64,000 nucleotides of DNA from Sedimentisphaerales bacterium (GTDB lineage Bacteria > Planctomycetota > Phycisphaerae > Sedimentisphaerales > SM23-30): contig CAXXFK010000023.1 in NCBI GenBank assembly GCA_963663965.2, positions 1-64,000 on the forward strand, in the 5' to 3' direction. Shown one piece after another: positions 1 through 64,000 of the stretch. How positions within the stretch are numbered: the first letter of the stretch is position 1; every line of letters starts with the position of its first letter. The position numbers and the translations under genes are program-made. The notes under the pieces are model-generated. The model was not told where the DNA came from, ran no database searches, and worked only from the letters and a program-made list of their open reading frames with translations.

Positions 1-68
1 TGTTATATTTTTATTTCAATTCCCTATTCTTTAATCCTGTCTAAAAAGGCAGCACTATGTTTTTTCAC

Positions 69-620
69 CTTCGTGTAGCGCCGCAGGCGTACTTCGTGTA
101 GCCGAAGGCGCTTCGTGGTCCAACCGGCCGTTATATTCTTTCAAATCTCAAATCCCTTTCCCCAAGTGCCACGGCCATTTCGACCGTGATTCTTCCCCCG
201 TGGCATGGGCATCTTGCCCATGATTTCCAACGTACCACGGCCATCCCGACCGTGATTCTCCCCCGTAACACAGCCATCTTGCCCATGACCTATACCCAAC
301 CCACACTCCATCCGTGTCAGTCCGTGCAGGTCCGTGACCGTCCGTGTCCCACCAATCCCCCCCAAAATCCTTCCTGCCTTTTCCTCTGTGACCTCGGTGC
401 CCTCTGTGGTTCAACCGGCTGTTATATTTTAATTAACCGCCTCATCGCAAATCATCTCTCTAATTCCAACTAATATTCATCGCACACCTGAAGCCCGACA
501 GGGTCGAAGATCCGCCTCAGGCGGGCTGCCAGTTTCTAGCCGGGACCGCCAGGCCGCCGGACACCATCTCATCCCACACCCCAAAGCCCTGAAAGGGCGA
601 AAGACAATAACACGAATCCC
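69..620. repeat. Intergenic field of short modular repeats and REP-like palindromes
   Basis: CTTCGTG x3 (69-120); imperfect direct repeat CCACGGCCAT..CGACCGTGATTCT..CATCTTGCCCATGA twice (~169-290); TCCGTG x4 at 10-bp period (~311-348); CCTCTGTG-type units (~383-410); AACCGGCYGTTATATT at 122-137 and 413-428; TCCGCCTCAGGCGG hairpin (~510-525); GCCCTGAAAGGGC palindrome (~586-598). Confidence 0.7.
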
Positions 621-705
621 CCCCTGCATTAATCCACCAGAAATCCCAGTCATCGAGTCGAACAAAAAAACATAATAACATCCGCCGTTTCCGGATCATA
701 CCCCA

Positions 706-1965
706 TCACTCCCCCCCCATCATGATATTGATATTGTATGGGCAATCCCCCATGGCTGCCCCCCCTTTTTTTCCATGGCCTCCCTTTCTCCCCATCATAG
801 CTGCCCCCTTTCTTCCCGCATTTCTCCATCCCCAATCATCTCCGGCGCCATCTCCCGCAAACCGCGCCATCACCCGCTCCCTGCTCTCCCCCATCGCTAT
901 CAACAACCCGCCGTAATATTCGGTCGTAGCCCTCAAATACGGATGCTCACGCCCGTTGCGCCGGGTAAAATCGATAAAAATCTCGACTGTTCGCTTCATC
1001 AGCGGTTCCGCCTCCAACAGACGATTTGTTGATATATACAATTGCGCCAGATTGTTCAGACGAATAGCCACCACCGGATGGTCCGGGCCATAGAACACCT
1101 CATCAATCGCTAACGCCCGCAACATTAACGGCTCCGCCTCTAACAGACGATTCGTCGCGTGATACAACAACGCCAGATTATTCAGGGCTTGGGCCACCTT
1201 GCAATGATCCGGGCTATAGAATGCCTCAAAGATCACGAACGCGCGCATCATCAGCGGCTCTGCCTCACCCAAACGATTCATCGCGTGATACAACAACGCC
1301 AGATTGTTCAGGGCCCTGGCCACCTCGGGATGATCCGGGCCATAGAACACCTCATCAATCGCTAACGCCCGCAACATCAGTGGCTCCGCCTCCATCAGAC
1401 GATTCGTATCTTGATACAATTGCGCCAGATTGTTCAGATGAATGGCCACATTGGGATGATCCGGGCCATAGGCTACCTTATCTATCGCCAACGCCCGCAA
1501 CATCTGCGGCTCCGCCTCCGCCAGACGATTCGTTGCTTGATAAAATGACGCCAGATTATTGATCTGGCCCGCCAGCCGGTTGGCAATACTTTCAGGTATC
1601 TGATCAGTCTTCGGCCATAACTGCTCAGTAAAAGCAAACAATCCGCTCAGATGCTGATCCATCTGACGATGCCAGCGATACATTGTTTTGATGGCCTCAT
1701 CATAATCTGGACAATCCTCATGAATCATCGCCAGTACCAGCCCGACAAACGCTTCCACATGGTCACGCCCCAGTTTCAGCCGCACCGTCTCTTGCACCAG
1801 CCGGTGCATCCCAAAGCAATCCTTGCCTCCCTCATCCCTCTTGATCATACTATACCCCGCCAGTTCTGCCAGCGCCCCCCTCCACGCCATCCGCCTTTTC
1901 CACTTCGCTCTTTGCCCGATATCCACCCTCGTCAAACTCACCATCCAATATCCCCGCCGCCTCAA
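706..1965 (-). CDS. C-terminal part (winged-helix MHRLVQ motif + TPR array) of a frameshifted NB-ARC/TPR NLR-like protein
   Basis: 42-aa TPR units (LNNLA.LY..TNRL.EAEPLM.RALAIDE..YGPDHP.VA); GMHRLVQ motif; overlaps ORF 1850-3697 and joins it if one base is removed from the C6 run at 1875-1880. The listed start is not a real start. Confidence 0.85.
   Translation of the reverse strand: MRRRGYWMVSLTRVDIGQRAKWKRRMAWRGALAELAGYSMIKRDEGGKDCFGMHRLVQETVRLKLGRDHVEAFVGLVLAMIHEDCPDYDEAIKTMYRWHRQMDQHLSGLFAFTEQLWPKTDQIPESIANRLAGQINNLASFYQATNRLAEAEPQMLRALAIDKVAYGPDHPNVAIHLNNLAQLYQDTNRLMEAEPLMLRALAIDEVFYGPDHPEVARALNNLALLYHAMNRLGEAEPLMMRAFVIFEAFYSPDHCKVAQALNNLALLYHATNRLLEAEPLMLRALAIDEVFYGPDHPVVAIRLNNLAQLYISTNRLLEAEPLMKRTVEIFIDFTRRNGREHPYLRATTEYYGGLLIAMGESRERVMARFAGDGAGDDWGWRNAGRKGAAMMGRKGGHGKKGGAAMGDCPYNINIMMGGE
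990..1575 (-). repeat. 126-bp tandem repeats encoding TPR units
   Basis: TCCGGGCYATAG recurs at 1082, 1208, 1334 and 1460, an exact 126-nt period. Confidence 0.9.
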
Positions 1966-3697
1966 AAACCCTATCCGGATAATTTATAAACAACGCCGCC
2001 GGAATCTGCTCTGGCGCCAGAAAAGCCGCCAGTGTCATCACCGCCCTCGCTACCGCCCCCAGTTGCTGCTCCGTCAACGCCCAGACCGTCAATACCGGCT
2101 TGAAATCCTCCCCCAGCCCGCTCAATACTTCATCAAATCCCAGCAGTGTATCCGCCATTTCCCGATAACGCCCCAGGTACTCCTCAAACGCTATCCGCCG
2201 GTAATTGATATAAGCCGCCGCCTGTTCCAGCGCCACCGGCAGCCCATCCAACACCTTCGCCAGTTCCTCAACCTGCTCCCCATCATTCTTCCGTTCTGCC
2301 CGTTTCCCCTTCGTCTTCGCCGGCAGATACTCAATCGACGCCCTCTCCGACAATTTCTCCAGTTCCAGGCAGGCTATCGTACCTCCCAAACTCTGCAACC
2401 GCGAAGTCACGATCACCTTCCCACCCGCCATACTCGCCAGCCGCGTTACCATCTCCCTCACCGCCGCCGCCATCTCCGGCTCATCCACATTATCGAACAC
2501 CACCAGCCACTTTTCCCGCTCGCCCAGCTTTTTCAACACCGCCCCCACCGCCGCCTCCGGATCATCCAGCGGATATCCCGCCACTTCCAGCAGGTCCGCC
2601 CGCCCCAGCTTGCCCATCTCCACCATCAGCCGCTCCCTCGCCCCCCGCCTGACCTGCTCCTGTTCATCACCCCCCATCGTTTTTTGATCCCGTTCCTTAC
2701 CCTTCTCCTGCCCGCAGTTCACAAACAACACCGCCCGATACAACCCCTCCTGTAATCCATACCACCCATACTCCACCGCCAACCGCGTCTTGCCAATCCC
2801 TCCCAGCCCGCCAATCGCCTGCGTAATCGCCATCGCCCCACCCGCCCCATCCAGCTTCGTCTTGAGCGAGTTAAAATCCTCCTCACGCCCCTTGAATAAA
2901 TCTCCCAGCGAATCCCACGGAATATTTTGTATTATCCTATCCGAAATATCCGTTTTAGGATTTTCTCTATTGTGATAATGGTGCTCATGCTTCTCCTTGA
3001 TATAATCGCCTTCCACATATATCCCACCATCACCAATGTTCCCGACCCTGCCACGGTCTTTGACAATAACGCCGAGCCCGCTTACGATATCCCCCGGCGC
3101 CAATGCCAAATCACCAAAATATTTTTTCACCGCTTCAATAACCGTCTCAATCACCCGGTCCGACTCCCCGGTAATATGCCCGGCCAACTCCTCCGTCTGT
3201 TCATCCAGCATCTCCTCAAATGCCTCCCGATTCTCCCCGATATAAGCAATAATCCCATCCAATATCTTTGGCTGTTCATCCAGCATCTTTGCTACACAAC
3301 CCTGTATCGCCTCCAATTGTTCCGCCTGCCTGTCTTGTTCATCCCGGATCACCCCCAGCGTCGCATTATTAAACGACACCACCTGATTCAAAAATCCCAT
3401 CCGCTCGTCAAACACTTCCTGCAAGTTCACCCAGTAATACTCCTTCACCTCCTCATCCGCCAACCTCGCCTTGGCGGCCAGATACTCGATCAACCGTTCC
3501 TTCTGTTCCGCCTCACTCTTCCCTTTCAACGCCTTCCCCATCGTCAGCCCGAAAAAACCGGCCGCCGCCCCCACCGCCACCGGTATCCCCGCCATCACGC
3601 CCCCATCCATACCATGTGCGTATAGACACGCAAATGCCACATTACTATAAAAAGTCACCGCCGTATCATACAGGACCTTCCAAAACTGCTTTTTCAT
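1850..3697 (-). CDS. N-terminal part of NLR-like STAND NTPase (hydrophobic/coiled-coil N-terminus + NB-ARC-like domain), frameshifted
   Basis: Walker A GLGGIGKT, Walker B WLVVFDNVD, VIVTSR, LDGLPVALEQAAAYI; start taken at ATG 3697 (MKKQFW) behind a purine-rich RBS-like sequence. Confidence 0.85.
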   Translation of the reverse strand: MKKQFWKVLYDTAVTFYSNVAFACLYAHGMDGGVMAGIPVAVGAAAGFFGLTMGKALKGKSEAEQKERLIEYLAAKARLADEEVKEYYWVNLQEVFDERMGFLNQVVSFNNATLGVIRDEQDRQAEQLEAIQGCVAKMLDEQPKILDGIIAYIGENREAFEEMLDEQTEELAGHITGESDRVIETVIEAVKKYFGDLALAPGDIVSGLGVIVKDRGRVGNIGDGGIYVEGDYIKEKHEHHYHNRENPKTDISDRIIQNIPWDSLGDLFKGREEDFNSLKTKLDGAGGAMAITQAIGGLGGIGKTRLAVEYGWYGLQEGLYRAVLFVNCGQEKGKERDQKTMGGDEQEQVRRGARERLMVEMGKLGRADLLEVAGYPLDDPEAAVGAVLKKLGEREKWLVVFDNVDEPEMAAAVREMVTRLASMAGGKVIVTSRLQSLGGTIACLELEKLSERASIEYLPAKTKGKRAERKNDGEQVEELAKVLDGLPVALEQAAAYINYRRIAFEEYLGRYREMADTLLGFDEVLSGLGEDFKPVLTVWALTEQQLGAVARAVMTLAAFLAPEQIPAALFINYPDRVFEAAGILDGEFDEGGYRAKSEVEKADGVEGGAGRTGGV

Positions 3698-4099
3698 ATT
3701 TCCACCTGAATCTTTTGAACACAAAACAGAATCCATCAAACCTGTCCCTCCATTCTACCCCAATCCCCCAATAATTACCAGCATCCATAATTTCAATAAC
3801 AATCCCGCCATACTCCCCAGCCCGTTAATTATTCAAAAAAACCACAAATAATATTTGACTATTACAAAACACAACACTATAATTACACAATTGGTAAACC
3901 TCCCCCCAAAAAGCCCACCCAACCCAGGCTCTTTGAAAACTAAATAAATACCCACCCACAAATAGGGCCGCCCAGCACAGCTGTGTCTTCCCCGGCCGAT
4001 CGCTTGCCCCCATACAACTTGCCTGCTTACTTTTTGCCATTTCCTCTTTGCGCCTTTCCAACTTTTCGTCTCTACGACTTTTTGCCTATTCGCCTTTTT

Positions 4100-4720
4100 G
4101 TCTTGTTCCCAAACGAACCCAATCACAAAAATGATCTCTATCTCACTGTAATAAAAAAGGTTATCACAATTATTTTAAAAAAAGACACAGCCTTATCAAC
4201 ACCCCAAACCAAGCCTCCGGCCCTTCGTGTAGCGCCGCAGGTCGTAGATCCGCCTCAGGAGGACACTCTTCGTGAAGCCGCCGGCGCTTCGTGGTTCACA
4301 CTTTTTCTCTCTTTAAGTTTTCTGCCCCAATCAAATTCAAGCCCCATCTTCCCGGCCGTTCTCTCCACTATCTTAACTAACTACAAAGTAAAAACCGGCT
4401 GTTATATTCCGGATTTCCATCTTCCGCCTTGTCCAACACCCCCCAACCCAAACGAACCCAATCCACAAAAAATCACCCGCATCCCATTTAATAACAGACA
4501 ATTACCGCACTCCACCGCTATCATTCTCAATCTTCATGAACTTCATGCTCTTCATGTCGAAGATCCGCCATGGCGGAGTAAAACCGGCTGTCATATTCCA
4601 GCTTTCCGCCTTATCCTGATACAATCCCCCCCCAACCCAAACGAACCCAATCAATAAAAAATGAGCTTTAACGTATTATATAATAAATTGTTAAACATTT
4701 TTATTCGCATTCATTCGTGA
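4100..4720. repeat. Second intergenic repeat field, including a ~75-bp imperfect direct repeat and three CCCAAACGAACCCAATC copies
   Basis: CCCAAACGAACCCAATC at 4108-4124, 4447-4463, 4636-4652; ~4388-4463 resembles ~4578-4652; CTTCGTGTAGCGCCGCAGG at ~4223 identical to the copy at ~69; CTTCATG x3 at ~4532-4557. Confidence 0.75.
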
Positions 4721-4900
4721 TTCTCTTAACAAAGAACCATGTTAATTTAAATAATCTGGGCAATTTGGCTAATTTTACACAATTCCCATCGATTTCACTT
4801 TAATCCTCCCACGCTTTCTGCTAAGATGACCACCATAGTTCAAGAATCTCCAGCGGGCCATTCGCCCAGCTCAATATAATGTGAGAAAAGGAAGTTCACA

Positions 4901-6946
4901 TTGGCGGCGCAAGAACAGGAAAATGTCCAACCACCGGCCGAAAATCCATCCGGCGAGCACGAAAAACTCGTCCCGGCCGCCTCTCCCGCCTCTCCAATCC
5001 GCCCCCTGACCCGCGCCACCCTCATCCTCTTTACCGCAACGCTCGCCCTCTTACTCACCCGTTACCTCATCCTGCCCCATCTGCCCGATTCACTCCATAT
5101 CCACCAGCAAATCGGCTTCGACCTCAGCAATATCGAAACCGCCCCCACCCGCTGGCCCGGCTTCGCCCAGAAGCAATTTCTCGATATCGAAGAAATCTGC
5201 CAGACCCAGATGCCGCGCCTCCATCGCCACCTCAAAATAACTTCACCCAGGCCCGGCGCCCTTCAGATCAACGGAACGTTCAACGCCGCCACCCATCCCG
5301 GCGGCCCCATCAGCGATATCAACCAGCTCGCTCAGCTTTATATCGACAACTACACCCGCAAATTCGAAGCCCTCAATCCAAACGACGACCAGCTACCCGA
5401 GGATTATTCCGAAAAAGCCCTCCGGCAATGGATTCAGGAACAAAACCGGCAGCACACCGCCCTCCAGACCCGTTTCGTCACCCTGCTCGATGAATACAGC
5501 AAACTCGCCGTTAAGCTGATCGGCGCCGAACATCGCCTCGAAATGGCCTCCCGTACCATCACCCAGCCCAACTCCGATGAAGAATTCGAAACCTTCGCCG
5601 CCCAGCCCCTGGCCCAACAACTCAACGACGATCCCGAACTCGCCCAACTCCGCGACCAGCTCAACCAAATCGATACCGAACTGATGCTGCTCGAAAACAA
5701 AGCCACCCGCAACAATGGCAATCCCGATACCCTCGCCCTCGACCGCCGCATCCTCGAACTCAAACTTCAGAAAAACGACCTGCTCCAGCGCCGGAAAACC
5801 CAAACCGATAAACTCACCGCCGAACTCCGCCAGACCCTCTGGAACCAGTACGCCCAGACCCTCAAACAGCAGGCCGACGACACCATGAAACAGATCCGCG
5901 CCAACAACTACCAGCGCGAAATGCTGCAAGCCACCCTCAACCAGACCCAGAAACGCCTCGATTTCGTCCAGTCCTTCCTGCCCGAGCAACCCTCTGAACC
6001 CAACCAGAATGGGAAGAAACTCGCCGAACTCATCCTTCAGGATTTTCTCCCACCACTGGCCCGACAGCAATTCCAGCCCGAAATCAAACAACTGTTCAGC
6101 GCCATCCAGATCGCCTCCCTGTTCTCCTCCATCCTGCTGGGCGCCGCCCTCGGATTTCTCATCCGACTCCCCAAACGTACCCCGGATCATGCCCGGCCGC
6201 TTCTGGACGACGATCAACTGGAAAATGAAATAGCCTGGCCGGACTCACCTGCAGCAAAAAAGTCGTCGCTCCGCGATCCCGATCTCACCCCGGACGACCT
6301 CCGTTCCCCAACCCCAAAATCCCGCCATCGCGCCACCGACGCCATTGCCGCGCCGGTCCCCGGCGAAATCCAGTCCAACCGCTTTTACGACACCATCAGC
6401 CGCCAGATCGCCGAACGCATCCAGGAAGCCGGCCAATCCACCCCCACTACCATCACCCTGCTGGCGGCCCGCGATGAACTGGCCTCCCCGCGCGTCGCGA
6501 TCAATACCGGTATCGCCCTGACCCGGCGCCAGATCAAAACCCTACTGGTCGAACTCGACCACCACCAGCTTCTGTCCTCGGTCATTCTGCCCGAACTCAG
6601 TGAATCCACCCAGGGCATCTACGACTGGCTCGCCGGCCAGGTCGAAGAACTCCCCGTCTATCACAGCCCGCTCAAAAACCTGCTGTTCACCCCAACCGGC
6701 CAACAAAGCCAATCCCCGCAGGTCCGCCAGTGGTCCGACCTCAAAAAAATCGATAAAACCGAACTCGATTGCATCCTGATCTATTGCCCCAACGGATTCC
6801 GCAACGGCGAAGCCGATCTCCAATCCATGTCCGATCTGGTCATCGGCATGACCAATGCCAGACCATCCGAACCCGCGCCCGAATCACCTCGTACCAGACA
6901 ATACCTGGGCACTATCGACTGGCTCAACAACCAGTGGTCCATCTGA
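4901..6946 (+). CDS. Wzc/GumC-like membrane protein (TM, long coiled coil, TM, degenerate P-loop-like cytoplasmic domain)
   Basis: Two hydrophobic segments flank a Q/E/L-rich coiled coil; C-terminal PRVAINTGIALTRRQIKTLLVELD resembles the BY-kinase/MinD region but there is no intact GKS/T; TTG start. Confidence 0.55.
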   Translation: MAAQEQENVQPPAENPSGEHEKLVPAASPASPIRPLTRATLILFTATLALLLTRYLILPHLPDSLHIHQQIGFDLSNIETAPTRWPGFAQKQFLDIEEICQTQMPRLHRHLKITSPRPGALQINGTFNAATHPGGPISDINQLAQLYIDNYTRKFEALNPNDDQLPEDYSEKALRQWIQEQNRQHTALQTRFVTLLDEYSKLAVKLIGAEHRLEMASRTITQPNSDEEFETFAAQPLAQQLNDDPELAQLRDQLNQIDTELMLLENKATRNNGNPDTLALDRRILELKLQKNDLLQRRKTQTDKLTAELRQTLWNQYAQTLKQQADDTMKQIRANNYQREMLQATLNQTQKRLDFVQSFLPEQPSEPNQNGKKLAELILQDFLPPLARQQFQPEIKQLFSAIQIASLFSSILLGAALGFLIRLPKRTPDHARPLLDDDQLENEIAWPDSPAAKKSSLRDPDLTPDDLRSPTPKSRHRATDAIAAPVPGEIQSNRFYDTISRQIAERIQEAGQSTPTTITLLAARDELASPRVAINTGIALTRRQIKTLLVELDHHQLLSSVILPELSESTQGIYDWLAGQVEELPVYHSPLKNLLFTPTGQQSQSPQVRQWSDLKKIDKTELDCILIYCPNGFRNGEADLQSMSDLVIGMTNARPSEPAPESPRTRQYLGTIDWLNNQWSI

Positions 6947-7114
6947 TCCCATGGCGGCAATTAGAGGGCAAAGGTTGTGTAACCCCATTTTTTACATACA
7001 TTTAACTGGAAAAAAATCCATTTATCGCTATAGAATAGGGCAAATTCTGCCGAAATGCTCATAATGGAACCCTTAAATTCAGCTATTTATGAAATATTAA
7101 TTTAAAGGTGTATC

Positions 7115-8089
7115 ATGCTTAAAAAATCCACGCTCTTCGTCACTCTGGCCCTGCTGGGCTTTACCGTCATTATCGGATGCAACGATGTCAAAAAGGTCGG
7201 CCCCCATTTCAAAAAAGGCCAGATCATCCAGAAAAAAGTCACCCTGAAAAGTAACCTGCTAATGATGTTCCCCAACAGTGACAACAAATCCACCGAAATG
7301 ATACTGAAAATACAGGTTCTCGATGTGGATAAAGAGGGCAACTCCCAGGTTCAGGTAACCGTCGATTCCATCAAAGCGGATTTTCTAACCCTGGGCCGCA
7401 AATTCAACTTCGATAGCGATGTCAAGCTCGACGATAAACCCCAGTCCACCAATAAAACCCTCGCCGGCCAGCAGGAAAAATTCAATGCCGCCTTCAAAGA
7501 CGTCAAAGGCCAGCAATACACCGCCGTTATCAACGATCAGGGCAAAGTGATTGAACTGAAAGATTTTACCCCAAAACTCAAATCTCTCGCCTGCGAATCC
7601 GCCAAACCCGACATGCTCGGGGGCGATCAGGTCCGCATGCTCTTCACCGAAAATAACTTAAAAGAATATGTCTCGCCCGTTCTCTATAACGGCGTAACCC
7701 CCATCGAAGGCGAAAAACAGAAAACCCGGGCCCCCGGATCTATCTTTGTCCCTTACTGCCCCTTGGTGGCCACCACTAAAATCTACACTCTGGATCCTAA
7801 GAATACCAATCCGGCCGGCGAAATCGAAGCCCCCTTCACTATCGAAATGGCCGAAAAACAACCGACCGATTCGCCCTATCACACCGGCAGCAGCTTTGAC
7901 GTAACTTATTGTAATGGCGAAGGTAAAGTCTTTTACTCTGCCAAATCCCAAAAAATCGTCCGGCTCCAGGAAAAAACCACTGTCGGCGTCCGTTCTTCGT
8001 CCGCGCCACCGCGCACAGACAAAGATGGCAAAGAAAGACCCAAACCAAAGATCGAATACATCGTGGACAAGCTGATCGAAGAACTGTAA
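7115..8089 (+). CDS. Lipoprotein, DUF6263-like
   Basis: Signal peptide ending IIGC; beta-rich pattern (IQVLDVDKEGNSQVQVTVDSIK...FNFDSD); family recognised by eye only. Confidence 0.6.
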   Translation: MLKKSTLFVTLALLGFTVIIGCNDVKKVGPHFKKGQIIQKKVTLKSNLLMMFPNSDNKSTEMILKIQVLDVDKEGNSQVQVTVDSIKADFLTLGRKFNFDSDVKLDDKPQSTNKTLAGQQEKFNAAFKDVKGQQYTAVINDQGKVIELKDFTPKLKSLACESAKPDMLGGDQVRMLFTENNLKEYVSPVLYNGVTPIEGEKQKTRAPGSIFVPYCPLVATTKIYTLDPKNTNPAGEIEAPFTIEMAEKQPTDSPYHTGSSFDVTYCNGEGKVFYSAKSQKIVRLQEKTTVGVRSSSAPPRTDKDGKERPKPKIEYIVDKLIEEL

Positions 8090-8155
8090 AATAGCCCCGG
8101 TTACGAATTTAATTACTATGTTCACCTAAATACTGATGTTCTAGGAGAAATTATT

Positions 8156-9169
8156 ATGAAATTATTCTATCGTCTGGCACTGATCGTAGTCATGGCAACC
8201 GTCATCTTTTTGTCTGGCTGCAGCTCTAACGCGCCGGCGCTGCGCTGTGCTTATCAGATTGGAGACACCCAAACAATTACCTTTTCCACGGTGACGGAAT
8301 ACCAGACCTGGGTAAAAATGCCCGACAAAGACCCCACCGATCCCGATAAGCGCCAGACCATCAAAGATCTGACCCTCGACCGGACCGTCGAATCGGTTGA
8401 TGGCGATGGCAACGCCATTATGAATGTCACCTTCAAAAGCGTTAAACTTGTTATCGATACCAACGTGCGCAACGACCCCAAACACAAAGAATATTCCAAC
8501 GATGGCGACAAGTTCCTCTCCGACTGGCCCAAAGAACCCAAACTGGTTGGCAAATCCTATAAAATCAAAATTGCCCCGGATACCTCGGTTCTGGAAGTTA
8601 TCGGACTCAACGAGCTCACCCAGGCCCTGCGTCAGGAAATCAAACTCAAGGACGGTGATGAATTTTCCGGCGTCGTCTCCAGCCTGATTGATGAAAATGA
8701 AATCAAATCAGTGCATGAACGCGAATTTATGAAGTTTGCGCCGGCCAAAATTGCCATGGGCAAGCCTTATGTTAAAGTTATCCCGATTCCAGACAGCATG
8801 ATCAAAGCCCAGGCCATTCGCAAGATTTTCACGCCAACCGCCAGCGGCGACATGATCGAGGTCGTCTCAACGATTGAGCCGCTTTACCAGCTGCCCGAAG
8901 GCATGGAAGAACCGGAAGAACCCAATAATTTCGGTCAGGCCTTGATTAAAGACAAGAGCGACATGCAGGAATTGGAAATTGTGAATACCGGCAAACTCGA
9001 TGCCGTGACCAGAAAACAGTTAAGCGAAACGATCAAGCTGAACTGTGTGTTAATTCTGGATGGCGACAAATTAGGCTTCGGCAACCAGAATGCCAAGGAC
9101 AAACCCAAAGGCGCCGGCGGCGAAATGTTTACTACCATCAACAGCACAATCAGTTTTGAAGCCAAATAA
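8156..9169 (+). CDS. Lipoprotein, distant paralogue of the upstream gene (DUF6263-like)
   Basis: Lipobox LSGC; RTVESVDGDGNAIMNVTFKSVK aligns with the upstream protein; AGGAGA RBS. Confidence 0.6.
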   Translation: MKLFYRLALIVVMATVIFLSGCSSNAPALRCAYQIGDTQTITFSTVTEYQTWVKMPDKDPTDPDKRQTIKDLTLDRTVESVDGDGNAIMNVTFKSVKLVIDTNVRNDPKHKEYSNDGDKFLSDWPKEPKLVGKSYKIKIAPDTSVLEVIGLNELTQALRQEIKLKDGDEFSGVVSSLIDENEIKSVHEREFMKFAPAKIAMGKPYVKVIPIPDSMIKAQAIRKIFTPTASGDMIEVVSTIEPLYQLPEGMEEPEEPNNFGQALIKDKSDMQELEIVNTGKLDAVTRKQLSETIKLNCVLILDGDKLGFGNQNAKDKPKGAGGEMFTTINSTISFEAK

Positions 9170-9194
9170 ATTAACGCCGAAACAAACCCAAATT

Positions 9195-9227
9195 AAAAAA
9201 GGCTCCTGTCTAAGGGAGCCTTTTTTT
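9195..9227. terminator. Bidirectional rho-independent terminator
   Basis: A6-GGCTCC-N8-GGAGCC-T7 between convergent genes. Confidence 0.85.
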
Positions 9228-9247
9228 ATGGCAGGAAATCACTTTCC

Positions 9248-9919
9248 CTACTGAGAAAGTCCCTCCTCCGTGCGATGACGGACAATCTCACCGGTAATCA
9301 TATATATCACATCTTCGGCAATATTGGTGGCGTGATCCGCGATTCGTTCCAGATGCCGCGCGCATGACAGAATTTTTAATAACGATTCCACCTGATCAGG
9401 ATTACGCTTGATCGCCTCATGAATCCGCCGATTGACGCCCCGGTTCATTTCGTCCATTTCTTCATCATCCTGAATCACCTTAAAGGCTAATGCCTCACTT
9501 AAATTTACCAGTGAGTCCAGACTCTCCGCCAGCATGGTTTTGGCCTTATACGCCATCCCGGAAAAATCGATATTGATTTCTATGGTTGGCTTATCAGATA
9601 AATACCGCGCACGCTTGGCCAGATTAACCGCCAGATCGCCTATCCGCTCCAGATCATTATTGATTTTCATGGCGGCAATAATAAAACGCAAATCCGTCGC
9701 GACCGGCTGATGCAAGGCCAGAATTTTTAAGCATTCTTCCTCCACCTCCACTTCCATATTGTCAATGACGATATCATGCTCAATCACTTTGTTCGCCAGT
9801 TCGTAATTCTTGTCTTCCAGTGCCTGAGTGGCCAGACGAACACTCTCTTCCACATCCATACCCAGGGTTAATATCCGCTTTTTTAAGTTATCAATTTCTC
9901 TTAATAAATGTTTTGCCAT
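9248..9919 (-). CDS. phoU: Phosphate signalling complex protein PhoU
   Basis: LALHQPVATDLR, NDLERIGDLAVN and LERIADHATNIAEDVIYM motifs; follows pstB. Confidence 0.95.
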   Translation of the reverse strand: MAKHLLREIDNLKKRILTLGMDVEESVRLATQALEDKNYELANKVIEHDIVIDNMEVEVEEECLKILALHQPVATDLRFIIAAMKINNDLERIGDLAVNLAKRARYLSDKPTIEINIDFSGMAYKAKTMLAESLDSLVNLSEALAFKVIQDDEEMDEMNRGVNRRIHEAIKRNPDQVESLLKILSCARHLERIADHATNIAEDVIYMITGEIVRHRTEEGLSQ

Positions 9920-9959
9920 AATGATCTCTCGAACCCCAACAGGAACGATGCCGCCGTTT

Positions 9960-10802
9960 TTATCCAAAACGGCCGGTTATATAATCTTCGGTTTGTTTGT
10001 TTTCCGGTTTAGTAAACACTTTAGACGTCACACCAAATTCCACCAGCTCTCCCAGACAGAAAAAGGCGGTATATTCGCTGACACGCGCGGCCTGTTGCAT
10101 ACTGTGGGTAACAATCACAATAGTATATTGATTCTTCAACTGTTCAATCAAATCTTCGATTTTACCCGTAGCGATCGGATCCAGCGCCGAACACGGTTCA
10201 TCCATCAAGATCACCTGGGGCTTGTTCGCCAGGGTCCGCGCGATACAGAGGCGCTGCTGCTGGCCGCCGGATAACGCCAGCGCCGATTTGTCCAGATCAT
10301 CTTTAACCTCATCCCAAAGCGCCGCGTTCCGCAAGCAGGTCTCCACCAGCTCGGATAATTCAGATTTGCTTTTCATGCCTTTTAAACGGGGGCCATAGGC
10401 AATATTATCAAAAATGCTCTTGGCGAATGGATTGGGCCGCTGGAACACCATGCCCACTTGCTGACGCAAATTAACCAGATTCGTTCGCTTGTCGTAAATA
10501 TCATAACCATTCACTTCCAGCAAACCTTCCGTCCGGCAATGGGGGATCAGATCATTCATGCGGTTTATACTCCGCAGAAATGTACTTTTACCACACCCGC
10601 TGGGACCAATAATCGCCGTTACCTTACAGGGGAAAATGTCGATATCTACTGATTTCACCCCCGGGGTGGAACCATAATAAAAAAAGAAATCCCTGGCCCG
10701 GATCACGGCCTGGTTCGGTTCAGCAACCTTGTGCCTGGATTGGGATTCGGGCATATTGCGTCGTTTCTCTTCGTTTTGAGTTTCCAAATCTATTGGCTCC
10801 AT
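9960..10802 (-). CDS. pstB: Phosphate ABC transporter ATPase
   Basis: [41 protein letters not shown]; start at ATG 10802 with GAGG RBS. Confidence 0.95.
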
Positions 10803-10837
10803 AGTCAGTTTAACCTCGTTGCAAATAGTTTTCAATG

Positions 10838-12490
10838 CTATTGCCCCCTCAATTTTTTCGATATCCGGGATCGGATAACGATTGCCACGATATTCAAACA
10901 CATGACCAGCATGATCAAGGCGATCACCATCCCATATTGGTTGTGGGGCACCTGCATGGCCAGGCGGTCACCCACGGCCAGATCGTAACTGCCATAGGAC
11001 AGCGTTCTTGTCTGCCGCCATAAAGCCCCCAAATTGGGTTCAAATATATTGACAATTGGCCCCAGGGCTACGGCTCCGGTAAACAATAACGGCGCGGTTT
11101 CTCCGGCTGCCCGGCTCAATGACAGAATGACTCCCGTTAAAATTCCCGGCAACGCCGCCGGCAACGTCACTTTGATGAAGGTTAAAAATCGACCGGCGCC
11201 CAGGGATAACGACGCCTCCTTGTAGGTATGGGGGACCGATTTGATCGCTTCTTCGCTCGCGCGGATGATCACCGGCAAAACCAGCACCGCCAGGGTCATG
11301 GCGGCCGTTAGAATACAGGGCTCTGGCTTATGACCCAATCTTGGCAGCATCCATTGCACAAAGAATGCCAGACCAAAAAGACCAAAGACGATACTGGGAA
11401 CGCCTGCCAGCGTGTTGATACACATGCGGATCAGCCGGATCACAAAGCTATCACCGGCGCATTCAATTAAATACGCGGCGGATATGATACCCAGCGGAAT
11501 CGCGAATACCATCGACAACAACGAGATCATGAGCGTCCCGACAATTTCCGGACCAACGCCTCCAAAATAATGGCCCGGGGTGCTGTCATCAAAGAAATAC
11601 TGCCAGTAAACCGTCAGGCGTGGATTTAAAAGCTCGGTAGCGTTTGTCTCAACCATCCCAAACAACGGTTCCAGCGAAGTCCCCTTGAACTGCGTCTCCG
11701 CGCGCGAAACTACCTTTTTCTGAAGTTGATCGCTCCCTGCGATCGGCTCCCAGACTTCATCATATATAATCCGGTAGATCTGGCGTTCTGCCATGTCCCA
11801 GCGAGTCGCCCCAAATTGCTCCTGGGCCAATACCGGCAAAGGCTCGCCCGGACGAGGCCCTAAAAGTTGGGTGAGCGCCTCGCGAACCTCTTCCAGATTC
11901 TGCCGATAGTCTTCACGGCTACCCAGGTCAATTGTGTCCAGCAATTTACGGTAGCGGAACCCTATGTCGAACAACTCGGCCAGAGGAGTTCCAACAAACC
12001 GTTCATCTTCTCGATGAGTTAAAAATTCATCCAGAATTTTTGTGGCTTCTGATTCATCCGTCGTTTCATACGCCGAGATTAATTGATCACGAATATCACG
12101 GGCGGCGCCTCGCAAATCGCTTAACTCTTCACGTTCCACGCCCCGCAGGCGCAGATAATCGCCGTAGCTGCGATAGATCTCTTTGGCATGATCTATCGGC
12201 TCTTCTACATCAATACCCCGTTTGAAACCGTCCACCAGGTCATAAAGTTCCTGCCGCAAAGGCATGATCTGCTGCGTTTCCTTGACAATATCGCTTTCGT
12301 TCCCGCGTTGATACAAACTGTATTGCATCTTGCGAAATTCGATCGTTCCTGAAAACAGCACGGCGCTGAAACCGCGACGCATCATGGGAATCAGCACCAC
12401 CAGCAGAATTAGGACAATAACACCGACTGTCACGGATGACATTCCGGTAAACACCCGGTCCTGGATAAGACGATATCCTGTACGGCTCAT
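10838..12490 (-). CDS. pstA: Phosphate ABC transporter permease PstA with large soluble insertion
   Basis: [21 protein letters not shown] and RAAGETAP motifs. Confidence 0.92.
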
Positions 12491-13710
12491 TTACGCCCTC
12501 CCTTTGATTTGCGGAATCCAGTCATAAAATACTCGCTGATCATGTTTAAACCAAAAGTGAAAATCAGCAGCAGGGATCCGATTCCGAACAGGGATTGTCG
12601 ATGAATCGAACCAACCGGCGACTCTCCCATTTCACCTGCAATGGTTCCGGTCATGGTTCGAATCGATTGGGAGATATCCCAGAATGGAGACGGTATCTGA
12701 TTGGCATTGCCCGAGGCCATCCAGACCACCATGGTTTCGCCGATCGCTCGCATCATTCCCAGAATCACCGCCGCGACAATTCCGCTATGCGCGGCCGGAA
12801 TAACAACCTTCAGCATGGTTTCACTGCGCGTGGCGCCCAGACCATAAGAGGCTTCCCGAATTTCGCGGCCGATGGCTGAAAGCGAGTCTTCCGACACGCT
12901 GATGATCGTCGGCAATGCCATAACCGCCAGAATCAAGGCCGAATTCAAAGCATTCGTGCCTGTTGGAAAACCAAACGTCTTCTGTAAAAACGGCGCCAGT
13001 ACGACAACGGCAAAAAATCCATACGCCACGGAAGGGATTGCCGCCAGGATTTCAATAATCGGCTTGCAGATCTGGCGGATATTGAACGGCGCAATATCGC
13101 TTAAAAAAACCGCCGCCATCATTCCCAGCGGCACTGCGACAACCAGCGCCCCGATCGTAACAAAAAGTGATCCAAATATTATCGCCAAAGCGCCATATTC
13201 AGGCGGGGTTCCCGTAGGAAACCAGTTCTTACTGGTAATAAATATCTGAAAACCATTCTTGGCTTTTCCTTTTAAAACCGCCCGCAATTCCTCTTCAGGC
13301 ATAGTTGTTACAATCTGATAAATACCTTCATTCGGATGCAACATCTGCAATGCCGCCAGCGCGCCGTTGGTTTGCTGTTCCAGAAATTCGGCAACCTTTT
13401 TATTCGCATCTCCTTGCTCAGCCAGGCGCTCGAAAAATGTATTCATATTCCCGGCGGGGATACCATCCAGAAATTCCTCCATTCCCCCATGGGTAATAAA
13501 CGGGAAGGCCCCTTGAATGACAAAGTAGAAAATTAACAATACCGCTAAAACCGAAAAGCAAGTCACGCCAAACAGAAACAAACGGCCGGCGTGACTCAGA
13601 ACAAATCCCAGAAAATCTTCACTCGGAGTAAGACGCAACGGCCGGGTAAATCCGGCCGTCGCGCTAGAATGAGCGGATTCAGGTTCTTTTGGCACACGGT
13701 ATGAACTCAT
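12487..13710 (-). CDS. pstC: Phosphate ABC transporter permease PstC
   Basis: ILAAIPSVAYG, EASYGLGATR and RAIGETM motifs; 4-nt overlap with pstA. Confidence 0.92.
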   Translation of the reverse strand: MSSYRVPKEPESAHSSATAGFTRPLRLTPSEDFLGFVLSHAGRLFLFGVTCFSVLAVLLIFYFVIQGAFPFITHGGMEEFLDGIPAGNMNTFFERLAEQGDANKKVAEFLEQQTNGALAALQMLHPNEGIYQIVTTMPEEELRAVLKGKAKNGFQIFITSKNWFPTGTPPEYGALAIIFGSLFVTIGALVVAVPLGMMAAVFLSDIAPFNIRQICKPIIEILAAIPSVAYGFFAVVVLAPFLQKTFGFPTGTNALNSALILAVMALPTIISVSEDSLSAIGREIREASYGLGATRSETMLKVVIPAAHSGIVAAVILGMMRAIGETMVVWMASGNANQIPSPFWDISQSIRTMTGTIAGEMGESPVGSIHRQSLFGIGSLLLIFTFGLNMISEYFMTGFRKSKGGRK

Positions 13711-13727
13711 CAGGTCCGAATCCTCGA

Positions 13728-14546
13728 TTAGTAGTTAGTCACGGGAACAAAACCCTTGGCTTCAATAATCTCCTGGCCTTCTTCGCTCAGGTGATAGGTA
13801 ACAAATTCAAAAACTTTGCTGCCAAGCTTTGGATACCCATTCGTAAACAGGAACAGCGGACGGCTGATCGGATAGGTCCCCTTGGAAATCGTCGAACGAC
13901 TCGGGGCAATGCCATCCACTTTAAGGGCTTTCACTTTGTTGTCCAGAAAGCCCAGGCCGACATAGGCAATCGCGCCTTCCGTCGACGCGCAGCGGGCATG
14001 GGCCTGAGGATTCGAATTGACATATTCGACACTGGCGGCCATTTTCTCTTTGTTCATCACCAGGCCTTCAAAGGTTTCGTAGGTTCCGGAGGAAGAATCA
14101 CGGCTGATGGCCACGATCGCTTTGTCAGGACCGCCAACTTCTTTCCAGTTTTTCACTTTACCCGTGAAAATACTGCGAATCTGTTCGCGGGTCAGGGCGG
14201 TGACCGGGTTGGAAGGATGGACGACAACACACACGCCATCCATGGCAATCGCATGCGCTACTGGAAAGACATCGTTAACGACTGCTTTTTTAAACTCAGT
14301 GGATTTCATGAAACGGCTCATCATAGCAATATCACAGCGGCCATCGACAATCGCTGCGGCGCCGTCGCCCGAACCGGTCTTCTTAACGGTAATCTGCAAA
14401 TCGGGATACTTCTTCATAAACGCTTCCGCGAACGCATCCCCAATCGGACCCACCGTGGTGGAACCGTCAATGGACAGGGTTTCAGCGGCATGAACACCGG
14501 CAACCATGACCAGCAAAGCCATTACTAAACTTAACATCTTTTTCAT
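13728..14546 (-). CDS. pstS: Phosphate ABC transporter substrate-binding protein
   Basis: Signal peptide; IDGSTTVGP, GSGDG, SRDSSSGTYETF and YPISRPLF motifs. Confidence 0.93.
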   Translation of the reverse strand: MKKMLSLVMALLVMVAGVHAAETLSIDGSTTVGPIGDAFAEAFMKKYPDLQITVKKTGSGDGAAAIVDGRCDIAMMSRFMKSTEFKKAVVNDVFPVAHAIAMDGVCVVVHPSNPVTALTREQIRSIFTGKVKNWKEVGGPDKAIVAISRDSSSGTYETFEGLVMNKEKMAASVEYVNSNPQAHARCASTEGAIAYVGLGFLDNKVKALKVDGIAPSRSTISKGTYPISRPLFLFTNGYPKLGSKVFEFVTYHLSEEGQEIIEAKGFVPVTNY

Positions 14547-14593
14547 TGGTTATCTCCTTGAAAAAATTTTCTCTCAGCCACACGCAAAATACA

Positions 14594-15778
14594 TTAGAAC
14601 TTCAACATAACGTCAAATTGATAACGATCATAATCGGTTTCAGCTTCACCGACAGAATTACGCAGGTAAGTCACACCGGCCGCAACATTCTTGGCCAGCT
14701 GATAGCCCGCGGAAAACAGGTGACCGGAACCATTGGTTCCGCCACCAATAAAATCGGAATCGCTGAATGCGCCAACCACGGCGTCATCCTCCAGATCACG
14801 ATACGCATAACCCAGCGACCAGGAACCCGGATCTTTGAGTTTGTTGACATTCAAACCCAGCATCCAGCCCGTTTCTTCATTGTCGGCTTCGGTATTAAAT
14901 ACATAATTACCATAACCAACCAGCGGCAATCCCAGGGCGTCAGTGCCACATTCCGCAAACAACTCGACGATATTATAATCATTGGCAAAACCACCGGCAT
15001 CATTTGTGTTGCCAAAGAATTTGCCATCATACAACGCGCCATTGTTTTCAACATGAGTATAATCAAAATAACTGGCGCCGCCCAATACATACAGATCCTC
15101 ATAGGTATACTTCAATCCCCCCTGTACACCCCACACGGCTGCCGAAGCATTACCGGCGCCACGCTGGTCAGCCCAAAAGCCGCCGCCACTGGTGAATAAA
15201 TTCACCCCTTCCATCAGGTCAACACGATAACTGGCCGCCAAACCTTCAGGATTCAAATCACCGTCCCAGATCAACTGGTTGCCGCCCACCTGAACGAAAG
15301 GTACGCCAAATTTACCGGCCATCGTCGATAAACCGGGGACAGCCGCCGGCGACCAGGTCAGATAAGCGCGATCCAGCCAAAGACTCTTGCTGGAAAAAGC
15401 GCCATCCAAGGTGGCGTTGGTCGATACCGGATCTTCACTGCCACTGGCGATCCGAATATCAAACATGGTTTCATCATTGATCTTGGCGTTCATACTAATA
15501 CGCGCCCGGATGCGATTACGATCGTTACGATCACCATTTTCGGTATCGATGGATTCATGACGGTAACGGAAATCACCGCCAAATTTCAAAGCGGACGCCT
15601 TGCTGGCAGATACCGAACTGCCATTTCCCATTTGATCCAGTTTTAACTGCATCTTCAGGATCACATCATACTGATTGGCAATTTCCTTCTTCAAGGCTTC
15701 GATGTCATCAGCGCCATAGGCCTGACCCACGCCGGCAATTGCCACCAGCAGCACCATTAGTAATACATTTTTCTTCAT
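14594..15778 (-). CDS. Putative outer-membrane porin (phosphate-regulated)
   Basis: Signal peptide, short coiled coil, GDFRYRHE / RNRIRAR / IWDGDLNPEG motifs, terminal Phe; heads the pst operon. Confidence 0.8.
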   Translation of the reverse strand: MKKNVLLMVLLVAIAGVGQAYGADDIEALKKEIANQYDVILKMQLKLDQMGNGSSVSASKASALKFGGDFRYRHESIDTENGDRNDRNRIRARISMNAKINDETMFDIRIASGSEDPVSTNATLDGAFSSKSLWLDRAYLTWSPAAVPGLSTMAGKFGVPFVQVGGNQLIWDGDLNPEGLAASYRVDLMEGVNLFTSGGGFWADQRGAGNASAAVWGVQGGLKYTYEDLYVLGGASYFDYTHVENNGALYDGKFFGNTNDAGGFANDYNIVELFAECGTDALGLPLVGYGNYVFNTEADNEETGWMLGLNVNKLKDPGSWSLGYAYRDLEDDAVVGAFSDSDFIGGGTNGSGHLFSAGYQLAKNVAAGVTYLRNSVGEAETDYDRYQFDVMLKF

Positions 15779-15867
15779 GGATACTCTCCGTTAATGAACC
15801 ATACTTTCTTCATTTGAACGAGCCATTCTCGTTCTGGTATTACTTCTTGAAGAAATATAATCTGAGG

Positions 15868-15906
15868 GTGTTATAACAATATTAGCCCGGTGTTAGATAT
15901 GTGTTA
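15868..15906 (-). promoter_or_regulatory. Pho-box-like array (4 direct repeats, 11-bp period)
   Basis: GTGTTA/ATATTA/GTGTTA/GTGTTA at 15868, 15879, 15890, 15901 on + (TAACAC on the coding strand), upstream of porin-pst. Confidence 0.75.
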
Positions 15907-16030
15907 GAAAGTATATTTGTTTTTAATTTATTTAAAAACAACAACTTATCGCACCAAACTCATTGGCCGTCTACAATTTTTTCTCACCGTATCCCTCTTT
16001 TTCCCATTTAATAGGTCTTTGTTAGCTTGA

Positions 16031-17851
16031 TCAGGCAATACCATTGCCCCCCGAAATGCCCTCTCCATTCATTGGAAGATATATCGAAAAAGTCGTTCCC
16101 TGCTCCAGTTTACTCTCAACGGTGATCCGGCCCTTGTGAACTTGAACAATATGTTTGACAATCGACAAGCCCAATCCAGTCCCCCCCAGTTCGCGACTGC
16201 GGGCTTTATCGACACGATAAAACCGCTCAAACAGGCGGGGCAAATGTTTTTGATCAATCCCACAGCCGTGATCATGAACGGTTATGACCAACTCGCGATC
16301 ATCCACTTTTTCCGCCTTAATTTCAATCATACTGTGGGGCTCACTATATTTAACCGCATTGTCAATCAGATTGACCAATGCCTGCTCAAGCAAGTGAGCA
16401 TTTACCGGGCCGGCCAAACCCTCGCCGCAGGTTATTTCGACCTGAATGCCCTTATGAGTCAATTTTAACTCGCACAAATCCACTGCAGCTCGAATGATTT
16501 CTCGGATCGATAAATGCTGAAATGATAATTCCGACTTATCCCCCTGGGCTTCTAGTTCGGATAATGTCAGTAAATCCTCAGTGATGGCATGCAGGCGGTC
16601 AGCCTGCCGGGAAATAATTTCCAGAAACCGCCGGGCATCCTGCTGATTTTCACTGGCCCCCGCCAGCAGCGTTTCGACAAACCCCTTAATCGAGGTTATG
16701 GGCGTCTTCAATTCATGCGAGACGTTGGAGACAAAATCCTTGCGAACATTTTCCAGTCGGCGTAAACGCGTAATATCATTTAATACGACCAGGGCGCCGA
16801 TTTTTTCTCCCTTGTTATCTGCCAATGCCGCCGCGTGCACTTGCATATACTTGTCTTTATGATAATTCCATAAAGTGATCTCGCCTTCAACCAGCGCTTC
16901 ATCGCCTTCCAGTACTTTATGCACCAGATTATGCAACTCTATATTGCGCACGACCGCCTCCAGACTTTCGCCCTGGGTCCGGTTGAACGACACCCCCAGC
17001 AGATTCTCCGCCGCCCGGTTCATCATGATCAAATTACTCTTGTTATCAACCGCCAGAACCCCTTCCGCCATACTCGTTAAAATGGCTTCCTGCTCATTAC
17101 GCTGGGTTTTTATAATACTGATTCGCTCATCGAGCTCCCGGGCCATCTTATTGATCATTTTGATCAATGCGTCTATTTCGCGGGTACCGGTTGTGCTTAA
17201 TTGATGACTCAGATCGCCCTCGGCCAACAGACGCACCCCTCGACGCATATCCCGCAAAGGCTTGCTGATACGCCCGGAAACACCTATTCCTATCAAGGCA
17301 GACAGTACTGCCACCAGTAACCCGCCCGCCAGCATTTCGATATATGCCCGATTCAAGGTCTTTTGCAAATTGGTCATCGGCACAGAGATACGTATAATAC
17401 CCGCCAGTTCTCCGTTATACTCTACGGTTCTTGCCACATAAATCATTTGGGCCCGGATCGTTTTGCTGAAACGATTTTGAATTCCAAAACCATCCTCTGA
17501 TTGCAGGGCTTGCTGCACCTCCGGACGGCCCAGGTGATTTTCCATTTTCCCAGCGTCTGATTCCGTGTCCGCAATGACCCGGCCATCAGATAACATGACC
17601 GTAATTCGATTCCCCGTACGCTGACTGACATCTTGACAAACCGTCCCAATCGCATCAAAATCGATTTTTGGCTCTACCAGATAAGAATGTAATATCTTTT
17701 CAACCAGATGGGCTCGCGCAAACAAGTCATCATTCACCCACGACTCAAAAAATCGATTGACGATTCCGACGGTATAAAAGGAAAATCCGCCTGATAACAG
17801 TAAAATAATGACAAGGTAGGAGGGATAGACCCTCCAGAACATCGTCTTCAT
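16031..17851 (-). CDS. phoR: Sensor histidine kinase PhoR (periplasmic sensor, HAMP, PAS, HisKA, HATPase)
   Basis: NVSHELKTPITSIKGF, NLIDNAVKY, ERFYRVDKARSRELGGTGLGL. Confidence 0.92.
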   Translation of the reverse strand: MKTMFWRVYPSYLVIILLLSGGFSFYTVGIVNRFFESWVNDDLFARAHLVEKILHSYLVEPKIDFDAIGTVCQDVSQRTGNRITVMLSDGRVIADTESDAGKMENHLGRPEVQQALQSEDGFGIQNRFSKTIRAQMIYVARTVEYNGELAGIIRISVPMTNLQKTLNRAYIEMLAGGLLVAVLSALIGIGVSGRISKPLRDMRRGVRLLAEGDLSHQLSTTGTREIDALIKMINKMARELDERISIIKTQRNEQEAILTSMAEGVLAVDNKSNLIMMNRAAENLLGVSFNRTQGESLEAVVRNIELHNLVHKVLEGDEALVEGEITLWNYHKDKYMQVHAAALADNKGEKIGALVVLNDITRLRRLENVRKDFVSNVSHELKTPITSIKGFVETLLAGASENQQDARRFLEIISRQADRLHAITEDLLTLSELEAQGDKSELSFQHLSIREIIRAAVDLCELKLTHKGIQVEITCGEGLAGPVNAHLLEQALVNLIDNAVKYSEPHSMIEIKAEKVDDRELVITVHDHGCGIDQKHLPRLFERFYRVDKARSRELGGTGLGLSIVKHIVQVHKGRITVESKLEQGTTFSIYLPMNGEGISGGNGIA

Positions 17852-17926
17852 AAGTTTTGTTTCCGTACAAACTTTGCGTTAAACTTCAACTTACCGGCAA
17901 TCCACAATCAGCCCACCGTGCCGGCG

Positions 17927-18613
17927 CTATTCCTTAAACCGATATCCCACCCCCCGAACGGTCTCGATTAAATGCTGCGCGTCACCCAGTTTCTTACGCA
18001 ATCCCACAATCTGAACATCGACACTTCGGTCAGTGACCGGATAATCGTCGCCATGCACGGCATCGACGATCTGCCCACGGGTAAAGACCCAGCCCGGACG
18101 ACGGGCCAGAAAGCGCAGCAGATTAAACTCTGTCGAAGTCAGATCAACCTGTTCGCCACTGACATGGACTCGATGGCGCTGGATATCAATTTCCAGTCCA
18201 TGTATCCTTATAATATCCGGCTCCGGCCGGTTGCGGGTGCTTTGTCTTCTTAAAACCGCCTTGATTCGTGCCAGTAAAACCCGCGGACTGAAGGGCTTGG
18301 TCATATAATCATCCGCACCCATCTCCAATCCGGTCACGACATCCGCCTCTTCGCCCTTAGCCGTTAATATTAAAATATTTAAATTGCGGGTTTGGGGATC
18401 GTTTTTTAATAGTTTACAGATTTCTAAACCATCAATTTTGGGTAACATTAGATCCAGAATGACCAGATCCCACTTGTTCGACCGGGCTTTTTCCAGGCCG
18501 GTATCTCCCGACATTGCCGTATCCACTTCATAACCCTCTTTGGTCAGATTATAGCGGATCAACTCAAGGATATCTTCGTCATCCTCAACCACCAGTATTT
18601 TCTCGTTAGCCAT
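17927..18613 (-). CDS. phoB: OmpR-family response regulator PhoB/PhoP
   Basis: REC domain (VVEDD, LDLMLP, KPF) plus winged helix (RSVDVQI, IETVRGVGYRF); adjacent to phoR and pst. Confidence 0.9.
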   Translation of the reverse strand: MANEKILVVEDDEDILELIRYNLTKEGYEVDTAMSGDTGLEKARSNKWDLVILDLMLPKIDGLEICKLLKNDPQTRNLNILILTAKGEEADVVTGLEMGADDYMTKPFSPRVLLARIKAVLRRQSTRNRPEPDIIRIHGLEIDIQRHRVHVSGEQVDLTSTEFNLLRFLARRPGWVFTRGQIVDAVHGDDYPVTDRSVDVQIVGLRKKLGDAQHLIETVRGVGYRFKE

Positions 18614-18675
18614 TAATTAAAACCTCAAATCTTGTATCAATTACTTCGTTTTAACACCTGTACTTTATCCTAACA

Positions 18676-18703
18676 ATGTTAGACTTGTGTTAGGGTATGG
18701 TTA
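18676..18703 (-). promoter_or_regulatory. Pho-box-like array upstream of phoB (autoregulation)
   Basis: ATGTTA/GTGTTA/TGGTTA at 18676, 18687, 18698, same period and orientation as the pst array. Confidence 0.7.
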
Positions 18704-19102
18704 ATATGTAATTTGACACCTGTATTATTGAGGTTTTCAACAAAATAACCAACAAAATATTTACCCAACATCCAGTAATCAAAAAATATCGATAATTAAA
18801 ATCTGCGTATTTACCCCATTCAACTAACAAAGGGGAAATCAAAACAATTGACAAAATTATAGCAGAATACCAGCCAATATCACAGCCGCGGTAATTGCCA
18901 ATAAGCACTTAATTACTTTCTGCTCCAGTTTTAATACTCGTTGCATGACAACGCCATTAAACCAGTTAACAACTTTGATTATAGCAAAATTCACATGAAC
19001 ATTTTGCAGACAATATACCCTATCCCCACGATATTAGGATTATATGACTGTTCTGTTACATTCCTGTTAAATCAGAATAATATCGTACCGACAACATCTC
19101 AT

Positions 19103-20365
19103 TTACGTTGATTCATTCCCAATCTTTAATTTCTTCATTAACGGACTCATCGTTGCCCCCTGCACCACCAGCGAGAAAAATACACACGCAAACCCCGCCA
19201 GAATCAATGCCGGCCGCAATTCCGATAAAGCCGTTCCTTCCTGGGCCGGCAGATGCAACAACAAGGCGATGGGGATTGATCCACGCAATCCACCCCAGAA
19301 TAAGACATGACTCCAGGCCTTGGGCCGGATTCGTCCCGCCAGATTCAATAACCAGTAAAACAAATAAGCCACTATGGCCCGCCCAACCAGCATGGCAACA
19401 ATTGCGACGATAACAAGCCGGTAAGGATTGATCGACTTGGGAATATAATGAACGACCTCACGCAACTCCAGTCCTATCAGGATAAAAAGGAGAGAATTGA
19501 GCAGAAAGTCAATCGACTCGAAAAATGTCTCTACCGTCTCAGTGGTTTTTTTGCTCATCGCCAGCCGGCGTCCATGATTACCCACTACCAGACCCGCCAT
19601 CACGGTCGCAATGACTCCCGACAAATGCAGAACTTCGCCCAGCCAGAATGCCCCATATGCCAGCACTAGGCAGATGGCATTTTCCAGTAAATGGTCCTCC
19701 AGCCTTCTTAAGAGAATAAAAGCTATCCATCCCAATAGCCCCCCCAGCACCAGACCGCCACCCGATACTGCCACAAACCGCCAGAGCGCTTCGACCCAGT
19801 TCAAGCCGCCTCCATGCATGATCGCGTTTAAAATAATCGTAAATAACACCACTCCCGTCGCGTCGTTTAACAAAGATTCGCCTTCAACCAGAATCCGCAA
19901 ATCTTCCGGGGCCTTCGCCTGCCTGAATAACGCCAGCACACTGACCGGATCCGTGGGCGCAATCAATGCCCCAAACAACATGGCAACCAATCCGGTTCCC
20001 AGACCGCCCAGCCAGCCCGTTACCCCGCCCACCAGCACGGTCGTAACCACAACGCCCGGTATGGCAAATACCAGAATCGGCCGGATATGCGTTAACAGCC
20101 GCTGTAGCTCCATATGAAAGGCGCCTTGAAACAACAGGGGCGGCAGGAAAACAAAAAAGATTAATTCATGACCGAATCCCGTCTCTTCGATGCTCGGCGC
20201 CCAGTTAAATATCCCCACCGCCAGCCCGACCAGCGTTAAAAAGATCGTATAGGGCAGCCGGGTTATTAATTTACTGGCAATACTGACAACACAGGCCAGT
20301 AACAACAATCCAATATAGATGCCCACCGTATGCTCGATGGGATGTGACATGGCGGATGCGAACAT
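19103..20365 (-). CDS. CPA1-family Na+/H+ antiporter
   Basis: FLPPLLF, IAPTDPVSV, EGESLLNDA and GGLRG motifs. Confidence 0.9.
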   Translation of the reverse strand: MFASAMSHPIEHTVGIYIGLLLLACVVSIASKLITRLPYTIFLTLVGLAVGIFNWAPSIEETGFGHELIFFVFLPPLLFQGAFHMELQRLLTHIRPILVFAIPGVVVTTVLVGGVTGWLGGLGTGLVAMLFGALIAPTDPVSVLALFRQAKAPEDLRILVEGESLLNDATGVVLFTIILNAIMHGGGLNWVEALWRFVAVSGGGLVLGGLLGWIAFILLRRLEDHLLENAICLVLAYGAFWLGEVLHLSGVIATVMAGLVVGNHGRRLAMSKKTTETVETFFESIDFLLNSLLFILIGLELREVVHYIPKSINPYRLVIVAIVAMLVGRAIVAYLFYWLLNLAGRIRPKAWSHVLFWGGLRGSIPIALLLHLPAQEGTALSELRPALILAGFACVFFSLVVQGATMSPLMKKLKIGNEST

Positions 20366-20367
20366 AA

Positions 20368-20826
20368 TCAAAAATCCTTCATCCATTCATAGGTGGCGTA
20401 ATGGTCGCCATTCATCCCAAGTTTTTCATAGGTACGCCAGGCCGCCTCATTTTGCTTGTCGACATAAAGCCGTAATCCGGCATAGCGGGTATCCGCCTCC
20501 ACCATCTCCTTTAAATAAGCATACATCCTGCTGAATACACCTGAGCGGCGCTCCTCCGGAAGAATATACACCGAATGAATCCACAAAACCGAACGATTGC
20601 GCCAGTCACTCCATTCTTCCTGCACCAGTAAACAGCCGATCACCCGGTCACCCCGGCATGCCAGGTAATACCGCCCCCGCCGTTCATCGGCAAATATGGC
20701 GTCTGCACCCTGACGCACCGTATTCATGTCCAGCTTCAAGCCTTCGGTTTCATCTGCCATACAACACTGATAATGGGCAATAATATCTCTGTCGTCCGGT
20801 TGCCCTGCTCGAATTGTAATTGCCAT
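20368..20826 (-). CDS. GNAT-family N-acetyltransferase
   Basis: SVYILPEERRSGVF acetyl-CoA motif; N..A..TYEKLGM. Confidence 0.9.
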   Translation of the reverse strand: MAITIRAGQPDDRDIIAHYQCCMADETEGLKLDMNTVRQGADAIFADERRGRYYLACRGDRVIGCLLVQEEWSDWRNRSVLWIHSVYILPEERRSGVFSRMYAYLKEMVEADTRYAGLRLYVDKQNEAAWRTYEKLGMNGDHYATYEWMKDF

Positions 20827-20954
20827 TTACAGTCTCTCGATAGTTATATTTTTAATAATAGGAGTATAGTCATACTGATAGCTGATTCAGCTGATATACT
20901 AAACACCCGATCACACAAAATCAAAATTTTTCCGTTCGATTCCACCGGACCCGA

Positions 20955-22142
20955 TTAATGACAACAACTGTCCGTGTCTCCCCGTTTCGCCAGGAAAGCT
21001 TTGATATCCCAGGCGACATACCCCGCCAGAATGACCGATAAGACGACCGCGCAAATCCACTGAATGGGATTCTGATCGTGACAATGCATCAGTTCTTGCG
21101 GCTGAACCTTGATAATCCGGTCAAAAACCAGCCCCAATCCAATACTCATAACCGCCACCGTCAATAAATAAATCGTTAGCATCTGCCGTCCGAACGCCCG
21201 GTAAATCGCTCCCATGGTCGCCGCATTGGTGGTGGGACCGGCCATCAGCAGCACCAGCGCCGAACCGGGCGACATCCCCGCCAAAACCAGCGACGCGGCC
21301 AGCGGGACAGAGGCCGTCGCGCAAATATACATCGGCAGCGAAATCATCAGCATTGCCAGCATCCCACCCAAGCCCTGGGTCCAGGTCATCTCCGCCAGTC
21401 TGCCCTCTGGGACCAGGGTACTGATCAACGCCGCCACAATGATACCCACAATCAACCAGCGGTAAATATCCTTCAATAACACTACAAAGGCAAAATGAAA
21501 CGCCTCATAAAACTGCCCGGCAATGGTCTGGGACGGTTTTGATTTCACTTTAGAAGAACAACAAGCGGCCTCCGCTTGGCTGGCCCTTGTTTCGTCCCCG
21601 CCGCAACAAGAATTTTTTTCTACGGCAGCTTTTTCTGAACAACACCCACCAGGCGTTTCATTTCCCTTCGATTCTTCACTCGCCTGACAACAACATGATT
21701 TCTTGCCGGAATGAATTGGGTTAGCCGATTCGGTTTTCAATCCTTTATCGAATAAATTGACCAGAACTCCTCCAATCAACCCACTGACCAAAGCACTGAA
21801 TACCTTGAATATCGCAAATGGCCAGCCCAGAAACGATGCGCTCACCAAGATCGAATCTATCCCCGTTTGCGGCGTGCTGATCAAAAATCCCGCCGCGGCG
21901 CCATTCGAAGCGCCATCCTTTTTCAATCCGATCGCCGCTGGAATCACGCCACACGAACATAACGGCATCGGCACCCCGATCGCCACTGCCTTCAAAACGC
22001 CACTCAAGCCATTGCCGCCCAAGTGTTTACGAATAAACCCCTCAGGCAAAAACACATGCAGGCCACCCGCAATTGCCATGCCTAGTAACAGCCAGGGGGC
22101 CAGCAACAGCATCAATTCCCAGATATTTTTTAGTAATTCCAT
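20955..22142 (-). CDS. DUF318/SO_0444-type permease (putative heavy-metal efflux) with Cys-rich loop
   Basis: PLCSCGVIP, STPQTGIDS, YICATASVP and AGPTTN motifs; CCC/CC clusters in the central loop and C-terminal SCCH. Confidence 0.85.
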   Translation of the reverse strand: MELLKNIWELMLLLAPWLLLGMAIAGGLHVFLPEGFIRKHLGGNGLSGVLKAVAIGVPMPLCSCGVIPAAIGLKKDGASNGAAAGFLISTPQTGIDSILVSASFLGWPFAIFKVFSALVSGLIGGVLVNLFDKGLKTESANPIHSGKKSCCCQASEESKGNETPGGCCSEKAAVEKNSCCGGDETRASQAEAACCSSKVKSKPSQTIAGQFYEAFHFAFVVLLKDIYRWLIVGIIVAALISTLVPEGRLAEMTWTQGLGGMLAMLMISLPMYICATASVPLAASLVLAGMSPGSALVLLMAGPTTNAATMGAIYRAFGRQMLTIYLLTVAVMSIGLGLVFDRIIKVQPQELMHCHDQNPIQWICAVVLSVILAGYVAWDIKAFLAKRGDTDSCCH

Positions 22143-22431
22143 GCTTTAGTCTCTTTCTTATAAAAGTATAGCAAGCCTGTAAACGCATTCCAATCCAATT
22201 GCAGATTCAAAGGGAAACTTAAATTCAAACTAAAAATCACTTGGCTTCAGGATAACTATACGCCACAATTGCCATAACCCATTATTTACAAATAAAATAC
22301 AGTCCATTTTAGAGACAACTTAAAAATGTCAACAATAACTCCCCCGTGAATCAGTTTATAAATACAAACAGCTTCGTCGTGAAATAAGTTTTCATCAGTA
22401 TTTATATCTACCAGTATCAGGCCATCGTTCT

Positions 22432-24348
22432 ATGACAAATACAAAATTAGCAAACACCAAATTATACTTGTTAACGGTTTTATGGTCGGCCCTCCTCTCC
22501 TCCTCGATCATCGCCAACGAGTCACCCTACGGCATCTGCACCCACGTCTCCAGAAGAGGTGAACATGATTACGCCCGGCAGAACTTTAAATTAATGCGGC
22601 AAGCCGGGATGACCTGGGCCAGAACCGATTTCGACTGGACCTCAGTACAGTCAGGCAAGTCAGGCCCGTGGCATTTTGATTTATTCGATGAAACCGTCGA
22701 CTGGGCCGAATCCGCCGGGATTACCATTCTGCCGATTCTTGATTATGATGTCTCCTGGGCCTCGCCGGCTTATAAACATCTGGATCTCTGGCTGGAATAT
22801 GTTCATCAGACCGTATCCAGATACAAAGACCGCCTGAAATACTGGGAAGTCTGGAACGAACAGAACCTCGAAGGCTTTTGGAAAGAAAAGCCTGATCCGG
22901 CCAACTATGCCATTCTCCTCAAGGCGACCTATCAGGAAATCAAAAAAATCGATCCGCAATTAACCGTCATTCTCGGCGGGGTGGCAGGCATGCCTTGGGA
23001 GTACCTCGAAGGAATTTATCAGGCCGGCGGCAAAGAGTATTTCGATGCCATGGCCGTTCATCCCTATCGCTATCCAACCTCCCCGGAATCAGGCGATCTG
23101 GAACCAGATCTGATCAAACTGAAAAACCTGATGGCTCGCTATCACGACCAGAACAAACCCGTCTGGGTGACTGAAATCGGCTGGCCCACCCACGCTACCC
23201 GCGGCCTCACTCAGGAATGCCTGATTAAAACCGGTCTGGAACAGGTCGCTCCCAACCACCAGAAGTGGCGGGTCGCGATTTTTGATGACCCATCCTATCC
23301 GGCCCGGTTTAGCTTCTCAGACGGCCAGCTTGCCAAACTCCTGCCCCAAGATGCCATCATTTCCAGACTCAATATGAACCAGCTCCGGAACCTGTCCTGG
23401 CCCCAATTCGATATTCTGTTCTGGCCTTCTCACGAAGGAATCGCGGTCGATGCGTTCAATACCATCGAAAAATTTGTTAAAGATGGCGGTACACTGGTGC
23501 TCTCCCATGGTGTTCCTCTATACTATCTCTTCAAACAAACCGAATCGGGAACCTGGCAAAAGTCTGGAGCCGGAGAAGAATACCGGCAAAGGCTCCATAT
23601 TGGCTGGGAAGCCTGGTGGACGAAAAAAGGCGTTGCCAAAGAAGTCAATCGCCTGGCCGTTCCTGAACCGTTCAAGGACAAAATCCAGCTCGAAAAAGAA
23701 ACCCCTATGTCAACCCGGTTTCTTACCGCTGGCAAACTCAAAGAAGGGGACCGCTTCATTCCCTTACTGACTGCTGCCAACGACTCATACGAAGCGCCGG
23801 TTGCCGCGGTATTTGACTTAAACAGTGATATGAAAGGCGCCGTCATCGTCTCAACCTTATTTATCGATCACCGGGGCGTCTCCGAACAGGAGCAGGCCGT
23901 CCTGATGCCCAGGGCTTACTTGATCGCCCTGCATTGCGGGGTTGAAAAAATGTTCTGGTACAATTTGCGTGCCCGTGAAAATGATCCCTATTATAATGAA
24001 GACCACTTTGGCATCATTCATCATGACCTCTCTCCCAAACCTGCCTGCCTGGCCATGCAGGCCCTCACCCAGGCCAGGCCGGCCGGGTCAACGCCAACCA
24101 CAACCCCATGGCATAACAACGAGCGCTATTATCCCTCCTGGAAACGCCCCGACGGCCAAATCGCCTGGGCCCTCTGGAACTATCGTTCCACAGAGAAAAC
24201 AACGCTTACCATCAAAGGAAAAATTGATCGGGCCTTCAATCATCTTGGCCAGAATTTAACCGTTGAACCCATCAATAAAAAAATAACGATAACCCTCTCA
24301 CCCAACCCCATTTATATCATTGGCCCGGAAACAATAGAAATAAAATAA
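22432..24348 (+). CDS. Secreted clan GH-A glycoside hydrolase (GH39/GH5-like) with inserted domain
   Basis: Signal peptide; acid/base WEVWNEQN, AVHPY, nucleophile WVTEIGW, FWYN...HFGII. Confidence 0.75.
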   Translation: MTNTKLANTKLYLLTVLWSALLSSSIIANESPYGICTHVSRRGEHDYARQNFKLMRQAGMTWARTDFDWTSVQSGKSGPWHFDLFDETVDWAESAGITILPILDYDVSWASPAYKHLDLWLEYVHQTVSRYKDRLKYWEVWNEQNLEGFWKEKPDPANYAILLKATYQEIKKIDPQLTVILGGVAGMPWEYLEGIYQAGGKEYFDAMAVHPYRYPTSPESGDLEPDLIKLKNLMARYHDQNKPVWVTEIGWPTHATRGLTQECLIKTGLEQVAPNHQKWRVAIFDDPSYPARFSFSDGQLAKLLPQDAIISRLNMNQLRNLSWPQFDILFWPSHEGIAVDAFNTIEKFVKDGGTLVLSHGVPLYYLFKQTESGTWQKSGAGEEYRQRLHIGWEAWWTKKGVAKEVNRLAVPEPFKDKIQLEKETPMSTRFLTAGKLKEGDRFIPLLTAANDSYEAPVAAVFDLNSDMKGAVIVSTLFIDHRGVSEQEQAVLMPRAYLIALHCGVEKMFWYNLRARENDPYYNEDHFGIIHHDLSPKPACLAMQALTQARPAGSTPTTTPWHNNERYYPSWKRPDGQIAWALWNYRSTEKTTLTIKGKIDRAFNHLGQNLTVEPINKKITITLSPNPIYIIGPETIEIK

Positions 24349-24375
24349 CCAACAGCAAGACAACAAAGATTTACC

Positions 24376-24404
24376 TGCAAGCGAAATAATGAATTTCGTT
24401 TGCA
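24376..24404 (+). terminator. Inverted repeat after the GH gene (possible terminator)
   Basis: TGCAAGCGAAAT-N5-ATTTCGTTTGCA; no strong U tail. Confidence 0.4.
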
Positions 24405-24493
24405 ATCGCGCAAAACTCCAATCATGATAATGGTACCTCAGATACCGCTTTGGGGGCGCTATGTTGATACTGGAACAGAAGAAAGGCAAAAAA

Positions 24494-27400
24494 ATGGATA
24501 ACACGCGGACTTTACGGATACTGTTTTGGGGCTTCGTCTCAGTTTTCAGTTGTTTCATCCAGATTGGTTATGGCCAGCCATCTCCCTTTGCGAGCAAACC
24601 TCAACCCGCCAACGAGGCCAGGGGTATCAGCCTGGCGCCATCTTTATGCTGGTCACCCGGCGATCAGGTCCAGTCCAACGACGGCCACATGGTTTTTCTT
24701 GGGACCGATCCCGACCAGGTGGCGGCCGCGTTCTATCGCAACCACCCCAACGTCCAGGTCTTCATCGTCAGTGCGCCGCAGTTAAACCTCACGGATTTAA
24801 AACCCGAAACCACCTATTACTGGCGCGTTGATCAAATGAACGATGCCATTTCTCCCGACGGCTGGAAGGGACCCATCTGGCAATTCACCACCGGAACAGG
24901 CAACATAACCAACCGCTTTTCCGATTCATTCGACACGGATCACGACTACCTGGTTGACAATGTTGACCAGACTGGCTGGGACGGCTTCCTGGGCAAAGGT
25001 CCGCGCCAGACCGCCGACCGGATCGCCGCCGAAAACCAGCAGTTGATTCTTGTCTCCACCGACGGCCGCTATCAGGAACCCTGGAATCCGCTCGGCCCTC
25101 TGCTTTATAAAATCGTCAATGGCGATTTTAAAGCGACCGTCCGCATCGTCGATTATCAGAATACCAGCTATAACAACGGCGGCATCATGGCGCGCGCCGC
25201 CAATCTAGACGACGCCGGGCCCGGCGAAGACTGGATCAGCGTTGACTATTTCCCTATATACGGCGGTATCTATGGCCGCATGGCTGATGATAACGGCCGT
25301 CAGGAATTTTCGAATAACGGTCAGGGCCGCAATGCCGACAAATATCTCCAACTGGAACTGATCGGCAATATGTTCTTTCTACGCCACAGCCCCGACGGTA
25401 TTACGTGGACGGAACTGCCATCCTCGCCCATGACCCGGCCGGACCTGGTCAATATCCCCCTACAGGTCGGCCTCTTCCAGGCCACCTACAGCCGTAACCA
25501 GGGCCGCGTTGCTTTTGACGACTTCGCTTTGGAATATGGCGCCATGACTAGAAATGCCCGCGCCCATTTTCCGCAGGATGGGGCCACCAATATTCCATTG
25601 CAGGCCACCCTGGCATGGATACCTGGCGCGGGAGCCGCCAACCACGATGTTTATTTCGGCAGTTCCTACGACGCTGTTAAAGCAGCCCACGCCGATATGG
25701 CGCCCGGTACAACGGCCTATCTGGGCCGGCTGCCGGTAAATAAAATCGATTATACCGTATCCAACCTCAAAGACGGCCAGACGTACTATTGGCGCGTCGA
25801 TGAAATCAATGACAACCACATCGAACGCGGTACCATCTGGAGCTTTACTACTTACAATCGGGCGCTGGCCGATTTCGAACATTTTAAAACATCGGCCGCC
25901 CTCACCGAAGCCTGGCGTCCGACAGGGAATGTCGCTGCGGATCTGGCAACAGCCGCCCATTCAGGCAGCCAGGCGCTGCAACTCCGCTATGACACCTCCG
26001 CGTCATCTCCAACCGCCGCCGTGGAATACACCTTCGAGACCAATCAGGACTGGATGAGCTCTTTTTATTCCTTCAGATGGCTCTCGGTCTGGTTCAAAGG
26101 CAATCCGGATAATCAGCCCGCTCCTCTTGCCCTGGTCTTCGAAGATAATGACTGGATTCCCCAGCGCACCATAGTGCCTTATGATGGCGACCTGGATAAT
26201 TTATACAAAAACTCATGGACCCGCTGGGATATCGACCTGCAAACGCTGGTCGCCAATAATCCCGCCTTCCGCCTCCACAGCGTAAAAAAGATCGCCATCC
26301 AAATCGGCGCTCCTCAAATTCCCGCCGGCAAAGGTTCCCTCTGTTTCGATGATCTCTTGATACATATCAAACGCTACGATCAAAACCCCATCGCCGAAGA
26401 AGGCCCTCGCTACCTGAATCCCGGCCAGTTTGTCTCGGCGGTCCCTTTCCAACAGGTCAGCGTCACCGGCGGACTCTGGCGCGAACGCATGGAAATCAAC
26501 CGCACGGTCAACATCCCGCATATCTGGGAAAAAACCGAATATTTTAAAAGCAGCAACGGACAGGAATCGCTCAGAATCGACAACTTCCTGAAAGCCGCCG
26601 GCCAGAAACCCGGCCGCCACACCGGCCTGAGCTTCAACGATTCCGATGTCTATAAGATTATCGAAGCCAGCGCCTGGTCCCTGCAAAATCATCCCGATCC
26701 CGAACTTGAAACATATATTGACAACGTCATTAACGCCATTGCCGCGGCCCAGTGGGAAGATGGCTATCTGTTTACCCACCTGTCCATACCGCGCCGGCCC
26801 GAAGCACGCTGGACCAATATCGGCTCCTTGCACGAATTATACTGCGCCGGACACCTGATCGAAAGCGCCGTGGCCTATTATAAAGTGACCGGCAAGCGCA
26901 AACTGCTCGACGTCGCGATTAAATTCGCCGATCTGATCTGTGACACCTTCCGACCGGGCAAAAAACTGGACCCGCCCGGCCATCAGGAAATCGAACTGGC
27001 CCTGATGAAACTCTACCAACTGACCAACCAACAGAAATACCTGGACACGGCAAAATTTTTCATCGACCAGCGCGGCAACGCGCAAGGCCACCGCCTATAC
27101 GGCGCCTACAGCCAGGACCACATCCCCTTCATCCAACAGGAAGAAGGCGTCGGCCATTCAGTTCGGGCCGGCTATATGTTCTGCGGCGCCAGCGATATCA
27201 TCATGGTCAACCATGATGAAACCTACGCCAACGCCCTCTGGCGGCTCTGGGATGACATTGCCAACACCAAAACCTACCTGACCGGTGGTATCGGCCAGCC
27301 GGGCGGACCCGAAGGATTCGCCGGAGCCTACGAGCTGGGCAACAACTGCTACTGCGAAACCTGTTCCGGGATCGCTTTTGCCCTGTGGAATCACCGGTTG

Positions 27401-28255
27401 CACCTGATGACCGGCGAGACAAAATACATCGATTTCATGGAACGCACCCTGCTCAATAATGTGCTCAGTTCCCTGTCGCAGGATGGCAAAAAACACTATT
27501 ACACCAACCCGCTCGCCGGCAATGGCCATCAACGATGGGAATGGCCCGATCACGATTGCGCCTGCTGCCCGTCCAATCTGGCCCGGCTCATCGCCACCAT
27601 CGGCGGCTACGCCTATACCCATCATGATAATACTGTCAATGTGAATCTCTATCTCGAAAGTCAAGCCAATATCCCGTTAACCGACAACACCGTCACCCTG
27701 ACCCAGGCCACCAACTATCCCTGGGATGGTAAAATCAAAATTCACGTTCGCCCCCAGAAAACCGGCGCCTTCACCATGAAGTTACGGATCCCGGGCTGGT
27801 CCCAAAACCGCCCCATGCCCGGCAACCTTTACCATTATCTGAATGATAACCAGGAACCGGTTACCCTGACCGTGAATCAATCTACCGTCCCGGCGATGAT
27901 TGATCATGGTTACATCACCATTAAACGCACCTGGCATTCTGACGACCTCATCCACCTCAACCTGCCCATGCCCATCCGGCGCGTCATAGCCCATCCCAAA
28001 GTCACCGCCGATACCGGCCTGGTTGCCATCGAACGCGGCCCGATCGTCTATTGCGCCGAATACCCCGACAATAATTTCAATGCCAATCAATTAAAACTCC
28101 CCGACAACGCATCGCTGACTCCCGCCAATGAAAAAGACTTTTACAACGGCGCCGTTACAATTTCCGGCGAAACAGATCCCGAAATCAAACTGATCCCCTA
28201 TTACCTGCACTCCAATCGCGATGTCCGCTGGATGCGGGTCTGGATGCCCAGATGA
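24494..28255 (+). CDS. Multidomain GH127 beta-L-arabinofuranosidase-like protein
   Basis: C-terminal FNDSDVYK, HELYCAGH, GHSVRA, YCETC, CACCPSN, ERGPIVYC motifs; N-terminal fn3-like YYWRVD modules x2, a lectin/DUF1349-like region and a CBM-like region. Confidence 0.88.
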   Translation: MDNTRTLRILFWGFVSVFSCFIQIGYGQPSPFASKPQPANEARGISLAPSLCWSPGDQVQSNDGHMVFLGTDPDQVAAAFYRNHPNVQVFIVSAPQLNLTDLKPETTYYWRVDQMNDAISPDGWKGPIWQFTTGTGNITNRFSDSFDTDHDYLVDNVDQTGWDGFLGKGPRQTADRIAAENQQLILVSTDGRYQEPWNPLGPLLYKIVNGDFKATVRIVDYQNTSYNNGGIMARAANLDDAGPGEDWISVDYFPIYGGIYGRMADDNGRQEFSNNGQGRNADKYLQLELIGNMFFLRHSPDGITWTELPSSPMTRPDLVNIPLQVGLFQATYSRNQGRVAFDDFALEYGAMTRNARAHFPQDGATNIPLQATLAWIPGAGAANHDVYFGSSYDAVKAAHADMAPGTTAYLGRLPVNKIDYTVSNLKDGQTYYWRVDEINDNHIERGTIWSFTTYNRALADFEHFKTSAALTEAWRPTGNVAADLATAAHSGSQALQLRYDTSASSPTAAVEYTFETNQDWMSSFYSFRWLSVWFKGNPDNQPAPLALVFEDNDWIPQRTIVPYDGDLDNLYKNSWTRWDIDLQTLVANNPAFRLHSVKKIAIQIGAPQIPAGKGSLCFDDLLIHIKRYDQNPIAEEGPRYLNPGQFVSAVPFQQVSVTGGLWRERMEINRTVNIPHIWEKTEYFKSSNGQESLRIDNFLKAAGQKPGRHTGLSFNDSDVYKIIEASAWSLQNHPDPELETYIDNVINAIAAAQWEDGYLFTHLSIPRRPEARWTNIGSLHELYCAGHLIESAVAYYKVTGKRKLLDVAIKFADLICDTFRPGKKLDPPGHQEIELALMKLYQLTNQQKYLDTAKFFIDQRGNAQGHRLYGAYSQDHIPFIQQEEGVGHSVRAGYMFCGASDIIMVNHDETYANALWRLWDDIANTKTYLTGGIGQPGGPEGFAGAYELGNNCYCETCSGIAFALWNHRLHLMTGETKYIDFMERTLLNNVLSSLSQDGKKHYYTNPLAGNGHQRWEWPDHDCACCPSNLARLIATIGGYAYTHHDNTVNVNLYLESQANIPLTDNTVTLTQATNYPWDGKIKIHVRPQKTGAFTMKLRIPGWSQNRPMPGNLYHYLNDNQEPVTLTVNQSTVPAMIDHGYITIKRTWHSDDLIHLNLPMPIRRVIAHPKVTADTGLVAIERGPIVYCAEYPDNNFNANQLKLPDNASLTPANEKDFYNGAVTISGETDPEIKLIPYYLHSNRDVRWMRVWMPR

Positions 28256-28272
28256 TCGGCCCATAAAATATC

Positions 28273-28309
28273 AAGCCCCGACCCCACTCATCGAGCGCGG
28301 CCGGGGCTT
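28273..28309. terminator. Hairpin between convergent GH127 and GH51 genes
   Basis: AAGCCCCG...CGGGGCTT inverted repeat. Confidence 0.5.
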
Positions 28310-28508
28310 ATTGAATTTAAATTGGTTTAGGGGCTGTAAATCAATAAATGCTGCAATTTATCGCACAGCTTGTCGTCAGATTCAGTTGCGCCGATTGAGC
28401 AAAACCGCAGGCATAGCTGTTCTATGTCGAGGATTTTGCGATTGAGAAGCGGCTGAAGATGGCGGCAAGATGGGATGAGAAATGCAGTATTTATTTATTT
28501 GCGGTCCC

Positions 28509-30902
28509 TTACTTCGATGTAATGGTAATCACACCGGCGGAATATCCCGGCACACTCAAACGCAATTGCTGCCCGTTCAGACTCGCGGCTTTCGTCTGAA
28601 TTTGAATCGCCTCGCGATCTTCCAGTGTATTGCGTGCGTTCAGTCCGCCCGGCGCCACATACTTGAATTCCGCCGAGGCCGGCACAAACGGTTTTTCCAG
28701 CCCAAAACTCAATGCCCTTTCAGTATTGTCCGGATTGACAATATGCAGGTAAACCGTCTTGCCGTCCTGGCTACGGGTGGCCAACACATTCAAATTATCA
28801 TCCGGGCCCGTCAGTTCGATTCGTTCCGGCGCGTAATGATCCCACCATAACTTCATCACAATATAATTAGGGGCCGCAAACCAGCCGGTATGGTCGAAAT
28901 TGATAAACGCGTTATCCCAGGCGCGCGCCGAAACATGCCGCAAAAACAATGCCGGCCCGCCAATCTCAAACACATCGCCGCGTCGCGAAAAGCCATTAAG
29001 CAGCCCGCCCGCGTACAAACCCGTACGCCAGTCGGTACTTTGTGCGTTCCATTCCGACATATAAATCTTCATCTTCGGATTGGAAGACTGGCTGATATAG
29101 TTACCCAGTTCACCAATATAAGCCTCAAACCGACGTGGCCCTTCTTTAAATCGGTCCGGACTTTCATAATGATGAATACTGATATAATCAAACAGGTTGC
29201 CGCAAGCGTCAATTAGCTTCCGATTCCAGTTCATATCATAACTTCCACTGCCGCAGGCCAGCAGCTTGATGGATGGATCAGCCGCGCGCATCGCCGGCGC
29301 GAACTCCTTCACCTTGGCAATATACGCCTCAACCCCCGCGCCCCAGGTCTCGTTGTCGATCTCCCAGTACTTCACGCCATAAGGTTTCAAATGGCCGTTT
29401 TTCGCCCGCAACGCGCCCCACGCCGTATCGGTCGCGCCATTGCAGTATTCCATCCAGTCGAGCGCGTCCTGCAGATACTCACCCATGTCCGATGGATGCA
29501 CGATCGGTCCGGCGCCACAGGTTGAGTTCAACACCCCACAGTTGATCACAATCAACGGCTCCACTCCCTGCGCCTCACACATCCGCAAAAATTCATCGGT
29601 ACCATACGAATTGGTATCCTGATCATCCCATAAATTTAACGGATATTTCACCCGTTTATACTGCGGCCCGATACAGGTCTTCCAGCGATAGGCCGAGGCA
29701 TAACAGCCGCCCGGCCAGCGAATAATCGGCGCGCGCAGATCCGCCACCGCCTGATACAGATCCGGCCGGTAGCCCCCGATATCGATGGCATCCTGCCCCA
29801 TCAGACTCACCTGATCGATCCAGACCGTCCCGCCACCCCGAACGCCAACTTGCAAAGTAGCGTCTTTCGCACCCTGTTTCGGCTTCAAAACAAACTTAAA
29901 CTCACCCCAGGAAGCAGACACCTTACCCAGCCGCGCCTGGGCCAGCGTCCGCTCGCCATCCAAAAGCCGGACAATCAGCGACCCGCCCTGGCCGCGCGCC
30001 CACAGCGAACCCTGGTACGCCTGCGGAATAATATAAAACGGTGTCTGTTCAATACCTGCCTCAGCCGAACCGCTGCCGGCCACCTTCACGCAGTATTCAT
30101 CATTCAAAGCGTTGCCTGTCATCTCGAATGACCCTTCGCCATAACTGCTCCAGTCATCCGGCATGCTATCGCCAGACACCTGCGGCAGTTCCTGATACAA
30201 TACCTTGCCAGCCAGATCCGTCACCTTGATATGACGATAGCGCGCCTGAGTCGCCCAGGTTCCCAGCCCCACCTGACCTTTCAGGTGAGCCGATGAATCA
30301 TCATAACTCAGCCATTCTTCACCATCCACCGTGATCGTGAACTGCCCGCCCTTGCAGCGCAAAACAATCTTGTACCATTTGTCCCGCTCAATCCGCCCAT
30401 TCATCGACCGGCCCACCTGACCCCGGCCACGACCTTGCGTCCCTTTTTCCAGCGCGTGACGGGTATTCCCCCATCCGCCCAGATTGTACCAGTAGTAATT
30501 ATCGCCATCCGCCCGGAACAGAATCAAAAATCCCTCACCGCCGCCGGTTTTCATCGCCTCACAGCTGAACTCATAGTCGCCCCAGCTGGCATCGCCAAAC
30601 AGCAGCCGGATATCCGTACTCCGCGAACTTTGCACCAGTTCGTCACCTTCAACCGTCCACAAACCGCCGGTCCCCGCAATTTCCATGCTCCGATTCCAGA
30701 CCAGATCACCCCACAAGCCATTATTGGCGGAATGATAGATATGCTCCAGAAAATGCCCGTAGACCTTTTCATCGATACGATTCAAAACGCGACCTGGATT
30801 CACCTGGAAACTGAATTCTTCGCCATCGGCCGCCAGGCCGCAATTAGCCCACATTAAAATGACCAGACCAACCCATAATCCAACTGCTTTTACCGTTCTC
30901 AT
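28509..30902 (-). CDS. GH51 alpha-L-arabinofuranosidase with DUF1080-like and CBM-like inserts
   Basis: YGHFLEHI, IIRWPGGC, YGTDEF, YWEIDNETW and MSEWN motifs; signal peptide. Confidence 0.88.
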   Translation of the reverse strand: MRTVKAVGLWVGLVILMWANCGLAADGEEFSFQVNPGRVLNRIDEKVYGHFLEHIYHSANNGLWGDLVWNRSMEIAGTGGLWTVEGDELVQSSRSTDIRLLFGDASWGDYEFSCEAMKTGGGEGFLILFRADGDNYYWYNLGGWGNTRHALEKGTQGRGRGQVGRSMNGRIERDKWYKIVLRCKGGQFTITVDGEEWLSYDDSSAHLKGQVGLGTWATQARYRHIKVTDLAGKVLYQELPQVSGDSMPDDWSSYGEGSFEMTGNALNDEYCVKVAGSGSAEAGIEQTPFYIIPQAYQGSLWARGQGGSLIVRLLDGERTLAQARLGKVSASWGEFKFVLKPKQGAKDATLQVGVRGGGTVWIDQVSLMGQDAIDIGGYRPDLYQAVADLRAPIIRWPGGCYASAYRWKTCIGPQYKRVKYPLNLWDDQDTNSYGTDEFLRMCEAQGVEPLIVINCGVLNSTCGAGPIVHPSDMGEYLQDALDWMEYCNGATDTAWGALRAKNGHLKPYGVKYWEIDNETWGAGVEAYIAKVKEFAPAMRAADPSIKLLACGSGSYDMNWNRKLIDACGNLFDYISIHHYESPDRFKEGPRRFEAYIGELGNYISQSSNPKMKIYMSEWNAQSTDWRTGLYAGGLLNGFSRRGDVFEIGGPALFLRHVSARAWDNAFINFDHTGWFAAPNYIVMKLWWDHYAPERIELTGPDDNLNVLATRSQDGKTVYLHIVNPDNTERALSFGLEKPFVPASAEFKYVAPGGLNARNTLEDREAIQIQTKAASLNGQQLRLSVPGYSAGVITITSK

Positions 30903-31007
30903 AAGACTGCTTCCTTTCGTAAATAATGGATACTTTAATCTTCTGTTATTGATATTCTTGTATTTTTGTGTATTTTCTTTTCTTATTTTATTAGTCTCTA
31001 TTCGTGC

Positions 31008-31066
31008 CCATTCGTAGTTCGCCTGCTTGGCAGTTTCCTTCGTGGCTTCGCGCCTTCGTGTGAACT
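31008..31066. repeat. Short periodic TTCGTG-type repeat cluster
   Basis: ATTCGTG..ATTCGTAG..CTTCGTGGCTTCGCGCCTTCGTG; same class as the repeats at 69-120 and 4222-4300. Confidence 0.5.
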
Positions 31067-31085
31067 CTTTTTTCTTTGCTTCCCC

Positions 31086-34000
31086 TCACCCGCCCTTTTT
31101 CAACGGCGCAATCCGAATCTCCTTCACAATAATTTCCATCCCAATATATTGCTTGCCCGGATGGATCTGAATCCCGACCGCGCCCCGGTCAAAAGTATTA
31201 TCGCGGCACTGCCCGGTCATCTTGCCGTTAAGCCACAACGTCAACGCGTCGCCCTCCGCGCGCACCCGCGCTTCATTCCAGCCTTCCTGGTCTTCCAGAC
31301 CCTCATTCAGATTCATAATAACAAACAGCTTGCCCGGACAATACAGCGAGCCGCTGTAAGTCACCGGATCCCGATACTTCAGAATATCGTATTGATACCC
31401 GTTTTTGCCATCATGACGGAACCAGAACCCGCTGTTGGCCGGCCAGACCATACGATACTTCACATACAATTCAAAATCATCCCATTGGGATTCCGTCCAC
31501 AAATCGCCGCCCTGGCCCGAGGTCTGCGTCCCCACCAGACAGCCATCTTCCACTTTGAATATCGCATCGCCTGTCGCCCGCCATCCGGTCAGATCCTTGC
31601 CGTTGAATAGCGACTGCCAGGCATCTTTCGCCACCGGCGTTATCTCCGGAAATTCCTCTTCTTCCATGGCAACGGTTTCCTGAACAACCCCTCCCATCTC
31701 ATGCCAGGCATCCGCCACCACCCCCTCGATCCGACCGCCATCCCTGTTTCGCAATCGAACACAAAACTCCCACGGCCCGGTCCATTGCCCCACTTTCACC
31801 AATAATTGATTCCAACCCTGCTTCAAAGTCACCGCCACTTTATCTTCTCCCGCCACTGCCGCACCGGGCACACCGTTATTGAGAACCTGCTTGCCATTCA
31901 GCCACACCCCCACTTCATCATCAGCCCCCACCTCCAGCAAGGCCGCCTGCTCCTTCTCACTTTGAATCCAGGTCCGGGCATAACCCACTTTCGATTCACC
32001 TCCCAGATATCCGGCCAGATCGACCATTTCCGGCCGCCCGGCCAGCGTCCCCGCGGTAACAACACGCCACTTGGCCTGTCCACCCGCCGATTCCGGCCCG
32101 AAAGCTTTATTAAACAATGCCTCCCCGGTAACACCACTCGCTTCATACGGCCCCGATACCTGCCAGATCGTTATATACCCCTCCAGTTGCTCAGCCCGTT
32201 TCAAGATCTCTGCCGCCTGCCTGCGCACAGGATCACTTGTTGACTTCGCCTGCAAGGTGCGGACGGTCTTCAGCGCCACCTCCGGGGCCGTCAGGGTCAG
32301 TCCTTCCGCGATCTTCAACGCGGCCAGTTCCGCCTCCATCTTCACCCCTGCTTCATTTAAAAATGGCATCACCAAGTCCAGGGCCCGTGCGTCAGACACG
32401 TTAGCCAGCACCCCCAGAACCTGCTTCTTATCTTCAACCCGCTCTGCCGCCCCCACCAGAACCTTGCAAATATCCAGCTTCACCGAAGCCGGCCGCGGAT
32501 CCATGGCAATTAATCGCGCGCAGCCCCGCATAATCACCACCCGCAACACCGGGTCACTGGTATTTTTCAATTCCGCCGCCAGACGATCCAGCGCCCGGAT
32601 ATTCGGCCAGCTCGCCAGCGCCCGCACCGCCGTCTCCCGTACCTCGGGATTATCCGCCCGTAAATACCTTCCCACCGTCTCCAGAGCCTTGGCATTACCA
32701 ATCCGGCCCAGCACCCGCAATAACGAACATCGAATTGGAATACGATTCGCCTTATCCAACTCAGCCGCCACCACATCCGCGCGAGCAGCTTCATCCTCGA
32801 TGTTACCAGCCAGCGAAACCACCGCCCGCTCCACCTCATCCCGGTCCGAATCTCCCTTCATATCAACAAGAAAACTCAGCACCGTCGGCAAATCCTCAGC
32901 CGTACCCAATTGTCCAATCGCCTTCACTGCCACCTGACGAACCAAACCTTCCGAACTCCGGGCCTCATCGATCAAAATCGGTGTGGCGCTTGAAACATGT
33001 CGCAACGCCAGCAATCCGATATAAATGGGACGATCCGCCTCTGGTGCCTTTTGCATAATCCCTGTCAGGGCGCGATCAACCCCGTCGCCCTCCAGCCCTT
33101 CCAGTGTCGATATAATAACCTGTTTCTCCTGGGCGTTAGAATTCCCTGCCATCAGCTCGCACAAAGCGGCCAGACTGTCAAGCCCGCCAATACGCCCCAG
33201 GGCTCCAATCGCCGCTTGCCGAACCTCTCGATCACCCTGCTTGGCCGCCTGAATCAATCCCGGCACCGCCGCCGGATTGCCACCGTCACCCAGCGCGCCA
33301 ATCACCAGCGCCCGCGCGTCCGCTGGCAGACCGCTCAACTGCCCCGCCACCTGCAGAACCAAACCCTCATCATTGGATTCCGAAAGATAACCTGCGGCCA
33401 TCATCCTTGCCGCCATATCATTTCCCTTCAACGCGCCCGTCACCCATGCCTTCGCCTTATCCGGCGCTGCATGCAACCAGCCTCTAATGGCCGCCATCCG
33501 TACAAACGCCGGCCATTTTTCATCCTGCAATTCCTGATAGATTCCCGCAGCCACTCCCACCTCATTCCGCCGCCATAACCCCTCCGCGGCCACCAGCGAC
33601 GCCTCGGCAGCCGGCAGCCGGATCTCGGGCGAATTGTCTTTCCGCAATCCCGCCAATACCTCAGCCGCCCGTTCAGTCCCGATTGCCCCCAGCGCCCGGA
33701 TCGCCGCCCGCGCCACATCACGATCACTGCTCCCAGTCAGTTTACTCAATGGCTCCACCGCCCCCGTCTCGCCCCGCTGGCCCAGCGACTGGATGATTCC
33801 CAACTTCACAGCGCCTTCAGCCGGCCCCAGCGCCGCCAGCAACGCGCCCCCGGCCTCCGGATACGGCATTACTTCCAGAACGCTCCGCGCCGACCTCGAA
33901 CAGGCCGGCTCCGTTAATAAAGACGCCAGCGCCGGAATACTCGCCCGGCTGCCAATGCCCTGCAATTCGCGACACGCCGCGTCTTTCGCCTCCGCCGTTC

Positions 34001-34142
34001 CGTTACTCACAAGAACCTTGATCAGTTCCCCTTCCCGGCCACTCGACACACCTTCCGCCCCCATCGCTTTATCCTGCCCCATAACCGCCAACATAACCAC
34101 AATGACGCCTATCCGGATTGCCGTTCCCATCTGCCGTTTCAT
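31086..34142 (-). CDS. Secreted HEAT-repeat protein with PA14-like region and C-terminal DUF1080 (3-keto-disaccharide hydrolase-like) domain
   Basis: Repeated VR..AI.ALG.IG units; WQSLFNGKDLTGW, NSG, WN, GIQIH motifs; start ATG 34142 with GGAGA RBS. Confidence 0.85.
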   Translation of the reverse strand: MKRQMGTAIRIGVIVVMLAVMGQDKAMGAEGVSSGREGELIKVLVSNGTAEAKDAACRELQGIGSRASIPALASLLTEPACSRSARSVLEVMPYPEAGGALLAALGPAEGAVKLGIIQSLGQRGETGAVEPLSKLTGSSDRDVARAAIRALGAIGTERAAEVLAGLRKDNSPEIRLPAAEASLVAAEGLWRRNEVGVAAGIYQELQDEKWPAFVRMAAIRGWLHAAPDKAKAWVTGALKGNDMAARMMAAGYLSESNDEGLVLQVAGQLSGLPADARALVIGALGDGGNPAAVPGLIQAAKQGDREVRQAAIGALGRIGGLDSLAALCELMAGNSNAQEKQVIISTLEGLEGDGVDRALTGIMQKAPEADRPIYIGLLALRHVSSATPILIDEARSSEGLVRQVAVKAIGQLGTAEDLPTVLSFLVDMKGDSDRDEVERAVVSLAGNIEDEAARADVVAAELDKANRIPIRCSLLRVLGRIGNAKALETVGRYLRADNPEVRETAVRALASWPNIRALDRLAAELKNTSDPVLRVVIMRGCARLIAMDPRPASVKLDICKVLVGAAERVEDKKQVLGVLANVSDARALDLVMPFLNEAGVKMEAELAALKIAEGLTLTAPEVALKTVRTLQAKSTSDPVRRQAAEILKRAEQLEGYITIWQVSGPYEASGVTGEALFNKAFGPESAGGQAKWRVVTAGTLAGRPEMVDLAGYLGGESKVGYARTWIQSEKEQAALLEVGADDEVGVWLNGKQVLNNGVPGAAVAGEDKVAVTLKQGWNQLLVKVGQWTGPWEFCVRLRNRDGGRIEGVVADAWHEMGGVVQETVAMEEEEFPEITPVAKDAWQSLFNGKDLTGWRATGDAIFKVEDGCLVGTQTSGQGGDLWTESQWDDFELYVKYRMVWPANSGFWFRHDGKNGYQYDILKYRDPVTYSGSLYCPGKLFVIMNLNEGLEDQEGWNEARVRAEGDALTLWLNGKMTGQCRDNTFDRGAVGIQIHPGKQYIGMEIIVKEIRIAPLKKGG

Positions 34143-34203
34143 CGATTGATCTCCCATAAGATTTACTGCTAATGAATTTTGTTTTTCTTCCAGACCACGG
34201 GTA

Positions 34204-35499
34204 TCATACCTGCCAGGGCGCCCGGCTGGCCTTCTGTCGCATCCGATTCGCCTCGTCATCATTGACAAACGCCTCCTGGTCCGGATCCCAATTCAGATCC
34301 CGCCCCAGTAATAAACAGAGTGTGATCGCGTGGTTCGTGGTCATCGACCGGTGCATCACTTCCGCGTTCGCCACCGTCGAACGCCGGCTTCTCACACTGG
34401 CCAGAAAATCCAGCACATGATTGAAAGGCCGCCCGCTCTTCACCGCGTAAGCGCTGATCACCCGCTTATACTCGCCCAGCAATGCCGGCGATGACACATC
34501 CGGCTTGTCATACCCATCCGCGATAGAGACCCAGCCTTCACTGCCCTCAAACCGCACGCCGCAGGTCCCCCGCCAGCCCTCAAAATTCAAGGCCAGCTTC
34601 ACGCCATTGGCAAAATAACTCTCCATCCAGTTCCCCGACCGATTGCCCGGATACACATACTTCACCGGCGAACTGGTCTCCGCCCCCACCGCCGCCTGAC
34701 ACTGCAGGATCGTATGACTGCCCCAGCCGGCTACCCCCGCCCCAAAATCCTGAAATACGCCCCAGGCCCCGCAACCGCCCAGGTAGCCGGCGTTGTAGGG
34801 CCGCCGCGGCGCCGGACCCAGCCACAATTCCCAGTCCAGTTCCTCTTTCGACGGCTCCGGCTGCGCGGGCAAAAGCTCGTTACGACTCACATCCTGGACC
34901 GCCGACCATAAATGTGCCCGCACCACGCGCAACTCACCCAATAATCCCTGCCGGGCCAGCTCGGTGGCAAAGATAAAATTCGGCTCACTCATCCGCTGGG
35001 CGCCCGTCTGAAAGATCCGCCCATAACGCCTGGCCGTTTCCGCCACGGCCCGGCCTTCCGCGATGGTCATACTGCCCGGCTTCTCGCAATACACATCCTT
35101 GCCCGCGCTCATCGCCAGTACCGCCGCCGTCGCGTGCCAGCGGTCGCCGGTCGCGATCAGCATCGCGTCAATATCGCCCCGCTTCGCCAGTATCTCGCGC
35201 AGGTCACGGTATGTCTCACAATCCGAATTGCCATACTTGCCATCCACCATCTGTTTCGCCCGCACCCGGTTCGCTCCCAGCACATCGCACACCGCCACAA
35301 ACTGCACCTCCTGCTGACCCAGCAGCCAGCCCAGATCGCTCTGGCCCCGGCCACCCATGCCAATACCACCCATCACAATCCGCTCACTCGGCGCGACAGA
35401 ACCATCTTTCCCCAAAACCGACGACGGGATCACCAGCGGGGCCGCAACCGCCATCAGTCCGCTCTTTAACACTGCTCTGCGTGTCAACTTCGTATTCAT
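34204..35499 (-). CDS. Tat-exported Gfo/Idh/MocA oxidoreductase
   Basis: TRRAVLK twin-arginine signal; GIGMGGRG, DRWH, DVYCEKP, LDWELWLGPAP. Confidence 0.92.
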   Translation of the reverse strand: MNTKLTRRAVLKSGLMAVAAPLVIPSSVLGKDGSVAPSERIVMGGIGMGGRGQSDLGWLLGQQEVQFVAVCDVLGANRVRAKQMVDGKYGNSDCETYRDLREILAKRGDIDAMLIATGDRWHATAAVLAMSAGKDVYCEKPGSMTIAEGRAVAETARRYGRIFQTGAQRMSEPNFIFATELARQGLLGELRVVRAHLWSAVQDVSRNELLPAQPEPSKEELDWELWLGPAPRRPYNAGYLGGCGAWGVFQDFGAGVAGWGSHTILQCQAAVGAETSSPVKYVYPGNRSGNWMESYFANGVKLALNFEGWRGTCGVRFEGSEGWVSIADGYDKPDVSSPALLGEYKRVISAYAVKSGRPFNHVLDFLASVRSRRSTVANAEVMHRSMTTNHAITLCLLLGRDLNWDPDQEAFVNDDEANRMRQKASRAPWQV

Positions 35500-35700
35500 G
35501 ATCATTCTCCATAGCGATGACTTTAATCGTCATTTAAGATGGCTGGATATGGATCTCCCAGCCAATTCATTGTCTGATATCTTTGCCTCGAGAAGGCTGT
35601 TGTCTATCGAGCATTAATGATTTTAAAAAGAACCGGATATTTTTAGAGGCTCTCTTAATGTTACCGCGCGGAACATCTGCTTGCAAGCGCGATTTAACCT

Positions 35701-37839
35701 TCATTCCAGCGAAACGCCCATCTCTTCAAATTGGGCCGCGGCATTCAGAAAATGGGCCGTCATCCAGAAAACGGTCCAGCTTTCATGGTAGGTGCCTCGC
35801 ATCCGGGTCACGTCATTAACAGGCAGGCCCTGCACAAAATTGGTATGATTAAGCTGTTCGCCCTGGCTGCCATACGCGTCCAGCATCTGCCCGCAACTGC
35901 GGTACATCACAATGGCCAGCTTCTTCAGATCATCCCGTCCTGTCAGTTCGCCCATACGATAAACCTGCGGGGTATAGACCACCCCAAAAACATCCAGATG
36001 CTGATTCTGGGCCGAAACCACCGTCCAGCCCCGGGTTCTCAAATCATGATCGCGCAACCGGCCCGCCGGCAGATCAATATCCCAGATGACCGTATAGCTC
36101 AAAGTCACATCCAGCGCATGTTCCGCCCATTTCAGGTATTTGGATTCGCCAGTCATCTCATAAACCGCCAGAAATGCCTGAAAACCCGCCCAGGCTCCCT
36201 CCTTGTCTTCGCAACTGGCATCCAGCGTACCGCCCCAATAGGGTTCTGTCATATCCAGGTGACGCTGGGCGTAATGACCGGCAGCTTTCAACGCGGCCTG
36301 CCGGTAAATCTCCTTGCCAAACCATTGATATCCTTTGCACAACGGAGATACCAGGAATCCCTCATTGGTTGATTTCGGCCGCCAGCCTTCTTCCAGGATT
36401 CGCGCCGCGTGAAAATCACAGGCCTTGCGCAAAAAGGCCTCCCACTTCGAGGTGTCCACCGAACTCAACTTGCGGCCCGCAAGAATCGCACGGGCAAAAT
36501 TCTCCATCGCCTGACCCTGCGAAACCGGGTCCTGCTCCGTCCACCGGTCCTGATCGGGAGCGTAACGGTTGTGAAATCCATGCTGATTAAATGGCGAAGC
36601 GGTCAACAGATCGAGGGAACGTTGTGCTTTGGATATGCCATCAATGGCATCCAATCTCTCTCCCAGCACCAATAACGCGTAACCCGGTGCGGCAGCCTGC
36701 CCGCACCAGCCCATGACATAATCGTTTCTATTCGGGTACATCCGGAATCCGGCCGACTGACCGTTCTCATGCCAGCGCGACAGGGCAAATTGATACTTCG
36801 CTCGTAAAATCTCGTTATAGGTCGGCAAACCCTCGGTACTGAATGGCTGATAGATTTTCAGCGCCTCTAATAACGGAACACGGAATCCCGATCCTTTCTG
36901 ATCGACCGGATACACTTGAAGATAAAATGTCTTCTCAATAATACCTCCCGGCGGTACGGTTAAATAGGTATCGGAATATGGAAAGAACTTACGTTGATTA
37001 GCCTTGACATGGCCCCGGCGGCCATTGATCGAACAAGGCCCGGATAACATTGCCACTTCGCTAAAGGTATCATGTCCCTCGACACCTGCCGACCACCATT
37101 GATCGCTTTTATTCGCGTAAGGTGCCAGAGACGGCAACATATGAAGTGCCGCGCCGCAATACCGGTTATCATTTTCCCATTCCAATGCCGCAAATGGCAT
37201 CGCCAGCCGATGCTCTTCACAAAACAGCTCCTCGCCTGGCTTACCGGTATAAATAGCGACACGCTCACTACCTGAACGAGCCCCCGATGGATTACCATAA
37301 TAACAGAAGCCCGGCAGGACCACTTCCGCTCCGCTTTGCGGGACCTGCCAGCGGATCGAAAGGGTTGTCTTCCCTGCCGGCTGACTCCCCGTCCACTGCC
37401 AGCGCCGTACGACACGCACCCGCCGACCTTCAGCAATATAAGAATCGCGTATATTCCATTGCCCCTGATCGGTCTCCACTTTCCCGGCCAGAACCAGCCA
37501 CGACCCGATACGTTGACAAGTCTCCACCTGACCATGCCGCCAGGCCGCCGGCCAGTCATCTTTCCAATCCATCGCGATCGACCAGAGCCCTTCAGCCGGT
37601 TGCCTGAGATAATTGACGTTATCAATAGAAAGCCCCACCCGATAGCCCCCATCCTGTTTAGCCACTTCCAGACGACCGTCGCCCACTTCAAGAATCTCTT
37701 GAACCGTTGATTGTGCCAATGCGCCGACACCCTGGCCCATAAAAATCGTCACGACAAAACAAAACAGACCATAAAACCTGATTATATCCCAGGCCTTTTC
37801 AGCACGTTGTGCAAACGCCACTCGCCGGATTAACATCAT
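35701..37839 (-). CDS. Secreted hypothetical protein, possibly (alpha/alpha)6-barrel glycosidase/lyase-like
   Basis: Signal-like N-terminus; beta-rich N-half; helical C-half with YEMTGESKYLKWAEHA-type hairpin motifs; CAZyme neighbourhood. Confidence 0.55.
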   Translation of the reverse strand: MMLIRRVAFAQRAEKAWDIIRFYGLFCFVVTIFMGQGVGALAQSTVQEILEVGDGRLEVAKQDGGYRVGLSIDNVNYLRQPAEGLWSIAMDWKDDWPAAWRHGQVETCQRIGSWLVLAGKVETDQGQWNIRDSYIAEGRRVRVVRRWQWTGSQPAGKTTLSIRWQVPQSGAEVVLPGFCYYGNPSGARSGSERVAIYTGKPGEELFCEEHRLAMPFAALEWENDNRYCGAALHMLPSLAPYANKSDQWWSAGVEGHDTFSEVAMLSGPCSINGRRGHVKANQRKFFPYSDTYLTVPPGGIIEKTFYLQVYPVDQKGSGFRVPLLEALKIYQPFSTEGLPTYNEILRAKYQFALSRWHENGQSAGFRMYPNRNDYVMGWCGQAAAPGYALLVLGERLDAIDGISKAQRSLDLLTASPFNQHGFHNRYAPDQDRWTEQDPVSQGQAMENFARAILAGRKLSSVDTSKWEAFLRKACDFHAARILEEGWRPKSTNEGFLVSPLCKGYQWFGKEIYRQAALKAAGHYAQRHLDMTEPYWGGTLDASCEDKEGAWAGFQAFLAVYEMTGESKYLKWAEHALDVTLSYTVIWDIDLPAGRLRDHDLRTRGWTVVSAQNQHLDVFGVVYTPQVYRMGELTGRDDLKKLAIVMYRSCGQMLDAYGSQGEQLNHTNFVQGLPVNDVTRMRGTYHESWTVFWMTAHFLNAAAQFEEMGVSLE

Positions 37840-38316
37840 TTGACTCCTGTATACTGCTTACGATTGAAAATGCCCGCTGGGCCGTGATATAAGTTCTACA
37901 CGAGTAAAAAACTTATCTTGCGAGCAATCGGGAATTGTCATACCCATTGGGTATATCAGACAATCATTGGCCAGGCCGATATGTTAACACCCCTAAGATG
38001 CAATTCTAAACAAACCGGCGCCATCTTCAAATCTTCTGAATATCTTGTCTAACTTGACTAACGATCAGAGAAATCAACCATTGCTTTTTACTGAAATTAT
38101 GGCATGATAAGAATCTGCGGACAATAAATAAGCCAGATTGCAACATTCCATATCATAACGTTGTTAGTAAATAGGAGCCTCTATCAATCGTTTTAAGGTG
38201 CCGGAACACATAACTTGGAACAAGATAATCCTTTTATCAGTAAGTAGTTATTGCCATTTTTCCTGACAGGATCATACCTGAAGGTCCTGTTTAAACCACT
38301 AATCCAGAATTTTGGA

Positions 38317-41300
38317 ATGCCAATGCCCAGAGCCTGTATCCTTTTTCTGTCGTTACAAATGGTGTTTTGCCTTAGTCCTTCGGGTATCGCCGAGGAGAAT
38401 ACCGATCCATTCGATTTAACCACCCTTAATATCCCCGCCCTGCGCCGGGCCGCCGCCGACATTATCCAGATGGCCCCCGAAAAGGCCGGCCCGATCAATG
38501 AATGCCTGCAATCCCTCACCCGCCTCGAATCTCAAATCGATAAGATCACCGCCGCGCTCACCCAGAACGATCCCCAGGCCCGCCAACAAGCCCAACAACT
38601 GCTCCAACTGCAACGCCAGATCCTGCTCAGTAATCCCATCCTGGACCAATACGACGAGATCATTCTGATCAAACGCAAACAAGAGGGCAACCTGGCCCTG
38701 CCCGCCAACTGGGAAAGCAACTCCAGCCTCAATCCCTACGGCTGGGATAATGAAATCGTCCTGATCTCCCTGAAAAATCCCGATCAGCCGCTCCGCACAC
38801 TCTTCAAACCCGCCGCCGCTGAATGCCTTACCGATATCGACCTCCATTTCAACGCCGATAAAATCATGTTCTCCATGCCCGGCGCCAATCAACGCTGGCA
38901 GATTTTCGAATTGAATCTCACCACCCATGACCTGGAACAACTGCCGCTTATTATAGAGCCGGACGTCGATAATTACGATTCCTGTTATCTGCCCGATGGC
39001 AATATTATCTTTTCTTCCACCGCGCCATTCATCGGGGTGCCCTGCGTTCAGGGCGCTTCCCATGTGACCAACCTCTACCACTTCAACCGAACCACCGGCG
39101 CCATTCGCCGCCTGACCTTCGACCAGGAACACAACTGGTGCCCGACCGTCATGCCCAACGGCCAGGTACTTTATCTGCGCTGGGAATATACCGATACCCC
39201 CCACTTCACGACCCGCATCCTCTTCACCATGAATCCAGATGGCACCAACCAGCGCGAATTCTACGGCAGCAATTCCTACTGGCCCAATAGTATCTTCTAT
39301 GCCCGCCCCATCCCCAACCAGGAAAACGCCTTTATCGGTATCGTTACCGGCCATCACGGTGTCGCGCGGATCGGCGAACTGGTCCTTTTCGATACCGCGC
39401 GCGGCCGCCGCGAAGCCGAAGGCGCCTTGCAGCGCATCCCGGGCTATGGCCAGAAAATCGAGCCGGTTATCGTCGACCGGCTCGTCGACAACTCCTGGCC
39501 CAAATTCCTGCATCCCTGCCCGCTCAACGAAAAATATGTCCTGGTCGCCGCCCAGCTCACCCCGCAATCTCAATGGGGACTTTACCTGGTGGATATTTTC
39601 GACAATATCTTGCTCCTCCGCTCGCAACCGGGCTATGTCCTTTTCGAACCGGTTCCGCTGATCAAAACACCCATCCCCCCGATTATCCCATCCCGGGTTG
39701 ATCCCGGCCAGACCACCGCCACTATGTACATTACCGACATTTACCGAGGCGACGGTCTTAAAGAGGTGCCCCGTGGCACAGTCAAAAAGCTGCGCCTGTT
39801 CACCTATCAATTCGCCTATCACGGTATGGGCGGCCAGGTCAACCGCGTCGGCCTGGATGGCCCCTGGGATGTCAAACGCATCATCGGTACCGTTCCGGTC
39901 GAAGCGGACGGCTCGGCCATGTTCTCCGTACCGGCCAATACCCCCATTTCCATGCAGCCCCTGGACCAACAGGGAAAGGCCATCGCCCTCATGCGCAGCT
40001 GGGCTACGGCCATGCCCGGCGAAATCCTCTCTTGTGTGGGTTGCCATGAACCCCAAAACAGCACACCCGTTACCGGCCCTACCATCGCCGCCGGCCAACC
40101 GCCCGCTACCACCAAACCCTGGTACGGCCCCACCCGCGGCTTCAGTTTCAACCGGGAAGTCCAGCCGGTACTGGATAAATATTGCGTCGGCTGTCATGGT
40201 GCAGAAAATTGCGAATATCCTGATAACCCTGACTTTACCTGTCGGCCGCCGGTCCAGGTTAAGGCCGCCAACCAGACTTATGTTCAAGGCACCCAATTCC
40301 CCCCCGCTTACCTTGCCCTGCGCCAGTTCGTCCGCACTCCCACCATCGAAAGCGACAGCCACCTGCTCGATCCCTATGAATTCCACGCCTCCAATACCGA
40401 ACTGATCCAGATCCTGCAACAAGGCCATCATAACGTGACCCTTGATGCGGAAAGCTGGGATCGTCTTGTCACCTGGATAGATCTGAACACCCCCGCCCAC
40501 GGCAGCTGGCGCGAAGTTGTCGGACCCGATAAAGTCAACCACCAGTATCAGCGCCGCCTGGCGATGATGAAAAAATATTCTTCCCGCGATGACGATGAAG
40601 AATTCATCAATCCCCAGCCCCGGAATATTGTTTTTCAGCAACCAGCCCCTGCTCAGATAAATCAAACCCGGACACCTGCCTGTTCCGGCTGGCCCCTCAC
40701 CCCTCAACAGGCCCGGCAATCACAGCAGGAATCGTCACCCGCCCCACTATCCCTGCCCTTGAACGACAGCCTTGCCATCGAAATGGCATGGATTCCCGCC
40801 GGTGAATTTATCATGGGCGCTCCATCTGCCCGCACGGACACACCGCCGCGTAAGGCTCAAATCGAATCCGGTTTCTGGATGACGAAATTTGAAATCACCA
40901 ATCGCCAGTTCGCCTGTTTCGACCCCCAACATGACAGCCGCCTGGAAAACGGCGACTTCCTCCAGTTCAGTCCCCGCGAACGGGGCTACCCCCTGAACCA
41001 GCCCGATCAACCGGTCTGTCGCGTCTCCTGGCAGCAGGCCACAAAATTCTGCCAATGGTTGTCATCGAAAACCGGCCGCTCATGTTCTTTACCCAACGAA
41101 ATCCAGTGGGAATATGCCTGCCGCGCCGGTAGCGGCCAGACCCACTGGTTCGGCGACTCTAACACCAATTTTGCCCCATTTGCCAATCTCGCCGACAAAA
41201 AACTCCGGTTCATGGAAACCATCGACTGGGGCCTTCCCGCCGGCGCCATCCCGCTCTGGCGGCCGGCCGTTGAGACGGTTGATGATGGCTTCCGCGTTTC

Positions 41301-41562
41301 CGCGCCCGTTGGATCTTATCAACCCAATCCCTGGGGCCTGTTTGACATGCTCGGCAATGTCGCCGAATGGACCGATACCCCCGCCCCGGCTGACCCCTAT
41401 GAACCCTATGAACCCTCTCCAGATTCCACCGAGTCATATCGTATCGTACGCGGCGGCTCCTGGTACGATCGCCCAGGCCGCGCCACCGCCTCCAGCCGGC
41501 AAAAATACCACCCCTGGCAGAAAGTTTACAACGTAGGCTTCCGCATCATTTGCACCAACTAA
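38317..41562 (+). CDS. HzsA-related beta-propeller/c-type heme protein with C-terminal SUMF1/FGE-like domain
   Basis: Propeller repeats (YLPDGNIIFSS, GQVLYLRWEY, MNPDGTNQ), GTVPVEADGSA middle domain, two CVGCH motifs, LPNEIQWEYACRAG, NPWGLFDMLGNVAEW, RGGSW, VGFR. Confidence 0.85.
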   Translation: MPMPRACILFLSLQMVFCLSPSGIAEENTDPFDLTTLNIPALRRAAADIIQMAPEKAGPINECLQSLTRLESQIDKITAALTQNDPQARQQAQQLLQLQRQILLSNPILDQYDEIILIKRKQEGNLALPANWESNSSLNPYGWDNEIVLISLKNPDQPLRTLFKPAAAECLTDIDLHFNADKIMFSMPGANQRWQIFELNLTTHDLEQLPLIIEPDVDNYDSCYLPDGNIIFSSTAPFIGVPCVQGASHVTNLYHFNRTTGAIRRLTFDQEHNWCPTVMPNGQVLYLRWEYTDTPHFTTRILFTMNPDGTNQREFYGSNSYWPNSIFYARPIPNQENAFIGIVTGHHGVARIGELVLFDTARGRREAEGALQRIPGYGQKIEPVIVDRLVDNSWPKFLHPCPLNEKYVLVAAQLTPQSQWGLYLVDIFDNILLLRSQPGYVLFEPVPLIKTPIPPIIPSRVDPGQTTATMYITDIYRGDGLKEVPRGTVKKLRLFTYQFAYHGMGGQVNRVGLDGPWDVKRIIGTVPVEADGSAMFSVPANTPISMQPLDQQGKAIALMRSWATAMPGEILSCVGCHEPQNSTPVTGPTIAAGQPPATTKPWYGPTRGFSFNREVQPVLDKYCVGCHGAENCEYPDNPDFTCRPPVQVKAANQTYVQGTQFPPAYLALRQFVRTPTIESDSHLLDPYEFHASNTELIQILQQGHHNVTLDAESWDRLVTWIDLNTPAHGSWREVVGPDKVNHQYQRRLAMMKKYSSRDDDEEFINPQPRNIVFQQPAPAQINQTRTPACSGWPLTPQQARQSQQESSPAPLSLPLNDSLAIEMAWIPAGEFIMGAPSARTDTPPRKAQIESGFWMTKFEITNRQFACFDPQHDSRLENGDFLQFSPRERGYPLNQPDQPVCRVSWQQATKFCQWLSSKTGRSCSLPNEIQWEYACRAGSGQTHWFGDSNTNFAPFANLADKKLRFMETIDWGLPAGAIPLWRPAVETVDDGFRVSAPVGSYQPNPWGLFDMLGNVAEWTDTPAPADPYEPYEPSPDSTESYRIVRGGSWYDRPGRATASSRQKYHPWQKVYNVGFRIICTN

Positions 41563-41575
41563 ATACGGATATAAT

Positions 41576-42421
41576 CTAAGACTTTCGTTGTTTTTTCAGA
41601 TGTTTCAACAATATCCCATGGGCCGGCGCCGCCATTTCGCCATGGTTAAATCCCTGTAGTTCATAAAGTTCGGTCTTTTTATGGCCCGCCACCTTCATCA
41701 TCCGCATCATATAGGCGTTTTCTTCATAACGCCCCAGCATCTCCAACTCCCGGTCGCCCGTAATCAGAACCAGCGGCGGCGCGTCATCACGAACAAAATA
41801 AAGCGGCGCCATCTCATCCACCACTGGCCGCGTGCCCGGTATGCCACGCTCATCCCGGACCGTAAAATGCGTAATGGTATGCCCACTAAAGGGGATCAAG
41901 CCGGCAATTTGATTTGCGTCGATGCCATAAGCCGCCAGATAATGTTTATCCAATCCAACCATGCTCGTCAAATACCCGCCCGCTGAATGACCGGACACAT
42001 AAATCCGCTTGGCATCCCCGCCATAAGCCTCGATATGCTTAAAAGTCCACGCCACCGCCGCCGCCGCGTCTTCAACATAAACCGGACAGGAAACCTTCGG
42101 ATACAACCGGTAATTCACCGCAATAACGGCGAGCCCCTGATTCTTCAACTCATTAGGAATAAATTTCTCCCCCCCGGTCAGCCCACCGCCATGAAACCAC
42201 ACCACGGTATCATAACCTTTTTGATCCACCGGATAATAAACATCCAGACGGCACCGCTCCTTCGCGTAGTCATCCAGCTCCCCACCCGACAGGTCTCGAT
42301 ACAGAATATTCGTCTCAATCTGATACCCATCCGCCTCTTCACCCCTTGTATAATTGGATAGCACTCCGCCGCAAACCACCAGAACCAGCGCCAAACGAGA
42401 TATCGAAAACCTACAATTCAT
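41576..42421 (-). CDS. Secreted alpha/beta hydrolase (esterase, HSL-like)
   Basis: HGGG oxyanion motif, GHSAGG nucleophile elbow, signal peptide. Confidence 0.9.
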   Translation of the reverse strand: MNCRFSISRLALVLVVCGGVLSNYTRGEEADGYQIETNILYRDLSGGELDDYAKERCRLDVYYPVDQKGYDTVVWFHGGGLTGGEKFIPNELKNQGLAVIAVNYRLYPKVSCPVYVEDAAAAVAWTFKHIEAYGGDAKRIYVSGHSAGGYLTSMVGLDKHYLAAYGIDANQIAGLIPFSGHTITHFTVRDERGIPGTRPVVDEMAPLYFVRDDAPPLVLITGDRELEMLGRYEENAYMMRMMKVAGHKKTELYELQGFNHGEMAAPAHGILLKHLKKQRKS

Positions 42422-42986
42422 AATATATCCTTTCATATCAAACAACATCATATCCCCCAATTTCCTGTCACCCCATATTAAAAAAACCACCCATCATTAC
42501 CACCAAATTTTTATTATACACAGTGTTTATTATTTTGTTGACAACGATCCACCCAAAACAAAAAATGACCGTAACACATGAAATAAAAATACCTTATCGA
42601 TTGTTTGTCTTCGGACACACTATGTCATTTTAATTAAATTGGGCCGCCCATAATTTTCCGCCCCATTCAAAACAAAGCCAATCTCACTAGAGCAACCGTG
42701 GCCACATCCCGATACTCCCCAGGTGCCATCCAACCGATCAGCATCCATTCTCAAACGAACCCAATAATACTTATCTGGCGCCTAACACCCTATATACAAA
42801 CACGTTACAACACTATCAACCCGGCTGAACATCTTCTCATATCACCCCCTCCTGTCAATCCGCCCTGGCCCCTCCATCAATTTTTTCTTTGCAATCGCTC
42901 TTTTGTGTAATAAGATGCAACGGACACAGACATCCATAAATATAAGAAAACATTAGTCTTACTATATACCTTAACAGGATATCCCC

Positions 42987-44054
42987 ATGAAATTCCGAGT
43001 CCGATACAATCCATCGTACCCCAGCCAATTGCCTCAATTTAAGGGGCAGATCCTCATCATTATCATCGGCGTTTTTATCCTGCTCTGGCTGCTGTTCTCC
43101 ACCTTTTACATGGTCGAGGCCGACAGCCAGGGAGTCCTCTTGCGTTTCGGCCGCTTCGATCGCCTCACAGAGCCCGGTCTGCACATGAAAATGCCCTGGC
43201 CCATCGAAACCGCCATGGTCATCCCCGTCCAGCAGGTCCAGTCGCTGGAGTACGGCTTCGAAACCGTCCGGCCCGGCCGCGACACTCAATACCGCACCCC
43301 CACCAAAGAAATGCGCACCATCGCCGAAATGCTTACCGGCGATCTCAACCTCGCCCATGTTGAATGGATCGTGCAATATCGCATCAACGATGCCTACCAA
43401 TACCTCTTTAAAGTCGGTGGCAAGTCCACCCCCCAGTCCACCATCGACGATATCATCAATGATATCTCCGAATCGGTCATGCGCCGCCTGGTCGGCGATG
43501 CCAGTGTCGATGAAGTCATCACCATCGGCCGCGACCAGATCGCCATGGAAGCCAAAGTCGATATCCAGGACATGCTCGACAAATTCGAAACCGGCGTGCA
43601 GGTCGTCACCGTCAAATTACAAACCGCCTCGCCACCCGAAGAGGTCAAAGACGCCTTCGACGAGGTCAACCGTGCCCGCCAGAAAAAAGAAAAAGTCATC
43701 AACGAAGCCCTGGGCGAAAAAAATCGCCAGATCCCCGCCGCCCGCGGCCAGCGCGACCGCGTCATCAGCGAAGCCGAAGGCTATCGCGAACGCGTCGTCC
43801 GCAGTATGGAAGGCAAGGTCAACGCCTTTCTCGCTCAGCTGGCCCAATACAAAAAGGCCCCCGAAATCACCCGCACCCGACTCTACCTCGAAACCATGGA
43901 GTCCATCCTGCAAGTCGCCCCCGATGTTACCGTTCTGGATAGCCAGATCTCCGGCATCCTGCCCCTGCTCGATTTAAACAATCCACAAAAAAAATCTATC
44001 GGGCCCTCTCTGCCCACCCCCTCGACTCCCGCTAATAATGGAGGCCGGCAATGA
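42987..44054 (+). CDS. hflK: FtsH protease modulator HflK
   Basis: SPFH domain, MLTGDLN, VKDAFDEV, YKKAPEITRTRLYLETM. Confidence 0.93.
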   Translation: MKFRVRYNPSYPSQLPQFKGQILIIIIGVFILLWLLFSTFYMVEADSQGVLLRFGRFDRLTEPGLHMKMPWPIETAMVIPVQQVQSLEYGFETVRPGRDTQYRTPTKEMRTIAEMLTGDLNLAHVEWIVQYRINDAYQYLFKVGGKSTPQSTIDDIINDISESVMRRLVGDASVDEVITIGRDQIAMEAKVDIQDMLDKFETGVQVVTVKLQTASPPEEVKDAFDEVNRARQKKEKVINEALGEKNRQIPAARGQRDRVISEAEGYRERVVRSMEGKVNAFLAQLAQYKKAPEITRTRLYLETMESILQVAPDVTVLDSQISGILPLLDLNNPQKKSIGPSLPTPSTPANNGGRQ

Positions 44055-45001
44055 AAATCAATAAACTCATTATAGCCATCGTTGCGTTCGTTATCCTGCT
44101 GATCATCCTGAGCGGCCTGTTTATCGTCGAAGAAGGCGAACAGGCGGTCATCACCCAGTTCGGCAAACCCGTGCGCAGCATAACCGAGGCCGGCCTCAAT
44201 ATCCGCATCCCCTTTATCCAGCGCATCCATGTCCTGGAAAAACGACTGCTGCCCTGGGACGGCGACGCCGAAAACATGCAGACCCGCGACAAAAAACGCA
44301 TCTTTGTCGATGTCTGGGCCCGCTGGCGCATTGTCGACCCCATGGTCTACTTCCAGCGCGTTCGCACCGAAATCCGCGGCTACAAAATACTCGATGACCT
44401 GGTCGACTCCGCAGTCCGCGACGTCGTTGCCCGCTACAACCTCATCGAAGTGGTCCGCAGCTCCAACCGTCAGCTGCAATACGAATCGAATGAATTAATG
44501 AACGAAGCCTTCGCGCTCGATCCCATCAAAGTCGGGCGCGCCAAAATGGAAAACGAAATCCTCTCCGTCGCTTCTAAAGATATCAAAGAAGAATACGGCA
44601 TCGAACTGATCTTGGTCAAAGTCAAGCGCGTTAACTATATCGAGTCAGTCCGGCCCACCGTCTACGACCGTATGCGAGCCGAACGGCTGCGCATCGCCAA
44701 CCTGTTCGAATCGGAAGCCAAAGAAGAAGAAAACAAAATCCTCGGCCAGATGCAAAAGGAACTCGAACAAATCACCGGAGAAACCGAACAGCGCTCCGCC
44801 GAAATTCGCGGTGAAGCCGATGCCGAAGTCATTGCAATCGCCGCCGAAGGGTTCTCCCAGGAACCCGAATTCTACCAGTTCCTCCGCTCGCTCGAGTCGC
44901 TCAAAAACTCCCTCCAGACCAACACCCGGCTGATTCTTTCTACCGACAATCCATTCCTTGAGCCCGTCAAACTGGGGCCCGCCTCATCGCCTTCAAAATA
45001 A
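44051..45001 (+). CDS. hflC: FtsH protease modulator HflC
   Basis: ITQFGKPV, YDRMRAER, PEFYQFLRSLE; 4-nt overlap with hflK. Confidence 0.93.
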   Translation: MKINKLIIAIVAFVILLIILSGLFIVEEGEQAVITQFGKPVRSITEAGLNIRIPFIQRIHVLEKRLLPWDGDAENMQTRDKKRIFVDVWARWRIVDPMVYFQRVRTEIRGYKILDDLVDSAVRDVVARYNLIEVVRSSNRQLQYESNELMNEAFALDPIKVGRAKMENEILSVASKDIKEEYGIELILVKVKRVNYIESVRPTVYDRMRAERLRIANLFESEAKEEENKILGQMQKELEQITGETEQRSAEIRGEADAEVIAIAAEGFSQEPEFYQFLRSLESLKNSLQTNTRLILSTDNPFLEPVKLGPASSPSK

Positions 45002-45064
45002 TTGGGGATCATTAAGCCCGGTCTTTTGAACGGGGCCCAATGATACCGCTCACCGAGACATAAT

Positions 45065-45111
45065 AAAAAAACGATCCCGCAAAATTCAATTGGCGGGATC
45101 GTTGCTTTTTT
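45065..45111. terminator. Bidirectional terminator
   Basis: AACGATCCCGC-N12-GCGGGATCGTT flanked by A and T runs, between convergent genes. Confidence 0.8.
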
Positions 45112-45135
45112 AGCTCTTTCCGAATTCCAATACGT

Positions 45136-45285
45136 TTAGGCAACTGCCTCCACGTGGTACACCATTGTCGTCGCTTCCGGCTTGGCTTCCGGATCGGGTG
45201 TCGTCGGCTTGGATTCTTCTTTCTTGGCGCATCCACTCAGCGCGAACAGGCCCAGTATCGTTACGATACACAACAGCTTTTTCAT
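45136..45285 (-). CDS. Small (49 aa) lipoprotein
   Basis: GGAGG RBS; MKKLLCIVTILGLFALSGC lipobox; terminator downstream. Confidence 0.7.
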   Translation of the reverse strand: MKKLLCIVTILGLFALSGCAKKEESKPTTPDPEAKPEATTMVYHVEAVA

Positions 45286-45477
45286 AATAAACCTCCATTC
45301 AATGTTCGGGTTTAAAAACATCTGATTGATTATTAATTCCAGCTTCACCAGGCACTGGAAACACTCATTTTTCTACATTGATCATTATCTTAGTCGAAAA
45401 TTAAAAAATGTCTTACAAAAAAAGTAAAAAAGTTTACTTCCTTGCCCGGTTTAAGCAGCAATTGGCCCTGCTTTACT

Positions 45478-46080
45478 TCAAAACGTATTGTTTATAACCA
45501 CTTCACCCAGCGGCAGTTGCCCCGGTTTGGGCCAGGCCGCCTTGGTGCCCTTGCCCACGGCCACAAACATCGCCACCACATGATTCGCCGGCAGCTTAAT
45601 CAGCTTGCCAACCGCATCATAGTCAAAACCATCCATCGGACACGAATCATAACCCATTGCCTTCGCTGCCAGCATGATCGTCTGGGCCGCGATCCCGCAC
45701 GACCGCATCGCCTCATCCCGTTCAACCTGACTTTTACCCCGGTAATAGACATCGATCGCCGGCACCAGAAAATCCTGCACCTCTTTCGGCGCGTTCACCC
45801 AGTAGCGATTAGGTTCTTTCTCCCACGCCTTTAAATCGGCACACAATACGATCAATAACGACGCGTCCGTCACCTGGGCCTGATCCCACGCCACCTTCCG
45901 AATCTTATGACGTAATTCCGGATCTCGCACCACAACAAACCGCCAGTTCTGAATATTGAAGGCCGTGGGGGCCTGAATCGCCAGTTCAAAGAGCTGTTTT
46001 TCTTCCGATTCTGACAATTTGTGCCCTGCATCATAATGTTTTACCGCGCGACGGGCTCGGATGGCTTCAAAAGTGTCCAT
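45478..46080 (-). CDS. Nitroreductase family protein
   Basis: RRAVKHY, APTAFNIQNWRF, GYDSCPMDGFD. Confidence 0.92.
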   Translation of the reverse strand: MDTFEAIRARRAVKHYDAGHKLSESEEKQLFELAIQAPTAFNIQNWRFVVVRDPELRHKIRKVAWDQAQVTDASLLIVLCADLKAWEKEPNRYWVNAPKEVQDFLVPAIDVYYRGKSQVERDEAMRSCGIAAQTIMLAAKAMGYDSCPMDGFDYDAVGKLIKLPANHVVAMFVAVGKGTKAAWPKPGQLPLGEVVINNTF

Positions 46081-46276
46081 ATTATCTCCTTCTATATAAA
46101 AGAGTTATGTTGTTTTTAAAATTTATTCTAACAAACAGTCGTATGATTTTAGGCCCGCTCCAGCCGGTTTTTCAAATTCAACCGTCCCTAATACAAACTT
46201 ATACTGGAAATTCTCAGAAAAAATGCTATACTGCATCCCTTCAAAATGGTTGACCATTAATCCACAGGGAATTTCT

Positions 46277-47524
46277 ATGCAATTAACACGATTTGGCGAA
46301 AAGTTACAACATAAATCAGGCATCAGCCTCCTCATGGACGACCTCGATCATGCCATGAATGTCAACCGTGATATGCTCATGCTCGGCGGTGGCAATCCGG
46401 CTTTCGTACCTCCCGTCCAGCAGGTCTTTCGCGCCTGCATGCGCGACCTGCTCAACAATGGCGACAGCTACGAAAAAGCCCTTGGCATTTACGACGCCCC
46501 CCAGGGCAATACTGCCTTTATCGAAAACCTCAGCGCCCTGTTTCGCGCCGAGTTCGGCTGGGATATCACCCCCAAAAATATCGCCCTCACCACTGGCAGC
46601 CAGTCTGCCTTTTTTGTTCTGATGAACATGTTTGCCGGCGAAGATCGTCTCGGCCGCCAGAAAAAAATCCTCCTGCCCCTCGCCCCCGAATACATCGGCT
46701 ACACCGATATCGGCATCAGTGGCGATATCTTCCGCAGCTTCCAGCCCGAAATTGAACTGCTCGATAACCGATTCTTCAAATACCGCGTCAACTTCGACGC
46801 ACTCGAAATTGGTGACGATGTCGGCGCCGTCTGTCTGTCGCGCCCAACCAATCCCACCGGCAATGTGCTGACGGATGACGAAATTACCCGCCTGGTCCGG
46901 ATGACCACTGATAAAAACATCCCGCTCATCCTCGACAATGCCTACGGCACCCCATTCCCCAACATTATCTTCACCGACGCCCAGCCCATCTGGACCCCCA
47001 ATACCATCGTCAGTATGAGCCTGTCCAAATTCGGCCTGCCCGGCACCCGTACCGGTATCATTATCGCCCGGGAAGAGATTGTCCAGGCCGTCTGCGAATT
47101 CAACGCCGTGCTCAGCCTGGCCCCCGGTGGCATGGGCGCCGCCATCGCCAACCGCCTGGTCAAATCCGGCGAAATCCTCCAACTCAGCCGTGAAGTCATC
47201 AAACCCTTCTACCTGGAAAAATGCCAACACGCCGTCGCGATCTGGCAGCGCGAACTCCAAGGCCTCGATTACCGCATCCACAAGCCCGAAGGCGCCCTCT
47301 TCCTCTGGCTCTGGTTCAAAGACCTGCCCATTACCAACGAAGAACTCTACCAGCGCCTCAAAAAACGCGGCGTCCTCATCGTCCCCGGACACTATTTCTT
47401 CCCCGGCCTCCAGCAACCCTGGCAGCACGCCCATGAATGCTTCCGCATGACCTACTCCCAAAGCCCCCAAACCGTCGAAAAAGGCATCGCCATCATCGCC
47501 GACGAAATCAAACGCCTGTTCTGA
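46277..47524 (+). CDS. avtA: Valine--pyruvate aminotransferase
   Basis: LGGGNPA, PEYIGY, SRPTNPTGNV, DNAYG, SLSK.GLPG.RTG, KPEGALFLWLWF. Confidence 0.88.
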   Translation: MQLTRFGEKLQHKSGISLLMDDLDHAMNVNRDMLMLGGGNPAFVPPVQQVFRACMRDLLNNGDSYEKALGIYDAPQGNTAFIENLSALFRAEFGWDITPKNIALTTGSQSAFFVLMNMFAGEDRLGRQKKILLPLAPEYIGYTDIGISGDIFRSFQPEIELLDNRFFKYRVNFDALEIGDDVGAVCLSRPTNPTGNVLTDDEITRLVRMTTDKNIPLILDNAYGTPFPNIIFTDAQPIWTPNTIVSMSLSKFGLPGTRTGIIIAREEIVQAVCEFNAVLSLAPGGMGAAIANRLVKSGEILQLSREVIKPFYLEKCQHAVAIWQRELQGLDYRIHKPEGALFLWLWFKDLPITNEELYQRLKKRGVLIVPGHYFFPGLQQPWQHAHECFRMTYSQSPQTVEKGIAIIADEIKRLF

Positions 47525-47611
47525 CCAAAATTTCACAACCGTAACATACTTCAATAAAACGTTTTACAATTAATATTTGCAATTATGCATTTTGAATGCA
47601 TAATTGTAATA

Positions 47612-48838
47612 ATGGCCTTATCCAATTACATCACACGCGAACTTGAACGCCCGATAAAACAGGCCGCCCGGGATTTCCCGGTCATTGCCCTCACCGGCCC
47701 CCGCCAGTCCGGCAAAACGACCCTCCTGAACCATCTTTTCAGCAAAACCCACCGGTACCTCTCCATGGATCGCCCCGACATTCGTCAGGCAGCCCAACAC
47801 GATCCCAAAGGCTTCTTCACACTTTATCCGCCTCCGGTCCTGCTGGATGAAATTCAATACGCCCCCGAGCTGCTATCTTATATTAAAAACATCGTCGACC
47901 AGCACCGTGACCACAAAGGTCAGTTCATCCTGACCGGTTCCCAGAATTTTGCCATGTCCCAACAGATTTCCGAAAGCCTCGCCGGACGCGTCGCCATGTT
48001 GACATTACTGCCGCTGTCCTTTCGCGAAATCACCGGTCGCATCAATCGGCCGGCCCTGTGGGAAATCCCTTTTAGCAGATCGAACGAACCGGAAAACAAC
48101 GACTCCGAACAGCTATGGCCCTTTTTGCGGCGCGGCGGCTACCCCGAGCTGATCCGCGAACCGCACCGGGACGCTCAACTCTGGCACAGCAGCTATATCC
48201 AAACCTATCTGGAACGCGACCTGCGTTCACTTCGACAGGTGGGTGATCTGGGCCAGTTCCAGATCTTTATGCGCGCCCTGGCGGCACGCAATGGCCAGTT
48301 GCTCAACCTGACCGAATTAGGCAATGAATTGGGCCTGGTCACCAATACCGTAAAAGCCTGGATCTCGATTCTGGAAACCAGCTACCAAATCCTGCTCCTG
48401 CGGCCCTGGTTTACCAACACCGGCAAACGCCTGGTCAAAACTCCCAAACTATACTTCACCGATCCCGGCACGCTCTCATACTTCGCCGGCATTCAATCAA
48501 AAGAACACATATTAAGCCTCCCCCAGGGCGGCGCCCTGTTTGAAACCGCTGTCATTATGGAAATTATCAAATATTTCCGCAATCTCGGCCGGGAACCCCG
48601 TGTTTATTTCTGGCGCACTTCGACCGCTCAGGAAGTGGATCTGATCGTAGAATCCGGCCCGGCAATTATCCCCATTGAAATAAAACTGTCTTCAACTCCC
48701 CGCCCCAAAATGGCCGACAGTATCCGCGCCCTCCTGCGCGACCAGCCGCAAATAAAAACCGGCTATGTCATCCATACCGGCCCGGACACCCTGCCCCTGG
48801 GCGATCAGATTACTGCCATACCATTTGGGCGAATATAA
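47612..48838 (+). CDS. AAA_14/DUF4143 ATP-binding protein
   Basis: GPRQSGKTT, LDEIQ, LTGSQ, GGYP, KLYFTD, EVD...PIEIK. Confidence 0.9.
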   Translation: MALSNYITRELERPIKQAARDFPVIALTGPRQSGKTTLLNHLFSKTHRYLSMDRPDIRQAAQHDPKGFFTLYPPPVLLDEIQYAPELLSYIKNIVDQHRDHKGQFILTGSQNFAMSQQISESLAGRVAMLTLLPLSFREITGRINRPALWEIPFSRSNEPENNDSEQLWPFLRRGGYPELIREPHRDAQLWHSSYIQTYLERDLRSLRQVGDLGQFQIFMRALAARNGQLLNLTELGNELGLVTNTVKAWISILETSYQILLLRPWFTNTGKRLVKTPKLYFTDPGTLSYFAGIQSKEHILSLPQGGALFETAVIMEIIKYFRNLGREPRVYFWRTSTAQEVDLIVESGPAIIPIEIKLSSTPRPKMADSIRALLRDQPQIKTGYVIHTGPDTLPLGDQITAIPFGRI

Positions 48839-48856
48839 TTTTGCCGGAACACTATC

Positions 48857-49537
48857 TTATCCCGCATTCAGATCTCTCACAAAATGCGACTCCGGCTTCA
48901 ATTCCGATGGTTCAAGTCCCAATATGTCCGCAATGATCTGACATAGATCGGACCAGATCTGCCGATCGTTCACTCTGTGATTCAGTTCTACAAGCGCTTT
49001 CGATAAATCCCCCAATGTCCTACAATGACTCGGGACGCTATAGCTTGCGTTCCGATAGGAGAAGCGCTTTCGATAAATCCCCATCAAAACGCATAAAGCC
49101 GCCAGACAGAATCCCGCCTTTATATATCCATAAAACAGTAAAGCAATTGAAATAACAACAAGAATTACCCAGAAAGCAAAGATCATCAATCCTTTTCCGC
49201 TGATCCCCGGCTCAAGTTTGGGAAATACCCACTTCGTTTGTTCCTCTAACCTTTCCCACAGCGTTTTTAACGTTTCATTTTCTGACAGGGCCGAAACCGG
49301 CATATTCGGTCGAATCATCTTACGAGGCCAAGCCGTTAGGTTAACCAGAGCCCTGCGCAACCGATAAAAAACCCGCTGCTCTGAACAACTCTCCACCAGA
49401 GGCCGGCTTCGTACTTTCGATTTAATCAACTCATAATACTTCCCAACCGTTTCGCATTGACTTGCTTCGTCTTCAGAGATCTGAATACCAAAGCGATCTT
49501 CCACCGCCATAACTATTTCTATCATATCAAGCCCCAC
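48857..49537 (-). CDS. ACP-like membrane protein (circularly permuted ACP halves flanking a TM hairpin)
   Basis: N-terminal GLDMIEIVMAVEDRFGIQI and C-terminal IIADILGLEPSELKPESHFVRDL; hydrophobic hairpin in between; GTG start. Confidence 0.7.
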   Translation of the reverse strand: MGLDMIEIVMAVEDRFGIQISEDEASQCETVGKYYELIKSKVRSRPLVESCSEQRVFYRLRRALVNLTAWPRKMIRPNMPVSALSENETLKTLWERLEEQTKWVFPKLEPGISGKGLMIFAFWVILVVISIALLFYGYIKAGFCLAALCVLMGIYRKRFSYRNASYSVPSHCRTLGDLSKALVELNHRVNDRQIWSDLCQIIADILGLEPSELKPESHFVRDLNAG

Positions 49538-49547
49538 GGTTCACCCC

Positions 49548-49790
49548 TTAATACGCTTGTTGGCGAGATTGCCTCAGTTTATTTGATTTTGATTTAGAAT
49601 GATACCTTTGCACGGCCTGAAAATCTTTTTTCTCTAATTCCGGATTGTCAGTGATTAATTCCTCTTCAGAAATACCACCGGCCAGAGCCCGTAAAAATTG
49701 TTCGACGGTTATCCGCATACCCCTTATAGTCGGTTTTCCCGGCATAACTTTGGGATTTATAGCTATCCGTGATAATATATTTTCAGACAT
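49548..49790 (-). CDS. DUF433 putative antitoxin, possibly C-terminally damaged
   Basis: RIAINPKVMPGKPTIRGMRITV and NPELEKKDF motifs; tail after FQAVQ is atypical. Confidence 0.8.
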   Translation of the reverse strand: MSENILSRIAINPKVMPGKPTIRGMRITVEQFLRALAGGISEEELITDNPELEKKDFQAVQRYHSKSKSNKLRQSRQQAY

Positions 49791-49893
49791 CTATAGCCTC
49801 ACTTTCTGTTTTTAATTACTTTGTCACTTTATATCAAATTTTAATCATTATTCAAGTAAACCCGCTCATTTCATCGATCTGTCCCCCGTCGCA

Positions 49894-49922
49894 TTGACTT
49901 ACCCCATCAAAAATGCTATAAA
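49894..49922 (+). promoter_or_regulatory. sigma70-type promoter for trpBA
   Basis: TTGACT-17-TATAAA with extended -10 TG at 49914-49915. Confidence 0.7.
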
Positions 49923-50026
49923 AGTACATAAAGTTATCATGGCCTGCCCAACCCGGCGATTTAGACCATAACCGATTTGTCTTAAGTAAGTTATCCAATA
50001 TCAGCATTCGAAACGGAACCTGAATT

Positions 50027-51208
50027 ATGAAAAACCCAGGACGCTACGGCCAGTTCGGCGGCTATTATGTGCCGGAAGTACTCATGCCCGCCTTGGAAGA
50101 AATCGAGCAGGCATTTTACCGCTGGCAGTTTGATGAGCAGTTCAATCGTGAATTATTTGAATTGCTCACCGATTACGCCGGCCGGCCCACCCCGCTCTAC
50201 CTGAGTCCCTCACTCAGCCGGCGCGTCGGCGCCCAGGTCTATCTCAAGCGCGAAGACCTCATGCACGGCGGCGCCCACAAACTCAACAACACTCTCGGCC
50301 AGGGCCTGCTCGCCAAATACATGGGCAAAAAGAAACTCATCGCCGAAACCGGCGCCGGCCAGCACGGACTGGCTACCGCCACCATCGGCGCCAAAATGGG
50401 CATGGAAGTCAAGGTCTTCATGGGCTGCGTGGATATCGAACGCCAGATGCCCAATGTCCAGAAAATGCGCCTGCTTGGCGCCGAAGTCATCTCCGTTACC
50501 AGCGCCACCGGCACCCTCAAAGACGCCATCAACGATGCCATGCGTTACTGGACGGCGCATGTGGATGACACCTTCTACCTCTTCGGCACTGCCGCCGGAC
50601 CGCATCCCTATCCCCAGGTCGTCCGCCATTTTCAGAAGGTCATCGGCGATGAAACCCGCCACCAATGCCTCAGCAAACTCGGCCGCCTGCCCACTGCGGT
50701 CATTGCCTGCGTTGGGGGCGGCAGCAATGCCATCGGCATGTTCGCCGGCTTTATCGAAGACGAAAAAGTTCAGCTCATAGGCGTCGAAGCCGCCGGCGAA
50801 GGTCTCGATACCGAACGTCACGCCGCCACTCTGCAAAAAGGCGGCGTCGGAGTTCTGCATGGCGCACGATCCTATATCCTCCAGGACGAAAACGGCCAGG
50901 TCCATGAATCCCATTCGATCAGCGCCGGCCTCGACTACCCCGGCGTTGGGCCCGAACATAGCTACCTCAAGGAAACCGGCCGGGCTGAATATGTCGGTGC
51001 CACCGATGATGAAGTCCTCGATACGTTCTTGCTGCTCACCCGCGAAGAGGGCATTATTCCCGCCTTCGAAAGCACCCACGCCATCGCCTGGTTGCTTAAT
51101 AACGCCGATCGTTTCCAATCCGACGATGTGGTCGTCGTCAATCTCTCCGGACGCGGTGACAAAGATGTCGACGCCTACATCCGATACCGGCCCGAATCTG
51201 CTAAATAA
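50027..51208 (+). CDS. trpB: Tryptophan synthase beta chain
   Basis: [57 protein letters not shown]. Confidence 0.97.
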
Positions 51209-51275
51209 CCGTAGATGGGCAAGCACTGTTTGCCCATGCTGAGTTTTTGCATAAAACCGCATTAAGGATGCCAGC

Positions 51276-52067
51276 ATGCTCACTTATAAACAACTCTTTG
51301 CCAACCTCAATCGCCCGGCCTTTGTCCCCTTTTTCGTTCTGGGCGATCCCAATTACAACGAGTCACTCCGACTGATCAAGGCCGCCATCGACGCCGGGGC
51401 GGATGTCCTCGAACTTGGCATCCCCTTCAGCGATCCTACCGCCGATGGCCCCACCATCCAGAAAGCCGATGTCCGCGCCCTTGAATCCGGTATGACCTGT
51501 AAAAAGGCGCTCAACCTTATTGCTGAAATCAAGCAATACCGCGACATACCGATCGGCCTGCTCATGTATTACAATATCATCGAAAAATACGGTCGCGAAA
51601 AATTTTATCTCGACGCCGCCCGCGCCGGGGTCAACAGCGTCCTGGTCGCCGACCTCTGTGTCGATGACGCCGACGAGGTCCAGCCCCTTATCGAAAAGGC
51701 CGGCCTCGACTCCGTCTACATGGTCACCCCCAACACCGCCGAAAGCCGCCGCGACAAAATCGCCCGGCTCTGTACCGGCTTTATCTATACCGTCTCCACC
51801 CTCGGCGTCACCGGCGCCCGCGCCCAGCTGAGCGACCTGGTCCTGCCCCTGGTTCACGATCTCAAACAACGGACCCCCATCCCCGTCTGTGTCGGTTTCG
51901 GCGTCAGCCAGCCCGATCATGCCCGACAACTTGCCGCCGCCGGCGTCGACGGCGTCATTGTCGGCTCCGCCATCGTCAATATCATCGATCGCAACCTCAA
52001 TAACCTTGATATGGCCGAATCCGAACTCAAACAACTCATCGCTGACATGAAGGCGGCACTGGAATAA
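51276..52067 (+). CDS. trpA: Tryptophan synthase alpha chain
   Basis: LELGIPFSDPTADGPTIQ, GVTG, VGFG, DGVIVGSA. Confidence 0.97.
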   Translation: MLTYKQLFANLNRPAFVPFFVLGDPNYNESLRLIKAAIDAGADVLELGIPFSDPTADGPTIQKADVRALESGMTCKKALNLIAEIKQYRDIPIGLLMYYNIIEKYGREKFYLDAARAGVNSVLVADLCVDDADEVQPLIEKAGLDSVYMVTPNTAESRRDKIARLCTGFIYTVSTLGVTGARAQLSDLVLPLVHDLKQRTPIPVCVGFGVSQPDHARQLAAAGVDGVIVGSAIVNIIDRNLNNLDMAESELKQLIADMKAALE

Positions 52068-52288
52068 TCCTGAATGCATAACTATTAAAATTTAAAATAG
52101 TTTACACCAAAGGGTCTGCCAGACCCCAAAACGCCTCGATAACAATCATTTCATATTTTTTTATTTTCAAGTGGAATTGCCTTGAACCCCGGCCAATAAT
52201 CGAAAAAGATTAGCTCTTAAGTAAAGAGTCGTGCCGGATGTTCGCATTCTTGGCATACAAAACCTCTATGGTCACAGGGAGATCGAAA

Positions 52289-55200
52289 ATGAAAAACAAC
52301 ATCTCATTGGTTGGGCGTTATTATTTATTATTTGTCTATTATATCCTGTTTTGCGCCGGTATTCTGCCCGCCAAAATGATATACGTCAAAGTTAATGCCA
52401 ACGGCAACAACAATGGCGCCGACTGGACCAACGCCTACAACCACCTTCAGGATGCCCTGCAAAATGCCCAGCTGGGCGATGCCATATTAATCGCCCAGGG
52501 CTATTATTACCCCAACACGAACACTCAGTACCCCAATGGGACCAAAGACCGCACCCTGTCATTCACCCTGAAAAACGGCGTAACACTCGCAGGTGGCTTC
52601 GCGGGCGACCCCAAAAAACCTCTCTCCCGAAATCCGTCCTTATACAAAACCTATCTCAGCGGCGATATTGGTATCCTTGGCAACACGGCCGATAACAGCT
52701 ACCACGTCCTTTACGCCAACGCCGTAACCAATGCCACAGTCGATGGTGTTTATATCATCTACGGCAACGCCAATGCGAGCTCAGGCTCCAACGCATCCGG
52801 CGGAGGACTCTATCTCTACAACTGTTCGCCCGAAATCAATAATTGCCAGTTCAAATTTAACGAAGCGCATACCGGCGGGGCAATCTATGGCGCGATCGTT
52901 TCTCCCAACATCACCGAATGCCGTTTCGAAGAAAATTCCTCCTCTCAAAAAGGTGGCGCTATTTATGTCGCCGCCGCTTCCAGCCCAACTCTGGAAGGCT
53001 GCACCTTCTATAATAACATAAGCAATTACGGCGGCGCATTATACAGTTATAACGGCATGCCCGACCTTATCAACTGCGTTTTCGACCAGAACATGTGTTA
53101 TTTTGGCGGCGGTGCGCTCTATTACGAAATGAGCAACGGCGCCATCCTTCAGTCAATTTTTTGCAATAATGTCGCGATCCCCTGGGAATCCCCTCCGCCC
53201 GGCGGTGCGCTCTACTGCCGGGATAGCAATCCCCAGATCATTAACAGCGTCTTCTGGAATAATTTCAGTATGATTACCGGTGGCATCTATGGCAATTCCG
53301 CCCCAGCCATCACCAATACCATTCTCTGGAATAACGGCAGCTCCAATCTCTATGACCAGATCGATTGTACTTCCGCCTCGGTCAATTACTGTTGTATAGA
53401 AGGCTGGGATGGCTCCCTCGGCGGAACGGGCAACATTGCCGCCGATCCCCTCTTTGCCGATCCCGTTAACCTCAATTTCAACCTGGCTGCCGGCTCTGGC
53501 GGTATCGACGCCGGCCAGAACGCCGCCCTCGGCGACCTCCTCATGAACGACTTCTATGGCAATCCCCGCTATGGTAACGATCCCGCCACTCCCGACACCG
53601 GTAGCGGCGCTGCCCCGATTATCGATATCGGCGTCGCCGAAATCCCCTCACCCTCCGTTATCTTTGTCCGCACCGACGCGCCCGGCCCCGATCACGACGG
53701 ATCCAGTTGGAGCAAGGCCTATTTATACCTGCAAGATGCCTTGGAAGTTGCCGTTGCCGGTCAGCAGATCTGGATCGCCAAAGGCGCCTATAAACCCGAC
53801 CAGAGCAAAGACCACCCCTCCGGCACCGGCAACCGCGACGCCACCTTCGATATCAACGATGGCATTGCCCTCTATGGGGGGTTCGCGGGCAACGAAGATC
53901 CCGAAACGTATGACCTGGCCCAACGCCAGTTGCAACTCAATGAATCGATCCTGAGCGGCAATATTGGCTCCACCGGCACATCAACCGACAACTCCTATTC
54001 CATCGCCACCCTGGAAGGCGTCGGCGGTTCTGTCGTAATCAACGGATGCCTTTTTCAGGAGGCCTGGGCTGATGGCACTGAATCGAAACAGAAAATGGGA
54101 GGTGCACTCTACTGTGATGGGGTCGCTCCCATCATGTCCCAGTGTATTGTCCGTAATTGCCATTCCATATGGCATGGCGCCGGCATTTATACCAATAACT
54201 GCGATCCTGTTATCCTAGATTGTATCTTCAGATTCAACACGATCGATACCAACTATGGCGGAGCCGGTTTATTTTGCGGCAATGGAACATTAAAATTAGA
54301 ACAATGTCTTTTTCAACGTAATCAGGCAAAAAATGGCGGAGCCTTGCATGTACTTCAATCGGAGGTTTTCATTACCGAATCCGAATTCTTTTATAACCAG
54401 GGCTCTTATGGCGGCGGGGCCCATTTTTACGGTTGCCCGTCAGTCACGCTTGACCGTTGCGTTTTCTCAGGCAATCAAGGATTCAGCGGCGGGGCTCTAT
54501 CCGCTCAATGGGATTCATTTGCTATGTACAATTGTTTGTTTTATAACAATACCGCCGACCTGGGCGGCGCGGTCTATATCTGGGAAACCAGCTCTGCCCG
54601 GGCCGCCAATTGCACCCTGGTTGATAATACCGCCAACCAGGGCGGCGGCCTCTTCGCGGTGAATAATACGGTCGATGTCAGCAATACAATCTTGTGGAAT
54701 AACCAGGCTCGGATGCCGGAAGTCCAGGATAACCAGTTAAAAGGAGGCGGATCATACCATTACAATATCAATTACTGTTGCGTACAAGGCTGGTCCGGCA
54801 GCCTCGGCGGCGCCGGCAACACCGGTAACGACCCCCGCTTCTACGATTCGGATGTCCAGGATTATCATTTGCGCCCCGGTTCACCCTGTATCGACGCCGG
54901 CGATAACGACACCCTCCCCGATTTTGCCACCCTCGATCTGGACGGCCGCAACCGCTTCTATAACGACCCGTTCTCGCCCAATACCGGCCACGGCATTTCT
55001 CCCCTCGTCGATATGGGCGCTTATGAATATCGTTTGCACTATCGGGTCAGGCCCCCTCTCCCCACGCCCAATCCCAACCCGCAACTCAACGACGATGTCA
55101 CCGAATTTACCAATCTACAGGACGCGCTCACCGCTGCACAAACTGGCGATGCTATCTGGGTTTCCGCCGGAACCTATACGCCCGATCAGGGCGGTCTATA

Positions 55201-56614
55201 CGCCGCTGGCGATCAGAACGCCACCTTCCGCCTCAACAAAGGCGTCCGGCTCTATGGTGGATTCCCCGTTGATAATGACGCCTGGGAATCCCGCAACCCA
55301 ACTCTCCACGAAACCATTCTCAGCGGCGACCTGGCCGGCGATGACGGCCCCAATTTCACCAACTACACCGACAACTGCCTCCACGTCCTCGATGGCTCCG
55401 GTACCGACCAGACCACCATCCTCAACGGCTTCACCATCTCCGGCGGCAACGCCGGCCCCAACTACCATCCCGCCAATAAAGGTGGAGGCATCATTATCTT
55501 CCCCGGCAGCCCCACCATCAAACTATGCCACTTCACCGCCAACTCAGCCGCCGGCCATCGCGGTGGCGCCATCTTCAATAAAAGCGACAGCAACCCCTGG
55601 ATTACCCAATGCCGCTTCACCGCCAACCGGGCCGGCGAAGGCGGCGCCATCTGCAACGAAGGCGATTGCAGCCCGCTCATCGAAAACTGCGAATTCACCG
55701 GCAATGCCGCCGTCGCGACTGCCTATGGCTACGGCTCCGGCGGCGCCATCCACAACCGCGCCAATAGCAATCCCATTATTCGCCGGTGCCGCTTTATCGA
55801 TAACACCTCCAATGACGATGCCGGCGGAATCATGAATTACAGCGATTGCCACCCAACCATCGAACAATGCCTCTTTAGCGGCAACGCCTCCAACGACAAG
55901 GCCGGTGCTGTATACGATCGCACGTATTGTGCCTCCACCCTTAAAAACTGCACCTTCTATAACAATCAGGCCGCCTACGGCGGCGCCCTCTATGCCTGGG
56001 AATACTGCACCGGCTTCGTCCTGAATTCCATCTTCTTTAAAAACGCCGCCACCTACGGCCCCGAACTGGCCTCCCATAACCGCAGCAATGTCAGGATCGA
56101 TTATTGTTGCATCGATCCCGAAGCCACCCTCATCGATGGCAATTCCCAGATCCAATGGGGCGTTGGCAATATCAGCGAAGATCCCCGCTTTGTCAACGCC
56201 GCGGCCGGCGACTTCCACCTCCTCAGCAAAGGCTGGTACCTGAAAAACGACTCCTGGGCCTGGTCCGGCTCTACCAGCCGTTGTATCGACGCCGGCTGCC
56301 CCGGCTCGCCCTTGCAGAATGAACTCGCCACTGTTCCGTCCGATCCCTCCAATACCTACGGCATCAATCTCCGGATCAACATGGGCATTTACGGCGGCAC
56401 CGACCAGGCCTCTATGCCCCCCCATCACTGGGCGCTCCTGTCCGATTACGACAACGACGGCATCGCCGCCCTCACCGATTTCAACCTGCTCTCCAACACC
56501 TGGCTCTCCACTGACAGTTATCTACCCGGTGATACCAACCGCAACGCCGCTACCGATCCGCCCGATATGCAACTGCTGGTCGAGGACTGGCTGGCAACCA
56601 CCACCTGGCATTGA
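52289..56614 (+). CDS. Large secreted parallel beta-helix protein (3 modules) with dockerin-like tail
   Basis: Many GGA(I/L)Y..C.F..N repeats; three LQDAL...LSG modules each closed by a DP.F...IDAG segment; C-terminal D.D.DG...DF..L...WL pair. Confidence 0.85.
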   Translation: MKNNISLVGRYYLLFVYYILFCAGILPAKMIYVKVNANGNNNGADWTNAYNHLQDALQNAQLGDAILIAQGYYYPNTNTQYPNGTKDRTLSFTLKNGVTLAGGFAGDPKKPLSRNPSLYKTYLSGDIGILGNTADNSYHVLYANAVTNATVDGVYIIYGNANASSGSNASGGGLYLYNCSPEINNCQFKFNEAHTGGAIYGAIVSPNITECRFEENSSSQKGGAIYVAAASSPTLEGCTFYNNISNYGGALYSYNGMPDLINCVFDQNMCYFGGGALYYEMSNGAILQSIFCNNVAIPWESPPPGGALYCRDSNPQIINSVFWNNFSMITGGIYGNSAPAITNTILWNNGSSNLYDQIDCTSASVNYCCIEGWDGSLGGTGNIAADPLFADPVNLNFNLAAGSGGIDAGQNAALGDLLMNDFYGNPRYGNDPATPDTGSGAAPIIDIGVAEIPSPSVIFVRTDAPGPDHDGSSWSKAYLYLQDALEVAVAGQQIWIAKGAYKPDQSKDHPSGTGNRDATFDINDGIALYGGFAGNEDPETYDLAQRQLQLNESILSGNIGSTGTSTDNSYSIATLEGVGGSVVINGCLFQEAWADGTESKQKMGGALYCDGVAPIMSQCIVRNCHSIWHGAGIYTNNCDPVILDCIFRFNTIDTNYGGAGLFCGNGTLKLEQCLFQRNQAKNGGALHVLQSEVFITESEFFYNQGSYGGGAHFYGCPSVTLDRCVFSGNQGFSGGALSAQWDSFAMYNCLFYNNTADLGGAVYIWETSSARAANCTLVDNTANQGGGLFAVNNTVDVSNTILWNNQARMPEVQDNQLKGGGSYHYNINYCCVQGWSGSLGGAGNTGNDPRFYDSDVQDYHLRPGSPCIDAGDNDTLPDFATLDLDGRNRFYNDPFSPNTGHGISPLVDMGAYEYRLHYRVRPPLPTPNPNPQLNDDVTEFTNLQDALTAAQTGDAIWVSAGTYTPDQGGLYAAGDQNATFRLNKGVRLYGGFPVDNDAWESRNPTLHETILSGDLAGDDGPNFTNYTDNCLHVLDGSGTDQTTILNGFTISGGNAGPNYHPANKGGGIIIFPGSPTIKLCHFTANSAAGHRGGAIFNKSDSNPWITQCRFTANRAGEGGAICNEGDCSPLIENCEFTGNAAVATAYGYGSGGAIHNRANSNPIIRRCRFIDNTSNDDAGGIMNYSDCHPTIEQCLFSGNASNDKAGAVYDRTYCASTLKNCTFYNNQAAYGGALYAWEYCTGFVLNSIFFKNAATYGPELASHNRSNVRIDYCCIDPEATLIDGNSQIQWGVGNISEDPRFVNAAAGDFHLLSKGWYLKNDSWAWSGSTSRCIDAGCPGSPLQNELATVPSDPSNTYGINLRINMGIYGGTDQASMPPHHWALLSDYDNDGIAALTDFNLLSNTWLSTDSYLPGDTNRNAATDPPDMQLLVEDWLATTTWH

Positions 56615-56776
56615 TATCGCGCCTTTAACAGTAGAGGCCGCTTGCCGCCCTGAATGAGTTTTTAGAGGCGACCCATAGACAGTTCGCCGCTAAGACACAA
56701 AACTCCCTTTGTCTGCTATTAAGATGATTTGACTTGTATTGACCGCCGGCTTTTGTTAAAATCCAATAAGTCATTT

Positions 56777-56971
56777 TTGGTAGCTGTTCTTTCTAAAATT
56801 GAAAAAGAATGACAGCGCGCAAATCGGGATATTGATACCATTGGCGATTGAGTTCTGCCATTAACGATTGATAATGCCCGCCAGGCCGCCGGCAAACCAC
56901 TGGGTATCGAATTCGCCAACACCGCCCTCGACACCTGGGCCCAGGTTGACAATGTCCTGTTAACAAAGTAG
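56777..56971 (+). pseudogene. Possible decayed gene fragment
   Basis: One frame reads ...AAGKPLGIEFANTALDTWAQVDNVLLTK* (beta-sandwich-like C-terminus) with two in-frame TGA codons upstream and no start. Confidence 0.3.
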
Positions 56972-56997
56972 CCACCAATAACCTCCTCCAACCCGTC

Positions 56998-57025
56998 GTA
57001 GAAACGCGACCCCTCGCGTCTCTAC
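56998..57025. repeat. GTAG-type REP-like palindrome
   Basis: GTAGAAACGCGA-CCCC-TCGCGTCTCTAC. Confidence 0.65.
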
Positions 57026-57091
57026 TTTTTTTTCAGAGCCGGTAATCGTTATCCCGCCTGATATCGAACCACACGCAACGAATTCCCCCCA

Positions 57092-57526
57092 TCAAGCCCG
57101 AACCGCGTTTTTGATCTCCACCGGAACCAGCCTTTGCAAAAAAACAAACCAGATCAAAACCGAAGCGATCACGGGTAATAATAACACCAAATAGCTCGCC
57201 GAAAAATTGCCGGCGACACAGAAAAATCCAACCACCCACCAGAACACCATCCAGCCGATCGCCCGGCGAACGCTAATGATCACTTCTATGCCTGAATTCT
57301 CGTTTACTGCCAGGGTCATTGCCGAAACAAACTGAAACGGATTGATGCCAAACCAGTTATTACCCGACCACCCCCGGAAATCGAGACTGAAAACACAAAA
57401 CGGCGTCGCCGTTGACTTCAGCGTGTAGCCTTCCACGATAGAGTTTACCGATCGACTATCCAGCAGCGACCGAAGCCTCACCACCGTTTCATCTCGATTC
57501 AATTCTGACTGAACAAGCAGATTCAT
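57092..57526 (-). CDS. Hypothetical membrane protein
   Basis: Two C-terminal hydrophobic helices; start taken at ATG 57526. Confidence 0.6.
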   Translation of the reverse strand: MNLLVQSELNRDETVVRLRSLLDSRSVNSIVEGYTLKSTATPFCVFSLDFRGWSGNNWFGINPFQFVSAMTLAVNENSGIEVIISVRRAIGWMVFWWVVGFFCVAGNFSASYLVLLLPVIASVLIWFVFLQRLVPVEIKNAVRA

Positions 57527-57731
57527 ACCATTCCCTGCTGTTATAGGATTACACAATGCGCCAGCGATATAGTTATCATATTGATGTCGTCCAGGCAACC
57601 ATTGGGGCCGATGAATAATCTGTCTGTTTCTCTGGACTTGCCCGGAATGATTTTTCAATCAAACCAAAATGCGACAGGCTCGCAAGCATCTGAAACGGCA
57701 GGTTATGCCGGGCGGCCCAAGGATTGTCTTC

Positions 57732-59576
57732 CTATATGATTTTTTCGATGATAATGGTCTGGCCATCGGTAAAGTGTGCGGTTTTAGCATCCTGCGGCGA
57801 GAGGCGTATGACTTCTGAGTCCGGTTCGATTTCGGCGGATGCTTTTATGTGGACAGATCGGAGGCCGCCGTATATCCAGTTGGTATGGCTGGCATAGAGC
57901 AAATCGCCCGGTTCCGCCGCCATCGTATCCAGAGCCGGCCGGGGAACAACCGCGACGTTTTCTTCCGTAATTTCAGGATCGATTCTGACCGTCAGCCGGG
58001 CCTTTTTGCCAGGTGTACGGTTCGGCTCTGACCCCTTGAAGATTTTCATGGCATCCAGTTGCGTACCGGCGATCAGACCTCTAATTTCCTCAATGGGTTT
58101 GGGCTTGGTAAAGAAGGTAACAACCACCCCCAGCGTCCCGGATGCAATAATGCCAAACAGGGCGCGCATGAATTTGTAACTGTCCGGCCCCATGCCAAAA
58201 TCCAGCGGCCCTACCAGCGCGTCCGGCCAGACAAACGAGCACGCGATCAAAATCGCACCCCCGACGATCGTGGCGAAAGCCGCCGCGGGAGTGTAGCGCT
58301 TCCAGGTTATGGCAAAGACAATCGCCATCAATACCGGCGGGGTAATCGCCGCGGTAAACTTGCCATGGGCGCCATAGATGGTATCTTTCATAAAGATGGG
58401 CACCAGGGCCAGGCCCGCCGCCGCCGCCACCAGACTGGTAATTCGGGCCACCAGAAGATAGTGCCGGTCGGAGCTTTGCGGCTTGACATACGGTTTCCAC
58501 ACATCATTCACGAAGATCGCACTGACCGCGTTGATCAGAGAATCGGCCGTACTCATCAGGGCCGCCGTCAGAGCGGCCAGCACAAATCCAAAGATGCCCG
58601 GCGAGCAGAGGAAATACGCCGCCTTGACAAAGGCATCCGGCGCCTCGGTCTGGAGTTCGCCGTTATTGACCAGCGCCTTGGCAATCCACCCGCCGCAACT
58701 CGTTGCAATCGCCGCCAGCGGTGAGAGTATCAATATCCAGCATACCACCATGCGGCGCGAATCTTTGACGCTTTTCAGCGACAGAAATCGCATGATAAAT
58801 CCCTGGTGCATCAGCATGAGCGCGCCGGTATTGGCCAGCCCATCCTGGACGTATATCCCGATAAAACTGAATTTGGGCGGATCGTTGAAGTCAGAAAAGG
58901 CGTACTTGTGCGATTCGGGCAGCAGGGACCAGAAATCGTAGAAACCGCCAAAATGGACAATAGCGGCGACAAAGATACCCAGCCCCGCAACCAGCAGGAT
59001 AATCCCCTGGACCAGGTCTGTCATGATAACCGCCGTCTGACCACCGGCATAAACGTAGAGCGCGACGGCCACGGCGGTAATTGTGGCCCCCGTCATGATA
59101 TTCCACCCCAGCAGGGTATGCAGGGTTTTGCCCAGTGTGATCAGGTTGATACCGATGTATCCAACGATATAGATCAGGATAATAATGGTGGCGGCCAGAC
59201 GGGTAGATTTATTGAAGCGTTTTTCCAGATATTCCGGAATGGACTGGATTTTCATATAGTACACAATGGGTATCCAGATCAAAACCAGAATAGGCATCCA
59301 GAACCAGTCGTTCAGGTAGGACTGGGTGCTTGAAATCCCGTAGGAGAATCCCGCCGCGCTGTATTTGATAAAACTGTAACTGCCGACCACCGTGGCGATG
59401 CATGAAAAGGCGATGAGCCACCACGAAAAGCGCTGGCCCCCGAAGAAAAAGTCCTTGGTCGTGGCGGTATAGCGGCCGAAATACAAACCAAAACCCAGGA
59501 CCGCGACGAAATAAAATATCATCACTGCGTAATCGAGCCCCGAACCCATGGCCTGTGGCGTTGCCTCTGCGATCAT
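57732..59576 (-). CDS. Sodium:solute symporter family protein with C-terminal soluble extension
   Basis: DFFFGG, SIPEYLEKRF, YVYAGG.TAVIMTD..QG, AALMSTADS motifs. Confidence 0.92.
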   Translation of the reverse strand: MIAEATPQAMGSGLDYAVMIFYFVAVLGFGLYFGRYTATTKDFFFGGQRFSWWLIAFSCIATVVGSYSFIKYSAAGFSYGISSTQSYLNDWFWMPILVLIWIPIVYYMKIQSIPEYLEKRFNKSTRLAATIIILIYIVGYIGINLITLGKTLHTLLGWNIMTGATITAVAVALYVYAGGQTAVIMTDLVQGIILLVAGLGIFVAAIVHFGGFYDFWSLLPESHKYAFSDFNDPPKFSFIGIYVQDGLANTGALMLMHQGFIMRFLSLKSVKDSRRMVVCWILILSPLAAIATSCGGWIAKALVNNGELQTEAPDAFVKAAYFLCSPGIFGFVLAALTAALMSTADSLINAVSAIFVNDVWKPYVKPQSSDRHYLLVARITSLVAAAAGLALVPIFMKDTIYGAHGKFTAAITPPVLMAIVFAITWKRYTPAAAFATIVGGAILIACSFVWPDALVGPLDFGMGPDSYKFMRALFGIIASGTLGVVVTFFTKPKPIEEIRGLIAGTQLDAMKIFKGSEPNRTPGKKARLTVRIDPEITEENVAVVPRPALDTMAAEPGDLLYASHTNWIYGGLRSVHIKASAEIEPDSEVIRLSPQDAKTAHFTDGQTIIIEKII

Positions 59577-59797
59577 GCGTCACCTCCCGACGCCCAGAAC
59601 GGGGCCCAGAACGTAAAAATGCTGACCAGCGCAAGCATGAAGACAAAGCCGGCCACCAGGATAACCAGCAAACGCCGGTCTTCGGGGATTTTTAGGTCGA
59701 GGTAATTTCCCTTAAGGCCGCCCGCGATACCAATAATGCACAGGATCGCTCCGATACCGAATTGGCATATAATCGGCCACACTCTCAGCATGTTCAT
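59573..59797 (-). CDS. Small two-TM protein coupled to the SSS gene
   Basis: 74 aa, two hydrophobic helices, AAGGAG RBS, ATGA overlap with the symporter. Confidence 0.75.
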   Translation of the reverse strand: MNMLRVWPIICQFGIGAILCIIGIAGGLKGNYLDLKIPEDRRLLVILVAGFVFMLALVSIFTFWAPFWASGGDA

Positions 59798-59943
59798 GGC
59801 AACTCCTTGATGGTTGACAGGATGGTCGTTAATCCATTGACTATATTCACGGTTGTTCTAATGTAGCCTGGAGAAAAACGCTCTCGTCTCGTTGCGCGCG
59901 GAGTGCCCGCTCGCAAGCCCTGAATGAATTTTAACGGGCCCCC

Positions 59944-60768
59944 TTATTGTAGCAGCTGCTCTCGCAGCCATTCAGGACGGTTCGTCGTAATGCCGGCCAC
60001 TCCAAGATCGACGAGTCGTTTCGCCTCCTGGGGGTCGTCCACCGTCCAGACATAAAGTTTCTGGCCGGCGGCCTTTACCGCATCCATAAATTCCTGATTG
60101 ACGCCCGCGTAGTGCAGATCGAGCCCATCCAGTCCGTTTTCGACGGCAACATCGATCAGGGATGGGTCATGGGGGAGGTATTGCTTGGTAACCTCATCTT
60201 TGTCGGTTCCCTTGAGCCAGTACACCGGGATCCGGGGCAGCTGTTTTTTCGCCGCCGCGGCCGTTTCCAGGCCGAAAGAGATGATAACAATCTGTTTGGA
60301 TTTGCCGCTTTTTTCTATCATCGGTACCAGAACCGGCAGAATTTCCGGCCCGCACTTGATTTCCACGTAGAGCTTTTTGCCCCGGGGGATCCTCTCGATA
60401 ATATCTGCCAGAAAGGGTATCGGCTCGCCCTGGTATGCTTCGGACTTGAATGAACCGACATCGACCTTCCTGAGTTCGTCGGATGTGGTATCCGCGATTT
60501 TCAAATCGACGTTTCCGGTTCTCTTGGTGCTGGAATCATGCATGACCATGATCCGGTTATCCCTGGACAGGTAAACATCGACCTCGACATCGGCATTCTT
60601 TTCCCAGCCGAGCATCACCGATGCCATGGTATTCTCCGGGGCGATATAAGACGCCCCCCGGTGGGCGATAATTTCAACTTTTTCTTCGGCTTTCATAGGC
60701 CGCCCGGCGCAGCCGGCGGTGATCATCATAACAAATCCAATCAAAACAGTTACAGCAACGTATTTCAT
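59944..60768 (-). CDS. Glycerophosphodiester phosphodiesterase (lipoprotein)
   Basis: IIAHRGAS..APENT, EVDV, MHD, VEIK, WTVD, GITTN; lipobox TAGC. Confidence 0.92.
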   Translation of the reverse strand: MKYVAVTVLIGFVMMITAGCAGRPMKAEEKVEIIAHRGASYIAPENTMASVMLGWEKNADVEVDVYLSRDNRIMVMHDSSTKRTGNVDLKIADTTSDELRKVDVGSFKSEAYQGEPIPFLADIIERIPRGKKLYVEIKCGPEILPVLVPMIEKSGKSKQIVIISFGLETAAAAKKQLPRIPVYWLKGTDKDEVTKQYLPHDPSLIDVAVENGLDGLDLHYAGVNQEFMDAVKAAGQKLYVWTVDDPQEAKRLVDLGVAGITTNRPEWLREQLLQ

Positions 60769-61277
60769 TTTTTGCTCCCTTAACTATTTTTTCTATTTTC
60801 TGACAATACAACGCCACAGCATACCGCCTTATTTCCATATAAGCAATATCTAATTGTTATCTAACACTCGCAACCCAAGACACCATTTCCCCGGCAACAC
60901 CAGCGCCGACACCCCACCGCTCCCCAGAACCCCTGCCGACGCCGACATCCCCATAAATCACAGCAAACAAAATCCGGCCGGCCAACCCCAATACAACCAT
61001 AAGTCGCTATATATCAACCACTTACTACCCATATGGCCCTCTTTCTCCCGCTTGGACCGATAGCCCCATTCTCTAACTCAGACCGCCGCCAACAAATTCG
61101 TTGCCAACAAATCTGTTGCAACCCGCCGCGCAATTCGGCCAGATAACCACCAAACGCCCCATCCCACATCACAAAACCATCACTAACAGCTTCGATTATC
61201 TATCCCCTATCGATCCCGTATTGCTCATGAAGAACACCAGCGGCTTGGCCGTCAGGAGAATCGGCTTGTTTGGTTCT

Positions 61278-61760
61278 TCAATGTATCCATTGTCGCCTGA
61301 CTTCAACAACGTTGTCATTTTCGTCCATTAATAGATCAAATTGCCAACCAAAACGACCACAATCAAATCTGAAAACAATTGCTTTTTCATTTTCATTTAG
61401 CGGCCAGAAAGGAAAATTATAAGATCCCTTTCTATGATTTGGGTCATGCTTAAGCAATAGTAGAACTTCTTCTGTCTTTAAACCAATAAGGTTCTTCTTT
61501 TCCGCCTCCATAACTCTAGCTGCTGCGTTTATTGCCGATACGGGCGAAACGAAATAAGTCACATCCCCGGTATCATCTACCGTTTGCATTTCGACCAGTT
61601 TCCACATCTTCGCCTTATCTGTATCCAAATCGGTAGAAGCAACAACTTGAGAATCTGGCTCTTCATCATCTATACTGTTTTTCGCATCCTCGGATGAATT
61701 ACAGGAAGACAAGAAAAGGCTAGCCATTAACAAGAGTGGTATGATTCGGTAAATTTTCAT
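61278..61760 (-). CDS. Hypothetical lipoprotein
   Basis: GGAGA RBS, lipobox LSSC; lower GC than flanks. Confidence 0.7.
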   Translation of the reverse strand: MKIYRIIPLLLMASLFLSSCNSSEDAKNSIDDEEPDSQVVASTDLDTDKAKMWKLVEMQTVDDTGDVTYFVSPVSAINAAARVMEAEKKNLIGLKTEEVLLLLKHDPNHRKGSYNFPFWPLNENEKAIVFRFDCGRFGWQFDLLMDENDNVVEVRRQWIH

Positions 61761-61875
61761 ATCTTCTCCATTTAGTTCATCGCTGCCGTTAGGCGGCCGC
61801 TGCAAAGCGTTAATATGTATTTAGTCGTTTTCTGTGTTTTCATACACAATTAATTTCAAACAGGCCAATCAGTAC

Positions 61876-62484
61876 TCATCGATCACACCACAAAATCAAC
61901 CGCACATCATCTGGCGCGCCAAATCCTCTCAGTTCCTGAATGATATTCGAGAGGTGCGTTTCTCCAAAAGCTTTGCGATATGTTTCCGTCCAAGTAACGA
62001 TACAACCATTACGCATCATCTCGGAATAGCTAAGGATCCCCTCAGGTAGCCCATGTTGATTCGGATTGAATTTCACCGCATCTTCTTTTGAAACCATTGC
62101 TTCTCGAACAATTAAGTTCTTATCCCATTCAAAGTCAAGAATCTCTTGCAGCGTTACCCAGCTGGAATGCGCCACATCTTGGCCTATTGAATAATAATCT
62201 GCGGCAACTTCGGCACAGGCATCCTCTGGAAAACCGCGCTCCGGCACAATGGGCGAGATGGGGTCTTTGGACCAGGCATAACGCTCATTTATCAGTATGG
62301 CCGCATAAATTTTTGAATCACCGATTTCTATCGGCCGCGGAATCATGGCTGGATAGGGACAGGGCTTCTCATCCGGATATGGCTCATCTGAACAATAGCA
62401 ATCCGGATTAGGCACCATTTCCGTAGCACGTTGCCATATCTTATCGATCCGGATTTCAGGGTAAGCCCAAACCGAAATAGACAT
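61876..62484 (-). CDS. Hypothetical protein
   Basis: AAGGAG RBS; 202-aa ORF with protein-like motifs (ERGFPEDA, HSSWVTLQEILDFEW, DDVRLILW). Confidence 0.7.
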   Translation of the reverse strand: MSISVWAYPEIRIDKIWQRATEMVPNPDCYCSDEPYPDEKPCPYPAMIPRPIEIGDSKIYAAILINERYAWSKDPISPIVPERGFPEDACAEVAADYYSIGQDVAHSSWVTLQEILDFEWDKNLIVREAMVSKEDAVKFNPNQHGLPEGILSYSEMMRNGCIVTWTETYRKAFGETHLSNIIQELRGFGAPDDVRLILWCDR

Positions 62485-62637
62485 TTAAAGACTCCTTATA
62501 TCTCGAATCTATATAAAACACAGTATATATTATTTTGTTGACAACTCCTGAAATCAAAATAAATCTTTAAGATCAAGTCGCCGAATTTCATATCAAAATT
62601 GAAACCGCCCTAAAGATATATAATCACAAATATTATG

Positions 62638-62757
62638 TTAATAAGTTCCAAGTAAGCTAAACTGCGACAGGGGCAATTCTTCTTCCTTCAACCAGTTATT
62701 TGCCATTAATGCCAGATCTTTAACCTCTTCCGGCTGTTCCTTCACTTGCTTCACTAT
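62638..62757 (-). pseudogene. 3' remnant of a gene probably interrupted by the IS110 element
   Basis: Open frame from the IS end: IVKQVKEQPEEVKDLALMANNWLKEEELPLSQFSLLGTY*; DLALMANNWL resembles the dockerin-like motif ending the 52289-56614 protein. Confidence 0.5.
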
Positions 62758-62989
62758 CTTCTATGAAGCCAGAGGTCAAGAGGGAAAAGTGGTTTATATG
62801 GCATTTTATTGTATTTCCTTATTTCAAAACATGTTATCCTGTCCTTGCCCTTGCGGAGGATAAGGCAACGCTGAGGAGCGACCTGAGCGCCGTCAAGGGG
62901 TCCGGGAAGGCAGGCGGCGTACCTACGCCGCCCCTCCTGCCTTTTTGGACGATAAGCGATAAACCTGATCAAACAAATTTTCGCGCAGC

Positions 62990-63160
62990 GAATCCTTATT
63001 TTTATTCGATAAAATGCTCGATTGTTTCAGCCTTCTATCCGGGGTGTCCAGGTCTTCTTTTTTTACCATGGTCCCATTCCATCGTTTACGATACGGCTTA
63101 ATCTTCACGTCAGGCTCTAGACCCATCAAGTGAAACAAGGTTCCATATCGATGTCAATCA
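62990..63160 (-). ncRNA. Candidate bridge/seek RNA in the IS110 3' non-coding end (boundaries approximate)
   Basis: Internal ATAGAAG (63032-63038) identical to the inferred element terminus (62758-62764); local hairpins; IS110/IS1111 elements are known to encode guide RNAs in their non-coding ends. Confidence 0.55.
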
Positions 63161-63221
63161 AGCAAAATCTAAGCATTCGTTAAAATCAGTCAAAGAACGG
63201 TACGCGATCAAAACGTATTTT

Positions 63222-64000
63222 TTATCCGGATACGGCAGCCTTCAGCGGCGGCATCTGCCAGGGCGTCCCATCGCGCAACATCGCCCACATCCGCACAAAC
63301 AACCGCCGCGCCACCGCGATAATCGCTATCTTGGAGCGTGTCTTGCTGTCGCGCCGGATCCGCTGATACGTTTCTCGTATCCACGGATTGGTTCGCTGGC
63401 CCAGCCAGCAGATCTCCACCAGCAGACTTCGCAGCAAACGATTGCCATCCTTACTGATGCGGCCCTGCCGGTCGATCGTTCCCGATTGATACTGGCGCGG
63501 GGTCATACCGATATAGCAGCCCACCTGCTTGCAGTTCTGAAACCGGTGGGGATTATCGATTAAAGCGGCCACCGCTTCGGCCGTCCGTTCGCCCACGCCC
63601 GGAATGGTCGTGAGCAATTGCACGTGCCGGTCCGTTTGGTTCAGGGCATGCAGTTTGTTGTCGATCACCAACAACAATTCGCCCAGAGTGTGCAATAACT
63701 CCAATTCCACCCACAAGCTGCCACGCCAGAGCGCCTCCACCGGCACCTCGGCCATGGGACAGGCCAGACTCCGCAAATGGGCGATCTGTTTTTGCGACCA
63801 GCCGTTTTTGCCGGAAGGCATCGGCAGGGCCTGACGATCCAGCAGCGCCCGGATGGTGTTTTTGCATTGTGTTATTCGTTCGACGATACTTTTCCGTTCA
63901 TTAATCAAGGCCCGTTTCTCGCGCACCGCCTTACCCGGCACATAGACGGTCGGCAGATCGCCCAGTGCCGTCCGACGGGCCAGCCACAGCGCATCCTTGC
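63222..64000 (-). CDS. IS110-family transposase/recombinase (5'-truncated by window)
   Basis: Frame open to the window edge (KDALWLAR, end of the DEDD domain); TIPGVG, YIGMTPRQYQSG, GRISKDGN..LR, AIIAVARRL. Confidence 0.95.
   Translation of the reverse strand, partial: KDALWLARRTALGDLPTVYVPGKAVREKRALINERKSIVERITQCKNTIRALLDRQALPMPSGKNGWSQKQIAHLRSLACPMAEVPVEALWRGSLWVELELLHTLGELLLVIDNKLHALNQTDRHVQLLTTIPGVGERTAEAVAALIDNPHRFQNCKQVGCYIGMTPRQYQSGTIDRQGRISKDGNRLLRSLLVEICWLGQRTNPWIRETYQRIRRDSKTRSKIAIIAVARRLFVRMWAMLRDGTPWQMPPLKAAVSG

Follow-up and report, generated by a model that had tools for sequence, protein, structure and literature searches.

The 464 nt of non-coding DNA that follow a transposase gene near the right edge of the window (the whole stretch analysed, 64,000 nt: contig C23:1-64000 of a 7.2-Mb, 42-contig genome) can be assigned with good confidence. 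They make up the right, and longer, non-coding end of an insertion sequence (IS) of the IS110 family that is intact and has the anatomy of the IS1111 group, and would encode a bridge RNA or seekRNA. Judging from comparison with relatives, the ~150 nt at 63164-63015, read on the transposase strand, are most likely the part that encodes this RNA. The element is, by its anatomy, an ordinary, well-preserved IS1111-type IS, a system of known kind, and our understanding of IS1111-type guide RNA systems is unchanged by it. What it adds is an intact, recently active RNA-guided IS of this type from an uncultured planctomycete, in which both ends, the natural target, unoccupied sites and four candidate guides are all readable from the sequence.

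The element, its ends and its target

The element and its insertion site are represented in the window by four features:

62758-64000, minus strand: in-window part of the IS, delimited by a second copy, empty paralogous sites and contigs skipping 1,640 bp
63222-64000, minus strand: in-window part of the transposase coding sequence (Pfam and NCBIfam matches), with its stop at 63222
62758-62773, minus strand: right subterminal inverted repeat TCTGGCTTCAT (62773-62763) followed by a 5-nt extension, AGAAG (62762-62758); the repeat complements the left repeat ATGAAAGCCAGA, with one extra A on the left
62739-62757, minus strand: right half of the target site, which belongs to a dispersed repeat containing GTGAAG; empty sites on contig C36 show the target uninterrupted

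The longest open reading frame of the transposase starts at 64307. Translation probably begins further in, at the ATG at 64277 (MKTIMAIDLGK), which yields a protein of 351 residues and was chosen because the ATG-AAR-ACT/MKTIMAIDLGK start is conserved in relatives. The translation matches PF01548 with 45.8 bits (cut-off 29), PF02371 with 89.6 bits (cut-off 21.3) and the NCBIfam model NF033542, 'IS110 family RNA-guided transposase', with 206.6 bits (cut-off 140). It combines the N-terminal DEDD/RuvC-like and C-terminal IS116/IS110/IS902 domains of the IS110 family, to which an earlier note on this DNA had also assigned the element. The motif G--P----SG, described as conserved in the C-terminal domain of IS110-family transposases (PMC11187229), is present as GMTPRQYQSG. 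Among the plasmid matches listed by tblastn, named IS transposases are ~26% identical or less, and the best match of any kind reaches 41.8% identity (Acaryochloris). PDB matches to ISCro4 and IS621 cover the C-terminal domain only (IS621, E = 3.5e-14).

Contig C23 extends beyond position 64000, so that the left end of the element can be read outside the window. The whole IS is 1,640 bp long (C23 62758-64397, minus strand), and its left end consists of a 5-nt extension, ATATC (64397-64393), and the subterminal repeat ATGAAAGCCAGA (64392-64381). In transposase orientation, the left junction reads TTTACCGTGAAG, ATATC, ATGAAAGCCAGA and the right junction TCTGGCTTCAT, AGAAG, ATAGTGAAGCAAG. The two repeats form 11 pairs and carry extensions of 5 nt each, in keeping with the subterminal repeats of IS1111 elements (7-17 bp with short extensions). 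Three lines of evidence bear on the ends. First, a second copy on contig C30 aligns at 99.88% identity over 1,661 bp (BLAST of the region against the whole genome); both mismatches lie in the target halves on either side, which leaves the two element copies without any difference. Second, two empty paralogous sites on C36 (~13725 and ~14317) align along both flanks and lack the element, and the uninterrupted 15-nt target is found there with 0 mismatches in one site and 1 in the other. Third, contigs from two public sequencing runs jump exactly 1,640 bp, from 62758 to 64397. A reading of these contigs as the excision product was rejected, since they carry several differences and represent a paralogous empty site. 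The right end at 62758 that the earlier note had read is borne out by all three, and the alignment of other copies and empty sites that it had proposed as a check defines both ends through the C30 copy and the two C36 sites. The letters that it reported there are likewise present: 464 nt after the stop, ending in TTGACC (62779-62774), tctggcttc and ATAGAAG (62764-62758).

Homology in the C30 copy and the C36 empty sites stops within GAAGATA, a 7-nt sequence common to the target and the element. Because the two share these 7 nt, and no longer stretch, the sequence places the crossover within GAAGATA but leaves its exact position unreadable. From alignment to relatives we infer a crossover after GAAG, which gives the ends at 62758 and 64397 and the length of 1,640 bp. 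The target is one member of the dispersed repeat; the C30 copy sits in another member, and a near-identical unoccupied paralogue lies on C11. Both copies occupy the same position of the repeat, that is, insertion is sequence-specific and lacks a classical target duplication, as in the IS1111 group.

The non-coding DNA is unequally divided between the two ends, with 464 nt downstream of the gene (63221-62758) versus 120 nt upstream, counted from the start at 64277, so that the longer non-coding end lies 3' of the transposase gene, as in IS1111 elements. Subterminal repeats and a non-coding region downstream of the gene are described for these elements (Siddiquee et al. 2024, PMC11187229), and 93% of them had a bridge RNA predicted in the right end (Durrant et al. 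2024, PMC11208160). The earlier note had looked for the guide RNA downstream of the gene, a location supported by the conserved fold and by the co-variation of candidate guides with their targets. Its view of this location as a planctomycete-type trait does not hold, the arrangement being the norm for the IS1111 group in both of these accounts (PMC11187229, PMC11208160).

Past the right end, the 'unrelated reading frame' noted earlier amounts to an open stretch of only 37 codons, and no ORF of at least 40 aa starts there; this stretch is the right half of the repeated target sequence. It occupies window positions 62643-62757, has an 85%-identical paralogue on C36, ends in ...LALMANNWLKEEELPLSQFSLLGTY, and may be the remnant of the 3' end of a gene carried inside the repeat. 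Another repeat of ~60-70 bp, overlapping a promoter-like match from the consensus scan, lies just outside the element, at 62508-62576; at least 13 other contigs carry ~30 copies of it between them, 79-94% identical.

The predicted RNA and its candidate guides

In the mechanism that we favour, a closing helix would enclose two modules. The target module would present, in the internal loop of a stem, TTTCACT for the top strand (right target half) and CGTGAAGAT for the bottom strand (left half). In the donor module, a hairpin would stand between GATGG, whose predicted partner is the 5-nt left-end extension, and ATAGAAG, which equals the last 7 nt of the right end. The RNA, once produced and bound by the transposase, would bring the joined ends of a circular form into register with the target, and strand exchange would take place inside the shared GAAGATA. 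The corresponding features are:

63015-63164, minus strand: predicted bridge/seek RNA core, 150 nt (folds of 11 relatives, covariation, covariance model R1)
63164-63155 with 63024-63015, minus strand: closing helix P1 (shared folds)
63152-63143 with 63096-63089, minus strand: target-loop stem P2 (single folds)
63129-63135, minus strand: putative top-strand target guide TTTCACT, which complements AGTGAAG in the right half of the target
63123-63113, minus strand: inner hairpin P3 (shared folds)
63101-63109, minus strand: putative bottom-strand target guide CGTGAAGAT, identical to the left target half up to the junction
63079-63083, minus strand: candidate right donor guide GATGG, pairing with TATC of the left-end extension (4 pairs, one G-T)
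63075-63039, minus strand: donor-side hairpin P4/P5 (shared folds)
63032-63038, minus strand: putative left donor guide ATAGAAG, the same 7 nt that close the right end
62998-63015, minus strand: AU hairpin containing ATTTTATC, not conserved (14-column gap in relative B, alignment A1) and unlike the real left end

The comparison rests on ~90 loci taken from related genomes and from one genome per species, mostly Planctomycetota with a few cyanobacteria; a scan of metagenomes added a single relative, L116. By kinship, the genome of the window falls into one family with a Sedimentisphaerales MAG. For families B and C, with 9 copies each, the ends were defined through copies, as for the window element; relative B, the closest, is 66% identical. 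Several traits recur across families: a ATGAAAGCC-like left repeat, a GGCTTCAT-like right repeat, a left extension of 5 nt, and TTGAC at constant spacing from the right repeat, on its upstream side. Automated scoring of inverted repeats mis-set the left ends of several loci (for example L009, L041, L047, L048 and L052), and those rows were excluded from the left-target tests, which use 9 hand-checked families.

Folded singly, the sequences of 11 relatives have in common P1, a long stem P2/P2a with P3 in its internal loop, and a second hairpin P4/P5. When the 26 pairs of P1, P2a, P3, P4 and P5 are imposed on a MAFFT alignment (A3), 80.8% of cells are paired, versus 27-43% when the partner is slid by 1-3 columns. 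Two-sided changes occur in 13 of the 26 pairs, and the observed covariation score was reached by 0 of 500 shuffles, a count that, like the other shuffle counts, overstates independence because the relatives are kin and represent only ~5-8 independent classes. P2, which A3 aligns wrongly, is not among the counted pairs and draws its support from single folds and from reading; RNAalifold on the MAFFT alignment recovers 12 pairs only. The covariance model R1, built from A3, has 63015-63164 as its sole match in the window, by construction, as the window sequence is in the seed. It also matches non-seed relatives, namely L100 (4e-16), L056 and L103 (both 4e-8), L013 (9e-8) and three weaker ones; a covariance model from homologous 3' ends had been suggested by the earlier note. 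Folding of the whole 467-nt tail is no better than that of shuffles (z = -0.77), and the comparative support is confined to the 150-nt core. A search of Rfam with the whole element and its flanks (4,401 bases, both strands) yielded no match at E up to 1.

The two putative target guides lie on either side of P3. For the bottom strand, the 7 nt before a conserved AAURGG-like motif were compared with the final 7 nt of the left target of the element concerned. Own scores in the 9 families are 7, 7, 6, 7, 7, 6, 5, 7 and 7 of 7, and cross-class controls, in fixed alignment columns, have a mean of 3.07 (n = 60, maximum 6). In the window element, CGTGAAGAT is identical to the left junction at 9/9 positions; L116 likewise reaches 9/9 with a different sequence. 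For the top strand, the segment preceding P3 is complementary to the crossover and the right target. Own scores in 11 relatives are 6, 8, 9, 9, 2, 8, 9, 6, 5, 9 and 8 of 9, thus 8-9/9 in 7 of the 11, with a cross mean of 4.38 (n = 98, maximum 7). The lowest scores belong to L109, L057 and L050, single-copy elements whose right flank does not fit the guide. The window element itself scores 6/9: its TTTCACT-AGTGAAG pairing begins 2 nt past the inferred crossover and requires a 2-nt bulge or no pairing at the crossover, and an alternative register through the third GTGAAG in the target is possible. These fixed-column tests were used in place of an unrestricted longest-match test of guides against flanks, which separated poorly (own means 6.9 and 5.6 versus cross means 5.0 and 4.4). 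Read along the RNA, TTTCACT (63135-63129) is 5' of CGTGAAGAT (63109-63101), and the published order in IS1111 seekRNAs is the same, the top-strand match lying 5' of the bottom-strand match (PMC11187229).

A left donor guide could be examined at 72 of 90 loci, where the right-end CATAG and an internal ATAG can both be located. The trinucleotide after the internal ATAG is the one after the right-end CATAG at 60 of these 72 loci, or in 39 of 49 distinct RNAs; when the right ends are permuted, the latter count averages 18.4 and never exceeds 28, with 39 reached in 0 of 10,000 permutations. Agreement extends over six classes (AAG, AAA, GAG, AGG, TCG and TAG). As for the 12 disagreeing loci, 2 are mis-picked internal sites (L046, L049) and 10 differ from the guide at one position, with the mismatch in four loci falling one position short of the guide's end. 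In family B, the eight listed copies diverge right after ATAGAAA, which marks the right end there. The repetition of ATAGAAG is by itself marginal: the 64-kb window contains the heptamer 10 times, counting both strands, versus 4.36 expected, and a second one on the same strand within ~460 nt has chance odds of ~0.04. Its weight comes from the comparison with relatives, which lends good support to the reading of ATAGAAG as a copy of the right end that changes along with it, and supports the role of left donor guide that the earlier note had given it.

For the right donor, the comparison was between the 5 nt that precede the second AAURGG motif and the 5 nt separating the crossover from the left repeat. 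Against their own left ends, 10 elements of five sequence classes score 4-5/5, with a cross mean of 2.62 and 5/5 in 6 of 60 cross-class controls; GATGG against ATATC, in the window element, scores 4/5 by hand count. GATGG is a candidate right donor guide and the weakest of the four guide assignments.

Donor guides may not be needed at all, since an 82-nt ISEc11 seekRNA without the distal, or donor, part was reported to be enough for transposition (PMC11187229). It is conceivable on this ground, if in our view quite unlikely, that the target loop acts alone and that the protein recognises the ends through the subterminal repeats. Just as improbable is the accompanying role for the internal ATAG+NNN copy, which would then serve elsewhere, for example in regulation, in excision or in pairing within a read-through transcript. 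The short right donor candidate, weakly separated from its controls, agrees with such a reading, but ATAG+NNN follows the right end through six classes and the 5 nt before AAURGG change with the left-end extension through five, both as donor guides predict. We consider it very unlikely that there is no guide RNA and that the strings belong to the DNA itself, for example as sites inside the element to which the transposase binds or as the vestige of a target left by an old rearrangement, in which case cis-acting DNA would be what is conserved. The lack of an Rfam match agrees with this, and no RNA sequencing run was listed among those containing the stretch, which is no sign that it is silent; but half of the 26 pairs keep pairing through two-sided changes, which DNA binding sites do not need; one guide copies the target and the other is its reverse complement, flanking a hairpin as in the published seekRNAs (PMC11187229); and NCBIfam calls the protein family RNA-guided. 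Hardly any credence can be given to the earlier note's donor loop of ATAGAAG (63038-63032), a small hairpin in the 16 nt GCT...AGC, and ATTTTATC (63015-63008) as right donor guide, with a left end ATAAAAT and a junction TTGACC-17-TAAAAT: the letters are as described and the ATAGAAG part fits the comparative data, but the contig past 64000, its own set check, reads ATATC and ATGAAAGCCAGA, unrelated to ATAAAAT, the 16 nt are better explained as the 3' strand of P1, pairing with 63164-63155, and ATTTTATC is the 5' arm of the AU hairpin, in a stretch missing as a 14-nt gap from the 66%-identical relative B.

Candidate transcription signals, the predicted circle junction and the distal module

Around the RNA core of the favoured bridge/seek RNA reading, the following signals and structures were noted:

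63166-63193, minus strand: sigma-70-like promoter TTGACT, 16 nt, TAGATT (consensus scan, 9/12 matches)
62980-62992, minus strand: terminator-like hairpin with a U-rich tract (consensus scan; sequence conserved in relative B)
62909-62941, on the + strand: G+C-rich hairpin with a T run (same-orientation hairpin in relative B; absent from the consensus-scan list)
62848-62899, minus strand: conserved distal stem-loop module, an outer stem round a hairpin with a conserved C-C mismatch (two-sided outer-stem changes among the element, B and L116)
62774-62779, minus strand: outward-facing -35 hexamer TTGACC, lying 16 nt from the right end (most relatives carry TTGAC equally far from their right repeat)

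The promoter-like site at 63193-63166 ends two bases 5' of P1; the scanned region holds 5 such sites versus 1.4 expected. The hairpin at 62980-62992 is a possible 3' end of the RNA, and that at 62909-62941 looks like a terminator facing into the element from outside.

In a circular form of the element, the right-end -35 would be brought next to a -10 from the left end. Joined on paper, the ends read TTGACC, 17 nt, TATCAT (64396-64391), so that the circle-junction promoter proposed earlier keeps its right-end -35 and its 17-nt spacing, while its -10 is TATCAT and not TAAAAT. Family B shows the same geometry (TTGCAT, 17 nt, TACAAT), and family C would have a poor -10. Contigs assembled from 4 sequencing runs contained no joint of the right to the left end; contigs drop rare forms. 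A junction promoter may also not be the only one, because the left end has a conserved TGnTATAAT of its own. This TGnTATAAT-like box, at C23 64359-64351, lies ~40 nt inside the left end and recurs in 5 of 8 listed families and, more weakly, in a sixth; the consensus scan did not pick it up. It is possibly an internal transposase promoter that is independent of the circle junction.

A further observation concerns the same end. The string GCCAGAATG at C23 64386-64378 is the reverse complement of CATTCTGGC at 64287-64279, just 5' of the start codon, both outside the window. Their pairing is retained despite two-sided changes in families B and C and in L045, L044 and L050, and often covers the GGAG ribosome-binding site, which looks like a fold-back that would occlude translation in transcripts entering from outside.

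The distal module belongs to ~220 extra nt that the subclade of the element, B and L116 has between the RNA and the right end. Its core motif is found at 11 of 90 loci. Many contigs of two other samples match the 40-nt core (62854-62893) of the module, with high depth and unrelated flanks; a search of the genome with the distal 186 nt found only the two IS copies.

Relation to known systems and occurrence in relatives

The closest described counterparts are the IS1111 seekRNAs of ISEc11, ISPa11 and ISKpn4. They share with the present element, according to the published account, a DEDD transposase, subterminal repeats with extensions, a long downstream non-coding end, insertion into a repeated sequence, the order of the guides, and matches that flank a hairpin (PMC11187229). 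The non-coding region of IS1111 elements is reported to give rise to a transposase-bound RNA of 82-96 nt and to a longer one of 154 nt, lengths to which the element's modules of ~87 and 150 nt may be compared (PMC11187229). At the ISKpn4 locus, the left repeat also starts with ATG, the right repeat ends in CAT plus an extension, and an internal GGATATG copies the right end; the best R1 match there falls in the 3' non-coding end and is weak (10.8 bits, E = 0.027). The present element differs in its planctomycete host, in its distance from the named transposases listed (~26% identity or less) and in the ~220 extra nt of its subclade with their stem-loop module. Donor guides, which co-vary with the ends here, are not described in that account (PMC11187229).

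As described for the IS621 bridge RNA (PMC11208160; structures 8wt6 and others), there would be two target and two donor guides, one for each strand, a crossover in a short sequence shared by donor and target, and an expected circular intermediate. IS621 differs in having its RNA upstream of the gene, with the guides in reversed order (PMC11187229), subterminal repeats of only 2-3 bp (PMC11208160), and a protein match limited to the C-terminal domain. The predicted donor guides here flank a hairpin in a multi-branch junction and do not sit in a closed internal loop, a comparison made apart from the published figures. A looser likeness, by description and not by sequence, is to ISPpu9 with its Ssr9 RNA: an IS110 element in repetitive extragenic sequences with a downstream small RNA gene and circular intermediates (PMC12288879). 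A literature search for IS110 or bridge RNA in Planctomycetes or Planctomycetota returned no related paper.

It has also to be asked whether the planctomycete and cyanobacterial clade forms a distinct bridge RNA variant. Such a variant would be set apart by three traits jointly: donor guides in a three-way junction that are always prefixed with ATAG, mirroring the CATAG of the right repeat; an RNA that is its own transcription unit in the right end (promoter 63193-63166, terminator 62992-62980); and, in the subclade of the element, B and L116, an added structured module (62899-62848) controlling excision, direction or expression. We regard this as unlikely. The protein and RNA pair nevertheless widens the catalogue of programmable recombinases, in view of its ~26% or lower identity to the named IS transposases listed, and the family-wide ATAG+NNN rule offers a simple finder of right ends and candidate donor guides in related elements.

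Several relatives showed features of their own. Around 1397-1420, L052 adjoins GGTTCGAGTCC, which we take to be the tRNA T-arm consensus; its top-strand guide complements GGTTCGAGTCC at 9/9 positions, and L052 appears to target a tRNA gene. In L056, the right-end motif GCTTCATAG is repeated five times at 88-bp spacing (3345-3700), forming a tandem array of right ends. Finally, in runs X1 and X2, contigs at ~230-270x match only the conserved stretches C23 63089-63125 and 64232-64291 (L001 1990-2026 and 3133-3192), and their loose ends resemble family B. Their depth, compared with ~4-10x for the window organism, suggests that a related IS is far more abundant in the same sample.
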